From: Flectonema sp. DT1601
Lineage: Eukaryota
Assembly (NCBI GenBank): GCA_964019425.1
Contig: OZ025795.1
Location: 620,001 to 684,000 of the forward strand
Direction of reading: 5' to 3'
Length of the DNA stretch: 64,000 bases
This document shows positions 1 through 64,000 of the stretch, one piece after another (the stretch's first letter is position 1; each line of letters opens with the position of its first letter). The notes below the pieces were generated by a model. It ran no database searches, was not told the origin of the DNA, and saw only the letters and a list, made by a program, of their open reading frames with translations. The position numbers were made by a program, and so were the translations under genes.

Positions 1-38
1 CTTCAGTTAACTCCTAACAAACTACATAAATAGTAAAA

Positions 39-881
39 ATGGCAACTCTTAAGATCACAGCATCGCTTATCACTGGGTCTTTGATTGAAGTGGTTCCCAC
101 GTTCGAGAACAAGGTTCCAGGTAGTATTTACAGTTTCGATATTAGGTGCGTTGCGTACCCTGGAACTGTTGCAGGAGGTGATTTTGACTTCAACCCGACT
201 ACGGTCTTGGAGGGACAGACTGCTTTGTTGACGGAAGATTATGATAAATTTCCATTTGTTGCTGGGGATTACGTTGTGACTTGCGAGTCCAATATTATAG
301 AGATTGGATCTGGTGGTGCTAGTGGTCTTCATCCTATTGTTGGTGAACTTGGTGTTGTAGTTCCTGGTGCCCCTACTTGCGATTCTGGAGTGTCGAGCTC
401 AGCGGCGGCCGTTACCATCACTCCTGTGGATATCGTTGACGGGGTGTTGGATGTTACTCACACGCGTTACACGCAGTTCCCTGACGTGATCTCGATGATG
501 AAGGGATTCCCGTTCCCAAGAACAGTGGTCTCAGGAACCCAGGTACACCTGAAGTGCTGTGCCGGGGAAGAGTGTGCTTTCGCATTCGCCCTTTACAGAT
601 GTGAGGCATGCACCGGACCAAAGCCATTCGGAATGACCAAGAAGTTGTTGTTGGACAACTGGGACAGTGCCTCTTGCTCACCAAAATTCGATGCGGACTT
701 CAGCACCACCCTCTTCTACAAGAACGTGCAGGGACCATATGAGAAGACCTTCGACCTCCAGCACGATGAGTTGTTTGTTGTTCTCATGAAGGACGGATCC
801 CTTCCTGCTCCACTTTGTAGCAAGCCACATGGACCGTTCCCAACGGGAACTAACTGCGGTGACCGATGCCCGACCCTCTAA
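39..881 (+). CDS. Cys-rich protein of unknown function, tandem copy 1 (280 aa)
   Basis: ATG-TAA ORF with a Cys-rich C-terminal half (KCCAGEEC, YRCEAC, SCSPKF, NCGDRC). Translation identical to 1790..2632. Confidence 0.85.
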   Translation: MATLKITASLITGSLIEVVPTFENKVPGSIYSFDIRCVAYPGTVAGGDFDFNPTTVLEGQTALLTEDYDKFPFVAGDYVVTCESNIIEIGSGGASGLHPIVGELGVVVPGAPTCDSGVSSSAAAVTITPVDIVDGVLDVTHTRYTQFPDVISMMKGFPFPRTVVSGTQVHLKCCAGEECAFAFALYRCEACTGPKPFGMTKKLLLDNWDSASCSPKFDADFSTTLFYKNVQGPYEKTFDLQHDELFVVLMKDGSLPAPLCSKPHGPFPTGTNCGDRCPTL

Positions 882-1789
882 TTGCTGTTATCAAGTAGCC
901 AGAAAGAATAAATTTAGGGGAAGTAAAGGTGTCAATCAAGGTTGCGCTACTTCGTAGAAAAGTGTTCTGATAATCATCAGCACCCCCCGCCTGAAATTTA
1001 AGTGCGACTTCTGTATCTGTTTACTCAGATACTTTATTTTGAAAGAATGCGTAAGGCTAAGTAGAAAACAAGTGATCTATTTTTTTTTAGGACAACGGGT
1101 TTCCGATAGCGGAAGCCAAGCAATCCTGTGGGAGTTAGAAAGATTTGTATCTATGATGGGAAGAAACTTTTAGCAACTGTTTTAATTCTTATCGAGTCAG
1201 CCATCATTGATTCCTTCCTCTCTTCTTGTTTTGTGTTTTTGATTTCTCCGAGGAAAACTTTCCTTCACGAAAACCAGCTATTGATTTCCCTCAGCTGGGT
1301 CTCTATTTTTTGTTCCTTGGAAGAAGCTGTCGGAAGCACAAACGAGAGTTCTTTTTTTCATTCCGTTCGGTTTGGAGTGATTCTATTCAGATTTTCTTTT
1401 TATTATTTAATTTTTTTTCGTTTTTTTTCTGACCAGGTGCGATGAATAACCATGTTGTTGTTTTTGGGAGTGGATCTTTGCGGTTCTTTGCGGGGAATCT
1501 GTTTAGTACAAATGGAGTTCCGATGTTTTTTTATGGTTTCTGACAAGTTGACTCTCTCTCTCTTTCTCTTGTTGTTTTCCCTTCCCTTTTCATGCATGCT
1601 ACGACAACATACGCAAGAGGTGCTCAACTATGTTCAGATTCCAGCGGTATTTTTATTTTGCAATCGGTACCACGTTGCCGCTGACAGTGTGGGACGGTTC
1701 TTTAAGTTTTTCTTTCGGTGTGTAGACCTCAAAAAGAAGTATCAATTCCCCCTTCAGTTAACTCCTAACAAACTACATAAATAGTAAAA

Positions 1790-2632
1790 ATGGCAACTCT
1801 TAAGATCACAGCATCGCTTATCACTGGGTCTTTGATTGAAGTGGTTCCCACGTTCGAGAACAAGGTTCCAGGTAGTATTTACAGTTTCGATATTAGGTGC
1901 GTTGCGTACCCTGGAACTGTTGCAGGAGGTGATTTTGACTTCAACCCGACTACGGTCTTGGAGGGACAGACTGCTTTGTTGACGGAAGATTATGATAAAT
2001 TTCCATTTGTTGCTGGGGATTACGTTGTGACTTGCGAGTCCAATATTATAGAGATTGGATCTGGTGGTGCTAGTGGTCTTCATCCTATTGTTGGTGAACT
2101 TGGTGTTGTAGTTCCTGGTGCCCCTACTTGCGATTCTGGAGTGTCGAGCTCAGCGGCGGCCGTTACCATCACTCCTGTGGATATCGTTGACGGGGTGTTG
2201 GATGTTACTCACACGCGTTACACGCAGTTCCCTGACGTGATCTCGATGATGAAGGGATTCCCGTTCCCAAGAACAGTGGTCTCAGGAACCCAGGTACACC
2301 TGAAGTGCTGTGCCGGGGAAGAGTGTGCTTTCGCATTCGCCCTTTACAGATGTGAGGCATGCACCGGACCAAAGCCATTCGGAATGACCAAGAAGTTGTT
2401 GTTGGACAACTGGGACAGTGCCTCTTGCTCACCAAAATTCGATGCGGACTTCAGCACCACCCTCTTCTACAAGAACGTGCAGGGACCATATGAGAAGACC
2501 TTCGACCTCCAGCACGATGAGTTGTTTGTTGTTCTCATGAAGGACGGATCCCTTCCTGCTCCACTTTGTAGCAAGCCACATGGACCGTTCCCAACGGGAA
2601 CTAACTGCGGTGACCGATGCCCGACCCTCTAA
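1790..2632 (+). CDS. Cys-rich protein of unknown function, tandem copy 2 (280 aa)
   Basis: Same translation as 39..881. Preceded by the pyrimidine-rich acceptor TTCCCCCTTCAG (ends 1757). Confidence 0.85.
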   Translation: MATLKITASLITGSLIEVVPTFENKVPGSIYSFDIRCVAYPGTVAGGDFDFNPTTVLEGQTALLTEDYDKFPFVAGDYVVTCESNIIEIGSGGASGLHPIVGELGVVVPGAPTCDSGVSSSAAAVTITPVDIVDGVLDVTHTRYTQFPDVISMMKGFPFPRTVVSGTQVHLKCCAGEECAFAFALYRCEACTGPKPFGMTKKLLLDNWDSASCSPKFDADFSTTLFYKNVQGPYEKTFDLQHDELFVVLMKDGSLPAPLCSKPHGPFPTGTNCGDRCPTL

Positions 2633-4017
2633 AGTATGATTTATGTCGTATTTTAAGTGATCAATTACCTCCACCATTTAGCAAATAAATTTATAAAAAG
2701 GTTTTGATTTTCTTCAATATCTTTGCCCAATTCCCTTTATACATTTGAGCATGCTGTGATGTGCAGTAAAGAATAATAATTGGTAAGAAATAGATCGTTC
2801 ATCCAGTGGAGTTTGTGCTCAGCTTGAGAATGTTCGGTTCTTGAAAAAGTGTCGAATACGTATTTGAGTTTGGCACTTCTGTTTTATTTTTCACTAATTA
2901 TGTGTCAGTAACAAAAAGACATTACGAGTTTATTGCTGCATACTTTCGCATTGCTTTATCCATTTTTGACTTTATTTTTATTTGCACCCTCCCCTATTGA
3001 TAATACGGTATCAGCTTTTTCCCTCCCTCATACCTTGATATTATCGTTGTCAAGATTTCATTCCCCAAGCTTCTTAGCTGAAAAAAATTTAAAAAAAAAA
3101 AAAAACACAAAGCACAAAACACAAAATGGTCTAAATGATTTTACTCTTTTCACGTGTGACCCCCGATATGCTTCTGATTATCTCTGGGCATGTATTAATT
3201 ATAGTATAACGATTTAAATGAATAAAAATATTCATTTTGTGTCGATCGTATAATTATCTTTTTCAGATGAAATTATCGGAAAAAAAGTAGAACTCAATAA
3301 AAAAAAAAAACAAAAACTAAAACTAAAACAAAACAAAAGTATTGAAGGGGTTCACAAACGTCTTTTTTTTTTATTATTCATTTTTATTTTTAGAATTTTT
3401 CAAAGATGCTTCTGAGTTATTTTTTTTATATATTTTTTTATTTGTTATTATTATTGCTGAGATGAACAGTATTTCAAAAACAATAAAAACTCTGGAAATA
3501 AATAAGAGCGCCTGCTTTTGCCAATCGATAAGGGGGGCGTTTGACTACATTTTCTTGAACAATGGTATAGTTTTTTTCAGCAAAAAAAAACAAAAACAAA
3601 AACAATAAAAAATCACCCAATCTATCGAAAAATTGTTTTTATTTTTTTATTATTCTTTGTCATTTTCTTTTTTTTTCCCACTCTCTTCTTTTCTTTTTCG
3701 TTCCCCTGCTGCTTGATAGTTTTTTTTTTTTCTTTTCTTGAGGATCTGAATGTAATTCGATGAGGTAAGTCTTATTAAGTTTGTTAATCGGTTCCTGTTA
3801 AAGAAAAGATTAATTTCTGAATGGAGAGAGCAGGGGAAAGACTTAAAGGAAATGAAAAAAAAAAAAGAAAAGGAAAAAAAATTCATACCGATCGTTGCAG
3901 TATTATAACACAAGAAATTACTTCACATGCAGGAGAGTATAAAAATGATAGCGCCATGGTATTCGTAAAAAGGAAGTGCTACTTTTTATTTTATTCTTTT
4001 CGAACAGCAATAAAAGA

Positions 4018-6606
4018 ATGAAAATCGCTATCGTAATAGCAGCTCTGTTGCTATCGGTGGCATCCAGCGGAACGAATTCCGGTTGTTCGGAAGTTGATCT
4101 AGGCATCCGAGGCAATTCAAAGATTTTTGTATGTAGCGACACAGTGATAAGAGTTGCCCACATTCCTCAAGGTGGATCCCCAAAGGGAGAAAGTCTGGTT
4201 GTGAATGCAAAATGGGATCCTGTCGCGTACAAAGTTAGTAATGCTACTGACAATCTGACTATCATAACAAATAGAATGCAAGTTGTTTATAACTTCGATA
4301 GCGATTCTGTGTCATTTCGTGATTCCAATGGAAATATTATTAGCGAAGAACTCCATCACAGTTTGAATCCATCAACGACACCTGGAGTGTTTTCTGTTTC
4401 ACAAACTTGGAAAACTGATACTTCAGAAGGTATCTACGGTGGAGGACAATACCAAGACGGTTTCATAAATTGGGCTGGAACATCATTGTCGATGGTTCAG
4501 TTTAATACGCAAGCGATTGTTCCATTCTTTTTATCAACAAAAGGATACGGACTACTGTGGGATTCTTACTCTTGGACTCATTTAAATGATGGAATAGAAA
4601 TCCCTTTAACAATTAATAACCAGACAGCTACTGCTGATGTTGTATTGAGTCCGGGAAAACATAACTTTCAAGTTCGGTTGTGTCGACCATGGGGATGTGG
4701 AGGGACTGTTTTGAAGATGACACTAACGAATAATATTACTGGTGAGGTCTTAACTGGACAAGATTGGAATGAACTCGCCAACATTCCAGATGCGCTGATC
4801 GCTCGTGTGAATGTTAAGGAAGGTGGTGACTACATAATAAATATCAACTACGATGGTGATCATCCTGAAACTCTCTACATGAACTCTGAAAACTCGACAA
4901 TCCAACTTCGAAGCGAAGCATCCGAAGCCGTCGATTACTATTTCGTCTGGGGAGACAACAATATGAATAACGCAATATCACAATACAGAAGAGCAACTGG
5001 TGCTGCATACTTGTACGGGAGATATGCCTATGGATTCTGGCAATGTAAGAATAGATATCATAATAAATCTGAACTTCTCAATGCGGCAATTGAATTCCGT
5101 AAAAGAAGAATACCAGTTGACAACATAGTCCAAGATTGGATGTACTGGGGAAATCTAGGTTGGGGTCCTCATTGGGATCAGACAACGTACCCAAACCCGG
5201 CGGATATGGTAAAGACACTCCACGAGAATAGTTTTCATTTCATGGTTTCTGTGTGGGCTAAATTTGATAAAAAGACGACCTTCTATAAAGAAATGAACTC
5301 CAAAGGATACATCATCAACGGTTCTATTTATTACGATCCGTACAACCCAGAGGCCAGAGAGTTGTATTATAATTTCAGTAATGAAAATCATTTTAAAATT
5401 GGAGTTGACGCGTTGTGGTTGGATGCGACAGAGCCAGAAGCACTTCCCAATTATGATAACAAGGTATTTCTAGGACCTGGTAATCAATACTTAAATCCTT
5501 TCTCTCTGATGACCACCAGTGCGATTGCTGACGGCTTACGAAGAGACTACTCAACCAGTACTGGTGCGAGAGTATTCTCACTAACCAGATCATCATTTGC
5601 TGGACAACAGAGAACGGGGGCAGCTCTCTGGTCGGGTGACACCACCGCTACTTGGGATACACTCAGAAGACAGATTGCTGCTTCTTTAAACTATCAAATG
5701 TCTGGAATTCCTTACTGGTCTCAAGATATTGGTGGATTCTTTAGACCAAATGACATGTACACAAATATAGACTACTGGTGTATGCTGACCAGATGGTTTC
5801 AATTTGGAGTCTTTACTCCAATATTCAGAGTTCATGGAACAGGAAATACTGAAATTTGGAACTACGGACCGTACGTTCAAAATTGGGTTGTCAACTCCTC
5901 CATTAATCTCCGATACAGATTACTTCCTTACATCTACTCTGGTTTTCGTAAGGTTGAGCAGGAGGGTTACACAATGCAACGTGCTATGCCTTTAGACTTT
6001 TCAGGAGACGTCAACACTCATGACATCGCTGATCAGTTTATGTTTGGTGAGAGTTTGTTGATAGCTCCTATTTACTCGCCGAATGACACGAATAGTGATC
6101 TCGCTACTCGATCAGTTTATTTTCCAGCTGGGGGTTGGTGGAACTTCAACACTGGTGAGATGAGTGGAGCAACAGTTGGATGGCATCGAAACATCAGCTG
6201 CGATATTATTGAAATTCCAATCTTTGTGAGGGCTGGTTCCATTATTATAATGGGACCTGCAGTTCAGCACACGGATGAGAAAGCTGACCCTCTTGAGATT
6301 CGTATTTATCGTAACTCTGATGCCAATTTCACTCTCTTTGAAGACGACGGTGAGTCCCCGTCAATGGAGGCTGACCATCAGTTTAGTGAAATCCAATTCT
6401 CCCTCAGTGAGGAAGAAAATAAATTAACTGTTTCTGACAGAAGAGGTTCATTCCCAGGCATGCTCTCTACCAGAACATTAAATATTGTTGTCGTTAGTAA
6501 AGATCACGGTACCGGCGCAAGTGTTACAACTAAACCAGATAAGACTGTACTATATAATGGTAGTCAGGTAATTATTCCTCTCGACTCGTCACTCTCTCAA
6601 CGTTAA
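4018..6606 (+). CDS. Secreted glycoside hydrolase family 31 (alpha-xylosidase/alpha-glucosidase type)
   Basis: Signal peptide MKIAIVIAALLLSVASS. GH31 motifs GFWQCKNRY, IPVDNIVQDW, WLDATEPE (nucleophile), WSGD (acid/base), WSQDIGGF, RWFQFG..P..RVHG, LRYRLLPYIY and LFEDDG. ATG at 4018 follows acceptor AG at 4006-4007. Confidence 0.95.
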   Translation: MKIAIVIAALLLSVASSGTNSGCSEVDLGIRGNSKIFVCSDTVIRVAHIPQGGSPKGESLVVNAKWDPVAYKVSNATDNLTIITNRMQVVYNFDSDSVSFRDSNGNIISEELHHSLNPSTTPGVFSVSQTWKTDTSEGIYGGGQYQDGFINWAGTSLSMVQFNTQAIVPFFLSTKGYGLLWDSYSWTHLNDGIEIPLTINNQTATADVVLSPGKHNFQVRLCRPWGCGGTVLKMTLTNNITGEVLTGQDWNELANIPDALIARVNVKEGGDYIININYDGDHPETLYMNSENSTIQLRSEASEAVDYYFVWGDNNMNNAISQYRRATGAAYLYGRYAYGFWQCKNRYHNKSELLNAAIEFRKRRIPVDNIVQDWMYWGNLGWGPHWDQTTYPNPADMVKTLHENSFHFMVSVWAKFDKKTTFYKEMNSKGYIINGSIYYDPYNPEARELYYNFSNENHFKIGVDALWLDATEPEALPNYDNKVFLGPGNQYLNPFSLMTTSAIADGLRRDYSTSTGARVFSLTRSSFAGQQRTGAALWSGDTTATWDTLRRQIAASLNYQMSGIPYWSQDIGGFFRPNDMYTNIDYWCMLTRWFQFGVFTPIFRVHGTGNTEIWNYGPYVQNWVVNSSINLRYRLLPYIYSGFRKVEQEGYTMQRAMPLDFSGDVNTHDIADQFMFGESLLIAPIYSPNDTNSDLATRSVYFPAGGWWNFNTGEMSGATVGWHRNISCDIIEIPIFVRAGSIIIMGPAVQHTDEKADPLEIRIYRNSDANFTLFEDDGESPSMEADHQFSEIQFSLSEEENKLTVSDRRGSFPGMLSTRTLNIVVVSKDHGTGASVTTKPDKTVLYNGSQVIIPLDSSLSQR

Positions 6607-8298
6607 TTTCGTATTTCTTTTTTGTGCCCATCCACCACATCGCATTGTGTGGAAATTGAAATATTAATTTGAAGCGGCAGCAACATCTGGTGGATCACCG
6701 GAATGGATTTGTGTTTCATTTGTTTGTTTTTCTCTTTTTTTTTGTTTTCTACATTGCATGTCGAACATTGGGCCAGATACTGTTCAGTCCGGACGGCTGC
6801 AAAAAGAAGCACGAAAAAGAATTTTGTTGTCTACCTTCAGGTGACACGCAACTACGTTTATTTTTGTCTCCCTTCTTTTACTTTCATAAGATTCTCACAC
6901 GTACTCTCTCTTTTCTCCCTCTCTCTGGTCAAAGTAGCTTTGTTGTTTTTTTTAGTTTTCATTCCATGAAATTAAAATAACTAATTGCTGCAAGAACTGG
7001 TCGATTATTCGTTCGTGTTCAATCCTGACTGCTGTTGTTTACTCAAAGGGGATGTGTCCACTTGGACTTCTGATTCTGATGCATCGATATCACTTTATCT
7101 CTCGTATTCGTATATTTATGTTGCCAACGTTTCTTGCTTCTGGTCTCTTCTTCCGGACTTAAAAACTGTCTCATTTAGACTTCCTTTTTTATTCTGTTCC
7201 TTACTATTGTTAGTGTTGCCTAATTTTTGTGTTGCAATGTTACATCTTTTTAGAGCCTTTCAATATTAATATTTGAGGCAATTAGGTGGGCCGGTCATGT
7301 TCCGGGTTTCTTATTTTCTTTTTGTGGTACGGCGGCATTTTAACACATGTGATTATTTCATTAAGAAAGGATTTTTTTTTACACGGAAAAGAAAGGATGC
7401 TTTATTATATAGGTCTGGCGCAGTTATAAGACCTTAAACTGACTGTCATCTTACCTGATCCTTTTGGGTTTCATTTCTTGCTGAGTGATATGGCTATGTG
7501 CTGCCCAATTTTTTGTGGTACTTTTCTAAAGCTTTTCGGTAAGCCCACAGTACAATTATAATGCTTTGGGCAACTGGGGGTGAACGATCCTCGGTACTGT
7601 TCCGTGGTTTTCTATTTTCTTTCGTGGAGTGTGGGCATATGGCACAATTGGTCGTATTATAAAGAAGAAAGAAGATTTTTTATTTTTTTCACCTTCCCCC
7701 CGACTCCCAGATCATTTCTCTTTTATATTATTTAGTTGTTTACAACCTGTTAGCCTCTGGGCAAGGTGGAGGCTGGAAGTCGATCGCTTCCAGCCAATAC
7801 TACAATCTTCGCGCTTGGGTTCTCCCTTCTGTAGTTTTCAAACGATTTGATTACTTTCTTTGCGAGTGGTAACTCTCTCTGTCAAATATTAACAAAATGA
7901 TGGCACAAAAAATAGTTATCGCTCTATCTCCCTTACCCTCTTTCTTTGAAGAGGGCTTAAGGGTATGGTATCTAATTATGTTATCCCGACACCATTACTC
8001 GTTTGATGTCCTTCCGATTTATTGATTTATATAATTATGTTTTATTTATTTGTGATATCTCTTCACTGATACTAGCTCTTCATTTGTCATCTTGTTGTGC
8101 TGACATTTTTTTTATAGAAAGAAAAAAAAAGGGGAAAAAAAAAAAAAAAAAGGAAGGGGGAATAAAAGGATTAAAAAAAACCCGATAATGATAGGAATCG
8201 ATAACAGTAAGGAATGCTTCACTGGGGCCTTGACTTGAAATAAAAGAATGAAATTAATAAAAACCGTTCCTTTCGATAGGTACACCACCGCAGTTGGA

Positions 8299-9324
8299 AT
8301 GAAGTCCTTTCGATGGGCTGTTGTCGTACTGTTGGTGACGGTGTTGATATTCTGGCCTTCAAGTAACAACAAACAAACTACAGTTTTGTTGTCCACAGGA
8401 ATTGGTATGCCGAGGGTCGGACTGGGAACATGGAAATCAGAAAAGGGAGTTGTCGGAGCAGCAGTAAAACACGCAATGCAGAATGGATACAGACATATTG
8501 ACATGGCACCAAGATATGGAAATGAGAAGGAAATTGGCAAGGCGTTCTCAGATGTTTTTGAAACCAGAGAGAGGGGCGAATTCTTCCTTGGCTCTAAGTT
8601 GTGGAATACAGACCATCATCCTTCACGGGTGTCAGTCGCTTTGACAACGACGTTGAGCGACTTGCGAATATCGTACTTAGACGTTTGGTACATGCATTGG
8701 CCGGTATCGTTACAGCCTGGTGGTGATATTTTCCCAGAAATTAAATTCGAAGAAGTTGCCATCAAAGACACGTGGGCTGCTATGGAGGAAGAATACGACG
8801 CTGGTCGTGTCCGATCTCTCGCTGTTTCTAATTTTAATGTCGAGCAGTTGTCAGTCCTCCTCAAGTCTGCTCGTATTAAACCAGTCGCTAATCAGGTTGA
8901 GCTACATCCGTATTTACCAAATGGAAGGTTGGTGGAATACTGTCGGAAAAATAATATCCAAGTAGTAGCTTACTCACCCATTGGATCGCCAGGTAACGCT
9001 GCCAATAATCGAAAAGACGTGACCGCTTTAATTAAAAATAATGTCATCACTCGCTTAGCCACTGAGTTCAGTAGAACTCCTGCTCAAATTATTTTGAAAT
9101 GGGCGTTGCAAAAAGGAGTTGTTGTTATTCCGAAATCGATTACTCCGACTCGAATTGATGAGAATTTTGCTGCGGCATCGCTGTCGGATTTACCGCCAAG
9201 AGCCATCTCTGAGATTGATAGGTTACCAGAAATACCTGTTCGTTATGTGTCTTCTCCACACTTATGGAACGGCGCAACAGAACTGGAATTTTGGAAAGAT
9301 AACGGAACCGAACGGATTATTTAG
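8299..9324 (+). CDS. Aldo-keto reductase with N-terminal hydrophobic segment
   Basis: Motifs GLGTW, GYRHIDMAPRY (Asp/Tyr), SKLW (Lys), MHWP (His), SNF, NQVELHPY, AYSPIG and IPKS. Start chosen as the first ATG after acceptor AG at 8278-8279. Confidence 0.93.
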   Translation: MKSFRWAVVVLLVTVLIFWPSSNNKQTTVLLSTGIGMPRVGLGTWKSEKGVVGAAVKHAMQNGYRHIDMAPRYGNEKEIGKAFSDVFETRERGEFFLGSKLWNTDHHPSRVSVALTTTLSDLRISYLDVWYMHWPVSLQPGGDIFPEIKFEEVAIKDTWAAMEEEYDAGRVRSLAVSNFNVEQLSVLLKSARIKPVANQVELHPYLPNGRLVEYCRKNNIQVVAYSPIGSPGNAANNRKDVTALIKNNVITRLATEFSRTPAQIILKWALQKGVVVIPKSITPTRIDENFAAASLSDLPPRAISEIDRLPEIPVRYVSSPHLWNGATELEFWKDNGTERII

Positions 9325-9551
9325 TAAATCTGTTCTCTGAAATACATTAAAATAATGTTTGAGTTCTGACTTCCCAAACCTCTACAGAGGAACGGGACGG
9401 TATTACTCCGCCCGATATAAGTAACGCAATTAAGTTGCGCGCTTTGGTAAAACTCTAATGTTTTATTTTATTCTTCTTTTGACTTTATTTCTCTTCACAG
9501 GAATCACAAATTGTGAAATACAAACACCAATAACCAAATGGGTTTTATGAC

Positions 9552-10393
9552 ATGATGTTACTGCAGAGAATTGTAATTGGGTTAATCGCGACGTTGTTTG
9601 GGGCGGTGCTAATGAGTACAGGTATGTGTTTGTGTATTGAATTACGGCATTCGATGAAAAACAAAAATAACGAAAACAAAATCAGGAAAAACTGTTTACG
9701 ATATTGGCACTACCATCCTCGAACATGCATCGGAGGAGTTGTGCACCACTGTAACACGTGAGGTATGTTTTGGTTGTGACAAATCAATTTTTTTTTTTTT
9801 TTTTTTTCAAATTTAATAACAAAAACAACATAATACCATCACACAAACAGGTACTCCCGTGTTCATATAATTGCGGAGGATTATTATCAGCTCCGAAAAA
9901 CTGCACAGGTCACAGCTATAAATACACTTCTACTTCGACTGCGAAGTGTGGAGATAAACACATCATATTCGACGAGTACGAAGAATTTAAGAAGAAAGGA
10001 ATGAACATGTGTAGGTGTTCGAAGAATCAGCAATCAGGGGATTGTTGGGTCGATTTCCCAGGTTTTACTGCTGGAAAATCATATCCATGTACGGTAATGA
10101 ATACCTGTCAGACTTTTGATCTTAGCAATCCATCAGATTACAGAACGACTGGTGAAGTGAACATCGTACTCGGGGTATTTTTTATATTCTTCTCAATCTG
10201 TCCAGAATCTTGTGCTATCTCCACGAGTTTGTTTTTCATCGCGATATTCGCATATCTCATACCGATGGTTCAAAAATTAATTCAAATATGTTTTTATAGC
10301 ATCAATGCCTGGCTGATGTGGATGATTGACTTCACTGGTGCCCCTGCTAAAGCATGGGTAAATGAAGAAGAGAAGGATCCGCTTTTACCATAG
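9552..10393 (+). CDS. Membrane protein with Cys-rich loop between N- and C-terminal hydrophobic segments, 3 exons
   Basis: Exons 9552-9621, 9686-9762 and 9851-10393. GT-AG introns 9622-9685 and 9763-9850 join three pieces in frame (..LMSTG|KTVYDIG..VTRE|VLPCSYNC..). Confidence 0.75.
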
Positions 10394-10905
10394 TCGTAAC
10401 AAACACCGAGAGCATAATGAAAAGTGCTCTGAATTCGGATGTTTCAGAGAAAGAACTTCTCGTGAGTTTTTTTATGTTATTGAAATTTGTTATTAAAAGA
10501 CGAGGCTTACTCAAGAGAGTAATTAGGGAGTAGGGGATGTATTAATTATTGGTCAACACGAGTACCGTTATTCTCAAACTGACGCACCATATATCTAAAC
10601 TGTACACTTGTTGGTTCTTACACCATCATCATCGAATTAGAATCGAGTTCCAGCTGGCTCCCCCTGGTTGCCAAACTAATTACTCTTCCTTTATGATATG
10701 AAACGTACAGCTGTTAGAGTCACTCTTTTTGTAACAGAAGTGCACAACACAATTGGTAGATTTCTTGATTTTTAGATATTTAGCTCGGCGGGTTTTTTGA
10801 TAAAAAATTAACGATTTTCATTTTATTTATTTAAATATTTTCTAAATTATTTTTTTCTAAAAGTCAGGGGGAACTACTGATCGGGAAACAAAAAAAATAA
10901 AGAAA

Positions 10906-12973
10906 ATGTCGGAACTGGAACAATTATTATCATCAAAGACAACAATGGAATTGAAGTTAGAAGAAGTGATGTCAACGGTACCAGTTAATATGAGTCAATT
11001 AGTAAAGATAAAAATAGGTAAGAACTGCAACACTGAAATCCTATCCAAACTAGATTCTGACGAACAGGAAATGGTAGCGACTATGGCAGAACAGTTGAAA
11101 GCATCGTTAGAGCTGATGTCGATGGATGAAAGAAAATCAGTTTTTCACGATTGTCTTAATGAATGTTCAATTGAAATACAACGAGCTCTTGACAACTCAG
11201 CATCCTCCAGGGCTAACTTCAATTGGGTGCCTCACGACTTATCTCACGAGTTGTTATCAATTGTAACCGACAAGTGGGATCAGGCTCGCTCACTTTATCA
11301 GAACTTCCTCGACGAGGACAAGTCTCGTCAAAGAAAGTGGACTGCAGTCTCAGAAGATATCTCTCGAGAGTTCACTCCAGGGGCTACATCACAACCAGAA
11401 CTAGAACACGATTCCCTTGAAGAAAAGAAACTTGGTTGGAATCGAGAGTGGACTTGGAGAAGAAGAGCACAATTTAATTGGGGTGTTGAGACCCTAATGA
11501 GTGGATTGGAAACCAAAGATGAGTTTCACACTGAAGCAAGGAGGCGAATAGAATTACTGAGCAATCACATTCCTGTAGTAGAAGGATGCAAGCAAGCTTT
11601 GAAATCTGTGATTGACGCTTTCTGGAACATTACTTCTGACAGGGCACCCAGAGCTTATCAACATTCTATTGCTGGTGCGATTGATAACAAACAGAACTTT
11701 ATAAAAGAATTGTCGTCTGACGTCGAGTACATTGAAAAGGAACTCGCCATGGTCCACAATGGTAATCTACAACAACGTAAAAACTTTGAGGATACCGAAG
11801 TAACTGGGGGGACAGCAATGGTCGCCCTCCTGGCGGAATATAAAACTCTCAACCAACAGCTGACAAGTCTCCCAATTGAAAAAGAAGAAGCAATTGTAGA
11901 GCCAACATCCAGACTGGCTGACTTAAAAAATCAACGAGAAGAAGAAGTTCAACGAGCTTTAAAAAAGAGTCAAGACTACTTGTCTGAGAACATGCAGCTA
12001 CAAAATGAATGTAAAGAACAACTTGAAAAGATTGAAGCGAAATTCAAGCAACGCGAGGCAGACGTTGAATCAAAAATACGTGACAACGAAGACAAACAGA
12101 GACTTGCAGAAGAAGAACATCACAAACAGGCAGTAAAACGCCTGGATAATGAAGCCAAGAGATGTGAAGTAATAAAACAATTAATAACGGATGCGGAGGA
12201 GTTGATCCAACGTTATAAAAAAACAATCGAAACGAATGAAGCAGAACTGTCCTATCCAAAAGCCACACTCATACCATTCAGCCATTCCTTCACACTAACT
12301 CTTCTAAACTGCCAACGAGACTATTTAGTCGGTCTTAGTGACTATGAAGATATAGTTCCCAATCACATGATTGAATTGATAAAACCATCTTTTGTACTTC
12401 GATCAAGGCTTTGCTCTTCACTCATACAAGCATGCAACGATATCGATGAGGTACTTGAGGCCTGCAAAGTTCAGATAGAATTCTGTAACGGTTTGCATTA
12501 TTTACTTTTCTGTCATTTCAATCAATAAATAATAATAAATAACAGAGACACAAGATCCTAAAAGAGACGCAGTTACAGAGATCCAGGACAACATAAAACG
12601 ACAGCGAGCAGACTTCTTGCAGGAAATTGCTGAAGTAAAAGATTCAATGGATCGTGATGATGAGGTCTGGGAAAAACTTGGGAAATCAAAAGAAGAACTT
12701 TGGCAAGCAGTACTCGACCAACTTGGTGTAGATGACACTGCTGATGTTATGAATGCCTCAAATGTTATCCCAGGAGGTACTACTTCTCCAAAGCGAACCA
12801 AGGCAAGAGAAAGAATTAAGTTCCCGAGTTCGAGTGTTCCAAAAGGGTTTCATCTCCCTTGTAAACTACGAGGCTCAGTTCAAACGATGACAACAATTCC
12901 AGACATGAACTCGGAGTCTGTTGAACAAAACAGTACGGCAGCTAGACAGCTGCCACCAATTCCAGCGGGTTGA
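10906..12973 (+). CDS. Long coiled-coil protein of unknown function, 2 exons
   Basis: Exons 10906-12490 and 12546-12973. Intron 12491-12545 (GTTTGC..AACAG) joins the 540-aa and 118-aa ORFs in frame. E/K/Q/L-rich heptad composition. Confidence 0.8.
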
Positions 12974-13340
12974 CAAAATGGTTGAAATCTTCACTTCTGT
13001 GTTGATTGTTACCTCTTCAGGGAACGCTCCCTTCGCCTGTACCAATTTACCAACCTTCTTGTAGCGATTGGCTGTTTCTGCAGTCGTTATCGTAGTACGA
13101 ATATTTTCTTTTTTGAATATTTAAAAAAGTTCTAATGAACAGATCACAGGTATTATTTCTTCTGATCAGGTGATGCAAAACTATTGACAGGGAGGGCAGC
13201 ACATGGAGTAGTGGACTGCGACGGGATCTGATCATCTTCAATCCCCACACTCGTTCTTGATTATTGAAGACATTCGTTGTTAAAAAATTCCAGTCAGAAA
13301 AAAAAAAAAAAAAAATCAAAAAAAAAGAACAAAAAAGAAA

Positions 13341-13808
13341 ATGGATAACGAGAACCCGACCATTTACGGAGTGGAAGAGGTCTGTCGAAAGGATAACTTT
13401 TGCGTAAACGACGAAGAGACTTCCGAACCAATTGACGCTCTCGAGATATTTGAGTTAGTGAAGGGAATTAAAGATCCAGAACACCCTCAAACTTTAGAAG
13501 AACTTCGTGTATTAAAATTAAATGATGTCATCGTTAACGACAGGTCAAAAGTAGTTCTCGTGAATATGACACCAACTGTACCTCACTGCTCTCAAGTTAC
13601 TCTAATAGGGCTCTGTGTGAGAGTCAAACTGTTACGATGCCTAACCGATAAGTTCAAAGTTGATATAAAAATTGCAGCTGGTTCTCACAACCAAGAAGAG
13701 CAAGCCAACAAACAACTAAACGACAAAGAGAGAGTAGCTGCTGCCTTAGAGAACGCTAACTTAATGGAAGTTGTTAATAATTGTATCCTAGGAACTGAAC
13801 CACGTTAA
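13341..13808 (+). CDS. CIAO2B: Cytosolic Fe-S assembly component CIA2 / MIP18 / FAM96 family
   Basis: Motifs NENPTIY, IKDPEHPQTLEEL, TPTVPHCS..TLIGL and NKQLNDKERVAAALEN. Confidence 0.95.
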   Translation: MDNENPTIYGVEEVCRKDNFCVNDEETSEPIDALEIFELVKGIKDPEHPQTLEELRVLKLNDVIVNDRSKVVLVNMTPTVPHCSQVTLIGLCVRVKLLRCLTDKFKVDIKIAAGSHNQEEQANKQLNDKERVAAALENANLMEVVNNCILGTEPR

Positions 13809-14369
13809 AGTTGTATTTGAGGAGTCAGGTAATCATTCACTAAGGACAGATTTTTTAATTTGAAAACAAAACAAAAAATAAAGAAACAGAAGATCCTGGG
13901 GCTGGACTCACAGTGTCTGACAGCCATAAACAACAGTTATCAAAACAACTATCCTGTTAGTATTCTTGAGGATTATTCTTTTACCGTGATCGAGTTATAA
14001 AGATCCAATTCATCAGTTGCCAGTAATCGACTGCAGCGATTGCAAAAGCAGCTGATGCAGCTGACGGCAGTACTTACTGTGTTTGATCAAAAGTGAGACC
14101 TTGCCTGCTTACTAACCAGTGAGGGAGTGAAAGAAGTTGATCATTATTTCCCCTCTTGTTTTCCCAAACTGGCCAGAGATGATTTCATTTACGACATTGA
14201 CAACCCGGTCTTGGTCTTTGCTGCTGCCTATCTAACTTCCTTCTATTTGAACAGGTAGTCAGCTGAATATTTGACAAGCATCCAATAATTTGAGTCATTT
14301 CTGTAATTTACGACTCTGGTGTATAAAATCGTCGTCTTGTTCTGCTGAACAGGTTCACCGAAATGAACG

Positions 14370-16001
14370 ATGCAAGGCTGCATGGAGCTTCTGAAGCGTG
14401 CTACTAAAAGAGAGGAAGAGGCACAGGACAAGTTACTACATTATCGGTCACATTTTCCAGATGAAGTTGGAATGATTACAGCGATGAAATCAGAAATCGA
14501 CGAATTGAATTCTGAAAAGCAGGAGTATCGACTTCTGTTGAAGTATTTTTCTGATAAACAAACAATCGAACCATCAGTACCTGAAGCAGAGGGCTGTGTA
14601 GTAGTGCGGACATCCGATCAGAAAATGTTTTCGATTTCGAGAGCAGCAGCTGAAGAGCATTCAGGTTATTTCCGAGCGCTCTTTGAAACTGATTGTAAGG
14701 AAGTGGTATCAGGTGTTGTGGATTTGCAGATCATGTCGAGTGACTTTCAACATCTTTTTGATATGTTTACGTATCCTCCCTCGGCCATTGGAGGTCTCGT
14801 CGGGAAGAATCTGAGCTCCTACGAATTTGCAAAGCTGCTGTACAATGCGAAGTATTTTCAAATGACAAGTTGGATAATTCATCTGCTGCGTAATGTGAAC
14901 GAATGCTGTTCTTCTTCTTATGAAGAAAGTATCCGAGTTTGTGAAGTCTGTTCAGGACATCACATCTGTACCATTCCATGTCCGAGTTGTAGTAAACCAG
15001 TTTGTGTCGGATGTCGTGAAGTTTGTATTTTATGTCGGCTTTCACATTGTATAAACTGTTCTGATTGTAAAGGCTGGTGTTGGGGAACCGTATCAAAAGA
15101 ACCTGCTCTCTGTTTGGTTAGTGACTCGAAGTGCTTTTTTAGCGCCGTTTCATTTTCATTGGACTCTAAATACATCGCCACCGCCAACTACGACAACACA
15201 GCAAATGTGTGGAGTGTTGAAACAGGGCAGTTAGTTAAACGATTTAGAGGACACGACGATTACGTAATTTCTTGCAGCTTTTCTAATGATGGGAAATACA
15301 TAGTCACTGCGAGTTACGATAAAAGTGCTAGAATATGGTCTATAGAACAAAGTGATGTCGTAGTCTTAGAGGGGCATACGGCTTATGTCTATTGCGCCCG
15401 TTTTTCTGCTGACGATCAAAGTGTCGCAACATCGAGTTGCGATAAAACAATTAAGGTTTGGAACCCCGCAACTGGTGACTTACTCAAAACAATCGACAGC
15501 AATGGAAGTGGGATACGCAGCATTTGTTACTCCAGAGACGGAAAATACCTCGTCAGCGGGAGTGTTGATTTTTCTGTTAAAGTGTGGGATGCGAAAACTT
15601 ACGAACAGATATCTGTTTTCAAGGACCACTTGAACAGCGTCACAGGTGTCGCCTTCTCCAACGACTCGAAACTTCTTGCCAGCTGTAGTTCTGATAAGTC
15701 GATTCGAATATACGATTTGGGTGGTGAGGTAGCTGTGAAGATTCTAACAGGACACGCTGACGGAGTAAATAATATTTCGTTCTCTCCAGATGGTCGTTTC
15801 CTCGCCTCCGGAGGAAATGACAACATCAGAATCTGGGACCTCGACACCGGATCGGATGATTTGGTTATTAATATCCATACAAACCGTGTGAAAGATGTTT
15901 GCTTCTCAAGCGACGGCCGATACCTCGCCAGTGCCAGCTACGACAGTACGGTTCGAGTGTGGGGAGGTGGAGATAACGTTCTTGCAAAGACAGACAGTTA
16001 A
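14370..16001 (+). CDS. Coiled-coil + BTB/POZ-like + Cys-rich + WD40 repeat protein
   Basis: BTB-like SGYFRALF..AKYFQM, a CxxC cluster, and about seven WD40 repeats (GH..SxDxxxxxW). Confidence 0.88.
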   Translation: MQGCMELLKRATKREEEAQDKLLHYRSHFPDEVGMITAMKSEIDELNSEKQEYRLLLKYFSDKQTIEPSVPEAEGCVVVRTSDQKMFSISRAAAEEHSGYFRALFETDCKEVVSGVVDLQIMSSDFQHLFDMFTYPPSAIGGLVGKNLSSYEFAKLLYNAKYFQMTSWIIHLLRNVNECCSSSYEESIRVCEVCSGHHICTIPCPSCSKPVCVGCREVCILCRLSHCINCSDCKGWCWGTVSKEPALCLVSDSKCFFSAVSFSLDSKYIATANYDNTANVWSVETGQLVKRFRGHDDYVISCSFSNDGKYIVTASYDKSARIWSIEQSDVVVLEGHTAYVYCARFSADDQSVATSSCDKTIKVWNPATGDLLKTIDSNGSGIRSICYSRDGKYLVSGSVDFSVKVWDAKTYEQISVFKDHLNSVTGVAFSNDSKLLASCSSDKSIRIYDLGGEVAVKILTGHADGVNNISFSPDGRFLASGGNDNIRIWDLDTGSDDLVINIHTNRVKDVCFSSDGRYLASASYDSTVRVWGGGDNVLAKTDS

Positions 16002-16079
16002 AAAGCTATTTTTTGTCTTGACTGATTCCTTTCTTTCGTGAAATGTTTTTTCTTCCCCAAGTAGTTCAGCTCTTAAAAA

Positions 16080-16430
16080 ATGTCGTGTGCTGGAATTCAA
16101 TTTGTCTGCCCTGAAATCAATTGCTGTTTGAAGGGAAGATGTGGAACTTCTTCAGAGTGCGAAGAAAAGTTATCAGCGGGTGTTGCTATCGCTAGTGCTG
16201 TTTACTTTGTGTCCTGGCTTGTTGGAGTTATCGGATGGCTGTACTTTAAGAAGAGGGGTTGTTTCGGAAAGGATCAACCGGATCAGGCAGTTCAAGAGTA
16301 CGAATACGCGCCGCAACCGCAAGGTTACGTCGCACCTGTTCCAGGACACGCTTATCCTCAGTACGCTCATCAGGGGCCTCCTCCACAAGCACATTATGGT
16401 GTTCCTATGGTCATGAGTCCACAGCGTTAG
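16080..16430 (+). CDS. Small single-pass membrane protein: Cys-rich N-terminus, TM, Pro/Tyr/Gln-rich tail (Shisa-like layout)
   Basis: Six Cys, then a hydrophobic segment AIASAVYFVSWLVGVIGWLYF followed by KKR, then a PY-rich tail. Acceptor AG directly upstream. Confidence 0.75.
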   Translation: MSCAGIQFVCPEINCCLKGRCGTSSECEEKLSAGVAIASAVYFVSWLVGVIGWLYFKKRGCFGKDQPDQAVQEYEYAPQPQGYVAPVPGHAYPQYAHQGPPPQAHYGVPMVMSPQR

Positions 16431-18359
16431 TGTTAACTTTGTTATTTCTTTTATTAGTTTCTTTCAGAGTATTTGTTGCTTCGTATTATTTACCCTTACT
16501 GACAATCTATGATTTATATTATTTTATAATGTTTTCTTCTTTAGCTGAAGAAACTTACTGAAAGCCACAACCACAGTAGTCCTTACTCTGTTTGATTGGA
16601 TTACTGCAACCCGTCGACCATTCGCAAGGAACGGCAGGGGCAGGGACACTGTTGTAGTCTGGTCCATGATTTCTATTTATCTTTCTGTTTCTTGTGAAGT
16701 GAGACTGATGTTGCCTTCATTGATGTGATCAAAATGCACACTACTTTTTTATTTTTAATCCCAATAAACAGTTTAGTAGTAGTATTGTTGTTGTTATTTA
16801 GTTACGTTACTTCTGGCGGCGTGTCGTCGGAAAACAACTGACTATCGGGGAACAACGTGTTTTTGACTTTTCTTTTTTTTATATTGTGATTTAGTGCACA
16901 TTTTTATATAAACTCATATTCTAACTGTCGGGGTTTGATTTCTTTTTGACTGGCAGTACCGATCTCTGTGCGAGTGAAAGCTTTAGCATAATTCACCTCA
17001 CAGGAATTAATGAATATTCGAAGACACAAAATAATGCTCAAAACTTGATACCTTCGGCGGTATTATTTTATTCGCAGCCATTTGCTACTGACAGTCAAGA
17101 TTGTCTGAAGTAGTAGTTCCTATGAGATTGCTTAGGTATCTCATTACCCCCTTTTTTTCTGAATAGGACTTTACGGGAATGGCTTCCGAGCTGAAGGGTC
17201 AAGCTGTGGGGCACGATTCAGTGACAGCAGCTAGCGGCTCGCCAAGCTGCAGGTGACCGTTATCCGGGTCAGGGGATTAACTAACAGGCACCGCCATGGT
17301 TGAGAGGCCTTCAACACCGTGGCGGATAGGCAAGAGGAGCTGGGAGATGGCGATTGAGAAGTCCAAGCAGGACGGGGTATTGAAGACTGAGCAACAGAAG
17401 CGGGAGGAATTGCGGGTGGCGGTGCCAAACCCCGGTTTACAAGCATGCAGTGCCGTTTCCCATTGCCCTTCGTGATGAGTTGCTTAATGCATCGAATTAT
17501 TCCTCCAGAGGCTGTATTGAGATTAACACTATTAGTCTTAGTATTACCATGCATTCTCTTAAAGTTGTTTTTATTGCTTCATTGGCTGCAAAAATTCATT
17601 CAGCTTTGCAAGGTGGTATCCGTGATATAGTTGCTAGAAAGTCCTCAAAAGTTAAGCAACAAGCGACGTCAAAAATTCAATAATCACGAGTAGAGCATCC
17701 AAGTATATTAGTTCCTGAGATTGGTACAGATAAGGGGATTAGACTAGACTTAGGATTGTTACTGTTATCAAACTCACCAGAATCTGGAAACACCGGGTTC
17801 TGATGAGGGAGACCCATGAGAGACCCATGCATCGTGGTGCAGGGCTTCTCCAACAGGTTGGGGCTAAATTGTGCAACAAAAAAAAGTAGAAGCCAGTGAA
17901 AGCGAATCAGAAACAGAAACCGGTGAAAGTGAAAATTGATCGGAATAAAAATTAGGTAACAGTAATCAATCAAGTTCATAATACTAACCAACCTGTTACC
18001 AATTCATTTATTAACAGGTTTGTATGAAAATGTTCAAGGAATTCAAAAAAAGTGTGATTTTTTTTTTTTTTTTTTTTTTTTTTTCCATGAACAGAACTGC
18101 AGAGCACTCACCCTTAAATAAATTATGGTTTTCTTCTGGAGAATCATCAGTTTTCCAGCTGATGAAAGAAAACTCTGTTCGGAAGGGAAAAAGCGGATCA
18201 GAAAACTGCCGAAAAAATCACTTGGAGAAACTTGAAAATCAGTTGGACCTGACTCTGACCGACTGATTTTGCAGAAGCATCCGTAAAAATTGGATCCCCT
18301 TCGATGCAACCATATGTGCGATAATACCAGGGATGCGGCGACGCAGAGTGGCTGCTAGG

Positions 18360-18790
18360 CAAAGAATCAACTTGGGAGAGTTGCTACTGAGGCAGGGCAT
18401 CCCAACACCATGGGCCACTACTATGTATCGTCACCTGCGCACCTAACGTACTTAGGGTGCACATTCAGCAGAACTAATAAAATGGGCAGTGTCGCGCTAA
18501 CGCACTTAACGGTTTCATAGCAGCATGTGCCCTGGGACGTGGACTGAATTGGCATCATGGGTGATCGATGCAGAACGCAAGGTGATAAGAATCGCCACTG
18601 ATGCTAGTGGTTCTGGTTGGGGGGGTTGTCTTGTTGGCTTCTTTTGGGGGATTTTGGGGTTCCTTCGTGAATCCTCAGGTATACGATATTTATGTGAAGG
18701 AAATGTATGCTGTGCTATGGGTCATTGAATTGAATCATCAACTCCTCGGCATACATACCGCGGTTAAGCGTGGGTACACTCTAGTGGGGC
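18360..18790 (+). mobile_element. Degenerate RT/RNase H remnant of a DIRS-like (tyrosine-recombinase) retroelement
   Basis: LTYLGCTF (RT YLG motif, 18449), then IATDASGSGWGG (18591) and frameshifted DIYVKEMYAVLW (18685). Order and motifs match DIRS-type RNase H (TDAS..GWG, INxxELxAV). Confidence 0.65.
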
Positions 18791-19019
18791 AGGCGTCTCC
18801 GATGCTAGGGGGTGTTGGCAGGCCCGCAGCCTTCGAGGTGCAATCAAAAAAGGTAGACCGGTCCTCCTTCTGCGCTGCGACTCCAGCTTATACATGCATA
18901 TGATGTAGTGCTGGGTCGCACAGGCACGGGCTATTTTATAAGGGGTCCGGTTGCACAAACAAAATAAAAGTGTGAGTGAGTAAGTAAAAAGTGATCCTGA
19001 TGCGACGCACCTACACTGA

Positions 19020-19700
19020 CACTGCTTTTCCTTTTGGGATATGTGCCCCCTTTCTTTTTATCTCCTTCTGCTCAGCTTGGTAACTGGTTGTCTCTAAATG
19101 TTTGCGGATCTGGTTTGACAGCACGCACTTTCAGAACATCACAGTAATCACTGAAGTGCTCTCACCCTCGTGTTTCAAGTGTGAACTTCTTCCCTGGCCG
19201 GCATGGGGAGACTGCGACAGGCACTTCGGCATTCCCAATGCCAAAGAAGTTAACAAAATGCCTTTCAGTTTTATTTCCAGACTTGGTGGTGGTACCCAAA
19301 TCGAAACGGCCCACGCAGAAGTAATCTCACCACAGTAGATTACTTCTGCGTAGGGGGGGATCTCTTGCATGTTCATTCAATTAAGTATACTTCTCTTTCC
19401 CAGGTGCATACAGTATAGGAAGGCTAATTATCTCTCTACGAGTTGCTGAATGTATGAAGTTTAATATTTTGCACTTCCAGGGGAATTGCACTTGAGCGGG
19501 AGACATTCCAGACACTCATCAAGTAACCGGCTTCCCTTTAGCACTTTTAAGGAGCTTCCCCGAGTTTCTTCCTGATTGACTGGCCTGTCAGGCAGTAGTT
19601 ACACACATCAGTTTGGCGGGCCAGTTTGCGGAATTCTTCTTTTCTCATCCTACGAAAGGTTGTCATTGAAATCTTATCTCTGAGAGAGAGAGCTGCCTTC
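19020..19700. mobile_element. Rearranged DDE-type DNA transposase remnant (tentatively Sola-like)
   Basis: On +: LRIWFDSTHFQN (19102) and frameshifted VNFFPGRHG..CDRHFG (19181-19230). On -: ISMTTFRRMR..RQTDVCNYC (19547-19700). Family assignment is from memory of motifs only. Confidence 0.45.
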
Positions 19701-20965
19701 CTTCCGTTGCTGTCAAGTGTTTTAAAAACTCTCCTCCTCTTTCCAACTTCTAAACTACTTATCATCTCACCTACACAGGGGGAGCAACACATTTCCACAG
19801 ACTTGATATGCCAATAACATCCCTGGGCATGCTGTCAACATCGCCTCCTGAAAGGCACTCAAGCAGCTGTTTCGCTAATCTCACCCGTCTCTTTGTCGAC
19901 CCACTAGCACTGTTTCGCTCCCCCCATTGGAGCTGCCCACCAGCCACGAGCTTTGTCGTTAACACTAAGACATATCCACCCATTGTTTATTTTTGTAGTT
20001 TCTATTCTGACTCATATCAATAAATGAAACGAAAGTTATCAGTCAATAAAAAAACAACAAGATTTCAATCAAATGCAAAAACCCAAACAAATAATGATTG
20101 TTTTCGGGATTTAGTTAGCTAGTGGGGAATACTTATGTACAATAAATGTTTGTAACTACGAATGTATCTCAATGATTCGAATAATTAATTACACAAAAAA
20201 ACGTTATCATTCTTATTGTGAACACATTCTTCGAGCAATAGTTAGTATCATTAATTTTAGAACAGAAACGTGAGAACGACAATAAACAACAACATTTTAA
20301 ATCACGGCTTTTGTATTTTGAAACCTCTGATTCCGTTTCAATTGACTTCACTATTCGTTAAAAGCAAGCATTACGATTAGTGACAGTAGGTCACTGTAAT
20401 TCATCGATGTGCTTTTAGGATTGCTAATGCATCAATCAAAGACATCTAACAAACAATGGCTGGGTTTCGGGCTTCAAACACAAAAAAAAAGAGAGTAAGG
20501 AGAGGAAGATTCTTCATGCGAAGGTATGGCGATGGAGATAGACACGTTTATTGCACATACCGAATTTAATTGCACGCATTTCTGGTTAGGGTCGTTGCAA
20601 GCGTGAAATAATGTAACATTATCTGATTCCTATCGTAAAATAAAACGACGGTTTTAGATGCAAAATCAGGCTAACTGATTTTCAGGGGGATGAGTTACAG
20701 CAAAAATAAAGAAAGAAGTTCCACTATTTAAAAATATGTAATGGAGGATTTCAACAACAAAACAAAAACGAGGTAAACACCACTCGCTATAGTTGCTAAG
20801 CTGGAGATCAAAGGCAAACGTAAGGTAAACGAAACAGTCAAAAAAAAAAAAAAAAAAATAAAAAGTAAATTATATCTCCAAGATTGTTATGAAATGGAAC
20901 AACCAGTTGGAATATGAGTTTATTATAAAAAAGTGCACTAAATTAAAATATAAAAAAAAGAAAAA

Positions 20966-23467
20966 TCATAAAAACACATTGTTCTCCTTATGAAATGGAA
21001 CAACCAGTTGGCTGCTACTTGCGTCATAAGGATCACAATCCCCATATACAATTTCATTAAATCTACGGTGTAACAAGTTGTACTCCATATTAACAAATGT
21101 AACATCCAGTTGGCCACTTGCTTCATAAGAATGCTGACAAAATAAAGGCATTATATTTTCACTTGCTGAAGTACAGCTAAGAGCTTCGTCTTGAAAGTGA
21201 GGAGCATCGTTGTGTGATTCTCGAATAATCGACCTCTTGTAACCAGATCTTAAATCTACAACGTATTGAAGACAGTCATAAATGCAGCGTAAAAGAACCA
21301 AACTGACACTGGCAGACATTAAGTTTGTGCTTATTGAGTCAGCCCAATTATTGCTGCCACCGTAACCATGAATAGAAACAAGTTCCAACAACAATGCGGA
21401 ACTTATTAAAAAGTTTGTTAGGATATGTAAATGAATTAGTAAGGGGGCAATGTAAACTTTAAATTTCCATATGTAAATTAATTGAACGAATGTAGTAATA
21501 AATAAAATAGAAATTCGAATAGTGCAATGCCACACATTGTTCGTTGATATCCATGCTGCTCCCACCAGCAGTGGGACTGGACCGTATTCGATGGCGATGT
21601 AGTTACCACGTAAGTGTTTTATATGGCAATAAATATCAAAACCGGTTCCCATTTTTTCTATGTAGTGCGAACCTTCATCAACGGATTCCCAAGCACCACA
21701 TCCAAGAGCGTAGGCTACGAATGGTGTGAAATGCTCTTTTGAACGTCGCCGATATGTGCACTTTTTGTGATCACATCTGAATATCGTCATCACCATAGCT
21801 ATAAAAATAATAGAAAACAACATCCCCATCGCTCCAATAAGCTTCATAGCTATTGTGTGTGAGTATATCAACAGCAGACCAGAATATTGAAAGATTGACG
21901 GGAATAAAATTAACGAGATCGGAATCAAGACACCAGGGTACCTCATGGTCAGAGCAATATTCTTTTTTGGATTTCTTAGCATAATAATAGAATATAAAAA
22001 TGTATATGAGAATAGGCACAATGCAATATTTCCAATCACAGCACCAGCCCAGTAGTTTCCTTCTATTGCGAAGATCAGTGGGTGAACTACAAATGGAAGG
22101 CGGTCTGAGGAGATACCATCAGAGCATTTCATTTGATTAGCGACGAGTAATGTTTTTGATAGAGTTCCCCCAACTCCAGATCCTGCTATAAGAGAACCAA
22201 CAGATGCGGTTAAAGTTACACCACCTCCAGTGTCACCCGTACCAAAGGAATCCACAGCTGGAGTAACTGCAGTTGGTACTGCGGTAGGAACAGCCGTCGG
22301 TATGGTTGTTGGGGTTGTGGTAGAAATAGCCATTGACACCGCAGTAGGTACAGCTGTTGGTACGGCTGTTAGCACCACGGTCGGCAATGCAGTAGGTATG
22401 GCAGTGGGAACGGCTGTCGGAACTGTGGTAGGAACAGCTGTGGGTGCTGTCGTTGGCACTGCAGTCGGTGCGGTCGTTGGCATTGCAGTCGGTGCGGTCG
22501 TTGGCATTGCAGTAGCAGGAACGGCTGTTGATAGTCCGTAGAGCGTACACCCACCAGTTGATTTCTGGAAGGTGTAAATATAGTCTGAGATTGCAATAAT
22601 TTCATCAGCATCATTCGCTACGGTATCGGGAATTCCATTGTCGTAGACTCGAAGAATGGAACCGGTACCGTAAGCTACCCCTGGAGTGTCTCCATGTTGA
22701 CAGGTTACGTCTAACATATTATCAGGGACAATTTCTACATAGGCTGTCATCGCACCAGTCCATGAACCGAGGAAAGTATTGTTTCCTGCAGCAAAGAAAT
22801 ATCCGTTGCAGGCAACAATGCGTACGAGCGTGTTCGAGTGGGAGAAAAACATCGCGGAAGACGTTTTGGTGGGTAATAGATTGATAGCAGGAGCACGTGT
22901 TGAGTATTCACTGAGGAAATATATCCCTCCAGTGGACTCGTCTACGGTAATCGATCCGATGTCTTTATTTCTTAAGAAGCCTGCTGCGATGTTTACAGTT
23001 CCCATGGCAATGTCTGCCATTTCGAAGTATATTATCCCGTCGTTTTGACATGCGCCATAGACAGTAGTACCACTAGCAGCGAGTTCAACACAACTTCCAA
23101 TATATGGAAAATTCATCACATTCACAATATCAAGTACACCACCACCAATAATAGGAATTACATGTAGCTTAACAGGTTCAGCCGCAACCATATAAGGTGT
23201 TCCTCCGATAGTTATTGAAGTAGCAGTAATAATGTTTGAAGTGTAATTCGTTGTTGAAACCGCTGAGCACTGAGTAGTTTCAGGATTAAACTGTCTGATT
23301 TTAGTATCAAAAAATCCGTACATCCACTTATCATAAACAGCAGTTGATCTTAATGCAGAAGTGTATGTAGCAGTATGTATAGAAACTGTTTTGTAGCATG
23401 TTGCTAATTGCACCACAGTCAGAAGGATGAAAAACGTTCCCACACGCCATAAGGTACTTGCCACCAT
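20966..23467 (-). CDS. Surface protein: signal peptide, beta-rich ectodomain, (PTAV/PTTA)n stalk, ~7-TM C-terminal domain
   Basis: MVASTLWRVGTFFILLTVVQLATC signal, Pro/Thr/Ala repeat stalk, seven hydrophobic segments after LPFVVHPL. Confidence 0.88.
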   Translation of the reverse strand: MVASTLWRVGTFFILLTVVQLATCYKTVSIHTATYTSALRSTAVYDKWMYGFFDTKIRQFNPETTQCSAVSTTNYTSNIITATSITIGGTPYMVAAEPVKLHVIPIIGGGVLDIVNVMNFPYIGSCVELAASGTTVYGACQNDGIIYFEMADIAMGTVNIAAGFLRNKDIGSITVDESTGGIYFLSEYSTRAPAINLLPTKTSSAMFFSHSNTLVRIVACNGYFFAAGNNTFLGSWTGAMTAYVEIVPDNMLDVTCQHGDTPGVAYGTGSILRVYDNGIPDTVANDADEIIAISDYIYTFQKSTGGCTLYGLSTAVPATAMPTTAPTAMPTTAPTAVPTTAPTAVPTTVPTAVPTAIPTALPTVVLTAVPTAVPTAVSMAISTTTPTTIPTAVPTAVPTAVTPAVDSFGTGDTGGGVTLTASVGSLIAGSGVGGTLSKTLLVANQMKCSDGISSDRLPFVVHPLIFAIEGNYWAGAVIGNIALCLFSYTFLYSIIMLRNPKKNIALTMRYPGVLIPISLILFPSIFQYSGLLLIYSHTIAMKLIGAMGMLFSIIFIAMVMTIFRCDHKKCTYRRRSKEHFTPFVAYALGCGAWESVDEGSHYIEKMGTGFDIYCHIKHLRGNYIAIEYGPVPLLVGAAWISTNNVWHCTIRISILFITTFVQLIYIWKFKVYIAPLLIHLHILTNFLISSALLLELVSIHGYGGSNNWADSISTNLMSASVSLVLLRCIYDCLQYVVDLRSGYKRSIIRESHNDAPHFQDEALSCTSASENIMPLFCQHSYEASGQLDVTFVNMEYNLLHRRFNEIVYGDCDPYDASSSQLVVPFHKENNVFL
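22255..22527 (-). repeat. Coding 12-bp-period minisatellite (PTAV/PTTA mucin-like stalk)
   Basis: Degenerate 12/24-bp units, e.g. GCAGTCGGTGCGGTCGTTGGCATT repeated on +. Confidence 0.9.
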
Positions 23468-24440
23468 ACTGGTTGTAAAGAACATGTAAAACATAATACT
23501 CAAATAACTTCGTCAATCAATTCTACTCTGATGAGGGGCATCTTGTCAATTGAAACTTCTGCATAATTGTGATAACTGATGCAAAGATGAGAATAAGAGT
23601 AAATAATTTCATTACCTTGTCTCCAACAGAGTTAGAAAGATTGGGTGTAGACTCCCAATAATCACTACTGGGAATCAGCTGTGTGGTACAAATGAATAAT
23701 TAAAAAATGAAATAATATTACGTTATTCTCTCTGTTAACTTATTAAGAATTTGGTATCCCTCAGTTCAGATCTTCTGAATTTCTCCAAAAAAAAGAGAAC
23801 TATCAGAAAGCGTACCTTGCAATCAACCGAATTTATTTACCTTTGAATGTTTTCTTGGAGAGAAGAAGCTCTTAATACTTTTTGAGCATCCCCGTACCTC
23901 CAAACATGTTCGTGCTTCTGAAACATGCTGCTCAAGACCGTTTGATAAAATTTGAGAGAGCTCTCGCTTTGATTCTATCTTTACTTTTAAATGAAGTCTT
24001 CCTTCGTTCTGATCAATACGCTGGTTGGTGTTGTCGCATCAGAATGAAAGGCAGCTTCGCATCGTCTCTTGTTCGTTTTATTTGAATGTTCCATTGAGGG
24101 TTTTGCACATTTGAACTGACTGACTTATCCTTTAGAACGGATTTATAGAATTTCTTCTTAGTTTTGATATTTGTTGTTGAAGGTGACAACTGTCTGATGA
24201 AGCTTTTCAGTTCGCCAACCTGTTTCGCTGTACTAATGAAAGGATTAAAACATTTGCACCAAATTTCTCATTAGATAATAGCAATCAAGAGAAGCCCATA
24301 ATGTATGTTACGTTCCCTGAAAAGTATATCGATTAAAAAGGGTGAACAAAACACTTTCATTGTTGTGTATTTGGTTTACGCTGTAAGAGCTTCATATTCT
24401 TTTTTCCTTGCAAAATGCATACTGAAGCTTGTTGGAACAA

Positions 24441-24737
24441 TTACTCGGCGGACACCATTCCTTTGAGTGTGCCTCCATTTTGACCATAATTCGTAGAATT
24501 GAATGGTGCCTTAATATTCACATCATAAGTACAGCGGTCAGGTCTGTCTGCATTAGGTCCCTTACCGCAAGAACCTTTAACAATCTTCCAAGAACCATTA
24601 ACTCCCCATCCCTGGCCATTGCCTCCGAATTCGGTGTTCTGTTTGTTATTGTTATTCCACTAATACATTCTCAAAGAAAGCGTACTGAAATATCATACCG
24701 TGCTAGCTAGAAATTGGTATGGCCCGAAGTCAGACAT
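24441..24737 (-). CDS. Small 78-aa Gly/Asn-rich protein, 2 exons (absent from ORF track)
   Basis: Exons 24737-24699 and 24638-24441, intron 24698-24639 (GTATGA..AACAAACAG). Upstream acceptor TTTCTCTTCAG at 24760. Translation MSDFGPYQFLASTNTEFGGNGQGWGVNGSWKIVKGSCGKGPNADRPDRCTYDVNIKAPFNSTNYGQNGGTLKGMVSAE. Confidence 0.65.
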
Positions 24738-25129
24738 ATTTTGTTTGTGTTGTGTAAATCTGAAGAGAAATAAATTGCACGATGTCCAGAGTGGATGACA
24801 TCTCTATAAGCGGAAAGTCCTCTCCTTATTCTTCCACCTGGTGAGGCTAAAAAATATTATTGCAAGACTTTTACATTTCCACAGGTACACAACGAAACGG
24901 GACGGGAATCGGGTCTTACTGTAACTGCCGTCACAAACGATTGCATCGACCAAACGTCAGTGAAGTGCTATTTGATGACCACACTAAGGCGGAGTGTCGA
25001 AAGCGGAGAATGATAAACTAAGGGACGGCAAAATTGCTGGGATAGAAAAGCAGTTGACTAAACGGAAAGGAATTGATATCGAGGGGATTACTTTGACAAC
25101 AGCATTTGATAGAGCATTGCGAATGGAAC

Positions 25130-25465
25130 TTACTTAGCTTCGTTCTTCTTTGCAACGATGGCACGCATTTTGATGCTCATTTGAGTTTGGTTAAGCTTCT
25201 TGCGCTTGATGGTTCTAAAGCGCTGGTGAGGTGGAGGAGTTGAACGAGGCCTGTCTACAATTTTTATCAATTTGCCACATCCAACGGGAACTAGCTGTCC
25301 TTCGTTCTTCAACTGCTGGACAACTTGCTCAGCGTTTATCGGTTGCTTCACTCTCAAGTTTCTGATCTTCCTCTTTTTCTGCGACTTTCTATTTTTCTGC
25401 AACTCCGCGGCTCCAGGTACAATTCCCAACTTTGCTTGGTCGTGCTTTATGCTGCCTCTTGCCAT
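25130..25465 (-). CDS. Small, highly basic hypothetical protein (111 aa)
   Basis: ATG in an A-rich context, on the cluster strand, K/R-rich. No family recognised. Confidence 0.7.
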   Translation of the reverse strand: MARGSIKHDQAKLGIVPGAAELQKNRKSQKKRKIRNLRVKQPINAEQVVQQLKNEGQLVPVGCGKLIKIVDRPRSTPPPHQRFRTIKRKKLNQTQMSIKMRAIVAKKNEAK

Positions 25466-27303
25466 TGTTTTTAGAGGAAAATTTCACTAACAGAATGATG
25501 TGAACAAAATGAACAAAACTGATTGACGGATTAGACTCGTAAACTCATATGTGAGCTGTAGTAAAAGTATTTCTAAGAATTCCTCAAAAACCAGAAAGCA
25601 AATTGTACTCTACATATTATAAGAAAAGGGAAAGCAAAACGCAAAGTACGCAGCAAAACTATACAGAAACGAACTCTGGGGTTACACGAAACTGTTTTGA
25701 AAAAAAAAAAAACTAGGAACTGAATCCCATGCAGCTATCCCTATCCTCACATTAATCGAAGGCGATATTTTGAGAAAACCTGCACTGCTCTGAACAAGGT
25801 AATCTTCCTTCGAAATGCCGAAACTATCGCAGACGGGATAAGCAAAATAGCAGTCGAGGGCATCGTTTATCGAAAGGACAAGCGTATGTCTGATTGGACT
25901 ATCATGAATATGGGGCTCATGAACGTTCGTTAACAAGTTTACGAAAGGGTCCAAGGATGCTAAGAGAATAAAAGAATATCAGTTAAGAAAAAGTCGCAAA
26001 TCACTTCACGGTTAACACTCACGGGATAAGTTGACAAAGTAAAATAGTACCAAAAACCTAAAAAATGAACAGCAGAATGATAAAAATTAAAAAATAAAAA
26101 AAAAACGAGAGGCTAAAATTTCTGCAACTTCCCAGTTGCAAATACTCCATTCGTTCTGTTCCTTTGTTGTTTCCGTTCGATTTCTTTTCGTTTTTCATTC
26201 GTGCAAAAGAATGAAAAACGGGATTACTGAAACCGAAGCTACAAAAAAAGAGCAGAAAGAACAACGGGACACACCTCGGTAAACCTAACAGTCTCCTTTA
26301 CTTCTTCTCAGGTTCCCGCAATCCAGATTTACATGTCGCAATGAAGATGCGGCAGACATATCACCGCAATATATGATGTAAACCGTATCCCTGCTAAGAA
26401 AAGTCTTTTCGGGATTATCCGCACCTTAGAAGAAACCAAAGGCGACACTCGAGTACGTAATTCGCACAAACAAAAACACAATCTTCTTGTGGTAGATATT
26501 CGATACTATTTAGTTCTGCATAATCTATTTTTTTATTTTATTTATATTTTTATATTCTTTTTTTTTTATTCGAATCCCACTACACGCCTTTGACTCTAAC
26601 TAATGCAATTGAGTAAATAAATATCAACCCTCACGTTAGAAAACAGCAATCCTTCGGTTAACTGCTTGAACATACCCATAATAATATAAATATTTTTTGC
26701 ATTGTATCAAAGTTAACTAATAAATAATTAGTAATTTATGAGACAACCAAAAGGTAATATTTGTAAGAAAAGGTACATTCCGTAAAATGTCATAAAAGGC
26801 TCTGTGATAATCCAGCAGTAGTATTACCATTCCTCGCTAAAAGTACAAAGTACTAATAGTGGGAGAACATACAATCGGATGCAGGAGGGAACGAAACGAT
26901 TAAAACCAACCCAAGGCATAACAAAACATAGTTCCTGCAATCATCCAAAAAAAAAAAAAAAGAAAAAAAAAAAGACAGGAAGATTCAAATAATATTTCTC
27001 AGACTCAATGAACGACGAAGATGCAACTCGAGTCAGTTGGAGCACAGTTCCCAGAGAAGGTATCTTGATCATTTCCATGTTAGAAATAATCAAAATAAAA
27101 CTCTTCAGAAAAGATCCTTTTGAGTGCTCAACATTTCATTCCAAAGAGACACAAAGTAATCTAACAAAGCAATGAACTCTCTTTCACAAACGAGACCTCA
27201 ATTGATATAAACCTAACGCTCTAACGCTCGCTACTAATTATTTTTCAAAGTTTTCGTTAACCTCAAATATTCATTTTGTCGGAATTTCAGACTTCTGTTA
27301 TTC

Positions 27304-30132
27304 TCAAGAATCAGTTGCCCATGATAACAAAGACTGAATGCAGATATCCATTTTATAAGAAGGGGTATTAGAAGGAAGGAATCGATGAACCATATCAATC
27401 AGGGATTTCTTAGTGTGGGTTTTCAGAATGTCGAGAGAACCAAGGGATTGCGTCACCCAAGATGCAAATGATGACCAAGTTCCATCACCGCAAGTGTTAT
27501 CAAAGGTGATTTGAACTGCTGCTAATCCGGTTCCAGTAGCAGCAGGAGAAGGAGCTGAGAAGGAAAGACCGACCTCAGCTTCTTCAAGTTGGCCGTTCGG
27601 CACGGTTGATGCAAAGTAAGATAAAGGGTTTTCCGTACTGTTTTTCCTAACCTGACGAAAGCCATTCATTCCGTAGTGACTGAGTCTCCGTTGAAGAATG
27701 CTGGGGCCATTCAAATGCTGCGTCCGTTGCTCCTCTGCTTCCGTCGCAGACACTGCACTCAACAAACCACCAGAACCAACTTCAATATCGTTCATGCTTA
27801 TTCCGTACTGCCCTACTTCCATTGGGGGTGGGACATCACCTCCCCCAGTCATTTTCATATTCTTAAATGTTATCTCTTCTAATCCTAATTCTTCTTTCTT
27901 CTGCTCGTGTTCTTTGATATCTGACATCGCCTTCTTGACGGCCTTCATAATTCGATCTTCTTCTGTTATTTCATCGCTCTGCTCAACCATGAAGACGTAA
28001 CGATGAAGATGATCTTTTGGACCAGCTTTAAAGTGATTCACACGAAGTGAGTCCATCATGCAGGGGAACAAAAGTTTCAACCTGCGTTCATACAACAGCG
28101 TAGCGCGCCCTTTTGAAAGTCTCCACTCCATTTCAGAGAGGGATCTGATCTCGCTGAAAGTACACGAGAAAATAGAAATCAAAAGATTCAATAAAATAAC
28201 TAATCCACAAATAGCTGCCAGCAGTGCCAATAAGTAAGAAAGCCACGCGAGATCTGCCTCTCCGGTTTGTGTCCACGTTGGAAATGAGGAGGTATCTCCC
28301 AGCGCAGTCTTAACCAGTTGATCCAACGATTGCGTGTAGGTATTCGGTGCCACCGCCATAATATGCAATGCCGTACCAAATCCGATTAAGAAAATCGAAA
28401 AAACGACTAAAAACGCCGTCACATCTGTACGAACAGTCCTGAAGACTATTGTCGTAAGCATACCCAACACTCGAGAGAATGCCGTGAATTTAAGAGTCGA
28501 CATCCAAACAAATAATTCCGCCACAGCGAGAATACCTGTCGTAAAAGAAGCTGGTTTCTTATCCTGAGCAAGGAATGTAACCACATGGATTATTGTAAGA
28601 ACTTGACCAATCCATGCGAAGAAATCATATTCAGATAAAGGAACATGGCTGGTTAACCAGGAAGTTCCAGATTCTCTGCTTTGCATAAAGTTGTCTGTGT
28701 TGACTATGCTGTTGAAAATATCTTCACCATGTTTTAGAGTAGCCAGCCAAGGTGGGATGGTTCCCTGTTTTCCTCGCAAACCGGTTTGGGCAACGGCTTC
28801 TGCATAACCAGCATAACAGTCCAACACAACAACAAAACATTGAAGTGCGCTATCTACAAAAACAATCCATTCAAGAGTTACGAGATCGCTATCGTCTGGA
28901 TTCTTATTTCCTTTTAAGATCTCATCAATATAATGTCGATATTCTATTGCGTGGTAAGTGATAGCAAACAATCTTAAAAGATGGATCACAAATGCGCTAA
29001 AAAATGCCAACGCGGCAAACTGATGCCACTTCGCTTCCATCACTCCCACCAGGTGCGGATGTGTTGAGAGAGAATAAAACCTTCTGCAACAAATTAAATT
29101 CAAAACACTAATTTGAGGAGTTTTCCCTGCGATTGGTATGGTATCCAACTGCTCCAGCGGAACGGAAGTGCAGCTGACACGACCGAATTTCCATTCAATA
29201 CGAGACATTCTATTTAATACGAAGTCAAATGTTTCTCCATTATCATTGTGACTTAGAACTGCTGCCAGACCAACTGGAGTCAGACCTGACGACCCCTTGG
29301 CTTCAAATGCAGCTTTTCTGTCCAATATTGTGATGTTGTGCTCTTCGGCACTTCGACCATACATATCTCCATTAACTTCCTCATCTTTATACAAAACATC
29401 CATTTGATCAAGTAACCAATCAAACAGTTCTGGTCGTCTGTGAATCACTGAGATGTGCAAAGCTGTGTTTCCGAATGTGTCAATTCGGCTGAGAATTGTG
29501 TTCGGGTTTCGGCCTTCTATTTTTGCCTTGTTCCGAACTCGTGTCAGTAGAAGCTGTGCCATTTTCTGATTTCCACATGCGACAGCGAACGACAATGGAT
29601 ATTCACCGAAATAACATGTCGAAGAAGGGTTGAAAAACGTACCATACGCGCGTGTGGTTGGATCTGCTCCAGCATCAATTAGAATCTCCATCAATTCACA
29701 ATCATCGAAGGCTACAGCGAGGTGAAGAGCAGACTCACCGTCAAAGAGACCAACTGGAAGAGTTGGGTCAGAGTAGCAGCAATTTATCAACTCTGACCTA
29801 TGAGGATACTCAGAGAGCAAGTAATCGACAATTGCCGACGCCCTGATATTCTTAAAAACTCCTCTGTGAATAACTGCCCAGTGAAGCAGACATGCTCCTA
29901 CATTGTCTCTAACAAATGTAGTTGATCGAACATCAACGAGATCACGTTTTCTTTCAATTAATTTCTTCAGGCAATCGACTGCTCCCTCTGGATCAAGATC
30001 GGAAGCTCTGAAGATATCCATCACGCCTTGGTCTTCCCAAAATGTAACCTGCTGTCCCATTGCTGAAGCAACAAACCGATTCCCCAGCAGTTCCTCACGA
30101 CACCCAAACATCTTCGCCATGTCCTCCATCAT
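27304..30132 (-). CDS. TRPV-like ankyrin-repeat cation channel
   Basis: Ankyrin repeats with TRPV-type GESALHLAV, YFGEYPLSFAVAC and GNTALHISV. Six-TM region, S6 LLNLLISIFS and TRP-box-like EWRLSKG. Confidence 0.9.
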   Translation of the reverse strand: MMEDMAKMFGCREELLGNRFVASAMGQQVTFWEDQGVMDIFRASDLDPEGAVDCLKKLIERKRDLVDVRSTTFVRDNVGACLLHWAVIHRGVFKNIRASAIVDYLLSEYPHRSELINCCYSDPTLPVGLFDGESALHLAVAFDDCELMEILIDAGADPTTRAYGTFFNPSSTCYFGEYPLSFAVACGNQKMAQLLLTRVRNKAKIEGRNPNTILSRIDTFGNTALHISVIHRRPELFDWLLDQMDVLYKDEEVNGDMYGRSAEEHNITILDRKAAFEAKGSSGLTPVGLAAVLSHNDNGETFDFVLNRMSRIEWKFGRVSCTSVPLEQLDTIPIAGKTPQISVLNLICCRRFYSLSTHPHLVGVMEAKWHQFAALAFFSAFVIHLLRLFAITYHAIEYRHYIDEILKGNKNPDDSDLVTLEWIVFVDSALQCFVVVLDCYAGYAEAVAQTGLRGKQGTIPPWLATLKHGEDIFNSIVNTDNFMQSRESGTSWLTSHVPLSEYDFFAWIGQVLTIIHVVTFLAQDKKPASFTTGILAVAELFVWMSTLKFTAFSRVLGMLTTIVFRTVRTDVTAFLVVFSIFLIGFGTALHIMAVAPNTYTQSLDQLVKTALGDTSSFPTWTQTGEADLAWLSYLLALLAAICGLVILLNLLISIFSCTFSEIRSLSEMEWRLSKGRATLLYERRLKLLFPCMMDSLRVNHFKAGPKDHLHRYVFMVEQSDEITEEDRIMKAVKKAMSDIKEHEQKKEELGLEEITFKNMKMTGGGDVPPPMEVGQYGISMNDIEVGSGGLLSAVSATEAEEQRTQHLNGPSILQRRLSHYGMNGFRQVRKNSTENPLSYFASTVPNGQLEEAEVGLSFSAPSPAATGTGLAAVQITFDNTCGDGTWSSFASWVTQSLGSLDILKTHTKKSLIDMVHRFLPSNTPSYKMDICIQSLLSWATDS

Positions 30133-31805
30133 GCTTGTGGTTGTGTATTTTCACTCCCCCCAATGGGGAGAAGATTCCTGAGAAATAATTAAACCACTCA
30201 CTCACTAGTCTTCAATTAAACTAACAACTATTCTATGAATTAATCATCTGCAGAAAAAAAAGATTTTAATAATAAAAGAGAACGATTTGAAAAAGTACAA
30301 AACCGTATTACGAGGTTGCACGCGTATCCGTACCTTTTCTTAATTCCAATCTAGCATGAACGTTGGGTGTTTCTTTTGTAAAGCCGCTTGAACCGTTTCC
30401 TCCCTGCATATTGGGAAATGTGTTATTCTCCAATTTGCAGTTTCTGATTTCGTAGATGCTGTTACCTAGACTCGTCTACAAGACGCGAGAAGTTTTGCAT
30501 CAACGTCGTATTTAGGAAGCATTGACGGCTAACGCAAATGCCAAGCGTTCGGTTGGGACTGCAACGTGATTTCGAGGGCTAATGGGTGATGACGTTTTTG
30601 TTTTTTATTTTACTCTTTTTATTTCTTTTTTTTTTTTTAAATATTTTAAGTAGTCATTGAGCTTGTTTGCTCCCTCGCCATACGTTTCATGTGCAAAAAT
30701 CCAAATTATTCTTTTTTTTTTATTTTATTTTTTTTTACCAATTTTTTTTTTCGTTTTCTTCGCTTCGCCAATTCTTCACTTAAATGGGTCAAAAGACTTA
30801 AGGTGCTCATTGGCTAACTTTGCTGTCTTTGCCCGATTCTGTTAATTACTACGGAGGGAGTATGGAGAGGAAGATTGGTCAGAATAGAGAATCAGTTCAA
30901 TTCCGCGTGAAGAGGTTGCAAACAAAATTAGTTCTGCTTCGTTGCAAAAGAGTTTCTCCACTGCAGCTTACTGATTCTCACTCTAGCGTTCTTTACCGGC
31001 GAGGCATTCATTTGAACCGCAGTATCTGAAAATTAATAAAGTGGGACGGAAGTCAACTGTAGTGACAAGACCCACCGGGTTTTGAGCAACGTTGATATTC
31101 CAACACGTGAACACTTTGAGGGAAGTACCTGCAAGTAATCGCAACGTGGGTACTAATGGCATAAAAGCCCGTAGTAGAATTCTGCAAGGAAAGTGATTCG
31201 TGCCTCCAACTATATTTCTATTTTTTATTGATATCACTCCTGTATATGTATATATTTTTTCCTCCTTCAAATAAATAAATAAAGAGTTCCCTCTGAACTT
31301 CACCGACACGGAGGTTTGCACCTGCAGGCCATGAAATTTCGTTCACACAGTGCACGACACAAAGGAAAGAGTGCACTGCAGAGGGAGGTAAGAACGGAAG
31401 ACAGTTCAAATGCAACGCACTAGCAACAGTGGATTCAGTTATGTGATAGGAAATTTAAAACAGAGAAGAACGGGATACGGGGGTACGCGTGGGAATGGAA
31501 CGGGGATCGGATTGTTCTTTTGTAACTACACGACAACAACCAGTTGCTCTCCTGGGTGTGAAAGCAACTGCCTTGAGTGAACTACCCTGGCTGGCATGTG
31601 TTCGGGTAGTAACTGGGGAAGGGACGAGAACACGTTTTTTTAATTATCTTTTCTTCCAAAGAATAACTCTCTTTTTTTTTATTTAATATTTTGTATTTTC
31701 TATTCTTCATTCCATCTCGGAACTGGATGCCTGAAATGCCCTCCAGAGCAAGTCTTCTGATGATCAATTCACTTTTTGGATGGTCGACTTCGGTCACTTT
31801 CTCGC

Positions 31806-32867
31806 TTACTGGATGAATCCACGGTGGCGTCTGGCCTCCCCGGCGTACTTTTCACAAGTTTCATCACCGTAATCTTCCGAAACGTATCCAAGATTTTGAA
31901 GAACTCTGCGGGTGGCGAAGTCCTGGTTAAGAGTGTAGAAGTGAAGGTGCTTCATTCCTCCTGCAACGAGCTTCTTACACATATCAGTCATTTGCTTAAT
32001 ACCGAACTCCTTAAATGCTGCCTCAGCAGCAGCCTTCTCCTCGTCCTTAAGATCTTCTTTTGGACCAACTGCATCGATCTCAGCCTTGAATTCTGGTGAG
32101 ATGTAAGTCTTGCAGAAGCCGGTCATTCTTCCAAACCCACCGTAGTTCTGAATTGGAAGAAGACCAGGGAGGATTGGAACGGTGATTCCAGCCTTGCGAC
32201 AGTCAGCCACCCAGTTCAAGAAGACATCAGCATCGTAGAACATTTGAGAGATAACCAAATCAGCACCAGCTTCAACCTTTGCCTTCAAGTAGTCCATTTC
32301 TGCCTGGTAAACTTCAGCTGGGATCTTTCCCTCCTTAAGGTACTGCTCGTAGTCTGGAATCTTGTCAGGGTGTCCCTCTGGGTATCCAGCAACAGAGATG
32401 CAGAAGTAGTTTCCGTACTTCTCTCTGATGAATTTAACTAAATCAAGAGCACACTTGAATCCTGTGTCAGTCGCCTTCCACTCTGAAACTCCAACTGGGG
32501 GGTCACCACGGAGGGCAACAATGTTAGTAATACCAGCCTCCTTAGCGATTCTAAGAGCATCTTCAACCTTTCCCTTTTCCATGTTGGTGCAGGTCAAGTG
32601 CATGTTTGAGATGTACCCATGTTTGTTCTGAGCGCTGGTGCAGAGTTCCATAGTGAGCTCAGAGGTGCTACCTCCTGCACCCCAAGTGTAGTCGACAAAT
32701 TCAGGTGCCATTCCTCTCATCTTACCGAGTCTGGTATCAAGGTTCTTTACACCAACATCAGTCTTTGGAGGGAAGAATTCGAAACTGTAGGTAACCTTAT
32801 CGTCGTTGTCGGTTGGGGCGTCACGTGGCTGCGACAAACCAGCAGTGATCTTTGGGGCGACAGGCAT
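31806..32867 (-). CDS. MTHFR: Methylenetetrahydrofolate reductase (catalytic domain only)
   Basis: Motifs SFEFFPPKT, TWGAGG, MHLTC, ALRGDPP, VAGYPEGHP, KVEAGA..ISQMFYD and HFYTLN. Confidence 0.96.
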   Translation of the reverse strand: MPVAPKITAGLSQPRDAPTDNDDKVTYSFEFFPPKTDVGVKNLDTRLGKMRGMAPEFVDYTWGAGGSTSELTMELCTSAQNKHGYISNMHLTCTNMEKGKVEDALRIAKEAGITNIVALRGDPPVGVSEWKATDTGFKCALDLVKFIREKYGNYFCISVAGYPEGHPDKIPDYEQYLKEGKIPAEVYQAEMDYLKAKVEAGADLVISQMFYDADVFLNWVADCRKAGITVPILPGLLPIQNYGGFGRMTGFCKTYISPEFKAEIDAVGPKEDLKDEEKAAAEAAFKEFGIKQMTDMCKKLVAGGMKHLHFYTLNQDFATRRVLQNLGYVSEDYGDETCEKYAGEARRHRGFIQ

Positions 32868-33180
32868 TCTTTTTTAATGAAGAGATCTGAGGGAGGAAAT
32901 GCATAAATTATTACATAATAAAAAACTTCCGTAAAATAACTGCACCGTTCCAACATGTTTTTAGTTTAGACATCTGACTGACAAGGTAATGTATTTTCTG
33001 TGAAAGGCAAACATCTCAACGACTTACTTGATTCACTTTGCTTGTTATAACTTTCCTTTTTTTTTCGTAATTCGTGACATGAGATTTTCTCGTTGTTCTT
33101 TAAGGATGCAGTAACTTGCTTCCCAAAATCCAAATTAATGAAAGCGCCGAAACAGTTCTTCGATTCACAGCTTGATATTT

Positions 33181-33826
33181 TTATCTTCTGTCAGGACAGT
33201 CTCTGGACATGTGACCTGGTTTGCCACAGTTGTAGCAGTCTCTGCCTCCTCCACCACCACCACCACCTCCTCCACGACGGTCTGGGCAGTCTCTTGACAT
33301 GTGACCTGGTTTGCCACAGTTGTAGCAGTCACCACCTCCGCCTCCACCACCCCCTCCACGACGGTCTGGGCAGTCTCTGGACATGTGACCTGGTCTGCCA
33401 CAGTTGTAGCAGTCACCACCTCCGCCTCCACCACCTCCTCCACGACGGTCTGGGCAGTCTCTGGACATGTGTCCTGGCTTGCCACAGTTGTAGCAGTCAC
33501 CACCTCCACCACCACCTCCTCCACGACGGTCTGGACAGTCTCTTGACATGTGTCCTGGTTTGCCACAGTTGTAGCAGTCACCACCTCCACCACCACCTCC
33601 TCCACGACGGTCTGGACAGTCTCTGTGTTATTGTTTTAGTAGTAAGGCCGTCGATATCAAATTTCGGTCAATAGCTATATAACCAAAAGACATACCTTGA
33701 CATGTGACCAGGCTTGCCGCAGTTGTAGCAGTCTCTGCCTCCTCCACCACCACCACCTTCTCCACCCTGTGGGCAGTCACGGGCAATGTGACCCTCTTCG
33801 TTACACTTGTAGCAGGCGCGGGACAT
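33181..33826 (-). CDS. Seven-CCHC zinc-knuckle nucleic-acid-binding protein (CNBP/UMSBP/HEXBP-like), 2 exons, 190 aa
   Basis: Exons 33826-33696 and 33622-33181, intron 33695-33623 (GTATGT..ACACAG). Seven CxxCxxxGHxxxxC motifs with poly-Gly/RRGG linkers. Confidence 0.93.
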
Positions 33827-34003
33827 AGTTAATAAGGAGTGCTGAGAAATATGACATTAATTAATTTATTATTTCTTCACATAAACCGTCCTGTAAAGGG
33901 TATCAAAATAAGTACCTGAGATTCTGTGAAACTTTTTCCAATTTTGTAACTTTCAGCAGCAAGCTACAATAATGAAACGCATCGCTTGTGTAAATGTTAC
34001 TTC

Positions 34004-34387
34004 TTATTCACAAGACTGGGCATAATCGCTAGCAGCAAATCCTTTTGCATTTTCCTTCCACAAGCTAGTAAACCGCATCCTATTCCGTACGTTTACTAAA
34101 TCTTCTTTTATTGCTGCCCTCTCTTGTTGAATGAGTTGAATCCTCTCTTCAAGAATATCATTTTCAGACTTCTCTTCCTGCCTTGTCTTCGTCTTCCTCT
34201 CAAGCTGCTTCCATGAGAGGGAGTAATTACTCGACTTGGCAAACTGCGCACTAGTCCCATCCTCGAACTCCATCTGTGCGATAACATCATCGACAACCCT
34301 TCCTCTTGTTAGTGAAAGTTCCACTCCGCGTGTTTTCTTAATTCTGACGGGTCGAACGTAGGGTCTTGCAATGTGATGTTTTTCCAT
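34004..34387 (-). CDS. Hypothetical 127-aa protein with C-terminal coiled coil
   Basis: ATG ORF on the cluster strand with normal composition and a heptad pattern. Confidence 0.65.
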   Translation of the reverse strand: MEKHHIARPYVRPVRIKKTRGVELSLTRGRVVDDVIAQMEFEDGTSAQFAKSSNYSLSWKQLERKTKTRQEEKSENDILEERIQLIQQERAAIKEDLVNVRNRMRFTSLWKENAKGFAASDYAQSCE

Positions 34388-34556
34388 TTTATCTAACCAT
34401 CAAAATATTTAATATTTAATAGGAATTATTTGATCAAGATAGCAACCCTTTAATCAAATGGCACATCTGAATGCTGCTGTGAAAAAGAACAAGATAAAAT
34501 AACCAACACGTAATAATTGGTTCTAGAAGAGCAGAAGTGACACCCTGCTTCAAGTG

Positions 34557-36191
34557 CTACAGAATAACAACTTCGGGTTTTGATCTTGTTCTCCTACTAG
34601 AAGGTTTACGTCGCTTAGGATTATCTGACAAGGCATCGATGTCAATAACTTCTTTGACTTCGTTAGTTGTCTGAGTGTCGGATTTTGATCTTTTTACGTG
34701 ACTGCGTTGAGTGCTGAAAAACTGAGTGGGTGAGGCGAAATCAGATTGTGGAAAGTCGTCGTCATTTTGACTGCTAAGAGAACTGCGAAAGAGTTCAGTT
34801 TCTTCGAAGTTTATCTCTTTTGAAGTGTGAATATCATCATCATCATCATCATCATCGATGATTAAAGTTTCAACAGGTTTCTTCTTTATCTTTACCCGCT
34901 TGTCATCAGTACTAAGAAATCGATCTAAAGTAATAACTCCTCGTTTCTCCTCCTCATCTTTGTACTTTAAGTGTAATGCAACACCAACTCCTCGAATTTG
35001 ATCAACTTGCCCCGTAAACGAATGAAAAACCTTAATAGCCGTCTCAGCTATTCCTAGTCTGTAAGGGCTGCTGCTTACCCAGGGGGTTACTAGACCATGT
35101 CCGAATCTTTTTGAGGGTAGAGGTGCATCCTTAGCTCGAATAAGTAATTTTAAAGTTACCTTTTGTGGCGTCGGATTGGATTCAATACATGTGAGCGCTT
35201 GGTGTACTTGAGTGCTGACGTCTTTAATTATTGAGTCGACGTCTTTCCTTTCAGTCGGTCGGACAGCCCAGTTCAGGTTACGGGATATCGACTGCGGCTT
35301 CTGTTCCAGAAAAGCAGCAGCTCCAAATTGAATATCTGAAGCTTCTTGTCCAGCAGCCATGGCCAACAGCTTGCGAGCTAGAACGCTGCCAATCACTTTT
35401 TGAAGAGTTTTTTCATCAGTTTGGCTGATGTGTTGACATTTTGTTATTTTCATAGCAGTGAGCTTTTTCTCCATAACTCGGCCAACTCCTGTTAAACTGC
35501 GAACTGGTAAGTCCAGTAATGAATGTAGTTGGTGGATACCAGTCCCTGGAGGCTTTGCAAATTGCGTCGATTGCCGCGCCATAATACTTGACAACCCAAT
35601 TCCAATTGATACCGGGCACTTAGTTTTGGTCAGAATAGCTTGCCTCAAGATCTTAGCGGATTCAAATACATTTTTAGAATATCTTTTCGGTACTTTCATA
35701 AGTAGCTCATCACATGAGAGAGGATAGACGTCAGTGCTGTATTGGAGAAACACTTTATACATCTCTCTCGTCAACTCGTTAAGTAATTTAAACATTTCAG
35801 GGGATACTCTCACAATTGATAAGGTTGGGCATTGTGCACGAGCCTTACTCAAAAGCATTCCTTTTTTTATTCCAAACCTGCGGGCTTCATATGAAGCTGT
35901 GCAGATGTCTGAATAATTATCTCCTCCGCTAGTCACTGCGATTGGTATGTTGTGCAGTTCTGGATTAGAAACTCTCGCCGCAGAGACGAAAAAGCAATCG
36001 ACGTCGATGTGTAGAACAAAGTTATTGTCTGGATCGCTCTCGTCCTCAATCGCTCTGAGCTCTGCTTCGAGGACTGGATCCAGAAGTTGATTACTCAGTT
36101 CGGTAGAAACTATTTCTCGAAGTCGTGTTTTCCAGGTACCCAGAAAGCTCAAGCGGCTGGTTTCCGCATAGCTCGCTGCCCTGCTGGTCAT
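34557..36191 (-). CDS. REV1: Y-family DNA polymerase, REV1-like deoxycytidyl transferase
   Basis: REV1 N-digit SRLSFLGTWK, HIDVDCFFVS, SYEARRFGI, SCDE, AKP.G, GVG and K-x-x-GHG in the little finger. Confidence 0.85.
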   Translation of the reverse strand: MTSRAASYAETSRLSFLGTWKTRLREIVSTELSNQLLDPVLEAELRAIEDESDPDNNFVLHIDVDCFFVSAARVSNPELHNIPIAVTSGGDNYSDICTASYEARRFGIKKGMLLSKARAQCPTLSIVRVSPEMFKLLNELTREMYKVFLQYSTDVYPLSCDELLMKVPKRYSKNVFESAKILRQAILTKTKCPVSIGIGLSSIMARQSTQFAKPPGTGIHQLHSLLDLPVRSLTGVGRVMEKKLTAMKITKCQHISQTDEKTLQKVIGSVLARKLLAMAAGQEASDIQFGAAAFLEQKPQSISRNLNWAVRPTERKDVDSIIKDVSTQVHQALTCIESNPTPQKVTLKLLIRAKDAPLPSKRFGHGLVTPWVSSSPYRLGIAETAIKVFHSFTGQVDQIRGVGVALHLKYKDEEEKRGVITLDRFLSTDDKRVKIKKKPVETLIIDDDDDDDDIHTSKEINFEETELFRSSLSSQNDDDFPQSDFASPTQFFSTQRSHVKRSKSDTQTTNEVKEVIDIDALSDNPKRRKPSSRRTRSKPEVVIL

Positions 36192-36785
36192 TCTACCTGA
36201 GAAATGAGTTAATTTTTATCCGTTTTTTTTTGGATAGAAAATATACCACTTTTCTCTCCGACAGAATTAACAGGATCGATTATAGTGTTGCTGTTAAAAA
36301 ATGTTATTATTTCTACAGCTAAATTATTTAACCACTCCCAAAATAGCATAAATGTGTAAATGGTTAAAAGTACTTAAGCCAGGCAGCATTTACTAACACT
36401 TTGTTAGGAAGTTGAGGAAGAATGCCACAAAAAGTTGTCTTATTGCTGACCACGGATAAAAACGAGTCAATAAACAGAACGGGAAAATGAATTGCAGATA
36501 AAAACAAAGCGACTAATATGATGTGTATGGAATATGGTTTACCATACAAAATTGCGCTCACAAACCATCTCAGAAAAGATTGTTGTGCTGTACCTCACAT
36601 GCAGTATGTTGGGGCTGAAATAATTCAGATTTGGGAGAGGAAACAAAATCCGAAATGGCCCTATGCCGTAAGGATAAAGCGATCTAATCAAAACAAGAAG
36701 TAGACAAAGAATAGGGGGGTAGATACACGTGTTTACACAGTTGAAGGGTGACTCCGCGGAAGCGAATCGAAAACGACAAGAAAGA

Positions 36786-39700
36786 TCAATCCGAGAAGTT
36801 ATCGTCTTCAATCGAAAGAACTCTTATTCGAGATGGGTCACTATCTCTGTGACTGGTTTGTGAAGAAGCGTCACTCTCTCTGCGCTTGCGGGAGATATTT
36901 TTTTTTGCTTCTCTGGCAGCAAAAGACTCCACGTCGAAGGTGAAAATTTCGAACCCGAAACGTTCATAGCGAATGGTTCGAAAGAACTTACAAAAAGGAA
37001 CCAAGTTTGGATCGTCACCAATTCCATAAAACAGATCATCAAATTCATCACTTGAATCAGAAGTTGTTATCAAACAATTAATTTCAACTGAGTCAGCGTA
37101 TGATGCGAGTACTGTTGCTAATCCAACAATCACTCCCAAGGCAGACGAAAACCTCAACTCAGCCATTCCCGCATTCGGGATTGTTTCCAAGATACCAGTT
37201 GCTATGGCCATTGAACCAAACCTCCCGCTAACAAGTCCTCCTATGTAACTAAAAATACTACCGGCACATGAAGAGACATTACAAATATGATCATCACCCT
37301 TAAAGCCGATTACTATTATTCGACTGCAGGCGGTTATAACAACACCCTGGTTTTCAGCTGCCAAGTCACCAGAAAATATTATCGTCTCTTCGATCAACTT
37401 TTGCGTACAATTCGCTGCAACTTTGATCACTAGAACCGACGCTGATTGTGTCCTCTGAGCCGAAATATGCGACCTCCTAGAAACTATTTCTTCGGTATTT
37501 TCTTCTGATGAGCAGACTGAGGTGTCTGATGGGGGTAGTAATATTTGCACTTTATAAGGTAAGCACCACGATCTCTTGGCCAAAGAAGGGTGCGAGACTG
37601 CATAAGCAACCACTTTACCAATTCCCTTCAGAGGGATATCAGTAACTTCGAAAATCGAATAAAGTTTTCCCTCATCTGATAAGTGTAACTCCACGCTAGC
37701 GTTGAGAGATATCAAAATGATTCCTCCTTCACCAGCTGAGGTGAGTCTTGCCGCTAGATTTGCTGTTTTTCCCAAATAATCACTTCTACCTGTCAAGGCG
37801 TTGCTTTCAATCACTGCTGCGCCATAAGCAATTCCGACAGCCATTCGAAGTCCTTTCCAAACCATTTCCCCGTTTTCAACGATTTCTTCAAGTCCATCTC
37901 TCTCAAGTAGTTTACGAGGCCAGTCCGCCCAAAGTAGTGCGCTTTGACTGTCGCAGTAGCACTTAACTGCATCGGTTACCTGTATTTACTTTATTTCACA
38001 AATCGTTGTGTTTCCTTAATCTACAACAGGTGGAATACTTACAATAACACAGTAAGATATGAGAATTGTTGTGGTCATATTAAAGTTCACATACCTCTTG
38101 AAAGACACACATCAGTCTATCTCCGACAGTTTTCACTTCGTATCCGTGAAACTTTTCGTAGAACGAGCGAACTACAGAAAAGTACGTTGTAACCGCCTGA
38201 GCCATTACCTCTGGATGCTCAAGCCAAAGGCTCTCTGAATCAGAGATGCTCGTGAAACTGATGGCAACGGTGCTTTCAGGTGCGGTGCGGAGTAGTTTCC
38301 TTTGAGCAGCGAAGGAGGCGGCGGCTGTCAGGTCAGGGAGGTAAGAACGAAAGTGTTCAAGTTTGGATCGAAATCTGTAGAACGATAGCAACAACTTTCG
38401 TTCATCTTCGCTCTCTTTTCCGTTTTCGATAAACAGTTCGAAAGACTGTACAAACCTATCAACTCTCGAAAGGTTGGTATCGAGAGTCAACTTAGATAAT
38501 ACTCGACTGACTACCATTGCAACTTGTCTTTGACGAGTCAGCTCCGGAAGAACAATAACATCATCATCTGTGTAGCTGCATTTGTTTTCAATTTCCGACT
38601 CCCGAGGAATTCGAAGCTTGTTTCCCGACTGCGGCCTCACCGTTGCCAACAACTTCCCTGCACCCTTCGATAATATCCAGGTCCACCCGCAGATCCAAAT
38701 AATGATGACAACAATTCCCAACAATTGAACTAAAAACTGAACAATATTACCACTATAAAATAAACCTCCCCTTGCAAACTTCCTTTTAGGGTATGTCCTT
38801 CGAACGCGTTTCTGATCAGCAAACAGTGTTGCTGCCAGACTTCCCAGTAAACCACCGCCACCATGAATCAGAATTGTATTGCAAGTGTCGTCAATTCGAA
38901 GAATCAACAGAATTTGCTTCCCTTTTAAGTACCCAATAGCACAAATAATCCCAACAGGAACTGAATAGGCAGGGTGTATCAGTCCAGCGAAACCACTGAT
39001 AGTAGAAACAGCACACAATATGACAGAACTGCAATCACGCGCACTTGCGTACCCGAACATCAGAATTCCGTAGAACATAAAAATAGCTACAGCTGCTGAA
39101 GGACCAAGCAAAAAGCATATCAGCGCCTCAGCAACTGATTCGTTATTTGAGAGCATACTACATGACAGAGCTGTGTACGCAGGCCAAGAGAGGAATGCAG
39201 CAGCACCAGATAAGAGCGGATCGGTTCCTTGCAGTTTACGTCGTCCCTCAGCAGAAAAAGGATCAATTTCTTCGAGTCCATCATTTGTAAATACAATACG
39301 AGGGCCAATCAGGAGAGTTACAATAAGAGAAGAGAATCCAGAGACTATGTGGATAGCTGTTCCCGATGCAGGGCCGAGGTAACCCGTGTTGTCGATACGT
39401 TGAAGCCAGGTATCGTGTGATGATACCCAATGATCTACTGCAGGGACAGGGAACAGTGTGAGGGCGAAAACAATGAAGAAGTGAACATCCCGGCGAATGG
39501 TAGTCCCGACACCGCTTCCAAGCAATCCTCCAACAAGAATGAGAGCAGTTATGCTGATAGAGTACTCTGACTCTTCTGAAAAGGTTACGGGGTCGATAGG
39601 ATTTCGCATTCCTACAAAAGCCCCGTTGCCGGCAGCTATTGTGAACCCAACAAGAACCCACGAAATCCCAAAAGCTGCAATCGATTGAACATATCGAATA

Positions 39701-41632
39701 AAAACCCTACTAATGAAGCATCGCCTTACGCAACCAGCTTCAAACAAAAAGTGAGAACACAAAATTGTCAATCCCATGACATGACTAAAGGGCACCCAAA
39801 ACATTTTTCTTTCAAGTATCTTTGTTGAGTTTCGCATGTGCTGGTCGAGACCGATTGCTATGTCTTTAACATCTTGCACCTGATATAATCCAGGGATAGC
39901 TAGAAAAGAAGTGAACAGGACCACGACAATACCTTTCATAAGAATTGTCATTTTGACTTTCTTCCGACTGAGTATATCTCGTATATCTCCTCCAGACTGC
40001 TCCTGAATATCCCAAACTTCTAAAGGAAAGTCCCTTTGCGAGCGTTGTGAGCGGTTGTCGCTGAAACCAGAGCTCACTCTCTTTTTCTGAGAGACTAATC
40101 GCTGTTTCTTAACTTTAATACTTGAATCCATAGAAGCGGAATCGTTTACCGAACAGTTTTGCGAACTAGAAGGGGTGAAGCTTTGGACATCTACATTCAA
40201 AATATTTATTGCTTTTAATTTTGAGATCTTACGATCATCCGCAAGTGCTTTGCTGGAAGTGGTGCTAGTTGCTCTCTGAATAACTGAAAGCCTATCAGAG
40301 ATGTCATCATTGTCTTGATCAATACAAACTATTTCAAAAGTTCCATGATCAGCTGCATCAAGACCAAGTTGTTCATCGTGATATGAAACTCGTAATTTAT
40401 TAAACTTCTTGAGGGTAAACCCAAGTGCTGAAGTCCAAAACATAGACCACCCGGTCAGTGTAGCCAAACCGAGTAATTGAATACCAATTTGTTGTGCTCC
40501 ACCACCTAAGAACAACCCGAAGGACTTTTCAGACTTGACTAAATTCCTCTCAGCAAAAAGCCCAACAGAAATAACACCTATTAAACCTCCTCCCGTATGA
40601 GTTGAGAATGCGTTCACCACGTCATCAATGTGATACTTAATACGAATTTTTGTAAGCAGTCGGTAGACAGCAGGGGTCACTATCCCCATCACGAGTCCAT
40701 AACGCGGTCTCACAACGGTGCAGCAACCAGAAGAGCCGGCAAGTGACGTTATCAGGATAGGGCTCACTGTTTGAAGGTCAATAAACCCCCGTGTTAACTT
40801 ACAATAAATAGCCTCCGTTATCAGAGCTGCTGAACTTGTCGTTAACGTTAAGAGACCTGTTGTCGTTTATTTGTTTTAAAAAGTAATGTTTCTTACTGAT
40901 CACAAGAATGTAATGAAGTTAAATAAACAAACCTGAGTTAATAACTCCAACAAGATCCAAAGCAGAACCCATATTAAAAGCTATCCAACCAGTGAAGAGA
41001 AATATAACACCGAGGGTCGAGAACACATTGTCTTGCACTTTAAGAGCTTTGTATCCCTCGGCTGAGAAAGCGTCGGCGCCGTCTGCTATCTTACGAGGGC
41101 CCAGAATGGCTGTAATTGTGACGGCAATCATTCCTCCAACGTAGTGAATGATTCCTCCACCTGCACTGTCAATGAATCCATTGTCACCAATGCTTGATAA
41201 CCATCCTCGTGATATCCAATGAAGAGGAACAGGATAAATAATAATTGCGATTAAAACGACCAACAAGTAGTAGGCTTTCAAACGAATTCGTTCCGTAACT
41301 GCTCCGCTTGCTATTGTCACGCAAGTCGACGCATAAGCGCTTGATTGATAGAATCTATATTTCTGGAATAGAGAAGTCCCGGACAGAGTGAAGTACTCCG
41401 TTCCAATGAAATCACCTGTTGACTTTCCGTAAGAAAAACCATATCCAACTAACCACCAAATAACTCCAACCAGACAGCAGTCGCCAATGTTCTTGAACAT
41501 TACTGAGATGGAATTTTTTCTCCTAACCGTCCCGTGTTCCAATAATAAGAATCCGACTTGCATAATGAACACTGTGATTCCCGTGACTGCCACCCACAAC
41601 ATTTCTGTATCCCTCCCGTCATCTTCATGCAT
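36786..41632 (-). CDS. Tandem ammonium transporter (Amt-Amt) fused to class III adenylate cyclase and a degenerate cyclase domain, 3 exons, ~1551 aa
   Basis: Exons 41632-40933, 40856-38095 and 37979-36786. GT-AG introns 40932-40857 and 38094-37980 join three ORFs in frame. Amt motifs GFLLLEHG..RRKN, SGAVTER, DSAGGGIIH, GWIAFN, IDD..H, LRV..E..GLD, with a second degenerate set. Cyclase motifs YEVKTVGD, WKGLRMAVG and DYLGKTANLAAR. Confidence 0.9.
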
Positions 41633-42894
41633 CACCTGAGAAGATTATAATTACAAAAAGTATTTCCCGTCTGGCAACAGTACTTCATCAGAATAAATTA
41701 AACTTCCGGGAGAAGAGTAATAAAATACAAATCACAGGCACTAACTACTATTAAAAATGATTTTTTTTTATCTACATATCAGCCAGCTAGCCAGCTAGCT
41801 AGCACATATCGAGACTTCCGCCATCAAGCGGCGTCTAAGTATTTTTTGGTTGTCGCAACAAGATCACAACTCTCAAAAAACAGTTTTTAAATACGAAGGT
41901 TACTCGTCTGTTGACGGGAGCACCTAATTCAACCCAGTCGCTGACAACAGCATTGAGTCTTTATTTTTAACGAGAGATTCTCGTCGCGCAAGTTAATGCT
42001 GAACTGGTCAACATCTTTTGAAGTGAAATAACTAACTCCAGTCTCGATGGAGTGTAAAAACAGTACAAAACACGAATTCCAGCACTCGTAAAGAATCTAG
42101 GGCATGCCCACAATTCGGAGGCCAGAGGGATGGCTGAATAACAATATAAACTGATTTGTGACCCATTTCCCAAAACTCAAAAGAAAAAGAAAGAACTGGG
42201 TCACTTACCAAGACAGAAGAAACGAAACTAAAAACAAAAATAAATACAATAATGAGAATGGAATTCTTATAAGGATTGTCTTTATTAAAACATGACACGC
42301 TTTACATTTCATTTTGTTTGAATGAAAGTCGAAGACATCTCGCTATCATTCCCTGTTGAATACTTCAATTAAGTAGTTTCGAGTATGAAGGTGTCACTCA
42401 CATCATCAAATGGAGTGCACTACTGATAACGTTGTAGAACTGTACTTCAAGAAATAGAATCAATAAGAGAAATTTCCTCACTGATTTGATTCTGATGAGT
42501 CACATCAACATTATCAATAGACTTCTCTATGCGTTAATAGTTGCAGTTCATAATATTGAACTGCATTGAAACGGACCGAATCGCAATCAGTTAAAACAAC
42601 ACAACTGATTTCTACCCAAGTTTTCAACCCACTAAGGGTCATGGTTTACAACAACAATGAAAATTGTATTGAGAAATAAAAAAAAATAAAATAAAAAAAT
42701 AATGAATTGCAATTCCTTGGAATGTATTCCTTTTATTGCAACTCTTTTGATAAACAAATAGATTGCATTGACGGTCTGTCTCACAGATGAGAAAACAATC
42801 TTCTTCATTCACAGTCGCCGATTAATAAATGTGTGATCACACCCTCTGGTAGGTATCTAAACTTATCAAGCAAGAACAGCAATAATTAAACAAC

Positions 42895-43578
42895 TTAATT
42901 AGAAGGACGTGTGTTAAATGTATCTATGACTTCAGATTGTCGGCGATTCTGAGTAGCTGGAACAGCAGACCTAGGAACAGATTCCCGGCGATTCTGAGCA
43001 GCTGAAACAGCAGACCCGGGAACAGATTGCCGACGAGCTGGAACAACAGACTCGGGTACAGATTGCCGGCGAGCCGGAACAGCAGACTCGGGAAAAGATT
43101 GTCGGCGATTCTGAGTTGCTGGAACACCAGAATCGGGAGCAGTGGGCGGCGTTGGAGGAAATTGCGGTAGCGCTGGTTGCATTAGGTCACCTGGTTGAAA
43201 ACCTTCCGGCTGTTGCTCCCCAACAGCTGAAGGATAAAACACGGGGGGCCTTTCTAAACGTTCTCTCGATGAATTGTACAATGCCATGGCTTCAGTATCA
43301 TTTTTCGCCTTTTCGTAATTAATAGCGTGAGGGCAATTTTCTTCATCATAAATTTGAACCTTTTTAACATCAAGTTCCTCAGGTATCGGAGACACGCTAA
43401 TGAAACGAGTCGTTTTATTGCAGACCAGCGGCTCTTGAAACTTCCTCATCACTGCCAGTTTACGTTCTGTTTTCTGTTTCGGCTTCCAGTAGAAATGATA
43501 CGCAGCAGAACAACCAGCGAGAACTAACACTAGAACGCTGACACCCACAACTATTAAGAAAATAGTTCCGTCAGTCAT
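42895..43578 (-). CDS. Single-pass membrane protein with tandem RRxS repeats in the tail
   Basis: N-terminal TM IFLIVVGVSVLVLVLAGCSAAY, Pro-rich region, five RRQS/RRES units. Acceptor CTCTCTCCCTCTAG at 43588. Confidence 0.82.
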   Translation of the reverse strand: MTDGTIFLIVVGVSVLVLVLAGCSAAYHFYWKPKQKTERKLAVMRKFQEPLVCNKTTRFISVSPIPEELDVKKVQIYDEENCPHAINYEKAKNDTEAMALYNSSRERLERPPVFYPSAVGEQQPEGFQPGDLMQPALPQFPPTPPTAPDSGVPATQNRRQSFPESAVPARRQSVPESVVPARRQSVPGSAVSAAQNRRESVPRSAVPATQNRRQSEVIDTFNTRPSN

Positions 43579-43936
43579 TTATAATAACTAGAGGGAGAGA
43601 GAGAATGAGAGTGAGATGGAGAACAAGATATTTGAATGAACTCAGCGTCTCCAAAACAAACCGTCTGACGTACTCAGATAATGTCGTTAATTTTGATGAC
43701 TGATTTCCTGTAGAACAACAAAATACAATTTTATTCCATTCAGAACCCAAAACACTAAATGTATCAATCTATAAGGTTTTCTAAAAAAGGATCAAAACTT
43801 AACTACAAATAACAATGACTGCACTGAGTACAGTCTTACTTCAAAGAGTTTACATAAAAAACAGAATTCGATGCTTCGCATTTCTCCCTCAGCACCTCAA
43901 CTTATTGCTCAATAATATTACTGACTGCAGACTAGT

Positions 43937-46147
43937 TCAGTTTGTTGTCGTTGCCGCTAAGATGTCAGTAGCGTCAGACCCAACCAAAGCTGACATGAGA
44001 AGTGATATCGCTGCTGAGGCTTCCTTTTGAATTGTGCTGTTTAATGAAAGGAGAGAAACAAGTTGCCGGTTTCTATAACGGAGCGCATCTTCAGCAGCAA
44101 CACGTAGACTCCGCTCAGTTTCGAGTTGCTGCTGCAGAGTTGTGACAGCCGTCTTTGTAGCAGTTGACTCTGTCGGTTCGAGAACTGATTGAGCACTAAT
44201 CTCTGCTGTCGGAATGTGATCGACGTGAATTGCACAATCAGGTTTCTGTTCTTCGGAGTCAGTTGTTTTGTTTGAAGATTGCTGTTGTGAAAGTGATCTG
44301 CCTCCACTCAGTTTTGTAGATTCGATAAAATACTCTCGAAGGTCTTGACTCGGAAGCCTGAGCTGACTCAGAGCGTTTACAACGGAACCAGACCTGCGAC
44401 TTGCCGATGTCGTGTTGCTGGTGTTCGAAACACCTGATGTTCCCGTCGAACAGGAGTTCGGATTGGATTGCTGCCCCTCCTGTTTGAGGTCTTCAACAGC
44501 CGAAGTGTTAAAAGATAGTTGTTTGTTTACTCCTTCGCTAACCATCGAACTGTTTGCGGATTGATTACCAATTCCGTAGTTGTGGTTTGGATTGGAATTT
44601 AGTTTTCTACCATCTGTTGCATTCGGATTCTTAATAAGAACTCCTTGTTGAACTGGAATGTCATTCTCTGGATGTGTTTGAGGTACAAAACCTGCACTAG
44701 GAGCGACGTGTTGATCAGAAGTGACGGAGACTTTCGGATCGTGTCGCTGTTGTTGGCGTTCATTTTCATCAAACGATTGCTGTCGGAGGATTACATTAGA
44801 ATTGGACTGCATCAGTTGAATAGCCAGCTGTTTATTTTGAATATTCGAACTGGTAGTGTTCTCTAACTTTGATACAACGCCATCAAGAAACGACAACGAG
44901 CGCGCCATTCCATTTGGAACTAACCCGCCACTTGTTATTGAAGACCCTCCACTTACACTACGAGATCCGTAATTATAATTATTATCAACTTGGAAGTCAT
45001 TTCCGTACGACGGCAGCGTTTGTCTTTCTGGAACAGGCTGTCGAACAACTTCCTCAAGATTGCTAACGATTGTTCCGTTAGTTTTATTTGGGTATTGCTG
45101 CTGTTCTCTTATGTTCTGTTGAGTGAAGTTGGTATTGCTGCCAGATGTGAAACCTTCTTGACGATGAATGTCTTGTTGGTGGGGAATATTAATAACACTT
45201 CCCCCTCCCTGTGTTCGTAATAAAGTTCCGCCAATGGTGACAGCCGAATGCTGGTGCTGCTCAGGTTTACTTTCGGAAGGGATGTTGAGCAGCTGCTGCT
45301 GGTTAACAAGAGAACTCTTCGGGGAACTCGAATTATTAACTTCCAGTTGATTCTGTTCTCGATTGTGTTCCTGTCTCTGTGAGTATCGAGGAACGTAGTC
45401 TGGAATTGTAACATTCTGACCAGCGGATTCCAACAAATGTTTGAAGGCCTCCTTGTTGATGGTGCAGCCCCTTCTGCTACTCACATTACTACCTTCAGGT
45501 TCTGATGATCTGAAGTCCGGTCGAACTACTAGTGGGCTGTCAGAGAGATTCTTAGGCCGCGTGTTTAGGTTGCTGATTTCCGTCATCGGTGTTCGGGACT
45601 TCAACTTCACATCGAAGTCTGCTTGCGCATCGCTGTGGTGTTTCAAATTTTCTGCTGACAAGGTATTCACATGATCTACATTTCTAAATGCCGATGTCGA
45701 TATCTTAGTTGTTGGGTGTGATGAGTGCATTCCTAAAGTAGGCAGCAGAGTATTATTAACGCTGTTCAATTCATTTTTATTTAAAACCAAATTATCCTTC
45801 TGAAAGGTGTCTCCCTGAAACGTGGAGGGGAGGGTGTCGCAAGATGTTGAAGTGCCAGATGCTGACCGAGCCTTTTCAAATAGGAAGTTTTGTTGTTGCT
45901 GAAGTGCTGTTACATTATAAGAGATAGCTGATCTTGATGATGAGGAGTTCGATGAAATCGTGAATCCTGCAGAACCAGCGCTACTTCCTCTCATGCTAAC
46001 ACTCGCATCTGATTTTAATTTTTCTAAATAATGTTCCGCTCCTAAGGCTTCTTCATCTGCTTGCCCTCCCACTAATGATGAACCAGGACCGTTAACGCTG
46101 GTTCCCCCTGCGATGGGGTTTTGACACGAATATCCCCATCGTCTCAT
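43937..46147 (-). CDS. Ser/Asn/Gln-rich disordered protein with C-terminal coiled coil
   Basis: 736-aa uninterrupted ORF on the cluster strand, with LQQQLETERSLRVAAEDAL heptads. Confidence 0.8.
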   Translation of the reverse strand: MRRWGYSCQNPIAGGTSVNGPGSSLVGGQADEEALGAEHYLEKLKSDASVSMRGSSAGSAGFTISSNSSSSRSAISYNVTALQQQQNFLFEKARSASGTSTSCDTLPSTFQGDTFQKDNLVLNKNELNSVNNTLLPTLGMHSSHPTTKISTSAFRNVDHVNTLSAENLKHHSDAQADFDVKLKSRTPMTEISNLNTRPKNLSDSPLVVRPDFRSSEPEGSNVSSRRGCTINKEAFKHLLESAGQNVTIPDYVPRYSQRQEHNREQNQLEVNNSSSPKSSLVNQQQLLNIPSESKPEQHQHSAVTIGGTLLRTQGGGSVINIPHQQDIHRQEGFTSGSNTNFTQQNIREQQQYPNKTNGTIVSNLEEVVRQPVPERQTLPSYGNDFQVDNNYNYGSRSVSGGSSITSGGLVPNGMARSLSFLDGVVSKLENTTSSNIQNKQLAIQLMQSNSNVILRQQSFDENERQQQRHDPKVSVTSDQHVAPSAGFVPQTHPENDIPVQQGVLIKNPNATDGRKLNSNPNHNYGIGNQSANSSMVSEGVNKQLSFNTSAVEDLKQEGQQSNPNSCSTGTSGVSNTSNTTSASRRSGSVVNALSQLRLPSQDLREYFIESTKLSGGRSLSQQQSSNKTTDSEEQKPDCAIHVDHIPTAEISAQSVLEPTESTATKTAVTTLQQQLETERSLRVAAEDALRYRNRQLVSLLSLNSTIQKEASAAISLLMSALVGSDATDILAATTTN

Positions 46148-47202
46148 CGAATTGTTAATACTGATTATAATAAAATAGTGTAATTATAAACAGCACTGAG
46201 CTTACCAATACTTATTTAAAATATTTAACAAGCATCTGATTTATGAAAACCCATCATCGCATTCTGGAAGAACAAAATAATTTGATTACTTAGAATAGAA
46301 ATCTATAAATCCTATTAGCTCAATGTTTTCTAAACTTTTTTCACATTTGTTTTAGTTCTTTCAATACATCAACAGGTACAGAATCGCTCTAACGGGACAC
46401 ACAACTCCATCTGCGTGTTACAAGGTACTCATAAAGTGAATTTTATCAAAAAAAAAAAAAAAAAAAAAAAAAAGAACAACAATCTCTCGCAGAACTTTCA
46501 TCCTCAAGGCGTTCTTGCTTACAATCTCCTTATTGAGATTGCAACAGTGTAATGCGGCAAGCATTCTTCAGAGAACTTTCAAAGAAATCAGCCTACTTCA
46601 ACTACACGTTGGCGAATACAAGAAAATAAGGAAAAGAAAAGAGAACAAAAAAAAAAAAAAGAAAAAAAAAAAAAGTACCTGAACTGCGACAAACGAGTGC
46701 GATAAAAAAAATAAAATAATATATAAATCGCTATTTAATTATTTCGCAACTTGGAAGGGGAAAGGGTTAACAATATAATCTCTAATTGGTTATCACAAGT
46801 AAGTGTCCTCAGCGTCAATAAGTCGCTTGGTTCATACGCACGCACAAGCCAGAGTTAGGTCACTTTATATCGGCTACGTAATCTTCAAACATTTAATTAC
46901 ATAAACTACGCCCACAGAGTAGCCTGAGTTGTGTGCCGACGTGTACTGGCACTGTTTTAATTGTTTTCAATATTTCATAAAGAAACTCTACTCTTCGTAC
47001 GTAAAATAATTTGCTGAACAAACCTTGTCGTATCTTTGTTAAGAAACGGATCTGGACTACGTCTTAATCCACCGTGACGTGAAACTGGAGGCGGAGCATA
47101 TTCGTGTGATGCAGTTGTATGTTGAGCTGCGCGGTTGCCCTGTTTGTATTTGTTTATACTACTGCGAATATAAATTAAATATAATTATAATACCATCAGT
47201 TT

Positions 47203-49524
47203 TCATACCCAATTCTGATTCTCGGGGCTGTTAACGAGCAGTGACGGTGGAGTTTTAGGCATCCGAGCAGCAGGGACGACGGTGAACAGTTTTCTGGCAG
47301 CATCAAACCATTTCGGATGATCAGATTGAAACTCTCCATTACTGTAACGACCTTCAATAGGAGTTGGGAATTGTCTGCTGACATGAGTTGTACCAGTTAG
47401 AGGGTTTGATGTTACAGTTGGTGTCGAATTGAACGGCTGCCTTGAAAGACCAGCCGGAGATTCAAAAGACGACGTCGAATACGAAACAGCTGCAGTACTC
47501 TGATGAGGTTTAACAAATCGCCTTCCACAGACATTAATAGAATCTCCACTCACTTGACTCGTAGTGGCTGGTGGCCTTGGAGAAGATCGTCCGCCACCAG
47601 GACTTCTCGGTGGAGGATGCTGTCCTTTTGAAATGTTTTCATTAATTTGATAATTTGACGTCGGACTGGCCGCAGAATGCAAACCAAAGGAATCCTTGCT
47701 CGTGGAACTCCCACCAGTTGCAAACCAGTTCTTGCTCACAGGACTAGTTGGGTAATGCGGAACAGGACTTCTCGATATGTGATATGTTGTCGATCGCTGC
47801 TCGTTACTATTCTTAGGAGAAGAAGAATCCCCATGAACTCCAATAGGAATTGGAGAGGCTGAAGGTCGATAAGTAGTTCCCTCACCTGTTGAGTATTGAC
47901 CTTGAGTTGCGATTAAATTTGAGTAAGTTTCTGGAGGAACAGAAGACGTACCTTTTGGTACTGGTGATGTGCGACCTGTATTGGTTATTTGAACACTACT
48001 TGAGTACGAACTCATTGAAGGTAACGGACTTTCAGAAGGCTTAAAGGAGACGGTTTTATTTTCTGAAAGATTCCAAATAACCGGAACAGGTGCCACTTGA
48101 GTTGATGAACCACCTACCGGACTCGGATCCCGAGCCGCAGGAGATATTCTCCCAGCAGTGACGGTACTTACAGCAGGGCGGAATTCTCCCCCACCTCGAG
48201 TATCGTATTTTAATGTACCCTCTGAAGTCTGATTTCCCTTAGCAAGAGGATGAGTACTAACGAACTTACCAGAAGTTACTGCACTGCTACTTTGCGGCTT
48301 GTTAATTGAAGAAGGACTGGTGGGTGGAGGTCGATCGATCGTTGTGTTTGGGGTAGTTGTTTGAATGGAATGATTCGAACTGTTGGGGCTCAACCTTCCA
48401 GTACTCTGAAAATGTTGATTATTCCCTGTCACAGGTCTCGTATTATCATTTCCCATACTGTGAGGTACTGTACTGTTCGTAACAACTCTCTGATTGCTAC
48501 TCTGCACAGCGGGTGTTGTGGTAGTTGTTACAGTTTGAGTGCGATACCCACCCGCAATATAATTACCATTCACAGGATTGCTATATCCTGGAGTTAAACT
48601 ACCTGCACTTGTCCAATTAGTTTCTGTTACTCCCTGAAACCCTACCGACTTTTCCATTCCATTATTTACCGCCTGAGGAATGTGCACCTTGTTTGCATCA
48701 CCTGCTGCATTCCAACCAGACATGTTTGTCAAAGGAGGGCTCGACCGCCCCCCAACAGGAAGGTAATTGGTACTCTCAGAAGGGGATATTCTCGTAGCTC
48801 CTTTATTGTTACTCTGTTGAGAAGTACCACCTGCCGAGTATCCATTTCCTGATGGCGGAATCGGTGATGGAGGAAGCGGTCTTCCCGTTGACTGACCTGT
48901 TGGTGTGTCTCCCTTTGAAGGAACAGAAAAACTACCACTTCCCTGTTGTGATAACGGAGTGCTGTAGTCAGCTCCAGAATACTGTTTTGTGGTTGTTGCT
49001 GTTGTTGAATAAGTTGGTAACGTACTTCTATGTGTTGAAGATATCGATTGAGATTGATGACCAGTTCTATTTCTGTAGTTGTTGTCGACTGAGTAACTAG
49101 TTGTAGTTGTGGATTCGAAGTCGCTGGGATTGACCAAAACAGGAGGACGTTTTGAAGTTATTCTCGAACTCGAATCAAACCGAACAGATGATTTGTTAGC
49201 TTGCTTCACATCCGGTGATGAAGGTACTGGTGATACTCTCGTCGGTAGATTTGGTTTTAACGCCGGTGGAGGATTCATTCCTCTCAAATTAATTTGTTTC
49301 TTTGATTCCGTCACTATCATTTTATCTGGTGCTACTGGTGATCTTATCTTCCTCGCTTCTGGTTGATAATCATTTCTTACTTCCAACATCTCTACGGAAT
49401 GTCTGCTATGTGTTTGTGTTTGCTCACTTGTAATCGAAGTCTCTTCGCTCGTAAAAGAATTAATACTTTCGCCGCCGCTGAAATACGCATCACCAGACAC
49501 GCTTCGCGATGCACTTCTGCTCAT
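47203..49524 (-). CDS. Ser/Thr/Pro-rich disordered protein with small conserved-looking C-terminus
   Basis: About 773-aa ORF from the in-frame ATG after acceptor TTCATTCCATTAG. Many R-x-S-P motifs and a C-terminal FQSDHPKWFDAARKLF. Confidence 0.8.
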   Translation of the reverse strand: MSRSASRSVSGDAYFSGGESINSFTSEETSITSEQTQTHSRHSVEMLEVRNDYQPEARKIRSPVAPDKMIVTESKKQINLRGMNPPPALKPNLPTRVSPVPSSPDVKQANKSSVRFDSSSRITSKRPPVLVNPSDFESTTTTSYSVDNNYRNRTGHQSQSISSTHRSTLPTYSTTATTTKQYSGADYSTPLSQQGSGSFSVPSKGDTPTGQSTGRPLPPSPIPPSGNGYSAGGTSQQSNNKGATRISPSESTNYLPVGGRSSPPLTNMSGWNAAGDANKVHIPQAVNNGMEKSVGFQGVTETNWTSAGSLTPGYSNPVNGNYIAGGYRTQTVTTTTTPAVQSSNQRVVTNSTVPHSMGNDNTRPVTGNNQHFQSTGRLSPNSSNHSIQTTTPNTTIDRPPPTSPSSINKPQSSSAVTSGKFVSTHPLAKGNQTSEGTLKYDTRGGGEFRPAVSTVTAGRISPAARDPSPVGGSSTQVAPVPVIWNLSENKTVSFKPSESPLPSMSSYSSSVQITNTGRTSPVPKGTSSVPPETYSNLIATQGQYSTGEGTTYRPSASPIPIGVHGDSSSPKNSNEQRSTTYHISRSPVPHYPTSPVSKNWFATGGSSTSKDSFGLHSAASPTSNYQINENISKGQHPPPRSPGGGRSSPRPPATTSQVSGDSINVCGRRFVKPHQSTAAVSYSTSSFESPAGLSRQPFNSTPTVTSNPLTGTTHVSRQFPTPIEGRYSNGEFQSDHPKWFDAARKLFTVVPAARMPKTPPSLLVNSPENQNWV

Positions 49525-49956
49525 ACAACATGGCGACACATATTGTTCGCCTAATGGAATGAAAATAGAATACAAACTTGCGTGATAAAGTAAGAATAAT
49601 TCTGTTCAATACAATCAATCAAAACACGTTATCTGATTGCCTATTTTTATTATTCCTATAAAATGATAACAGTAAGTAGCAAAGAATTGATAGAAGAGAA
49701 TACAATCAGAATCCAAATTGAGAAATTGTACACTAATTCTGTTCTTTTTCATTCTTTCTTCGTTTTCAATTATCTTAACGGCGGTACACTAACGAAAAGA
49801 ATACAACGAGTTTTTGTCATTAAGCAGAACAGTAATAATAATAATAAGTACCTTCGAGTTGAAGACACTCCGTGGTTGTTACCTCTTTGAACACCTCACT
49901 AGACGAGGTGGTTCACATACCAAACAACTATCACCTGGAGTTACTCTCCTCGATTA

Positions 49957-50461
49957 TCATTCTCTGTCACTACTGCCAGTTCGAAGGTAATCGCGAGTAA
50001 TATATTTTGGATCAGTTCCGTGTGTTCGGATATTTTCCACAAATCCGTCTTGTCCGATAAATCCGGCGTCACGTCTGACAACGTAGTGCTGTAAAGAGAT
50101 TTATTTTATTACTTCCCACAACGACATGTTTCCAACACAAATACGAAAGGAATGTACATACTCTATTCTTTGCTCCAGGAATAGAATCATAAAAGTAGTA
50201 TGCGTAGAACATTATTCCGTACGCTCCTGCAGCGAGAAACTTAAACCATCCTGGGGAAGAACTTCTCGACCAACTGTTGATTGTTATTTTATTGTAAAAG
50301 ACTTATAAACTATGTAAGGTGAACAGTAACAAAAACACAAACCCCGTTGGAGTCAAATTTGGAAGTGGTTTCGCAAAGCTGTTGGTTCTTTCGTGCCCAT
50401 AGAACTTGGTACTGTGGCCATAGCGGCTGACGTACTTTTCTTTTGGTATTTCGCCCGACAT
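49957..50461 (-). CDS. 120-aa single-TM protein, 3 exons (absent from ORF track)
   Basis: Exons 50461-50343, 50273-50162 and 50088-49957. GT-AG introns 50342-50274 and 50161-50089 keep frame. TM WFKFLAAGAYGIMFYAYYFY. Confidence 0.75.
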
Positions 50462-51760
50462 TTCTTTGTTTTCTTTCACCTGTTGTTGGATTGTAAAAGA
50501 ATTTAAATCACAGAAGGGAAAATAATAAATAAAATATATATAATTTTATTAACAATCACAAAAGACTACCAGGAATAAACCCGAAAAGGTTTTTTCATAA
50601 TCCGTGAGTTTGTTGTTTAGGTTCAAAGGTCTCTGTTTTCCCTATTATTTTCTTTTTTTTCTGATTCGACTAATTAATTCCTCTCAGTCTCAGTTGGAAT
50701 ATTTCCCCCCCAAAATTCAATTAAATTACAGAAGACTTCACAGAGCACAATGAGTGCTGCGAGAGTCGTCCTCCTCTACAAGCCGTACAAATTTCGGTGC
50801 TAGGGAAGAACGAAAAAAAAAAAAAGTTTCCGCGAAGTCTGTTGTCAAGTAGCTATATTTGGTTTCACGTTGACGCAAATTAGTGATTTGCGCCGCTGCT
50901 GGTGCACTATGCTGTTCTGTTTTTTTTCTTCCACTGCAAACTGCGGATCAAAAAAAAATAAAGAAATAACAATAATTAAAATTAAAAAAAAAAAAAAAAA
51001 AGGAAGAATCACTCACAATAGCACAGGACAAAACCGTGGATTGCACACAAGAATCGTTGTTTTCTATTTTTTAAAAGGGATAAATTGATACTTCTTTGTT
51101 GGGTTAACTGTTCGAGTTTGTACGTAAAATACAAATGTATTGTATCATAAACAACATAACGATAATTTAACATTAGTTCTGAGATACAGTGACTAAAGGT
51201 AATGTTAGTGTAGGCATACACTCTGCAATTGACGTAAATACTTTACTTTGTTGGGAGGGGTGATGTTTAACACCAGTTTGACGGAGCATGCATTGCGTTA
51301 ATGACTTGAAAATAAAATAAACAATAAGCCTGAGTTATATCTTCCTCAAAAGAGTAACTACTGACTCGGGTCGTCACACATGAGGTACTCAATTGAAACA
51401 AAGGAGTAGAATCACATTTGACGTTTTTTTTTGACAGCATTTGTTAGTTTTATAATGCAATCAAAAAAAAGAAAAAAAATTTATAAAAAAAGTAAATCAT
51501 TGAAATTTGAATGAAAGAAAAAAAAAAAAAAAAAAAAAATAATAAAATGATATTGTACAAAACCTCTCCCTTAGAGGTCTGTTATCTCGTGTATGAAACA
51601 AATGAACGTTACTTCAGTCAGTGTGGTGGCTCATTATTACCAATCGTGTGTAGACGGTAATTTAGCTCAATCGGAGGACACAACCACATATAAACTAACT
51701 GAGTGACAGGTATCACATGGCGGCTGTCATTTAAAACAGAAACCAAACCATGCAAGAGGA

Positions 51761-52859
51761 TTACTTTACCCATTCAGGTCTCTCTGAAGGGCAGACGGGT
51801 ATTTGCAGAGACTCAGCAACTGTCCTGTCCCCTATGAGAGCCGCAGTGGCAGCTTCAAAGGCTTTCACTTCAAATGCTCTGTTTTTTAATTATTAATAAC
51901 TTTTTCATCATATTAATGTCTTCGATTAATAAACAGAATTAAACAACACACCTGATAGTCTCTGTATCCAACCAACACCACTCATCAGTGTTGCAAAACA
52001 TTGCTTTATGAGCGTTGAGGACCATGTCGTAAATTGCGGATTTCAAAACAGCTTTTTCGACCTTGCTGTGAAGGGGAACATCGCAGACCATACGAACCAA
52101 CTTGTAGGCAGTCATGACTGGTGTTGTGTTACCAGGCCAATCCTTACCACGAAGAGGACCACGACCTGTTAATTTACTCTTATACCCTCGAGGGTCTCCA
52201 ACTGGTGGAGTAGCTCCCGACTTAGCAGGTGAGGGAGAAGCAGGAGATGCTGGGGATTCGCTACCACTCTCACTGTCGAGTATGATGTCTGGCATGTCAC
52301 CAACAAAATCATTTGCGATGTCCATCGTCATCACCTTCCTTTGAGAAAGTTCTTTTCCCGTAAGCTGAAAGACATTCTCCTGATCACCAGTGTCATTCTC
52401 ATAATGCATTGATTCAACACTAATAAATAATCTACTACTTAAATATGATTGTTTTGATGTGTACAGAGTAAGGACATATGGGAAGGCGTTCCAGCAACGT
52501 TCTTCGACGAATTTCGCGTCCTTCGGTAAGATGGCGTTCACAATTCTGGGAAGATTATTTCCGAAATGAATTTCCTTGACGGTATGAATTGATTCATCTT
52601 TGCTGAGCTCCTCACGCTCCTTCAATCTACCGTGTGCAGTGACGTTTGGACTGACACCTTTGTAAATGTTATTCTCTTTTACAACTACTCCAGCACTACC
52701 TCCCGAACCAGTACTTAACATTGTTGTCTGCCATGAGCTCTTAGCAGTCGTGTATAACTGTGCTCTTCTGTACTCTTCTAGATTCATCGGCATCGGAAGT
52801 CTATATTCAATGATCACATTTATCTTTGATGGTGACTTAACAAGTTCTGATTCCGACAT
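51761..52859 (-). CDS. Phosphatidylinositol transfer protein (START-like PITP), 2 exons, 341 aa
   Basis: Motifs IEYRLPMP..EEY..AQLY, HTVK, ERCWNAFPY, MTAYKLV, HKAMFC..DEW. Intron 51951-51879 restores the IRAFE C-terminal helix. Confidence 0.92.
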
Positions 52860-53667
52860 GTTTTATAAAGAAGACTATTGAAGTTAGTTATTGTAATCAG
52901 ATGCTACGTAACCATCTACTAAAAAGAATAATAAAATAAGGCCGGCCTTGGGTAACTAATAATATAAAAAAAAAAAAAAAAAAAAAACCTTTAGCAATGT
53001 TATACTAAACGATATGTGTAGAAATGAATGGCAAAATCTTGGCAGTCTTGGCAACCCTTCCTTTAATCCCAACCTTTGTGATGAATAGGTTCAACGTTTT
53101 ATTTTTGAAACAGGTCAGGAAAATCAAAACAAAGAGTTCAGCAACTTTTTTTATTCATATCGTTGCGAATTATTTAATCGGAAGGATACGGTGGGGACGT
53201 TGTATTCAAGCCCACAGTCGAATCATAATAAATAAAAAAAGGAAGCAACAAGTATGTGTGAAATCAGTAATTCATTACATATTACATTGATATTTATAAA
53301 CACAGTACAGTATCAGTATTTAATAATCAAATATGTCATCCAACTTGTGACGAGACAACTCTTCATCACTTCATAACTGAAGGATACCATTCTGGGATAC
53401 GACTGTCAGAGCGAGTGAATCAGTATTCCCGAAAAGGGAAACATAAAAAAGAAAACATCGAAAAAGAAAAGGGAGAATAATATTAGGCGTAGAAAACGGG
53501 AAAGAGCAGCTGATTACGAAATGAAAAACAACGACAGAGCGCAACATGGAACGCTCTATAAAGAGGTACCACTGCACTCAAAGTCGACGACTACAAACAT
53601 TCGCCGGAGAACCTTCATTGTGGTGCCGCACTCATCAGGTGGAAACTTATGGTGCGCGGCAAGCACA

Positions 53668-55062
53668 TCATTCGTACTCAGCAACGGGAATGGGGAGCAG
53701 GTTAGACTCCTGAAGTTGTTGCCGTTTGCGAAGACGGCAACTACTCCGACGAAGTTCAAGAGTACAAGAAGTCTGAGTAGGAGGAGAGGTTCCACTACTC
53801 GTTAGACTGCTTACTTCAGAAATCGTTGAATTATTACAACTCAAAGTGAAAGTCGGAGGTCCAATCGAACTACTAAAACTCCCAGTCGGGTTCGTAGTTG
53901 GGATCGGATCACTAGTTTGTTGTGTTTCACTCGTCTCTACTTCTAACAACGACTCACTGTCATCTCCACTGCCATCAGATGAAATAATATAATGTGACTG
54001 TTCTAGTCTTCCCATTGCAATCTTCACTCGGTGATCAGCCGCATCTTTAACGGCTTTCTTGGAGATAGGACTTGGGATATCACTCGTTTTTTCTTTCTTA
54101 ATCAATTCTTTGGCCCACTGTGAACTTTCCACCTGAACCACCAATAGTTCGTTTCGAGTGTAGGTGCCAATCTTGCCCGTTGATTTGGACTTCACTCGAA
54201 AAGCCATTCGAACAAAAGGACCAGCATCTGATAAGACTAGACCCTGTTCGTTTGTTTTTAGAATCGGATCTGTTTTTGATGTTCTTTGAGTTTCATTAAC
54301 AAGAACTGTTTCTCTAACTGAGGGACATGTAGTTCCTCTTATTAGTCGAGGTGAGTCAGTCGGAAGCCATTCTGAGTCAGATAAATATCTAACTTTTAAT
54401 CGATACCTCTTAACAGTACAGATGTATCCTTCTCTCCATACGAGATCATTACATAGAATTGTTACTTTAGGACCTTCTAATCGATCAATACAGTCCGTTG
54501 ATAAAGCTATCTTCTCATGGTGGATGTTATTTCCGAATATAACTGAAAGGTGGTGAGGGGATCCATCTGCCATTCCACAAACTCTTCCTGCTGTTCCTTT
54601 TTTAATAGTTGGAGATATGTTAACATTACATTCAATAACTTCACCTACTTGGAATATACCTTTTATTAAAGAACCTGTTGCTGCTATTGTTATCTCTCCT
54701 GAAGGAGTACTCCAAACACCAATTGGGCAGCTTGTTTCAGGAGATTGTAATAAGAAATGGTCGCAGTCATCATCTGTTGGCATGTACTTAGTCATCCTCC
54801 AGACACCTTTTGAGAAATATATCCACCTCGCATCTTTTCCTCGTTTTTCCCAAATCTTTACTCCGTTAACTTCAGCAGCACATCTACAGAAGTGTCCCTC
54901 GAGAAGTCGAATATTCTCATCTTTGCACCAGAAGCTTGCGAACCATATCTCCTCAGGCTGGTTCTTCTTCAGAGCAAACCCCTTCGATCTGCGGTAGTAT
55001 GCCGCTACAGCCAAGGCAAGTAATGCGGCCACGACAAACACAAATATCATCACCGCATTCAT
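53668..55062 (-). CDS. N-terminally anchored membrane protein of unknown function
   Basis: TM MIFVFVVAALLALAVAAYY followed by RR. ATG at 55062 follows acceptor ATTTTACAG. Ser/Thr-rich tail. Confidence 0.8.
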   Translation of the reverse strand: MNAVMIFVFVVAALLALAVAAYYRRSKGFALKKNQPEEIWFASFWCKDENIRLLEGHFCRCAAEVNGVKIWEKRGKDARWIYFSKGVWRMTKYMPTDDDCDHFLLQSPETSCPIGVWSTPSGEITIAATGSLIKGIFQVGEVIECNVNISPTIKKGTAGRVCGMADGSPHHLSVIFGNNIHHEKIALSTDCIDRLEGPKVTILCNDLVWREGYICTVKRYRLKVRYLSDSEWLPTDSPRLIRGTTCPSVRETVLVNETQRTSKTDPILKTNEQGLVLSDAGPFVRMAFRVKSKSTGKIGTYTRNELLVVQVESSQWAKELIKKEKTSDIPSPISKKAVKDAADHRVKIAMGRLEQSHYIISSDGSGDDSESLLEVETSETQQTSDPIPTTNPTGSFSSSIGPPTFTLSCNNSTISEVSSLTSSGTSPPTQTSCTLELRRSSCRLRKRQQLQESNLLPIPVAEYE

Positions 55063-55241
55063 GTCTTTTTTGACTGTAAAATAATTAAAGTTACAAATGC
55101 AAGAGACTTCTTCTACTTCACTGAGAGTGCCGTCAGATGACATGAAAACAGCCACACAGCTTACAACACTCCCGCTGTTCTCAAATATCTGTTTTCTATT
55201 TAAAAACGTAAACTAATCGGCGAGTTCGATAAGAAATAATT

Positions 55242-55309
55242 TACACCTCATTGAGTAAGTATGACTCGGTGAGTAAGTACACCTCATTGAGTAAGTACGA
55301 CTCGGTGAG
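55242..55309. repeat. Short tandem repeat, 2 x 36 bp built from 18-bp subunits
   Basis: TACACCTCATTGAGTAAG-TAYGACTCGGTGAG occurs twice in tandem. Confidence 0.85.
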
Positions 55310-55444
55310 ATATTAATATTGTTATTGTCTCATAAGGACACTAAGAACACGGAAAGGTTATCAGATTTGAGAAGACACGAATACGAATACAAATAAAGTT
55401 TGTTTACTATCAGAATTCCAACTGAGGTGATGAGCGAAGTTATT

Positions 55445-58400
55445 TTAGTTTCCAAAGATCAATTCTCTTCGTAAAAGTTTTCCATCGGATCCAGCCGAAA
55501 ACAGAAATCTGTCTGTAAACTGTAAGCAAGAGATACCTGTTGTTTGTGTGTTGTGTAAAATAAAAAGAAATAATCACATCATAACAACAACAACACCAAA
55601 CTCTACACACCTGGAATGCTATCAAAGCTGAAACCAGCAATACGAGAACGAGGATGTACCCCAGAGAAGCTTTGAATCACACCAAGACCCTTACTTGGGT
55701 GAAGTGTTTTAATATCTCCATCAGATGTCCCGACTGCGATTAGATCCCTCCCTGGACAGACAGCAATTGAACGAATTGATGAGGTGTGAATATGAGCCTG
55801 TTGTTTGTTATTATAATTAACTATAATCTCTTACAATGAAAACAATAACACAACAATAAATATCTACATACATGATAAACTGGAAATCTTATATTCGTAA
55901 CATCATAAAGAGCTATCTCACCTCGTCTACCACAAATAATAACATCACGACGTGGCATAATGACTGCAGCACAAGTTGCTTCCATCTCATGAGGAAGGTT
56001 AACTGTCGCAATACCTGGATGACCACCATGACGGAGATGCATCAAATCGTGAAGGATAAGTTGATTAGGTCCCTTACCACCACCAACAATTCCAACTATT
56101 GTACCTTCATCAAGAAAGAATACGCTACTAATTGGTTCTTTATCCTTAGTAACACACACTGGTGAAGGAAGTATCGATGCATCTGACGAAGTCGAAGGAT
56201 CAATTCTCCAACAAGATAAATAACCTTTATTGTCTCCTGCTGCTAGTACAGATCCGTTCAGTGAGAATGCGAGTTTTGTAATAACATGTTCCTTTGATGC
56301 CTTGTAAGTCTTTAAAGGAACATTTGTACCAGAGCCAGTACTGTATAAGTGAACTGTATCAGTGCAGGCAGTAGCGTGAAGTGGTAGTTTTGGATGGCCG
56401 ACGATGTGTTTTATTTTGTTGGCGGAGTAGTCAGACGAAGAATCGGATTTCTGAACTTCCGCCGAAAGTTCTAAAAGTAACTTCTCAGATCGGAAACTAC
56501 GAGACCTAACAGTTCTGTTCCTTCCTCTGGTGAAGCTACCGCTCAGACTACTGTGAGATTCATCATCGCTGTTATAAAAAGTTGTTGCCGGTGGTGATGT
56601 AGCAATTTCCTTCTTTGACTTTACTGGACCTTGTTGAGGACTGTTCTTAACGTGAGAACTACTCGACCGTTTTGATATTTGAGATACCTGTTGTCCGAGT
56701 TGTAATCCAATCTCATGTACTCCTCTAACTTCACAAATAATTGCTAATTTAGTGTGAATATCATCGACTAGGAATGAATAAATACCTTTCTTTGATTTAT
56801 GATCTTCTGAAGTACTTTCCGATAGCGACACTCGAGTTGGTTCAGAAGTTTCATTATTTTGAAAGAGCGAAACAACTTCTCTGATACTACAGGATCCGGA
56901 GACCATCGCTGACTTCTGATGACCGCTGAGTGTGACCAGGTTCTTCTTTTGTAAGATGGTTAGCAGCTTCTTCAGTCCTTCATTGTAGCGACAGACGCTG
57001 TTCAGACTCCAAAGCAGATCGTGAAGTTGAGGAGGAACATCCTGATCATTCTTACGAACTGTGTAACCAGTTAAGTCAGTACGTAAACTATATCTACATG
57101 CATACTTTAATCCTCTCAGTAGTAACAAAGATGTTGGAAGTGTTGGAGATTCAGTCAGCGGAGACAGCCCGTAGTACACTTCGCGATTACTTCTGAGAGG
57201 GAATGAGTGAAGGATGTGCGCTGAGTTCCCGAGACACGAAGCATAGAATTGAAGGTTTGCGACATTAGCTGCCCTCCCCCCACCTAAAATAGATCTTATC
57301 CTAAAGCTAAGGCAATGAGCTACTAATGTAAGTAATGAGTTAGTCATTAAGGAAGTCACACCATCATCAGACTTCTTACTCTGGTTGTCGTATTTCTGAT
57401 CTTCCCACGCCTCTAGAGTCATCGAGTCCATCTTTTTCTTGTCAGCAAAGATTCGATTCATTGCCCCGACTAAGTAACCCTTCTCTCTACTGTCAGCTTC
57501 CCTTTCTGAAAAGTACTGCAGCAGTGCGACCATCTTCGAAACGTTTCTGCTTTCCCACGCATCAACAACCAGGTTTGCGCACAGTGCGCGGAACAGAATT
57601 GCAGCATCTGAAGTGCTGCTCTTTGAGGCAAACATATGGATTAATGAACACAGCTGATTTGTTACATGAGAAGTACTCTTGTGATGAGGCTGATCAGGTA
57701 GTCGAGACTTAACACCCAACAGAGTTATAGAATTGAATATATTAACACACCATTCAATAACTTCGTGTGGGATTGTTTCGAGTGCGCTGATTTCCTTTGA
57801 AATGACCACCTGAATGAGCACCACTGCGATCATATCACTTCGAGTAAGATATGCAGACTTCAGTTGTTCAATAATTGCCTTTTGGTAACTTGACGATATT
57901 TCAAGTTCCGTGGTGACCGCAGCAAAGTCGCTTTTCCAACGTTGCGAAACCGATTCCCAGGTTTCAAGTGATGGAGAAAGACAGAGATTTGATGATAATA
58001 TCGCCAGCTGTGTTTTTAAGATTCCAACAGAGAGTCTCCACTTGACACTGTTGACGATGTGCTGACTGATATCACCATCTTCTTCTTCAGAGTCCTCACT
58101 AGAGTCTGAGTCCATATCTTCTTCCTTCTTAGCGGAAGTGTCGCCTCCCCACATTCCTCCGAAATCCATTACTCCAGAGTCGATCGCCTGCTGTTCTTTC
58201 TTCGCCTCGCGGAGGCGACGCTTCTCAGCCTTCCTCACTTCCTTCTTCGACTTCTGATTGTCAACAGCCGGTGCCATTCCCCAATTCCCGAAATCCATTG
58301 TTCCACTGGCTAGAGCAGCGTTGTCCTGCTCGCTATTCCCACCAACAGTAACATCGTTGTCTGCTTCCCTCTTTGCATCGACGAACTTGCGGAAGTACGT

Positions 58401-61400
58401 CAGTGCCTTGAGGTAATTTTGTCGATCAAGAGAGTCGCAAACACTTCGAAGGAGAAGCCTTGCCTGTCTAGCTGGGGAAAAGAGCGTTTTCTTAATAACA
58501 AATAGCTGCGGAAGGTTACTCACAGCAGTCATTGCTTCGTAACGCAAGTCTGACTGCCCGCAGGTGACTTTCCAGGCGATTTCACCAGCACTGGTATAGT
58601 CGCGAAGAAGCCACTTAATTATATGTTCAGCCCAGGGATCGGATTGATGATTCTGTACTTCCTCCAGTTGCTGTTTTAAAAATGTTTCTGAAATTGGTCC
58701 CAGCAAAGGTGAGTCGTCTGCAAGTCTGCAGATTGCATAAGAGAGCGGCCAGTTACGTAACTTTTGAATAATTGCTCGCGCAGCATCTTCGTACCTACCT
58801 GCCAATAGAAAGTAAGCACAGCCGAGTAGCACACTTCCTCTGCTGAATGCCGCCAGCGCATTCTTAGACGCGATTGTTCGATTTTTCTCTTCACTGAAGT
58901 CACGAGAAAAGAATTCAGACAAGCGTGTCTCTCCGTGAACTTTAAATAGAGTTGACAGCACTGTCATCTTTCCCAAGGCTACGAGTAACATTGCTGCATC
59001 ACGAGGGTTCTTAGACTGCTGGTAGAGTTGGTTAGCTTGCTGATCGCAGACCTCACGGAAGAGTTTATTACTTTTTAACCACAATGGTATCTTTAGGTTG
59101 AGGAAGTCATCCCATGAAAGTCTGTTGTTCTTTACTTTTAATATTGTTTGATATAAAGAATCAGTTCCATCACTCCACAGTGCCCAGGAAACTGATTCAA
59201 ATGACATAACTTCAGTCGATGATTGTTTCTTATGATGATTTGCGTACTCTCTCAGTCTTACAGAATGAAGATATCTGACTGCTGGCTCATCAAGACATCC
59301 GAGGTCACCGTCTACGTGTTTTTCTAATTCCACTAGTGCTAACAAGTCGACAGCTGATGCCGTAGATAATGCGTGAACAGAAGCTCTCCCTAATAAGTCA
59401 GTTAATTCTTCTGATTCAAATGGTTCGAGTCTGGACCCTTCATTTACTCGAATGGTTTCCATCTCTTCCTTGTTGTTGGTTGTTGTTATCGGCCACCCCA
59501 ACATCCCAAAGTATTGTTGTGGATCTTCTACCTCATCGTTACCTGCAGCAGCAACAAGAGTGCTCCCAACCAGATTACTTCCAAATAAATGTTCTTTATA
59601 ATGATGAGAGATACTTTTTAGTGAAACTAATAACCCTCGGAGGGATCGAGAAGCCTTCCAGCTGTTGTCACTTTGAAGCCAATGCGATAATGTTGAAGGA
59701 TGGTAAGGGATCTCTCCCAAAGGTTCTTCTTCGATAGTATCAGTCTTATTAACAACAGAGTTCCAGGATAGTTTATGCTTCTCATCGTGTGTTTGAGTAA
59801 CTTCAATATCATATTTATGAACTACTTCAGGTGATTCATTCACTCTCGCAAACACACTTGTCACTTTGTAATCGACGGTGCTCAACTCAGAAATCTGGTT
59901 ACGAAAATGAGGATGAGTTTCTGGAGGTCCTTCAACAGTAACATTCTTACATGATAAGACTCTAGCTTCGCAATCATATTCAGCGAGTGTTGCAAACAAC
60001 CCTTCTGATGTAACGTAAGCAACAATGAGAGCAGAATGAAGTTGTAATATTACCGCGCGCTGTACAACTGGAGCTTCACCTTCACTCAACTTACTGCCAG
60101 CTGAATGAGCAGCTGAGTCACTCGACGAACTCCACATAACCAGATGTCCATTCCTACTCACGACGGCGAGAAACTGTTCTCTCTGAAGCTCAACAGGTTG
60201 CATATGAACTATTAAGTCAATTTCGACGGGTTCCGATGGCTTCTCGACCTCCTTCAGAATTTTCGTTTCCCTCACTGATTCTTCCGAAACTCCCCCTAGC
60301 GTTGGATGAACGCTACCTGTTCCTCCTTCTGACTCCTTCAAAGGATCCTTCAGTAAGTGAGCGTACTTGTTAGCCACCTCCGATTTACCATCTGTTGGTT
60401 GGGAAGTCTCTTCCGTCGATGTGTTTTCCGACACACCTCCCAGAAGGTGGGCGTACTTGTTTGCCATCGCAGACTTGCCATCTGTTGGATTAGCGCTCTC
60501 ACTTCCTCCTGTTGAAGTGCCTCCCGTCAAGTGAGCGTACTTGTTGGCCATCTCAGATTTACCGGACGTCTGATGAGAATTGTCGTCTTCATCTTCTTTT
60601 GTTTTCTCTTCTAAAGCACTCCCACCTCCCAGTAGGTGAGCATACTTACCAGCCATCGCAGATTTACCAGCGCTACCGCCTCCCTCTGCCTTTTCTGGAG
60701 TACTTCCTCCTAATAAGTGTGCATACTTGCTGGTCATCGCGGATTTACCAGTCGGATTCTCGCTTTCACTGTCTTTCGCCGGTTCTTCTGATGCACTTCC
60801 CAGTAGGTGAGCGTATTTGTTGGCCATCGCGGATTTACCGGATGTCTCTTCCTCTTCCTTCGTCTCCTGTGAAGCACTCCCACCTCCTAGTAGGTGGGCG
60901 TACTTACTGGCTATCGCGGATTTGCCAGCCTGAGGTTCGCCTTCTTCGTCTTTCACTTTAGAGGCAACAGACTTCACAGGAAGTAGGTGAGCATATTTAC
61001 TAGCAGCTGATGACTCTGATGGAACTACCAGCTCTACTGTTGGCTCTTCTTTTGGTTCCACAGTCGCAGAGATAACCGGAAGGGGCAGCTTTGCTTGCAC
61101 AACGACACGGTACGCAGCAGGTGTAGACGGGAGACTGAAGGAACTTGTCGGTTGTGGGTCAATATGTCTGGATGGCGGAGTATCTTTTGAAGTGATTGGA
61201 TTAAAGAAAGATAAAACAGGACTGACATCTATTTCAACAGCAACAGGAACAACATGACTACCAACTCCAACGTATAAAGTAAGAGAGTAGATTGTTGTTT
61301 CTTGAGTGTCGTTCTTAGATACTTTTGAACTCCACGACAAGCCAGAAACCTTCTCACTGAATTCAGTACTACACAACCACGTTAGTTGTCCACTTGGATT

Positions 61401-62705
61401 GGTGTCGTTCCAGAAGATAACACTAGAGCCATCAGTAGAAGCGATTATAGGATATTTTGAGTTCTTTGTTTGAATTAATAATTCCTTACTGTGATTAGAT
61501 AAAGTGTAATGAAGAAGTGGCGGGGATGTTTCAACGAAACCTTTCGAGAGGAAATGCTTCAAATCATATCCCGCAGTCGTCTCTGATAAAGTGAGCATTG
61601 ATATCATTTCTTTGTCTTTATCTAGTTTACGTGAAGATGAACAAAAAAGTATTTTCGATATGTTGGCATCTTGAGATCTGAATTCAATTATTGATACCAA
61701 CTTACTAGTCACACCACGTCTAGGAAGGGAACCAATAGTAACAGAGAATACTTGTAAGTGTGTCTTTGTTGATATCACTACCTGACGTTCAGGGTTTATC
61801 ATATTATGACGGACCATACCAAATGGAGGAGGAGGTACTTCTGGAGAAGGTTGTATCGCATTCACTGGAGGTAACCAAAGTGAGGAATTACAACAATTTC
61901 CTGCAATCAGAATTGAATGCGTCAGAAAGAAGGAAAACGTTCCCTTTGATGTTTGTTGTGTTGAATTCCAAAATCGGATTCTTTGACCAGACAAAGTCAT
62001 AAAGACGACACTGTCATCTATTGATTCCAAATAAGAGAAAGATGTTACTGGTGAAGGATGTGGTAGGGATACTTGAGAAGCTACTTCAGTTGTGTAATTA
62101 TTTGAGGTTTCATCTTCGATATCAACTTTTTTCAGAAATGTGATTACAACGGTTCCGATATTCTCAAAGATTGTTGCGAACTGTGACAGTGCACCAGTCG
62201 GACCCCATTCCATTGAAGATATTTTTTGGTTTTCATAATTCATTAGTAGGAATGGAGCTGATAGCACTGGTAGCGATAACCGATTAGAGTAGAAGTGCTT
62301 TTCAAGTAGACGAATAGTACTCGTGGTTGCTACAACTAGACCACATTCTCCAGCAGAGATCGCAGTGATGATGGAAGCCGTTTCATTATCATCAGAGTCG
62401 AGGATGGTTACGGATTTTGGTTCCCACATCATATCTTCCTCTACTGGTAACACATCATTCTCACTAACATCTTCTGTTGAAGGGACCCATCTTAGAATTG
62501 TGTCTCGTCTGAATGCGTATAACACTTCACCCTCCCCCCAACACACACCATGTACATCCCCGCATTCTAATACTTGCAGTAGCTTTGACCCGTGATATAT
62601 TGTGAGGCATCGAGATCCCAGTGCCATAGCGATCAACACATCTCCCTTGAAGTACCGGCAGCTAACATGTCGCAAGCTCGTTAGTGTGCCTATTTGTGGC
62701 ACCAT
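55445..62705 (-). CDS. RAV1: RAVE complex subunit RAV1 / DmX-like (rabconnectin-3 alpha), 3 exons, ~2370 aa
   Basis: Rav1_C-type signature WALWSD..IPLWL..FFSRDFSEEKNRTIASKNA..YFLLAGRYEDA, with N- and C-terminal WD40 regions. Exons 62705-55872, 55797-55611 and 55536-55445, joined by two 74-nt GT-AG introns that complete the last WD repeats. Confidence 0.88.
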
Positions 62706-64000
62706 TTTCCCAGCGGGGGATCTGATTTAAGAAAAGTAAAAACGTAATTTCCGCTGCTACAAAGTTTCACAAAAAAAACAGGTTTCATCAGACCTCAGAT
62801 ATCGGGTGGGTCAGTGGGGTTAGATGGGATTTCTCGCACCGTCGTTTTACATCTTTCAATTTTCGCCTTTCAATAATTGCTGGCAAGATAATTCAAGTGG
62901 TGCACGCAGAGGAGAAGTAGAGTCCGTCTGGTGTAACCTTCTATATTTATATATATGGCTTTTTTGTTTCTGATGCCTGATAGATTCTTATCATCCGATG
63001 CAAATAATGAACTGAATCTACAGAAAGAATTGATTGCAAAGAGTTTCTCTCACTTACCGATTGCTGCGGTTATTTGATTTTCCACAATTGTTTTGGTTTC
63101 TTTTATAGCAGACATCTCTTCCGTCTTGAATCGGAATTTAGTTTGTTTGTTCTGTTTTTTTTTTTTTTTTTTTTTTTTCTTTCTTCGAAACGAAAAAATC
63201 CTTCGAATTCATAAAAATGAAAACCAAAAAAAGAAAGGTAAGGGAGGAAAAAAAAAAAAAAAAAAAAAGAAACATAAAAAATAAAATGCTGTTTGATATA
63301 ATATGCTGAGAGACCACATAAGGAACACCACACGTGAGGTGCCTCCGAGTCTTCTATTTCCGACGATTGTAATCACATTTGGGATGTTCGGATGTTTTGA
63401 GAAGTAAAACACCACTGTGGCGAATGATAAAGAAAGAGTTTAACCACCATGTCAGAAAACCTGACTCCTATTGTATCAATGATGAGGGCCTAAGTACTCT
63501 GTACATAACCTCCAAACACAAATACATCCCAGGGTGACAACCGACATCGAAGAGAATAAAAGAAAATAACAATGTCGCAACTACCGTCGTATCAAGACGC
63601 ATTATATTGTTTTCATTTACTAGTGTCAAACATACTTTGAAAAGAGCGCAAGATTCTTTAAAAAAAAAGAAAAAATAAGGGGGAAAGTGTTACAGCAAAT
63701 CCCCTTGTGCGACAGGGTAGAACGTTATGCGTAAAGGGGTTCGTTGTCCTGACTAACCAGTTTTCAAAAAATGAAATATCACAGGCGTTGTCCGTGTGAT
63801 GATTTTCTTTTTTTATTCTGATTTCTCTCAAGATGAGTCAGTCACTTTGTAGCGTGGGAGGGAAAAGAAATATTAAGACACGAGAAAAAAAAGGGGTGAA
63901 AAAATAAATAGAATCGTCACATGAATGATTAAGAGTTAATAACTAATAAAAACAGAAGGCAGAGAAGATCAACTAAACAAAAGAGAGGCGAGAGCGTACT

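Follow-up and report, generated by a model that had tools for sequence, protein, structure and literature searches.

A tandem-Amt protein with a half-site class III cyclase in Flectonema sp. DT1601, a candidate subunit of a hetero-oligomeric ammonium receptor

The window analysed here is a stretch of 64,000 nucleotides from Flectonema sp. DT1601 (contig OZ025795.1, positions 620,001 to 684,000 of the forward strand). Three exons on its minus strand, joined through two GT-AG introns, give a spliced frame of 1551 aa with a single terminal stop. The features of this gene, numbered by position in the window, are as follows.

40933..41632, minus strand: exon 1, coding for aa 1-233, the N-terminal half of Amt1; N1/N2 ligands Q25, E32, N48, D51, T106 and S109 all present, with switch residues K47 and Y121, D155 and H163
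40333..41614, minus strand: Amt1, interrupted by intron 1, aa 7-408; putatively sensor-type, N1/N2 ligands 6/6, His163/His320, Ser141 in place of the outer-vestibule Trp
40857..40932, minus strand: predicted intron 1, 76 nt, GT-AG, GC 0.25
38095..40856, minus strand: exon 2, aa 234-1154, remainder of Amt1, linker, TM, Amt2, helical linker and start of the cyclase
39952..40332, minus strand: linker rich in Ser, aa 409-535, with predicted disorder and 12% identity to the orthologue
39895..39951, minus strand: extra hydrophobic helix between the Amt domains, aa 536-554
38587..39813, minus strand: Amt2, aa 582-990, degenerate; N1/N2 ligands 1/6, His pair present, conserved Asp lost, 42% identity to the orthologue
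38332..38553, minus strand: helical linker, aa 1002-1068, three helices predicted with low confidence, plus a family-wide Y-L-P motif before the cyclase
37602..38283, minus strand: cyclase domain 1, interrupted by intron 2, aa 1092-1280
37980..38094, minus strand: predicted intron 2, 115 nt, GT-AG, GC 0.30
36786..37979, minus strand: exon 3, aa 1155-1551 and the stop
36924..37457, minus strand: cyclase domain 2 with a class III fold, aa 1329-1506, catalytic motifs absent

The initial annotation had joined three open reading frames through two GT-AG introns into a protein of about 1551 aa, and the reading frame, the Pfam matches and a full-length orthologue, P0005, all agree with this predicted model. 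With 14 candidates for intron 1 and 29 for intron 2, the chosen splice pair is in each case the shortest GT..AG pair that keeps the frame, and the introns are poorer in GC than the exons (0.25 and 0.30 against 0.43-0.44). P0005 (1573 aa, 35.5% identical to the window protein across 1587 columns) is contiguous across the point of the first junction and carries a 23-residue insertion exactly at the second, suggestive of an in-frame intron that was retained. This orthologue supports both splice sites, with splicing predicted from homology. The Pfam searches that had been suggested matched Ammonium_transp to exon 1 (E 3.5e-44) and, at two places, to exon 2 (7e-55); Guanylate_cyc was matched in both exon 2 (1e-8) and exon 3 (1.3e-7). 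The proposed domain order of Amt, TM, Amt, helices, cyclase and degenerate cyclase holds, as indicated by Pfam and by the class III fold of the last domain. Both Amt domains and the start of the cyclase had been placed in one exon; this is correct for Amt2 and the cyclase start, but only the C-terminal half of Amt1 lies there. Exon 2 is part of a 928-codon open frame, compared with a longest stop-free run of 171 in 500 shuffles, and this frame, the orthologue and transcript-derived relatives rule out a chance or assembly fusion. A third Amt upstream was also ruled out, as there is no such ORF. A search of the sequence for six spliced-leader-like motifs gave short chance matches only.

Amt1 looks like a sensor-type Amt and is predicted to bind ammonium, in keeping with the sensing role first assigned to this protein. 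Its best PDB matches are Sd-Amt1 and Ks-Amt5, and its six ammonium-receptor ligands, accompanied by K47 and Y121, match the published set; Amt2, which stands beside the cyclase, keeps one of the six. The central His pair (H163/H320 in Amt1) is found in both domains. The C-terminally fused transducer is a class III cyclase domain that shares its exon with Amt2. Amt1 departs from the literal AmR signature, QX6EX15NX2D[F/T]X54-60TX2[S/T], at two points (Cys52 for F/T and a 53-residue spacer), and we therefore class the protein as AmR-like, not as a member of AmR. The outer Trp/Ser and Phe pair of canonical assimilatory Amts was not found either, since Amt1 has Ser141 for the Trp, at a position taken from a pairwise alignment, and Tyr100/Phe219 at the gate. 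The N1/N2 set is not diagnostic, because 139 of the 179 single Amt domains examined contain it and plant transporters are put into the same cluster in PMC11152129. Amt1 might instead be a transporter or transceptor, or a sensor of another small amine or of pH, in which case the cyclase tail would serve regulation or be a vestige with respect to ammonium signalling. Such a role would agree with the kept His pair, D155 and inner Phe/Ser, with the lost outer Trp and with the presence of the N1/N2 set in real transporters; however, the family repeatedly couples Amts of this kind to cyclases, kinases and cNMP modules, and the two fused Amts that have been characterised are binders, not transporters. 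We consider this alternative distinctly improbable.

The inter-Amt helix would restore the N-out topology of Amt2. In most family members it resembles a signal peptide, and a home-made rule places a signal-peptidase-like site in this helix in 16 of the 23 tandems, compared with 112 of 675 control Amt helices. Such a site would be expected if a polyprotein, or alternative trans-splicing, yielded a free Amt1 and an Amt2-cyclase chain made apart, which would then mix into trimers with effector-less subunits. The single members P0044 and P0091 begin with a similar segment, and Met537 and Met540 precede the helix in the window protein. Yet the rule finds no site in either the window protein or P0005, no tandem has its frame interrupted in the inter-Amt linker, and Artemidia and Namystynia provide complete transcript ORFs, so that separate products appear very improbable.

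Cyclase domain 1 is of the trypanosomatid type, as had been recognised, and its closest solved structures are GRESAG4.1/4.3 (PDB 1fx2 and 1fx4; the two exon pieces match at E 4.5e-11 and 1.6e-8). It keeps K1142, D1146, D1221, N1228, R1232 and K1272, among which we take K1142 and D1221 to be adenine-specifying and N1228 and R1232 to act on the transition state. Guanylate specificity is ruled out by the Lys/Asp pair. The first of the two metal-binding Asp residues is replaced by S1103 and the second, D1146, is kept; the phosphate Arg has become A1201 and the loop Thr a Glu. At the same three positions P0005 has Cys, Ser and Asp, and both proteins, whose cyclase 1 domains are 49% identical, keep the K, D, N, R, K/R set. 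Because the first metal Asp and the phosphate Arg are lost in both orthologues, cyclase 1 alone should be inactive. These substitutions, and the degenerate state of the Amt that is attached to the cyclase, argue against the direct, single-protein output from NH4+ to cAMP that the initial annotation had envisaged. In class III cyclases, according to PMC6027212, metal binding and specificity are divided between C1 and C2.

The C-terminal domain, described earlier as a degenerate cyclase, has a class III fold according to HHalign (probability 92.9%, E 3.7e-7) and VIA-align (Z 16.8, rmsd 3.4 across 157 residues) and is without catalytic motifs. A structure model of exon 3 (pTM 0.49) lacks half of cyclase 1 and is therefore uninformative on the packing of the two cyclase domains. 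A self-sufficient ammonium-gated adenylate cyclase, acting as a homo-oligomer or as an intramolecular pair of cyclase 1 and cyclase 2 with non-canonical metal ligands, seems quite unlikely. The retention of D1146, the acidic residues D1106 and E1108 near S1103, the tandem arrangement of two cyclase folds and the catalytically complete cyclases of 7 of the 11 tandem-cyclase proteins would be in its favour, but D1106 and E1108 do not align with the canonical Asp of GRESAG4, the phosphate Arg and loop Thr are also lost, and metal-Asp motifs are absent from cyclase 2 in 17 aligned rows.

An architecture search, as proposed earlier, revealed a family in which every named member is a diplonemid protein. 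Two Amt domains are present in 25 of the 254 proteins examined, 11 of them with a class III cyclase, and three Amt domains in none of the 254; other family members end in kinases or cNMP-channel modules. Among the distinct tandems (n=23), the N1/N2 set is intact in both repeats in 12, in repeat B only in 9 and in repeat A only in 2, and no tandem is without an intact set. Most relatives combine a complete cyclase with an intact adjoining Amt, and the combination of an intact A, a degenerate B and a half-site cyclase was observed in the window protein and P0005 only. Uncharacterised database proteins of this family include P0007, which is EukProt EP01065_Artemidia_motanka_P029497, and P0019, which is KAJ9448406.1 of Diplonema papillatum. 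The architecture had been presented as undescribed in eukaryotes; we found no published description of a tandem-Amt–cyclase in the literature, but the gene is not unique, being one member of this diplonemid family. In a metagenome scan that gave 80 loci, an Amt was present in 79 of 477 long ORFs, in no case twice and in no case together with a cyclase. A scan of viral sequences found nothing, and an ESM Atlas search gave sub-0.9 matches only. Word-based searches with exon 2 and with P0005 gave four proteins apiece and passed over relatives already known, so that little weight attaches to what they failed to find. No orthologue of this gene was found in D. japonicum, the named source of a complementary single; of the searches behind this result, the one with P0005 was insensitive and missed even the window's own protein.

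In the cyclase of the single-Amt proteins P0040/P0156, from Diplonema japonicum, and P0043, the D, D, R and loop Thr are present and N, R and K have been lost, and P0040 and P0043 show a loss opposite to that of the window protein and P0005. In the Amt tree the half-site tandem set groups with the P0040/P0043 set (UFBoot 81 / SH-aLRT 95, unstarred), and this grouping recurs in three of three leave-out trees (91, 91, 82). The cytoplasmic tree gives the same grouping with support of only 81/62, and the rooted cyclase-1 tree did not recover the two half-site sets as a clade; the clade that joins them has long branches and a common biased composition. Tandem and single proteins with the same cyclase class are paired twice in Artemidia: P0006 with P0044 (100/95, Amt tree) and P0007/P0009 with P0025 (100/100, cytoplasmic tree).

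The window protein could also be a dead pseudo-cyclase receptor, which may sense ammonium and would scaffold or inhibit active paralogues by dimerisation, taking no share in catalysis. The first metal Asp is missing in both orthologues, the second cyclase domain is fully dead, and the family has further dead members (P0026, P0058 and P0085, with P0008/P0032 carrying only the dead cyclase domain). P0026, P0058 and P0085, however, have lost residues from both catalytic sets, whereas the orthologues, despite their divergence, have all five substrate/transition-state positions kept or conservatively changed, and complementary half-site singles exist. We regard this explanation as rather unlikely.

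We favour, with a probability of about one half, the interpretation that the product of this gene is the sensing subunit in a hetero-oligomeric adenylate cyclase that serves as an ammonium receptor, and that it would form cAMP only with a complementary partner cyclase. Amt1 would bind ammonium and the degenerate Amt2 would be a structural subunit of the trimer. Ammonium may pass the His pair of Amt1 to reach the N1/N2 pocket and, since Amt1 has no effector of its own, the change would have to cross the trimer to the neighbouring Amt subunits, whose C-terminal helices would reposition a cyclase heterodimer with one working active site. The partner would supply the missing metal-binding residues to cyclase 1. 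As the most economical candidate, a single-Amt cyclase like P0040 or P0043 would bring the complex to 2+1 Amt domains with exactly two cyclase chains, and hence to one Amt trimer, one sensing subunit and one cyclase dimer; a complete paralogous cyclase is an alternative complementing partner. The dead cyclase 2 may be a dimerisation or regulatory module. Such a 2+1 assembly would resolve the published mismatch between trimer and dimer. A tandem Amt does not require split catalysis, given the complete cyclases of most tandem-cyclase proteins.

A broader and more tentative proposal is that diplonemids build obligate 2+1 heterotrimers, in which a tandem chain and a single chain would form a trimer with exactly two effector domains, ending the three-versus-two mismatch. 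Labour would then be fully split, with Amt1 sensing and the cyclase shared out, its substrate half carried by Amt2 and its metal half by a degenerate single-Amt partner. Tandem Amts may have arisen independently several times and, wired to cyclases, kinases and cNMP-channel modules, would represent an undescribed eukaryotic ammonium-receptor family. Tandems fused to channel-like modules show no obvious fit to a two-effector rule, which counts against a 2+1 assembly. If true, the tandem and single design with complementary half-site cyclases would make trimer-to-dimer coupling testable by a two-gene cAMP read-out, and diplonemids, which are marine protists, would gain a candidate nitrogen or prey-cue receptor. 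We found no ligands for the many diplonemid cyclases in the literature. A single-Amt family member is present in D. papillatum, so the family is testable in a diplonemid model species.

Two fused ammonium receptors are characterised in PMC11152129 and PMC5764959, both bacterial, with histidine kinase and diguanylate cyclase outputs. These two outputs bear out the earlier statement that bacterial Amt fusions are established sensors, but its adenylate cyclase part finds no support in these papers, as 'adenylate' occurs 0 times in the main text of PMC11152129 and 'cyclase' 0 times in PMC5764959. The symmetry problem noted at the outset is not new: both papers state the mismatch of trimeric sensor and dimeric enzyme and leave the coupling open.

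Sd-Amt1, the ammonium receptor-diguanylate cyclase of Shewanella denitrificans (PDB 8qj3/8qj4/8qpf; PMC11152129), is the best PDB match to Amt1 (E 9.5e-33) and shares its N1/N2 ligands, Lys/Tyr switch and His pair. Common to both proteins, too, are the trimer/dimer mismatch and a helical linker, predicted in the window protein, that leads into a C-terminal nucleotide cyclase of the dimeric kind. It is bacterial and homotrimeric, with a single Amt per chain, HAMP and GGDEF and an intact enzyme, whereas the window protein has two Amts, the putative sensor-type one distant from the effector, and a half-site class III cyclase followed by a dead copy. Ks-Amt5, the ammonium sensor histidine kinase of Kuenenia (PDB 6eu6; PMC5764959), has a sensor-type Amt (E 7.2e-28 to exon 1) and, like the window protein, joins an Amt to a dimer-dependent effector, but it is bacterial, with a single Amt and a histidine kinase output. 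The trypanosomatid receptor adenylate cyclases GRESAG4.1/4.3 have the adenine-type Lys/Asp in common with the window protein and are described (PMC6027212) as having a single TM, an ectodomain of the Venus-flytrap type and one complete cyclase domain that homodimerises. The window protein differs from them in its two Amts, with about 23 TM helices predicted overall, and in lacking both an ectodomain and the first metal Asp. Mammalian membrane adenylate cyclases (C1/C2 pseudo-heterodimers) and soluble guanylate cyclase (alpha/beta) share their catalytic residues across two complementary half-site domains, as is proposed here; in the present case, in contrast to mammalian C1/C2, the halves would lie on separate Amt-bearing chains, and the second domain in the chain is dead and cannot complement. 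The diplonemid proteins P0007 and P0019 resemble the window protein in having one or two Amt domains, helices, the Y-L-P motif, a cyclase and a dead cyclase.

The gene, on the minus strand, is spread over three ORFs, which the initial annotation had joined through two GT-AG introns into one protein of about 1551 residues. The joined frame holds 1551 residues and one stop, and exon 2 lies in an open frame of 928 codons, against a maximum of 171 in 500 shuffles.

Features of the gene and its surroundings in the window
30-881 and 1781-2632, plus: two 283-aa ORFs of equal length, no Pfam match, possible tandem duplicate
27304-30150, minus: ankyrin-repeat and polycystin-type cation channel gene
33181-33627, minus: Gly-linked CCHC zinc-knuckle protein (Pfam), downstream neighbour
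34557-36215, minus: Y-family (IMS) DNA polymerase (Pfam), downstream neighbour
41632-40933, 40856-38095 and 37979-36786, minus: exons 1, 2 and 3
Introns 1 and 2, 76 and 115 nt, minus: GT-AG, GC 0.25 and 0.30 against 0.43-0.44 in the exons (predicted splicing)
42895-43578, minus: 227-aa upstream neighbour that begins with a hydrophobic helix and has short repeats at its C-terminus, no Pfam match

The chosen introns are the shortest among 14 and 29 frame-keeping pairs. The best relative, P0005, a full-length orthologue of 1573 aa (E 2.4e-172), aligns with the window protein from end to end at 35.5% identity; it runs uninterrupted over the intron 1 point and has 23 extra residues precisely where intron 2 falls. 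From the sequence and this comparison we infer splicing of both introns, and the single protein stands. A Pfam search recovered both domain types named initially, a class III cyclase and Amt, the latter twice. The feature is thus confirmed as real, and it is conserved. An AG at 41636-41637 (minus), three bases ahead of the start ATG and in frame, may be where the spliced leader is added or where another intron ends; the N-terminus of P0005 is about 12 residues longer. Long ORFs are mostly on the plus strand up to 16001 and mostly on the minus strand from 20966, a layout which, like the GT-AG introns, agrees with what PMC10161547 describes for Diplonema papillatum, where genes form unidirectional clusters and introns are GT-AG. 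The CCHC and polymerase neighbours imply no functional link with the Amt-cyclase gene.

The best matches of exon 1 are the characterised bacterial ammonium receptors Sd-Amt1 (E 9.5e-33) and Ks-Amt5 (7.2e-28). Of the residues defined in PMC11152129, Amt1 has the His pair, the Lys/Tyr switch and each of the six N1/N2 ligands; its outer Trp position is Ser, and it deviates from the literal ammonium-receptor (AmR) signature at Cys52 and in the 53-residue spacer. In Amt2 the His pair remains, but just one of the six ligands is present and the conserved Asp is missing. Among the matches listed, the N1/N2 set is intact in both repeats of 12 of the 23 tandems, in B only of nine, and in A only of two (the window protein and P0005); no tandem lacks an intact set in both. 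The signature is permissive, being found in 139 of 179 single Amt domains among the matches listed, and plant transporters fall within the N1/N2-signature cluster in PMC11152129. We consider a transporter, or a receptor for another ligand, very improbable.

Compared with the trypanosomatid receptor adenylate cyclase GRESAG4, cyclase 1 has Ser1103 for the first metal Asp, Ala1201 for the phosphate Arg and Glu for the loop Thr (Cys, Ser and Asp in P0005), and retains K1142, D1221, N1228, R1232 and K1272. The metal, phosphate, substrate and transition-state roles are those we take these residues to have. Since in class III enzymes one half contributes the residues for the metal and the other those for the substrate (PMC6027212), cyclase 1 would be a substrate-side half. 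Among the matches listed, seven of the 11 tandem cyclases are complete, two are of the window's half type and two have losses on both sides. Weighing the replacements against the five retained residues, we consider a dead pseudo-cyclase unlikely; a stand-alone enzyme is quite improbable with the first metal Asp and phosphate Arg gone. The last domain (aa 1329-1506), proposed as a degenerate cyclase, has no Pfam match and is borne out as a class III fold by profile (probability 92.9%) and predicted structure (Z 16.8, rmsd 3.4, 157 residues). As for the suggested coupling of ammonium sensing to cAMP, the sensor-type Amt1 agrees with it, but cyclase 1 as it stands does not.

The protein set comprised 254 sequences including the window model, mainly the best 150 of 3396 and the best 120 of 172 matches. 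Among these, 25 have two Amt domains (23 without two isoforms) and none has three; the named tandem relatives are all diplonemid (Artemidia, Namystynia, Hemistasia with source prefix Hpha, and Diplonema ambulator). The window, too, probably comes from a diplonemid. A class III cyclase is found in 11 of the 25 listed tandems, three of them complete Artemidia transcript ORFs; the other listed C-termini are protein kinase (three), cNMP-binding or channel modules (five distinct), dead cyclase only (two) and no detected effector (two). The kinase forms are P0012, P0016 and P0022, and the cNMP-binding or ion-channel forms, of about 2500-2800 aa, are P0011, P0013, P0014/P0154, P0015 and P0020, all diplonemid; in P0011-P0016, P0020, P0022 and P0154 the N1/N2 sets are intact in both repeats. 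Single-Amt cyclases in the listed matches come from D. papillatum, D. japonicum, Artemidia, Lacrimia and the green alga Mesostigma. A single Amt is joined to a cyclase in P0059 (Mesostigma viride) and in the metagenome protein P0142, and P0056 joins Amt to a PP2C phosphatase. Cyanobacteria contain Amt-PAS-cyclase proteins. In the Amt tree (50 of 67 rows, 17 left out), the two repeats, A and B, of a given subfamily cluster together several times (UFBoot/SH-aLRT 99/96, 99/99, 99/96 and 100/99). This suggests that tandem duplication happened repeatedly or that repeats were homogenised.

P0040/P0156 (D. japonicum) and P0043 have a single degenerate Amt, with two and four of the six ligands, and cyclases in which D, D, R and Thr are present and N, R and K are lost. 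By hand calculation, random loss would place two losses all within the three-residue set in 3 of 28 cases, and three or four losses all within the five-residue set in 10 of 56 or 5 of 70; the complementarity with the window type is suggestive, not proof. These singles cluster with the window protein's repeats (81/95 in the 50-row tree, and in 3/3 leave-out trees), in a clade with long branches and a composition in common; the grouping has 81/62 support in the cytoplasmic tree, and the rooted cyclase-1 tree gives no single clade. Against their pairing with the window protein, no orthologue of the gene in D. japonicum was among the best 150 of 3396 matches or the results of a word-based search, which was insensitive and also missed the window's own protein. 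Tandem/single pairs with matching cyclases occur in two cases within Artemidia. There, tandem P0006 and single P0044 have in common a cyclase of a different class, positioned after the dead domain, and form a second candidate 2+1 pair; the P0044 cyclase has His at the transition-state Arg position.

These data are consistent with the window protein being part of a hetero-oligomeric ammonium receptor, to which we give a probability of about 0.5. Ammonium would bind Amt1 and, because no effector is attached to Amt1 itself, the signal would have to pass across the Amt trimer; for Amts, PMC5764959 discusses coupling between subunits via loop 5 and the C-termini. The helices behind Amt2 would bring the half-site cyclase into register with a partner providing metal residues. 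Because Amt termini lie on opposite membrane sides, the extra helix (aa 536-554) would give Amt2 its N-out topology back. This inter-Amt helix (window 39895-39951) resembles a signal peptide retained from a duplicated gene. By a home-made rule, signal-peptide-like sites occur in 16 of 23 tandem inter-Amt helices against 112 of 675 control helices, though not in the window protein. These sites raise the possibility of cleavage or separate trans-splicing of the product, which we consider highly improbable.

The initial annotation knew of no eukaryotic tandem-Amt-cyclase, and we likewise found nothing in the open full-text literature, judged mostly by titles and abstract openings, that describes two Amt domains in tandem or an Amt-cyclase from a eukaryote. 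Such fusions may be among the Pfam labels in Figure 7B of PMC11152129, since this figure covers eukaryotic domain organisations. The words 'ammonium' and 'diplonem' do not occur in the available text of PMC7719234, and the accessible supplement of PMC10161547 lacks 'ammonium' and gives cyclase orthogroups without architecture. From its residues, the window protein is predicted to work in the manner of an ammonium receptor; we assign it neither to the AmR class nor to the receptor adenylate cyclases. In the boldest form of the hetero-oligomeric receptor, which we regard as tentative and rather doubtful, a tandem chain and a P0043-type single would build a 2+1 trimer; if so, each trimer would have exactly two cyclase chains. 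This would remove the symmetry break, for which the solution in PMC11152129 is that one domain in three stays idle.
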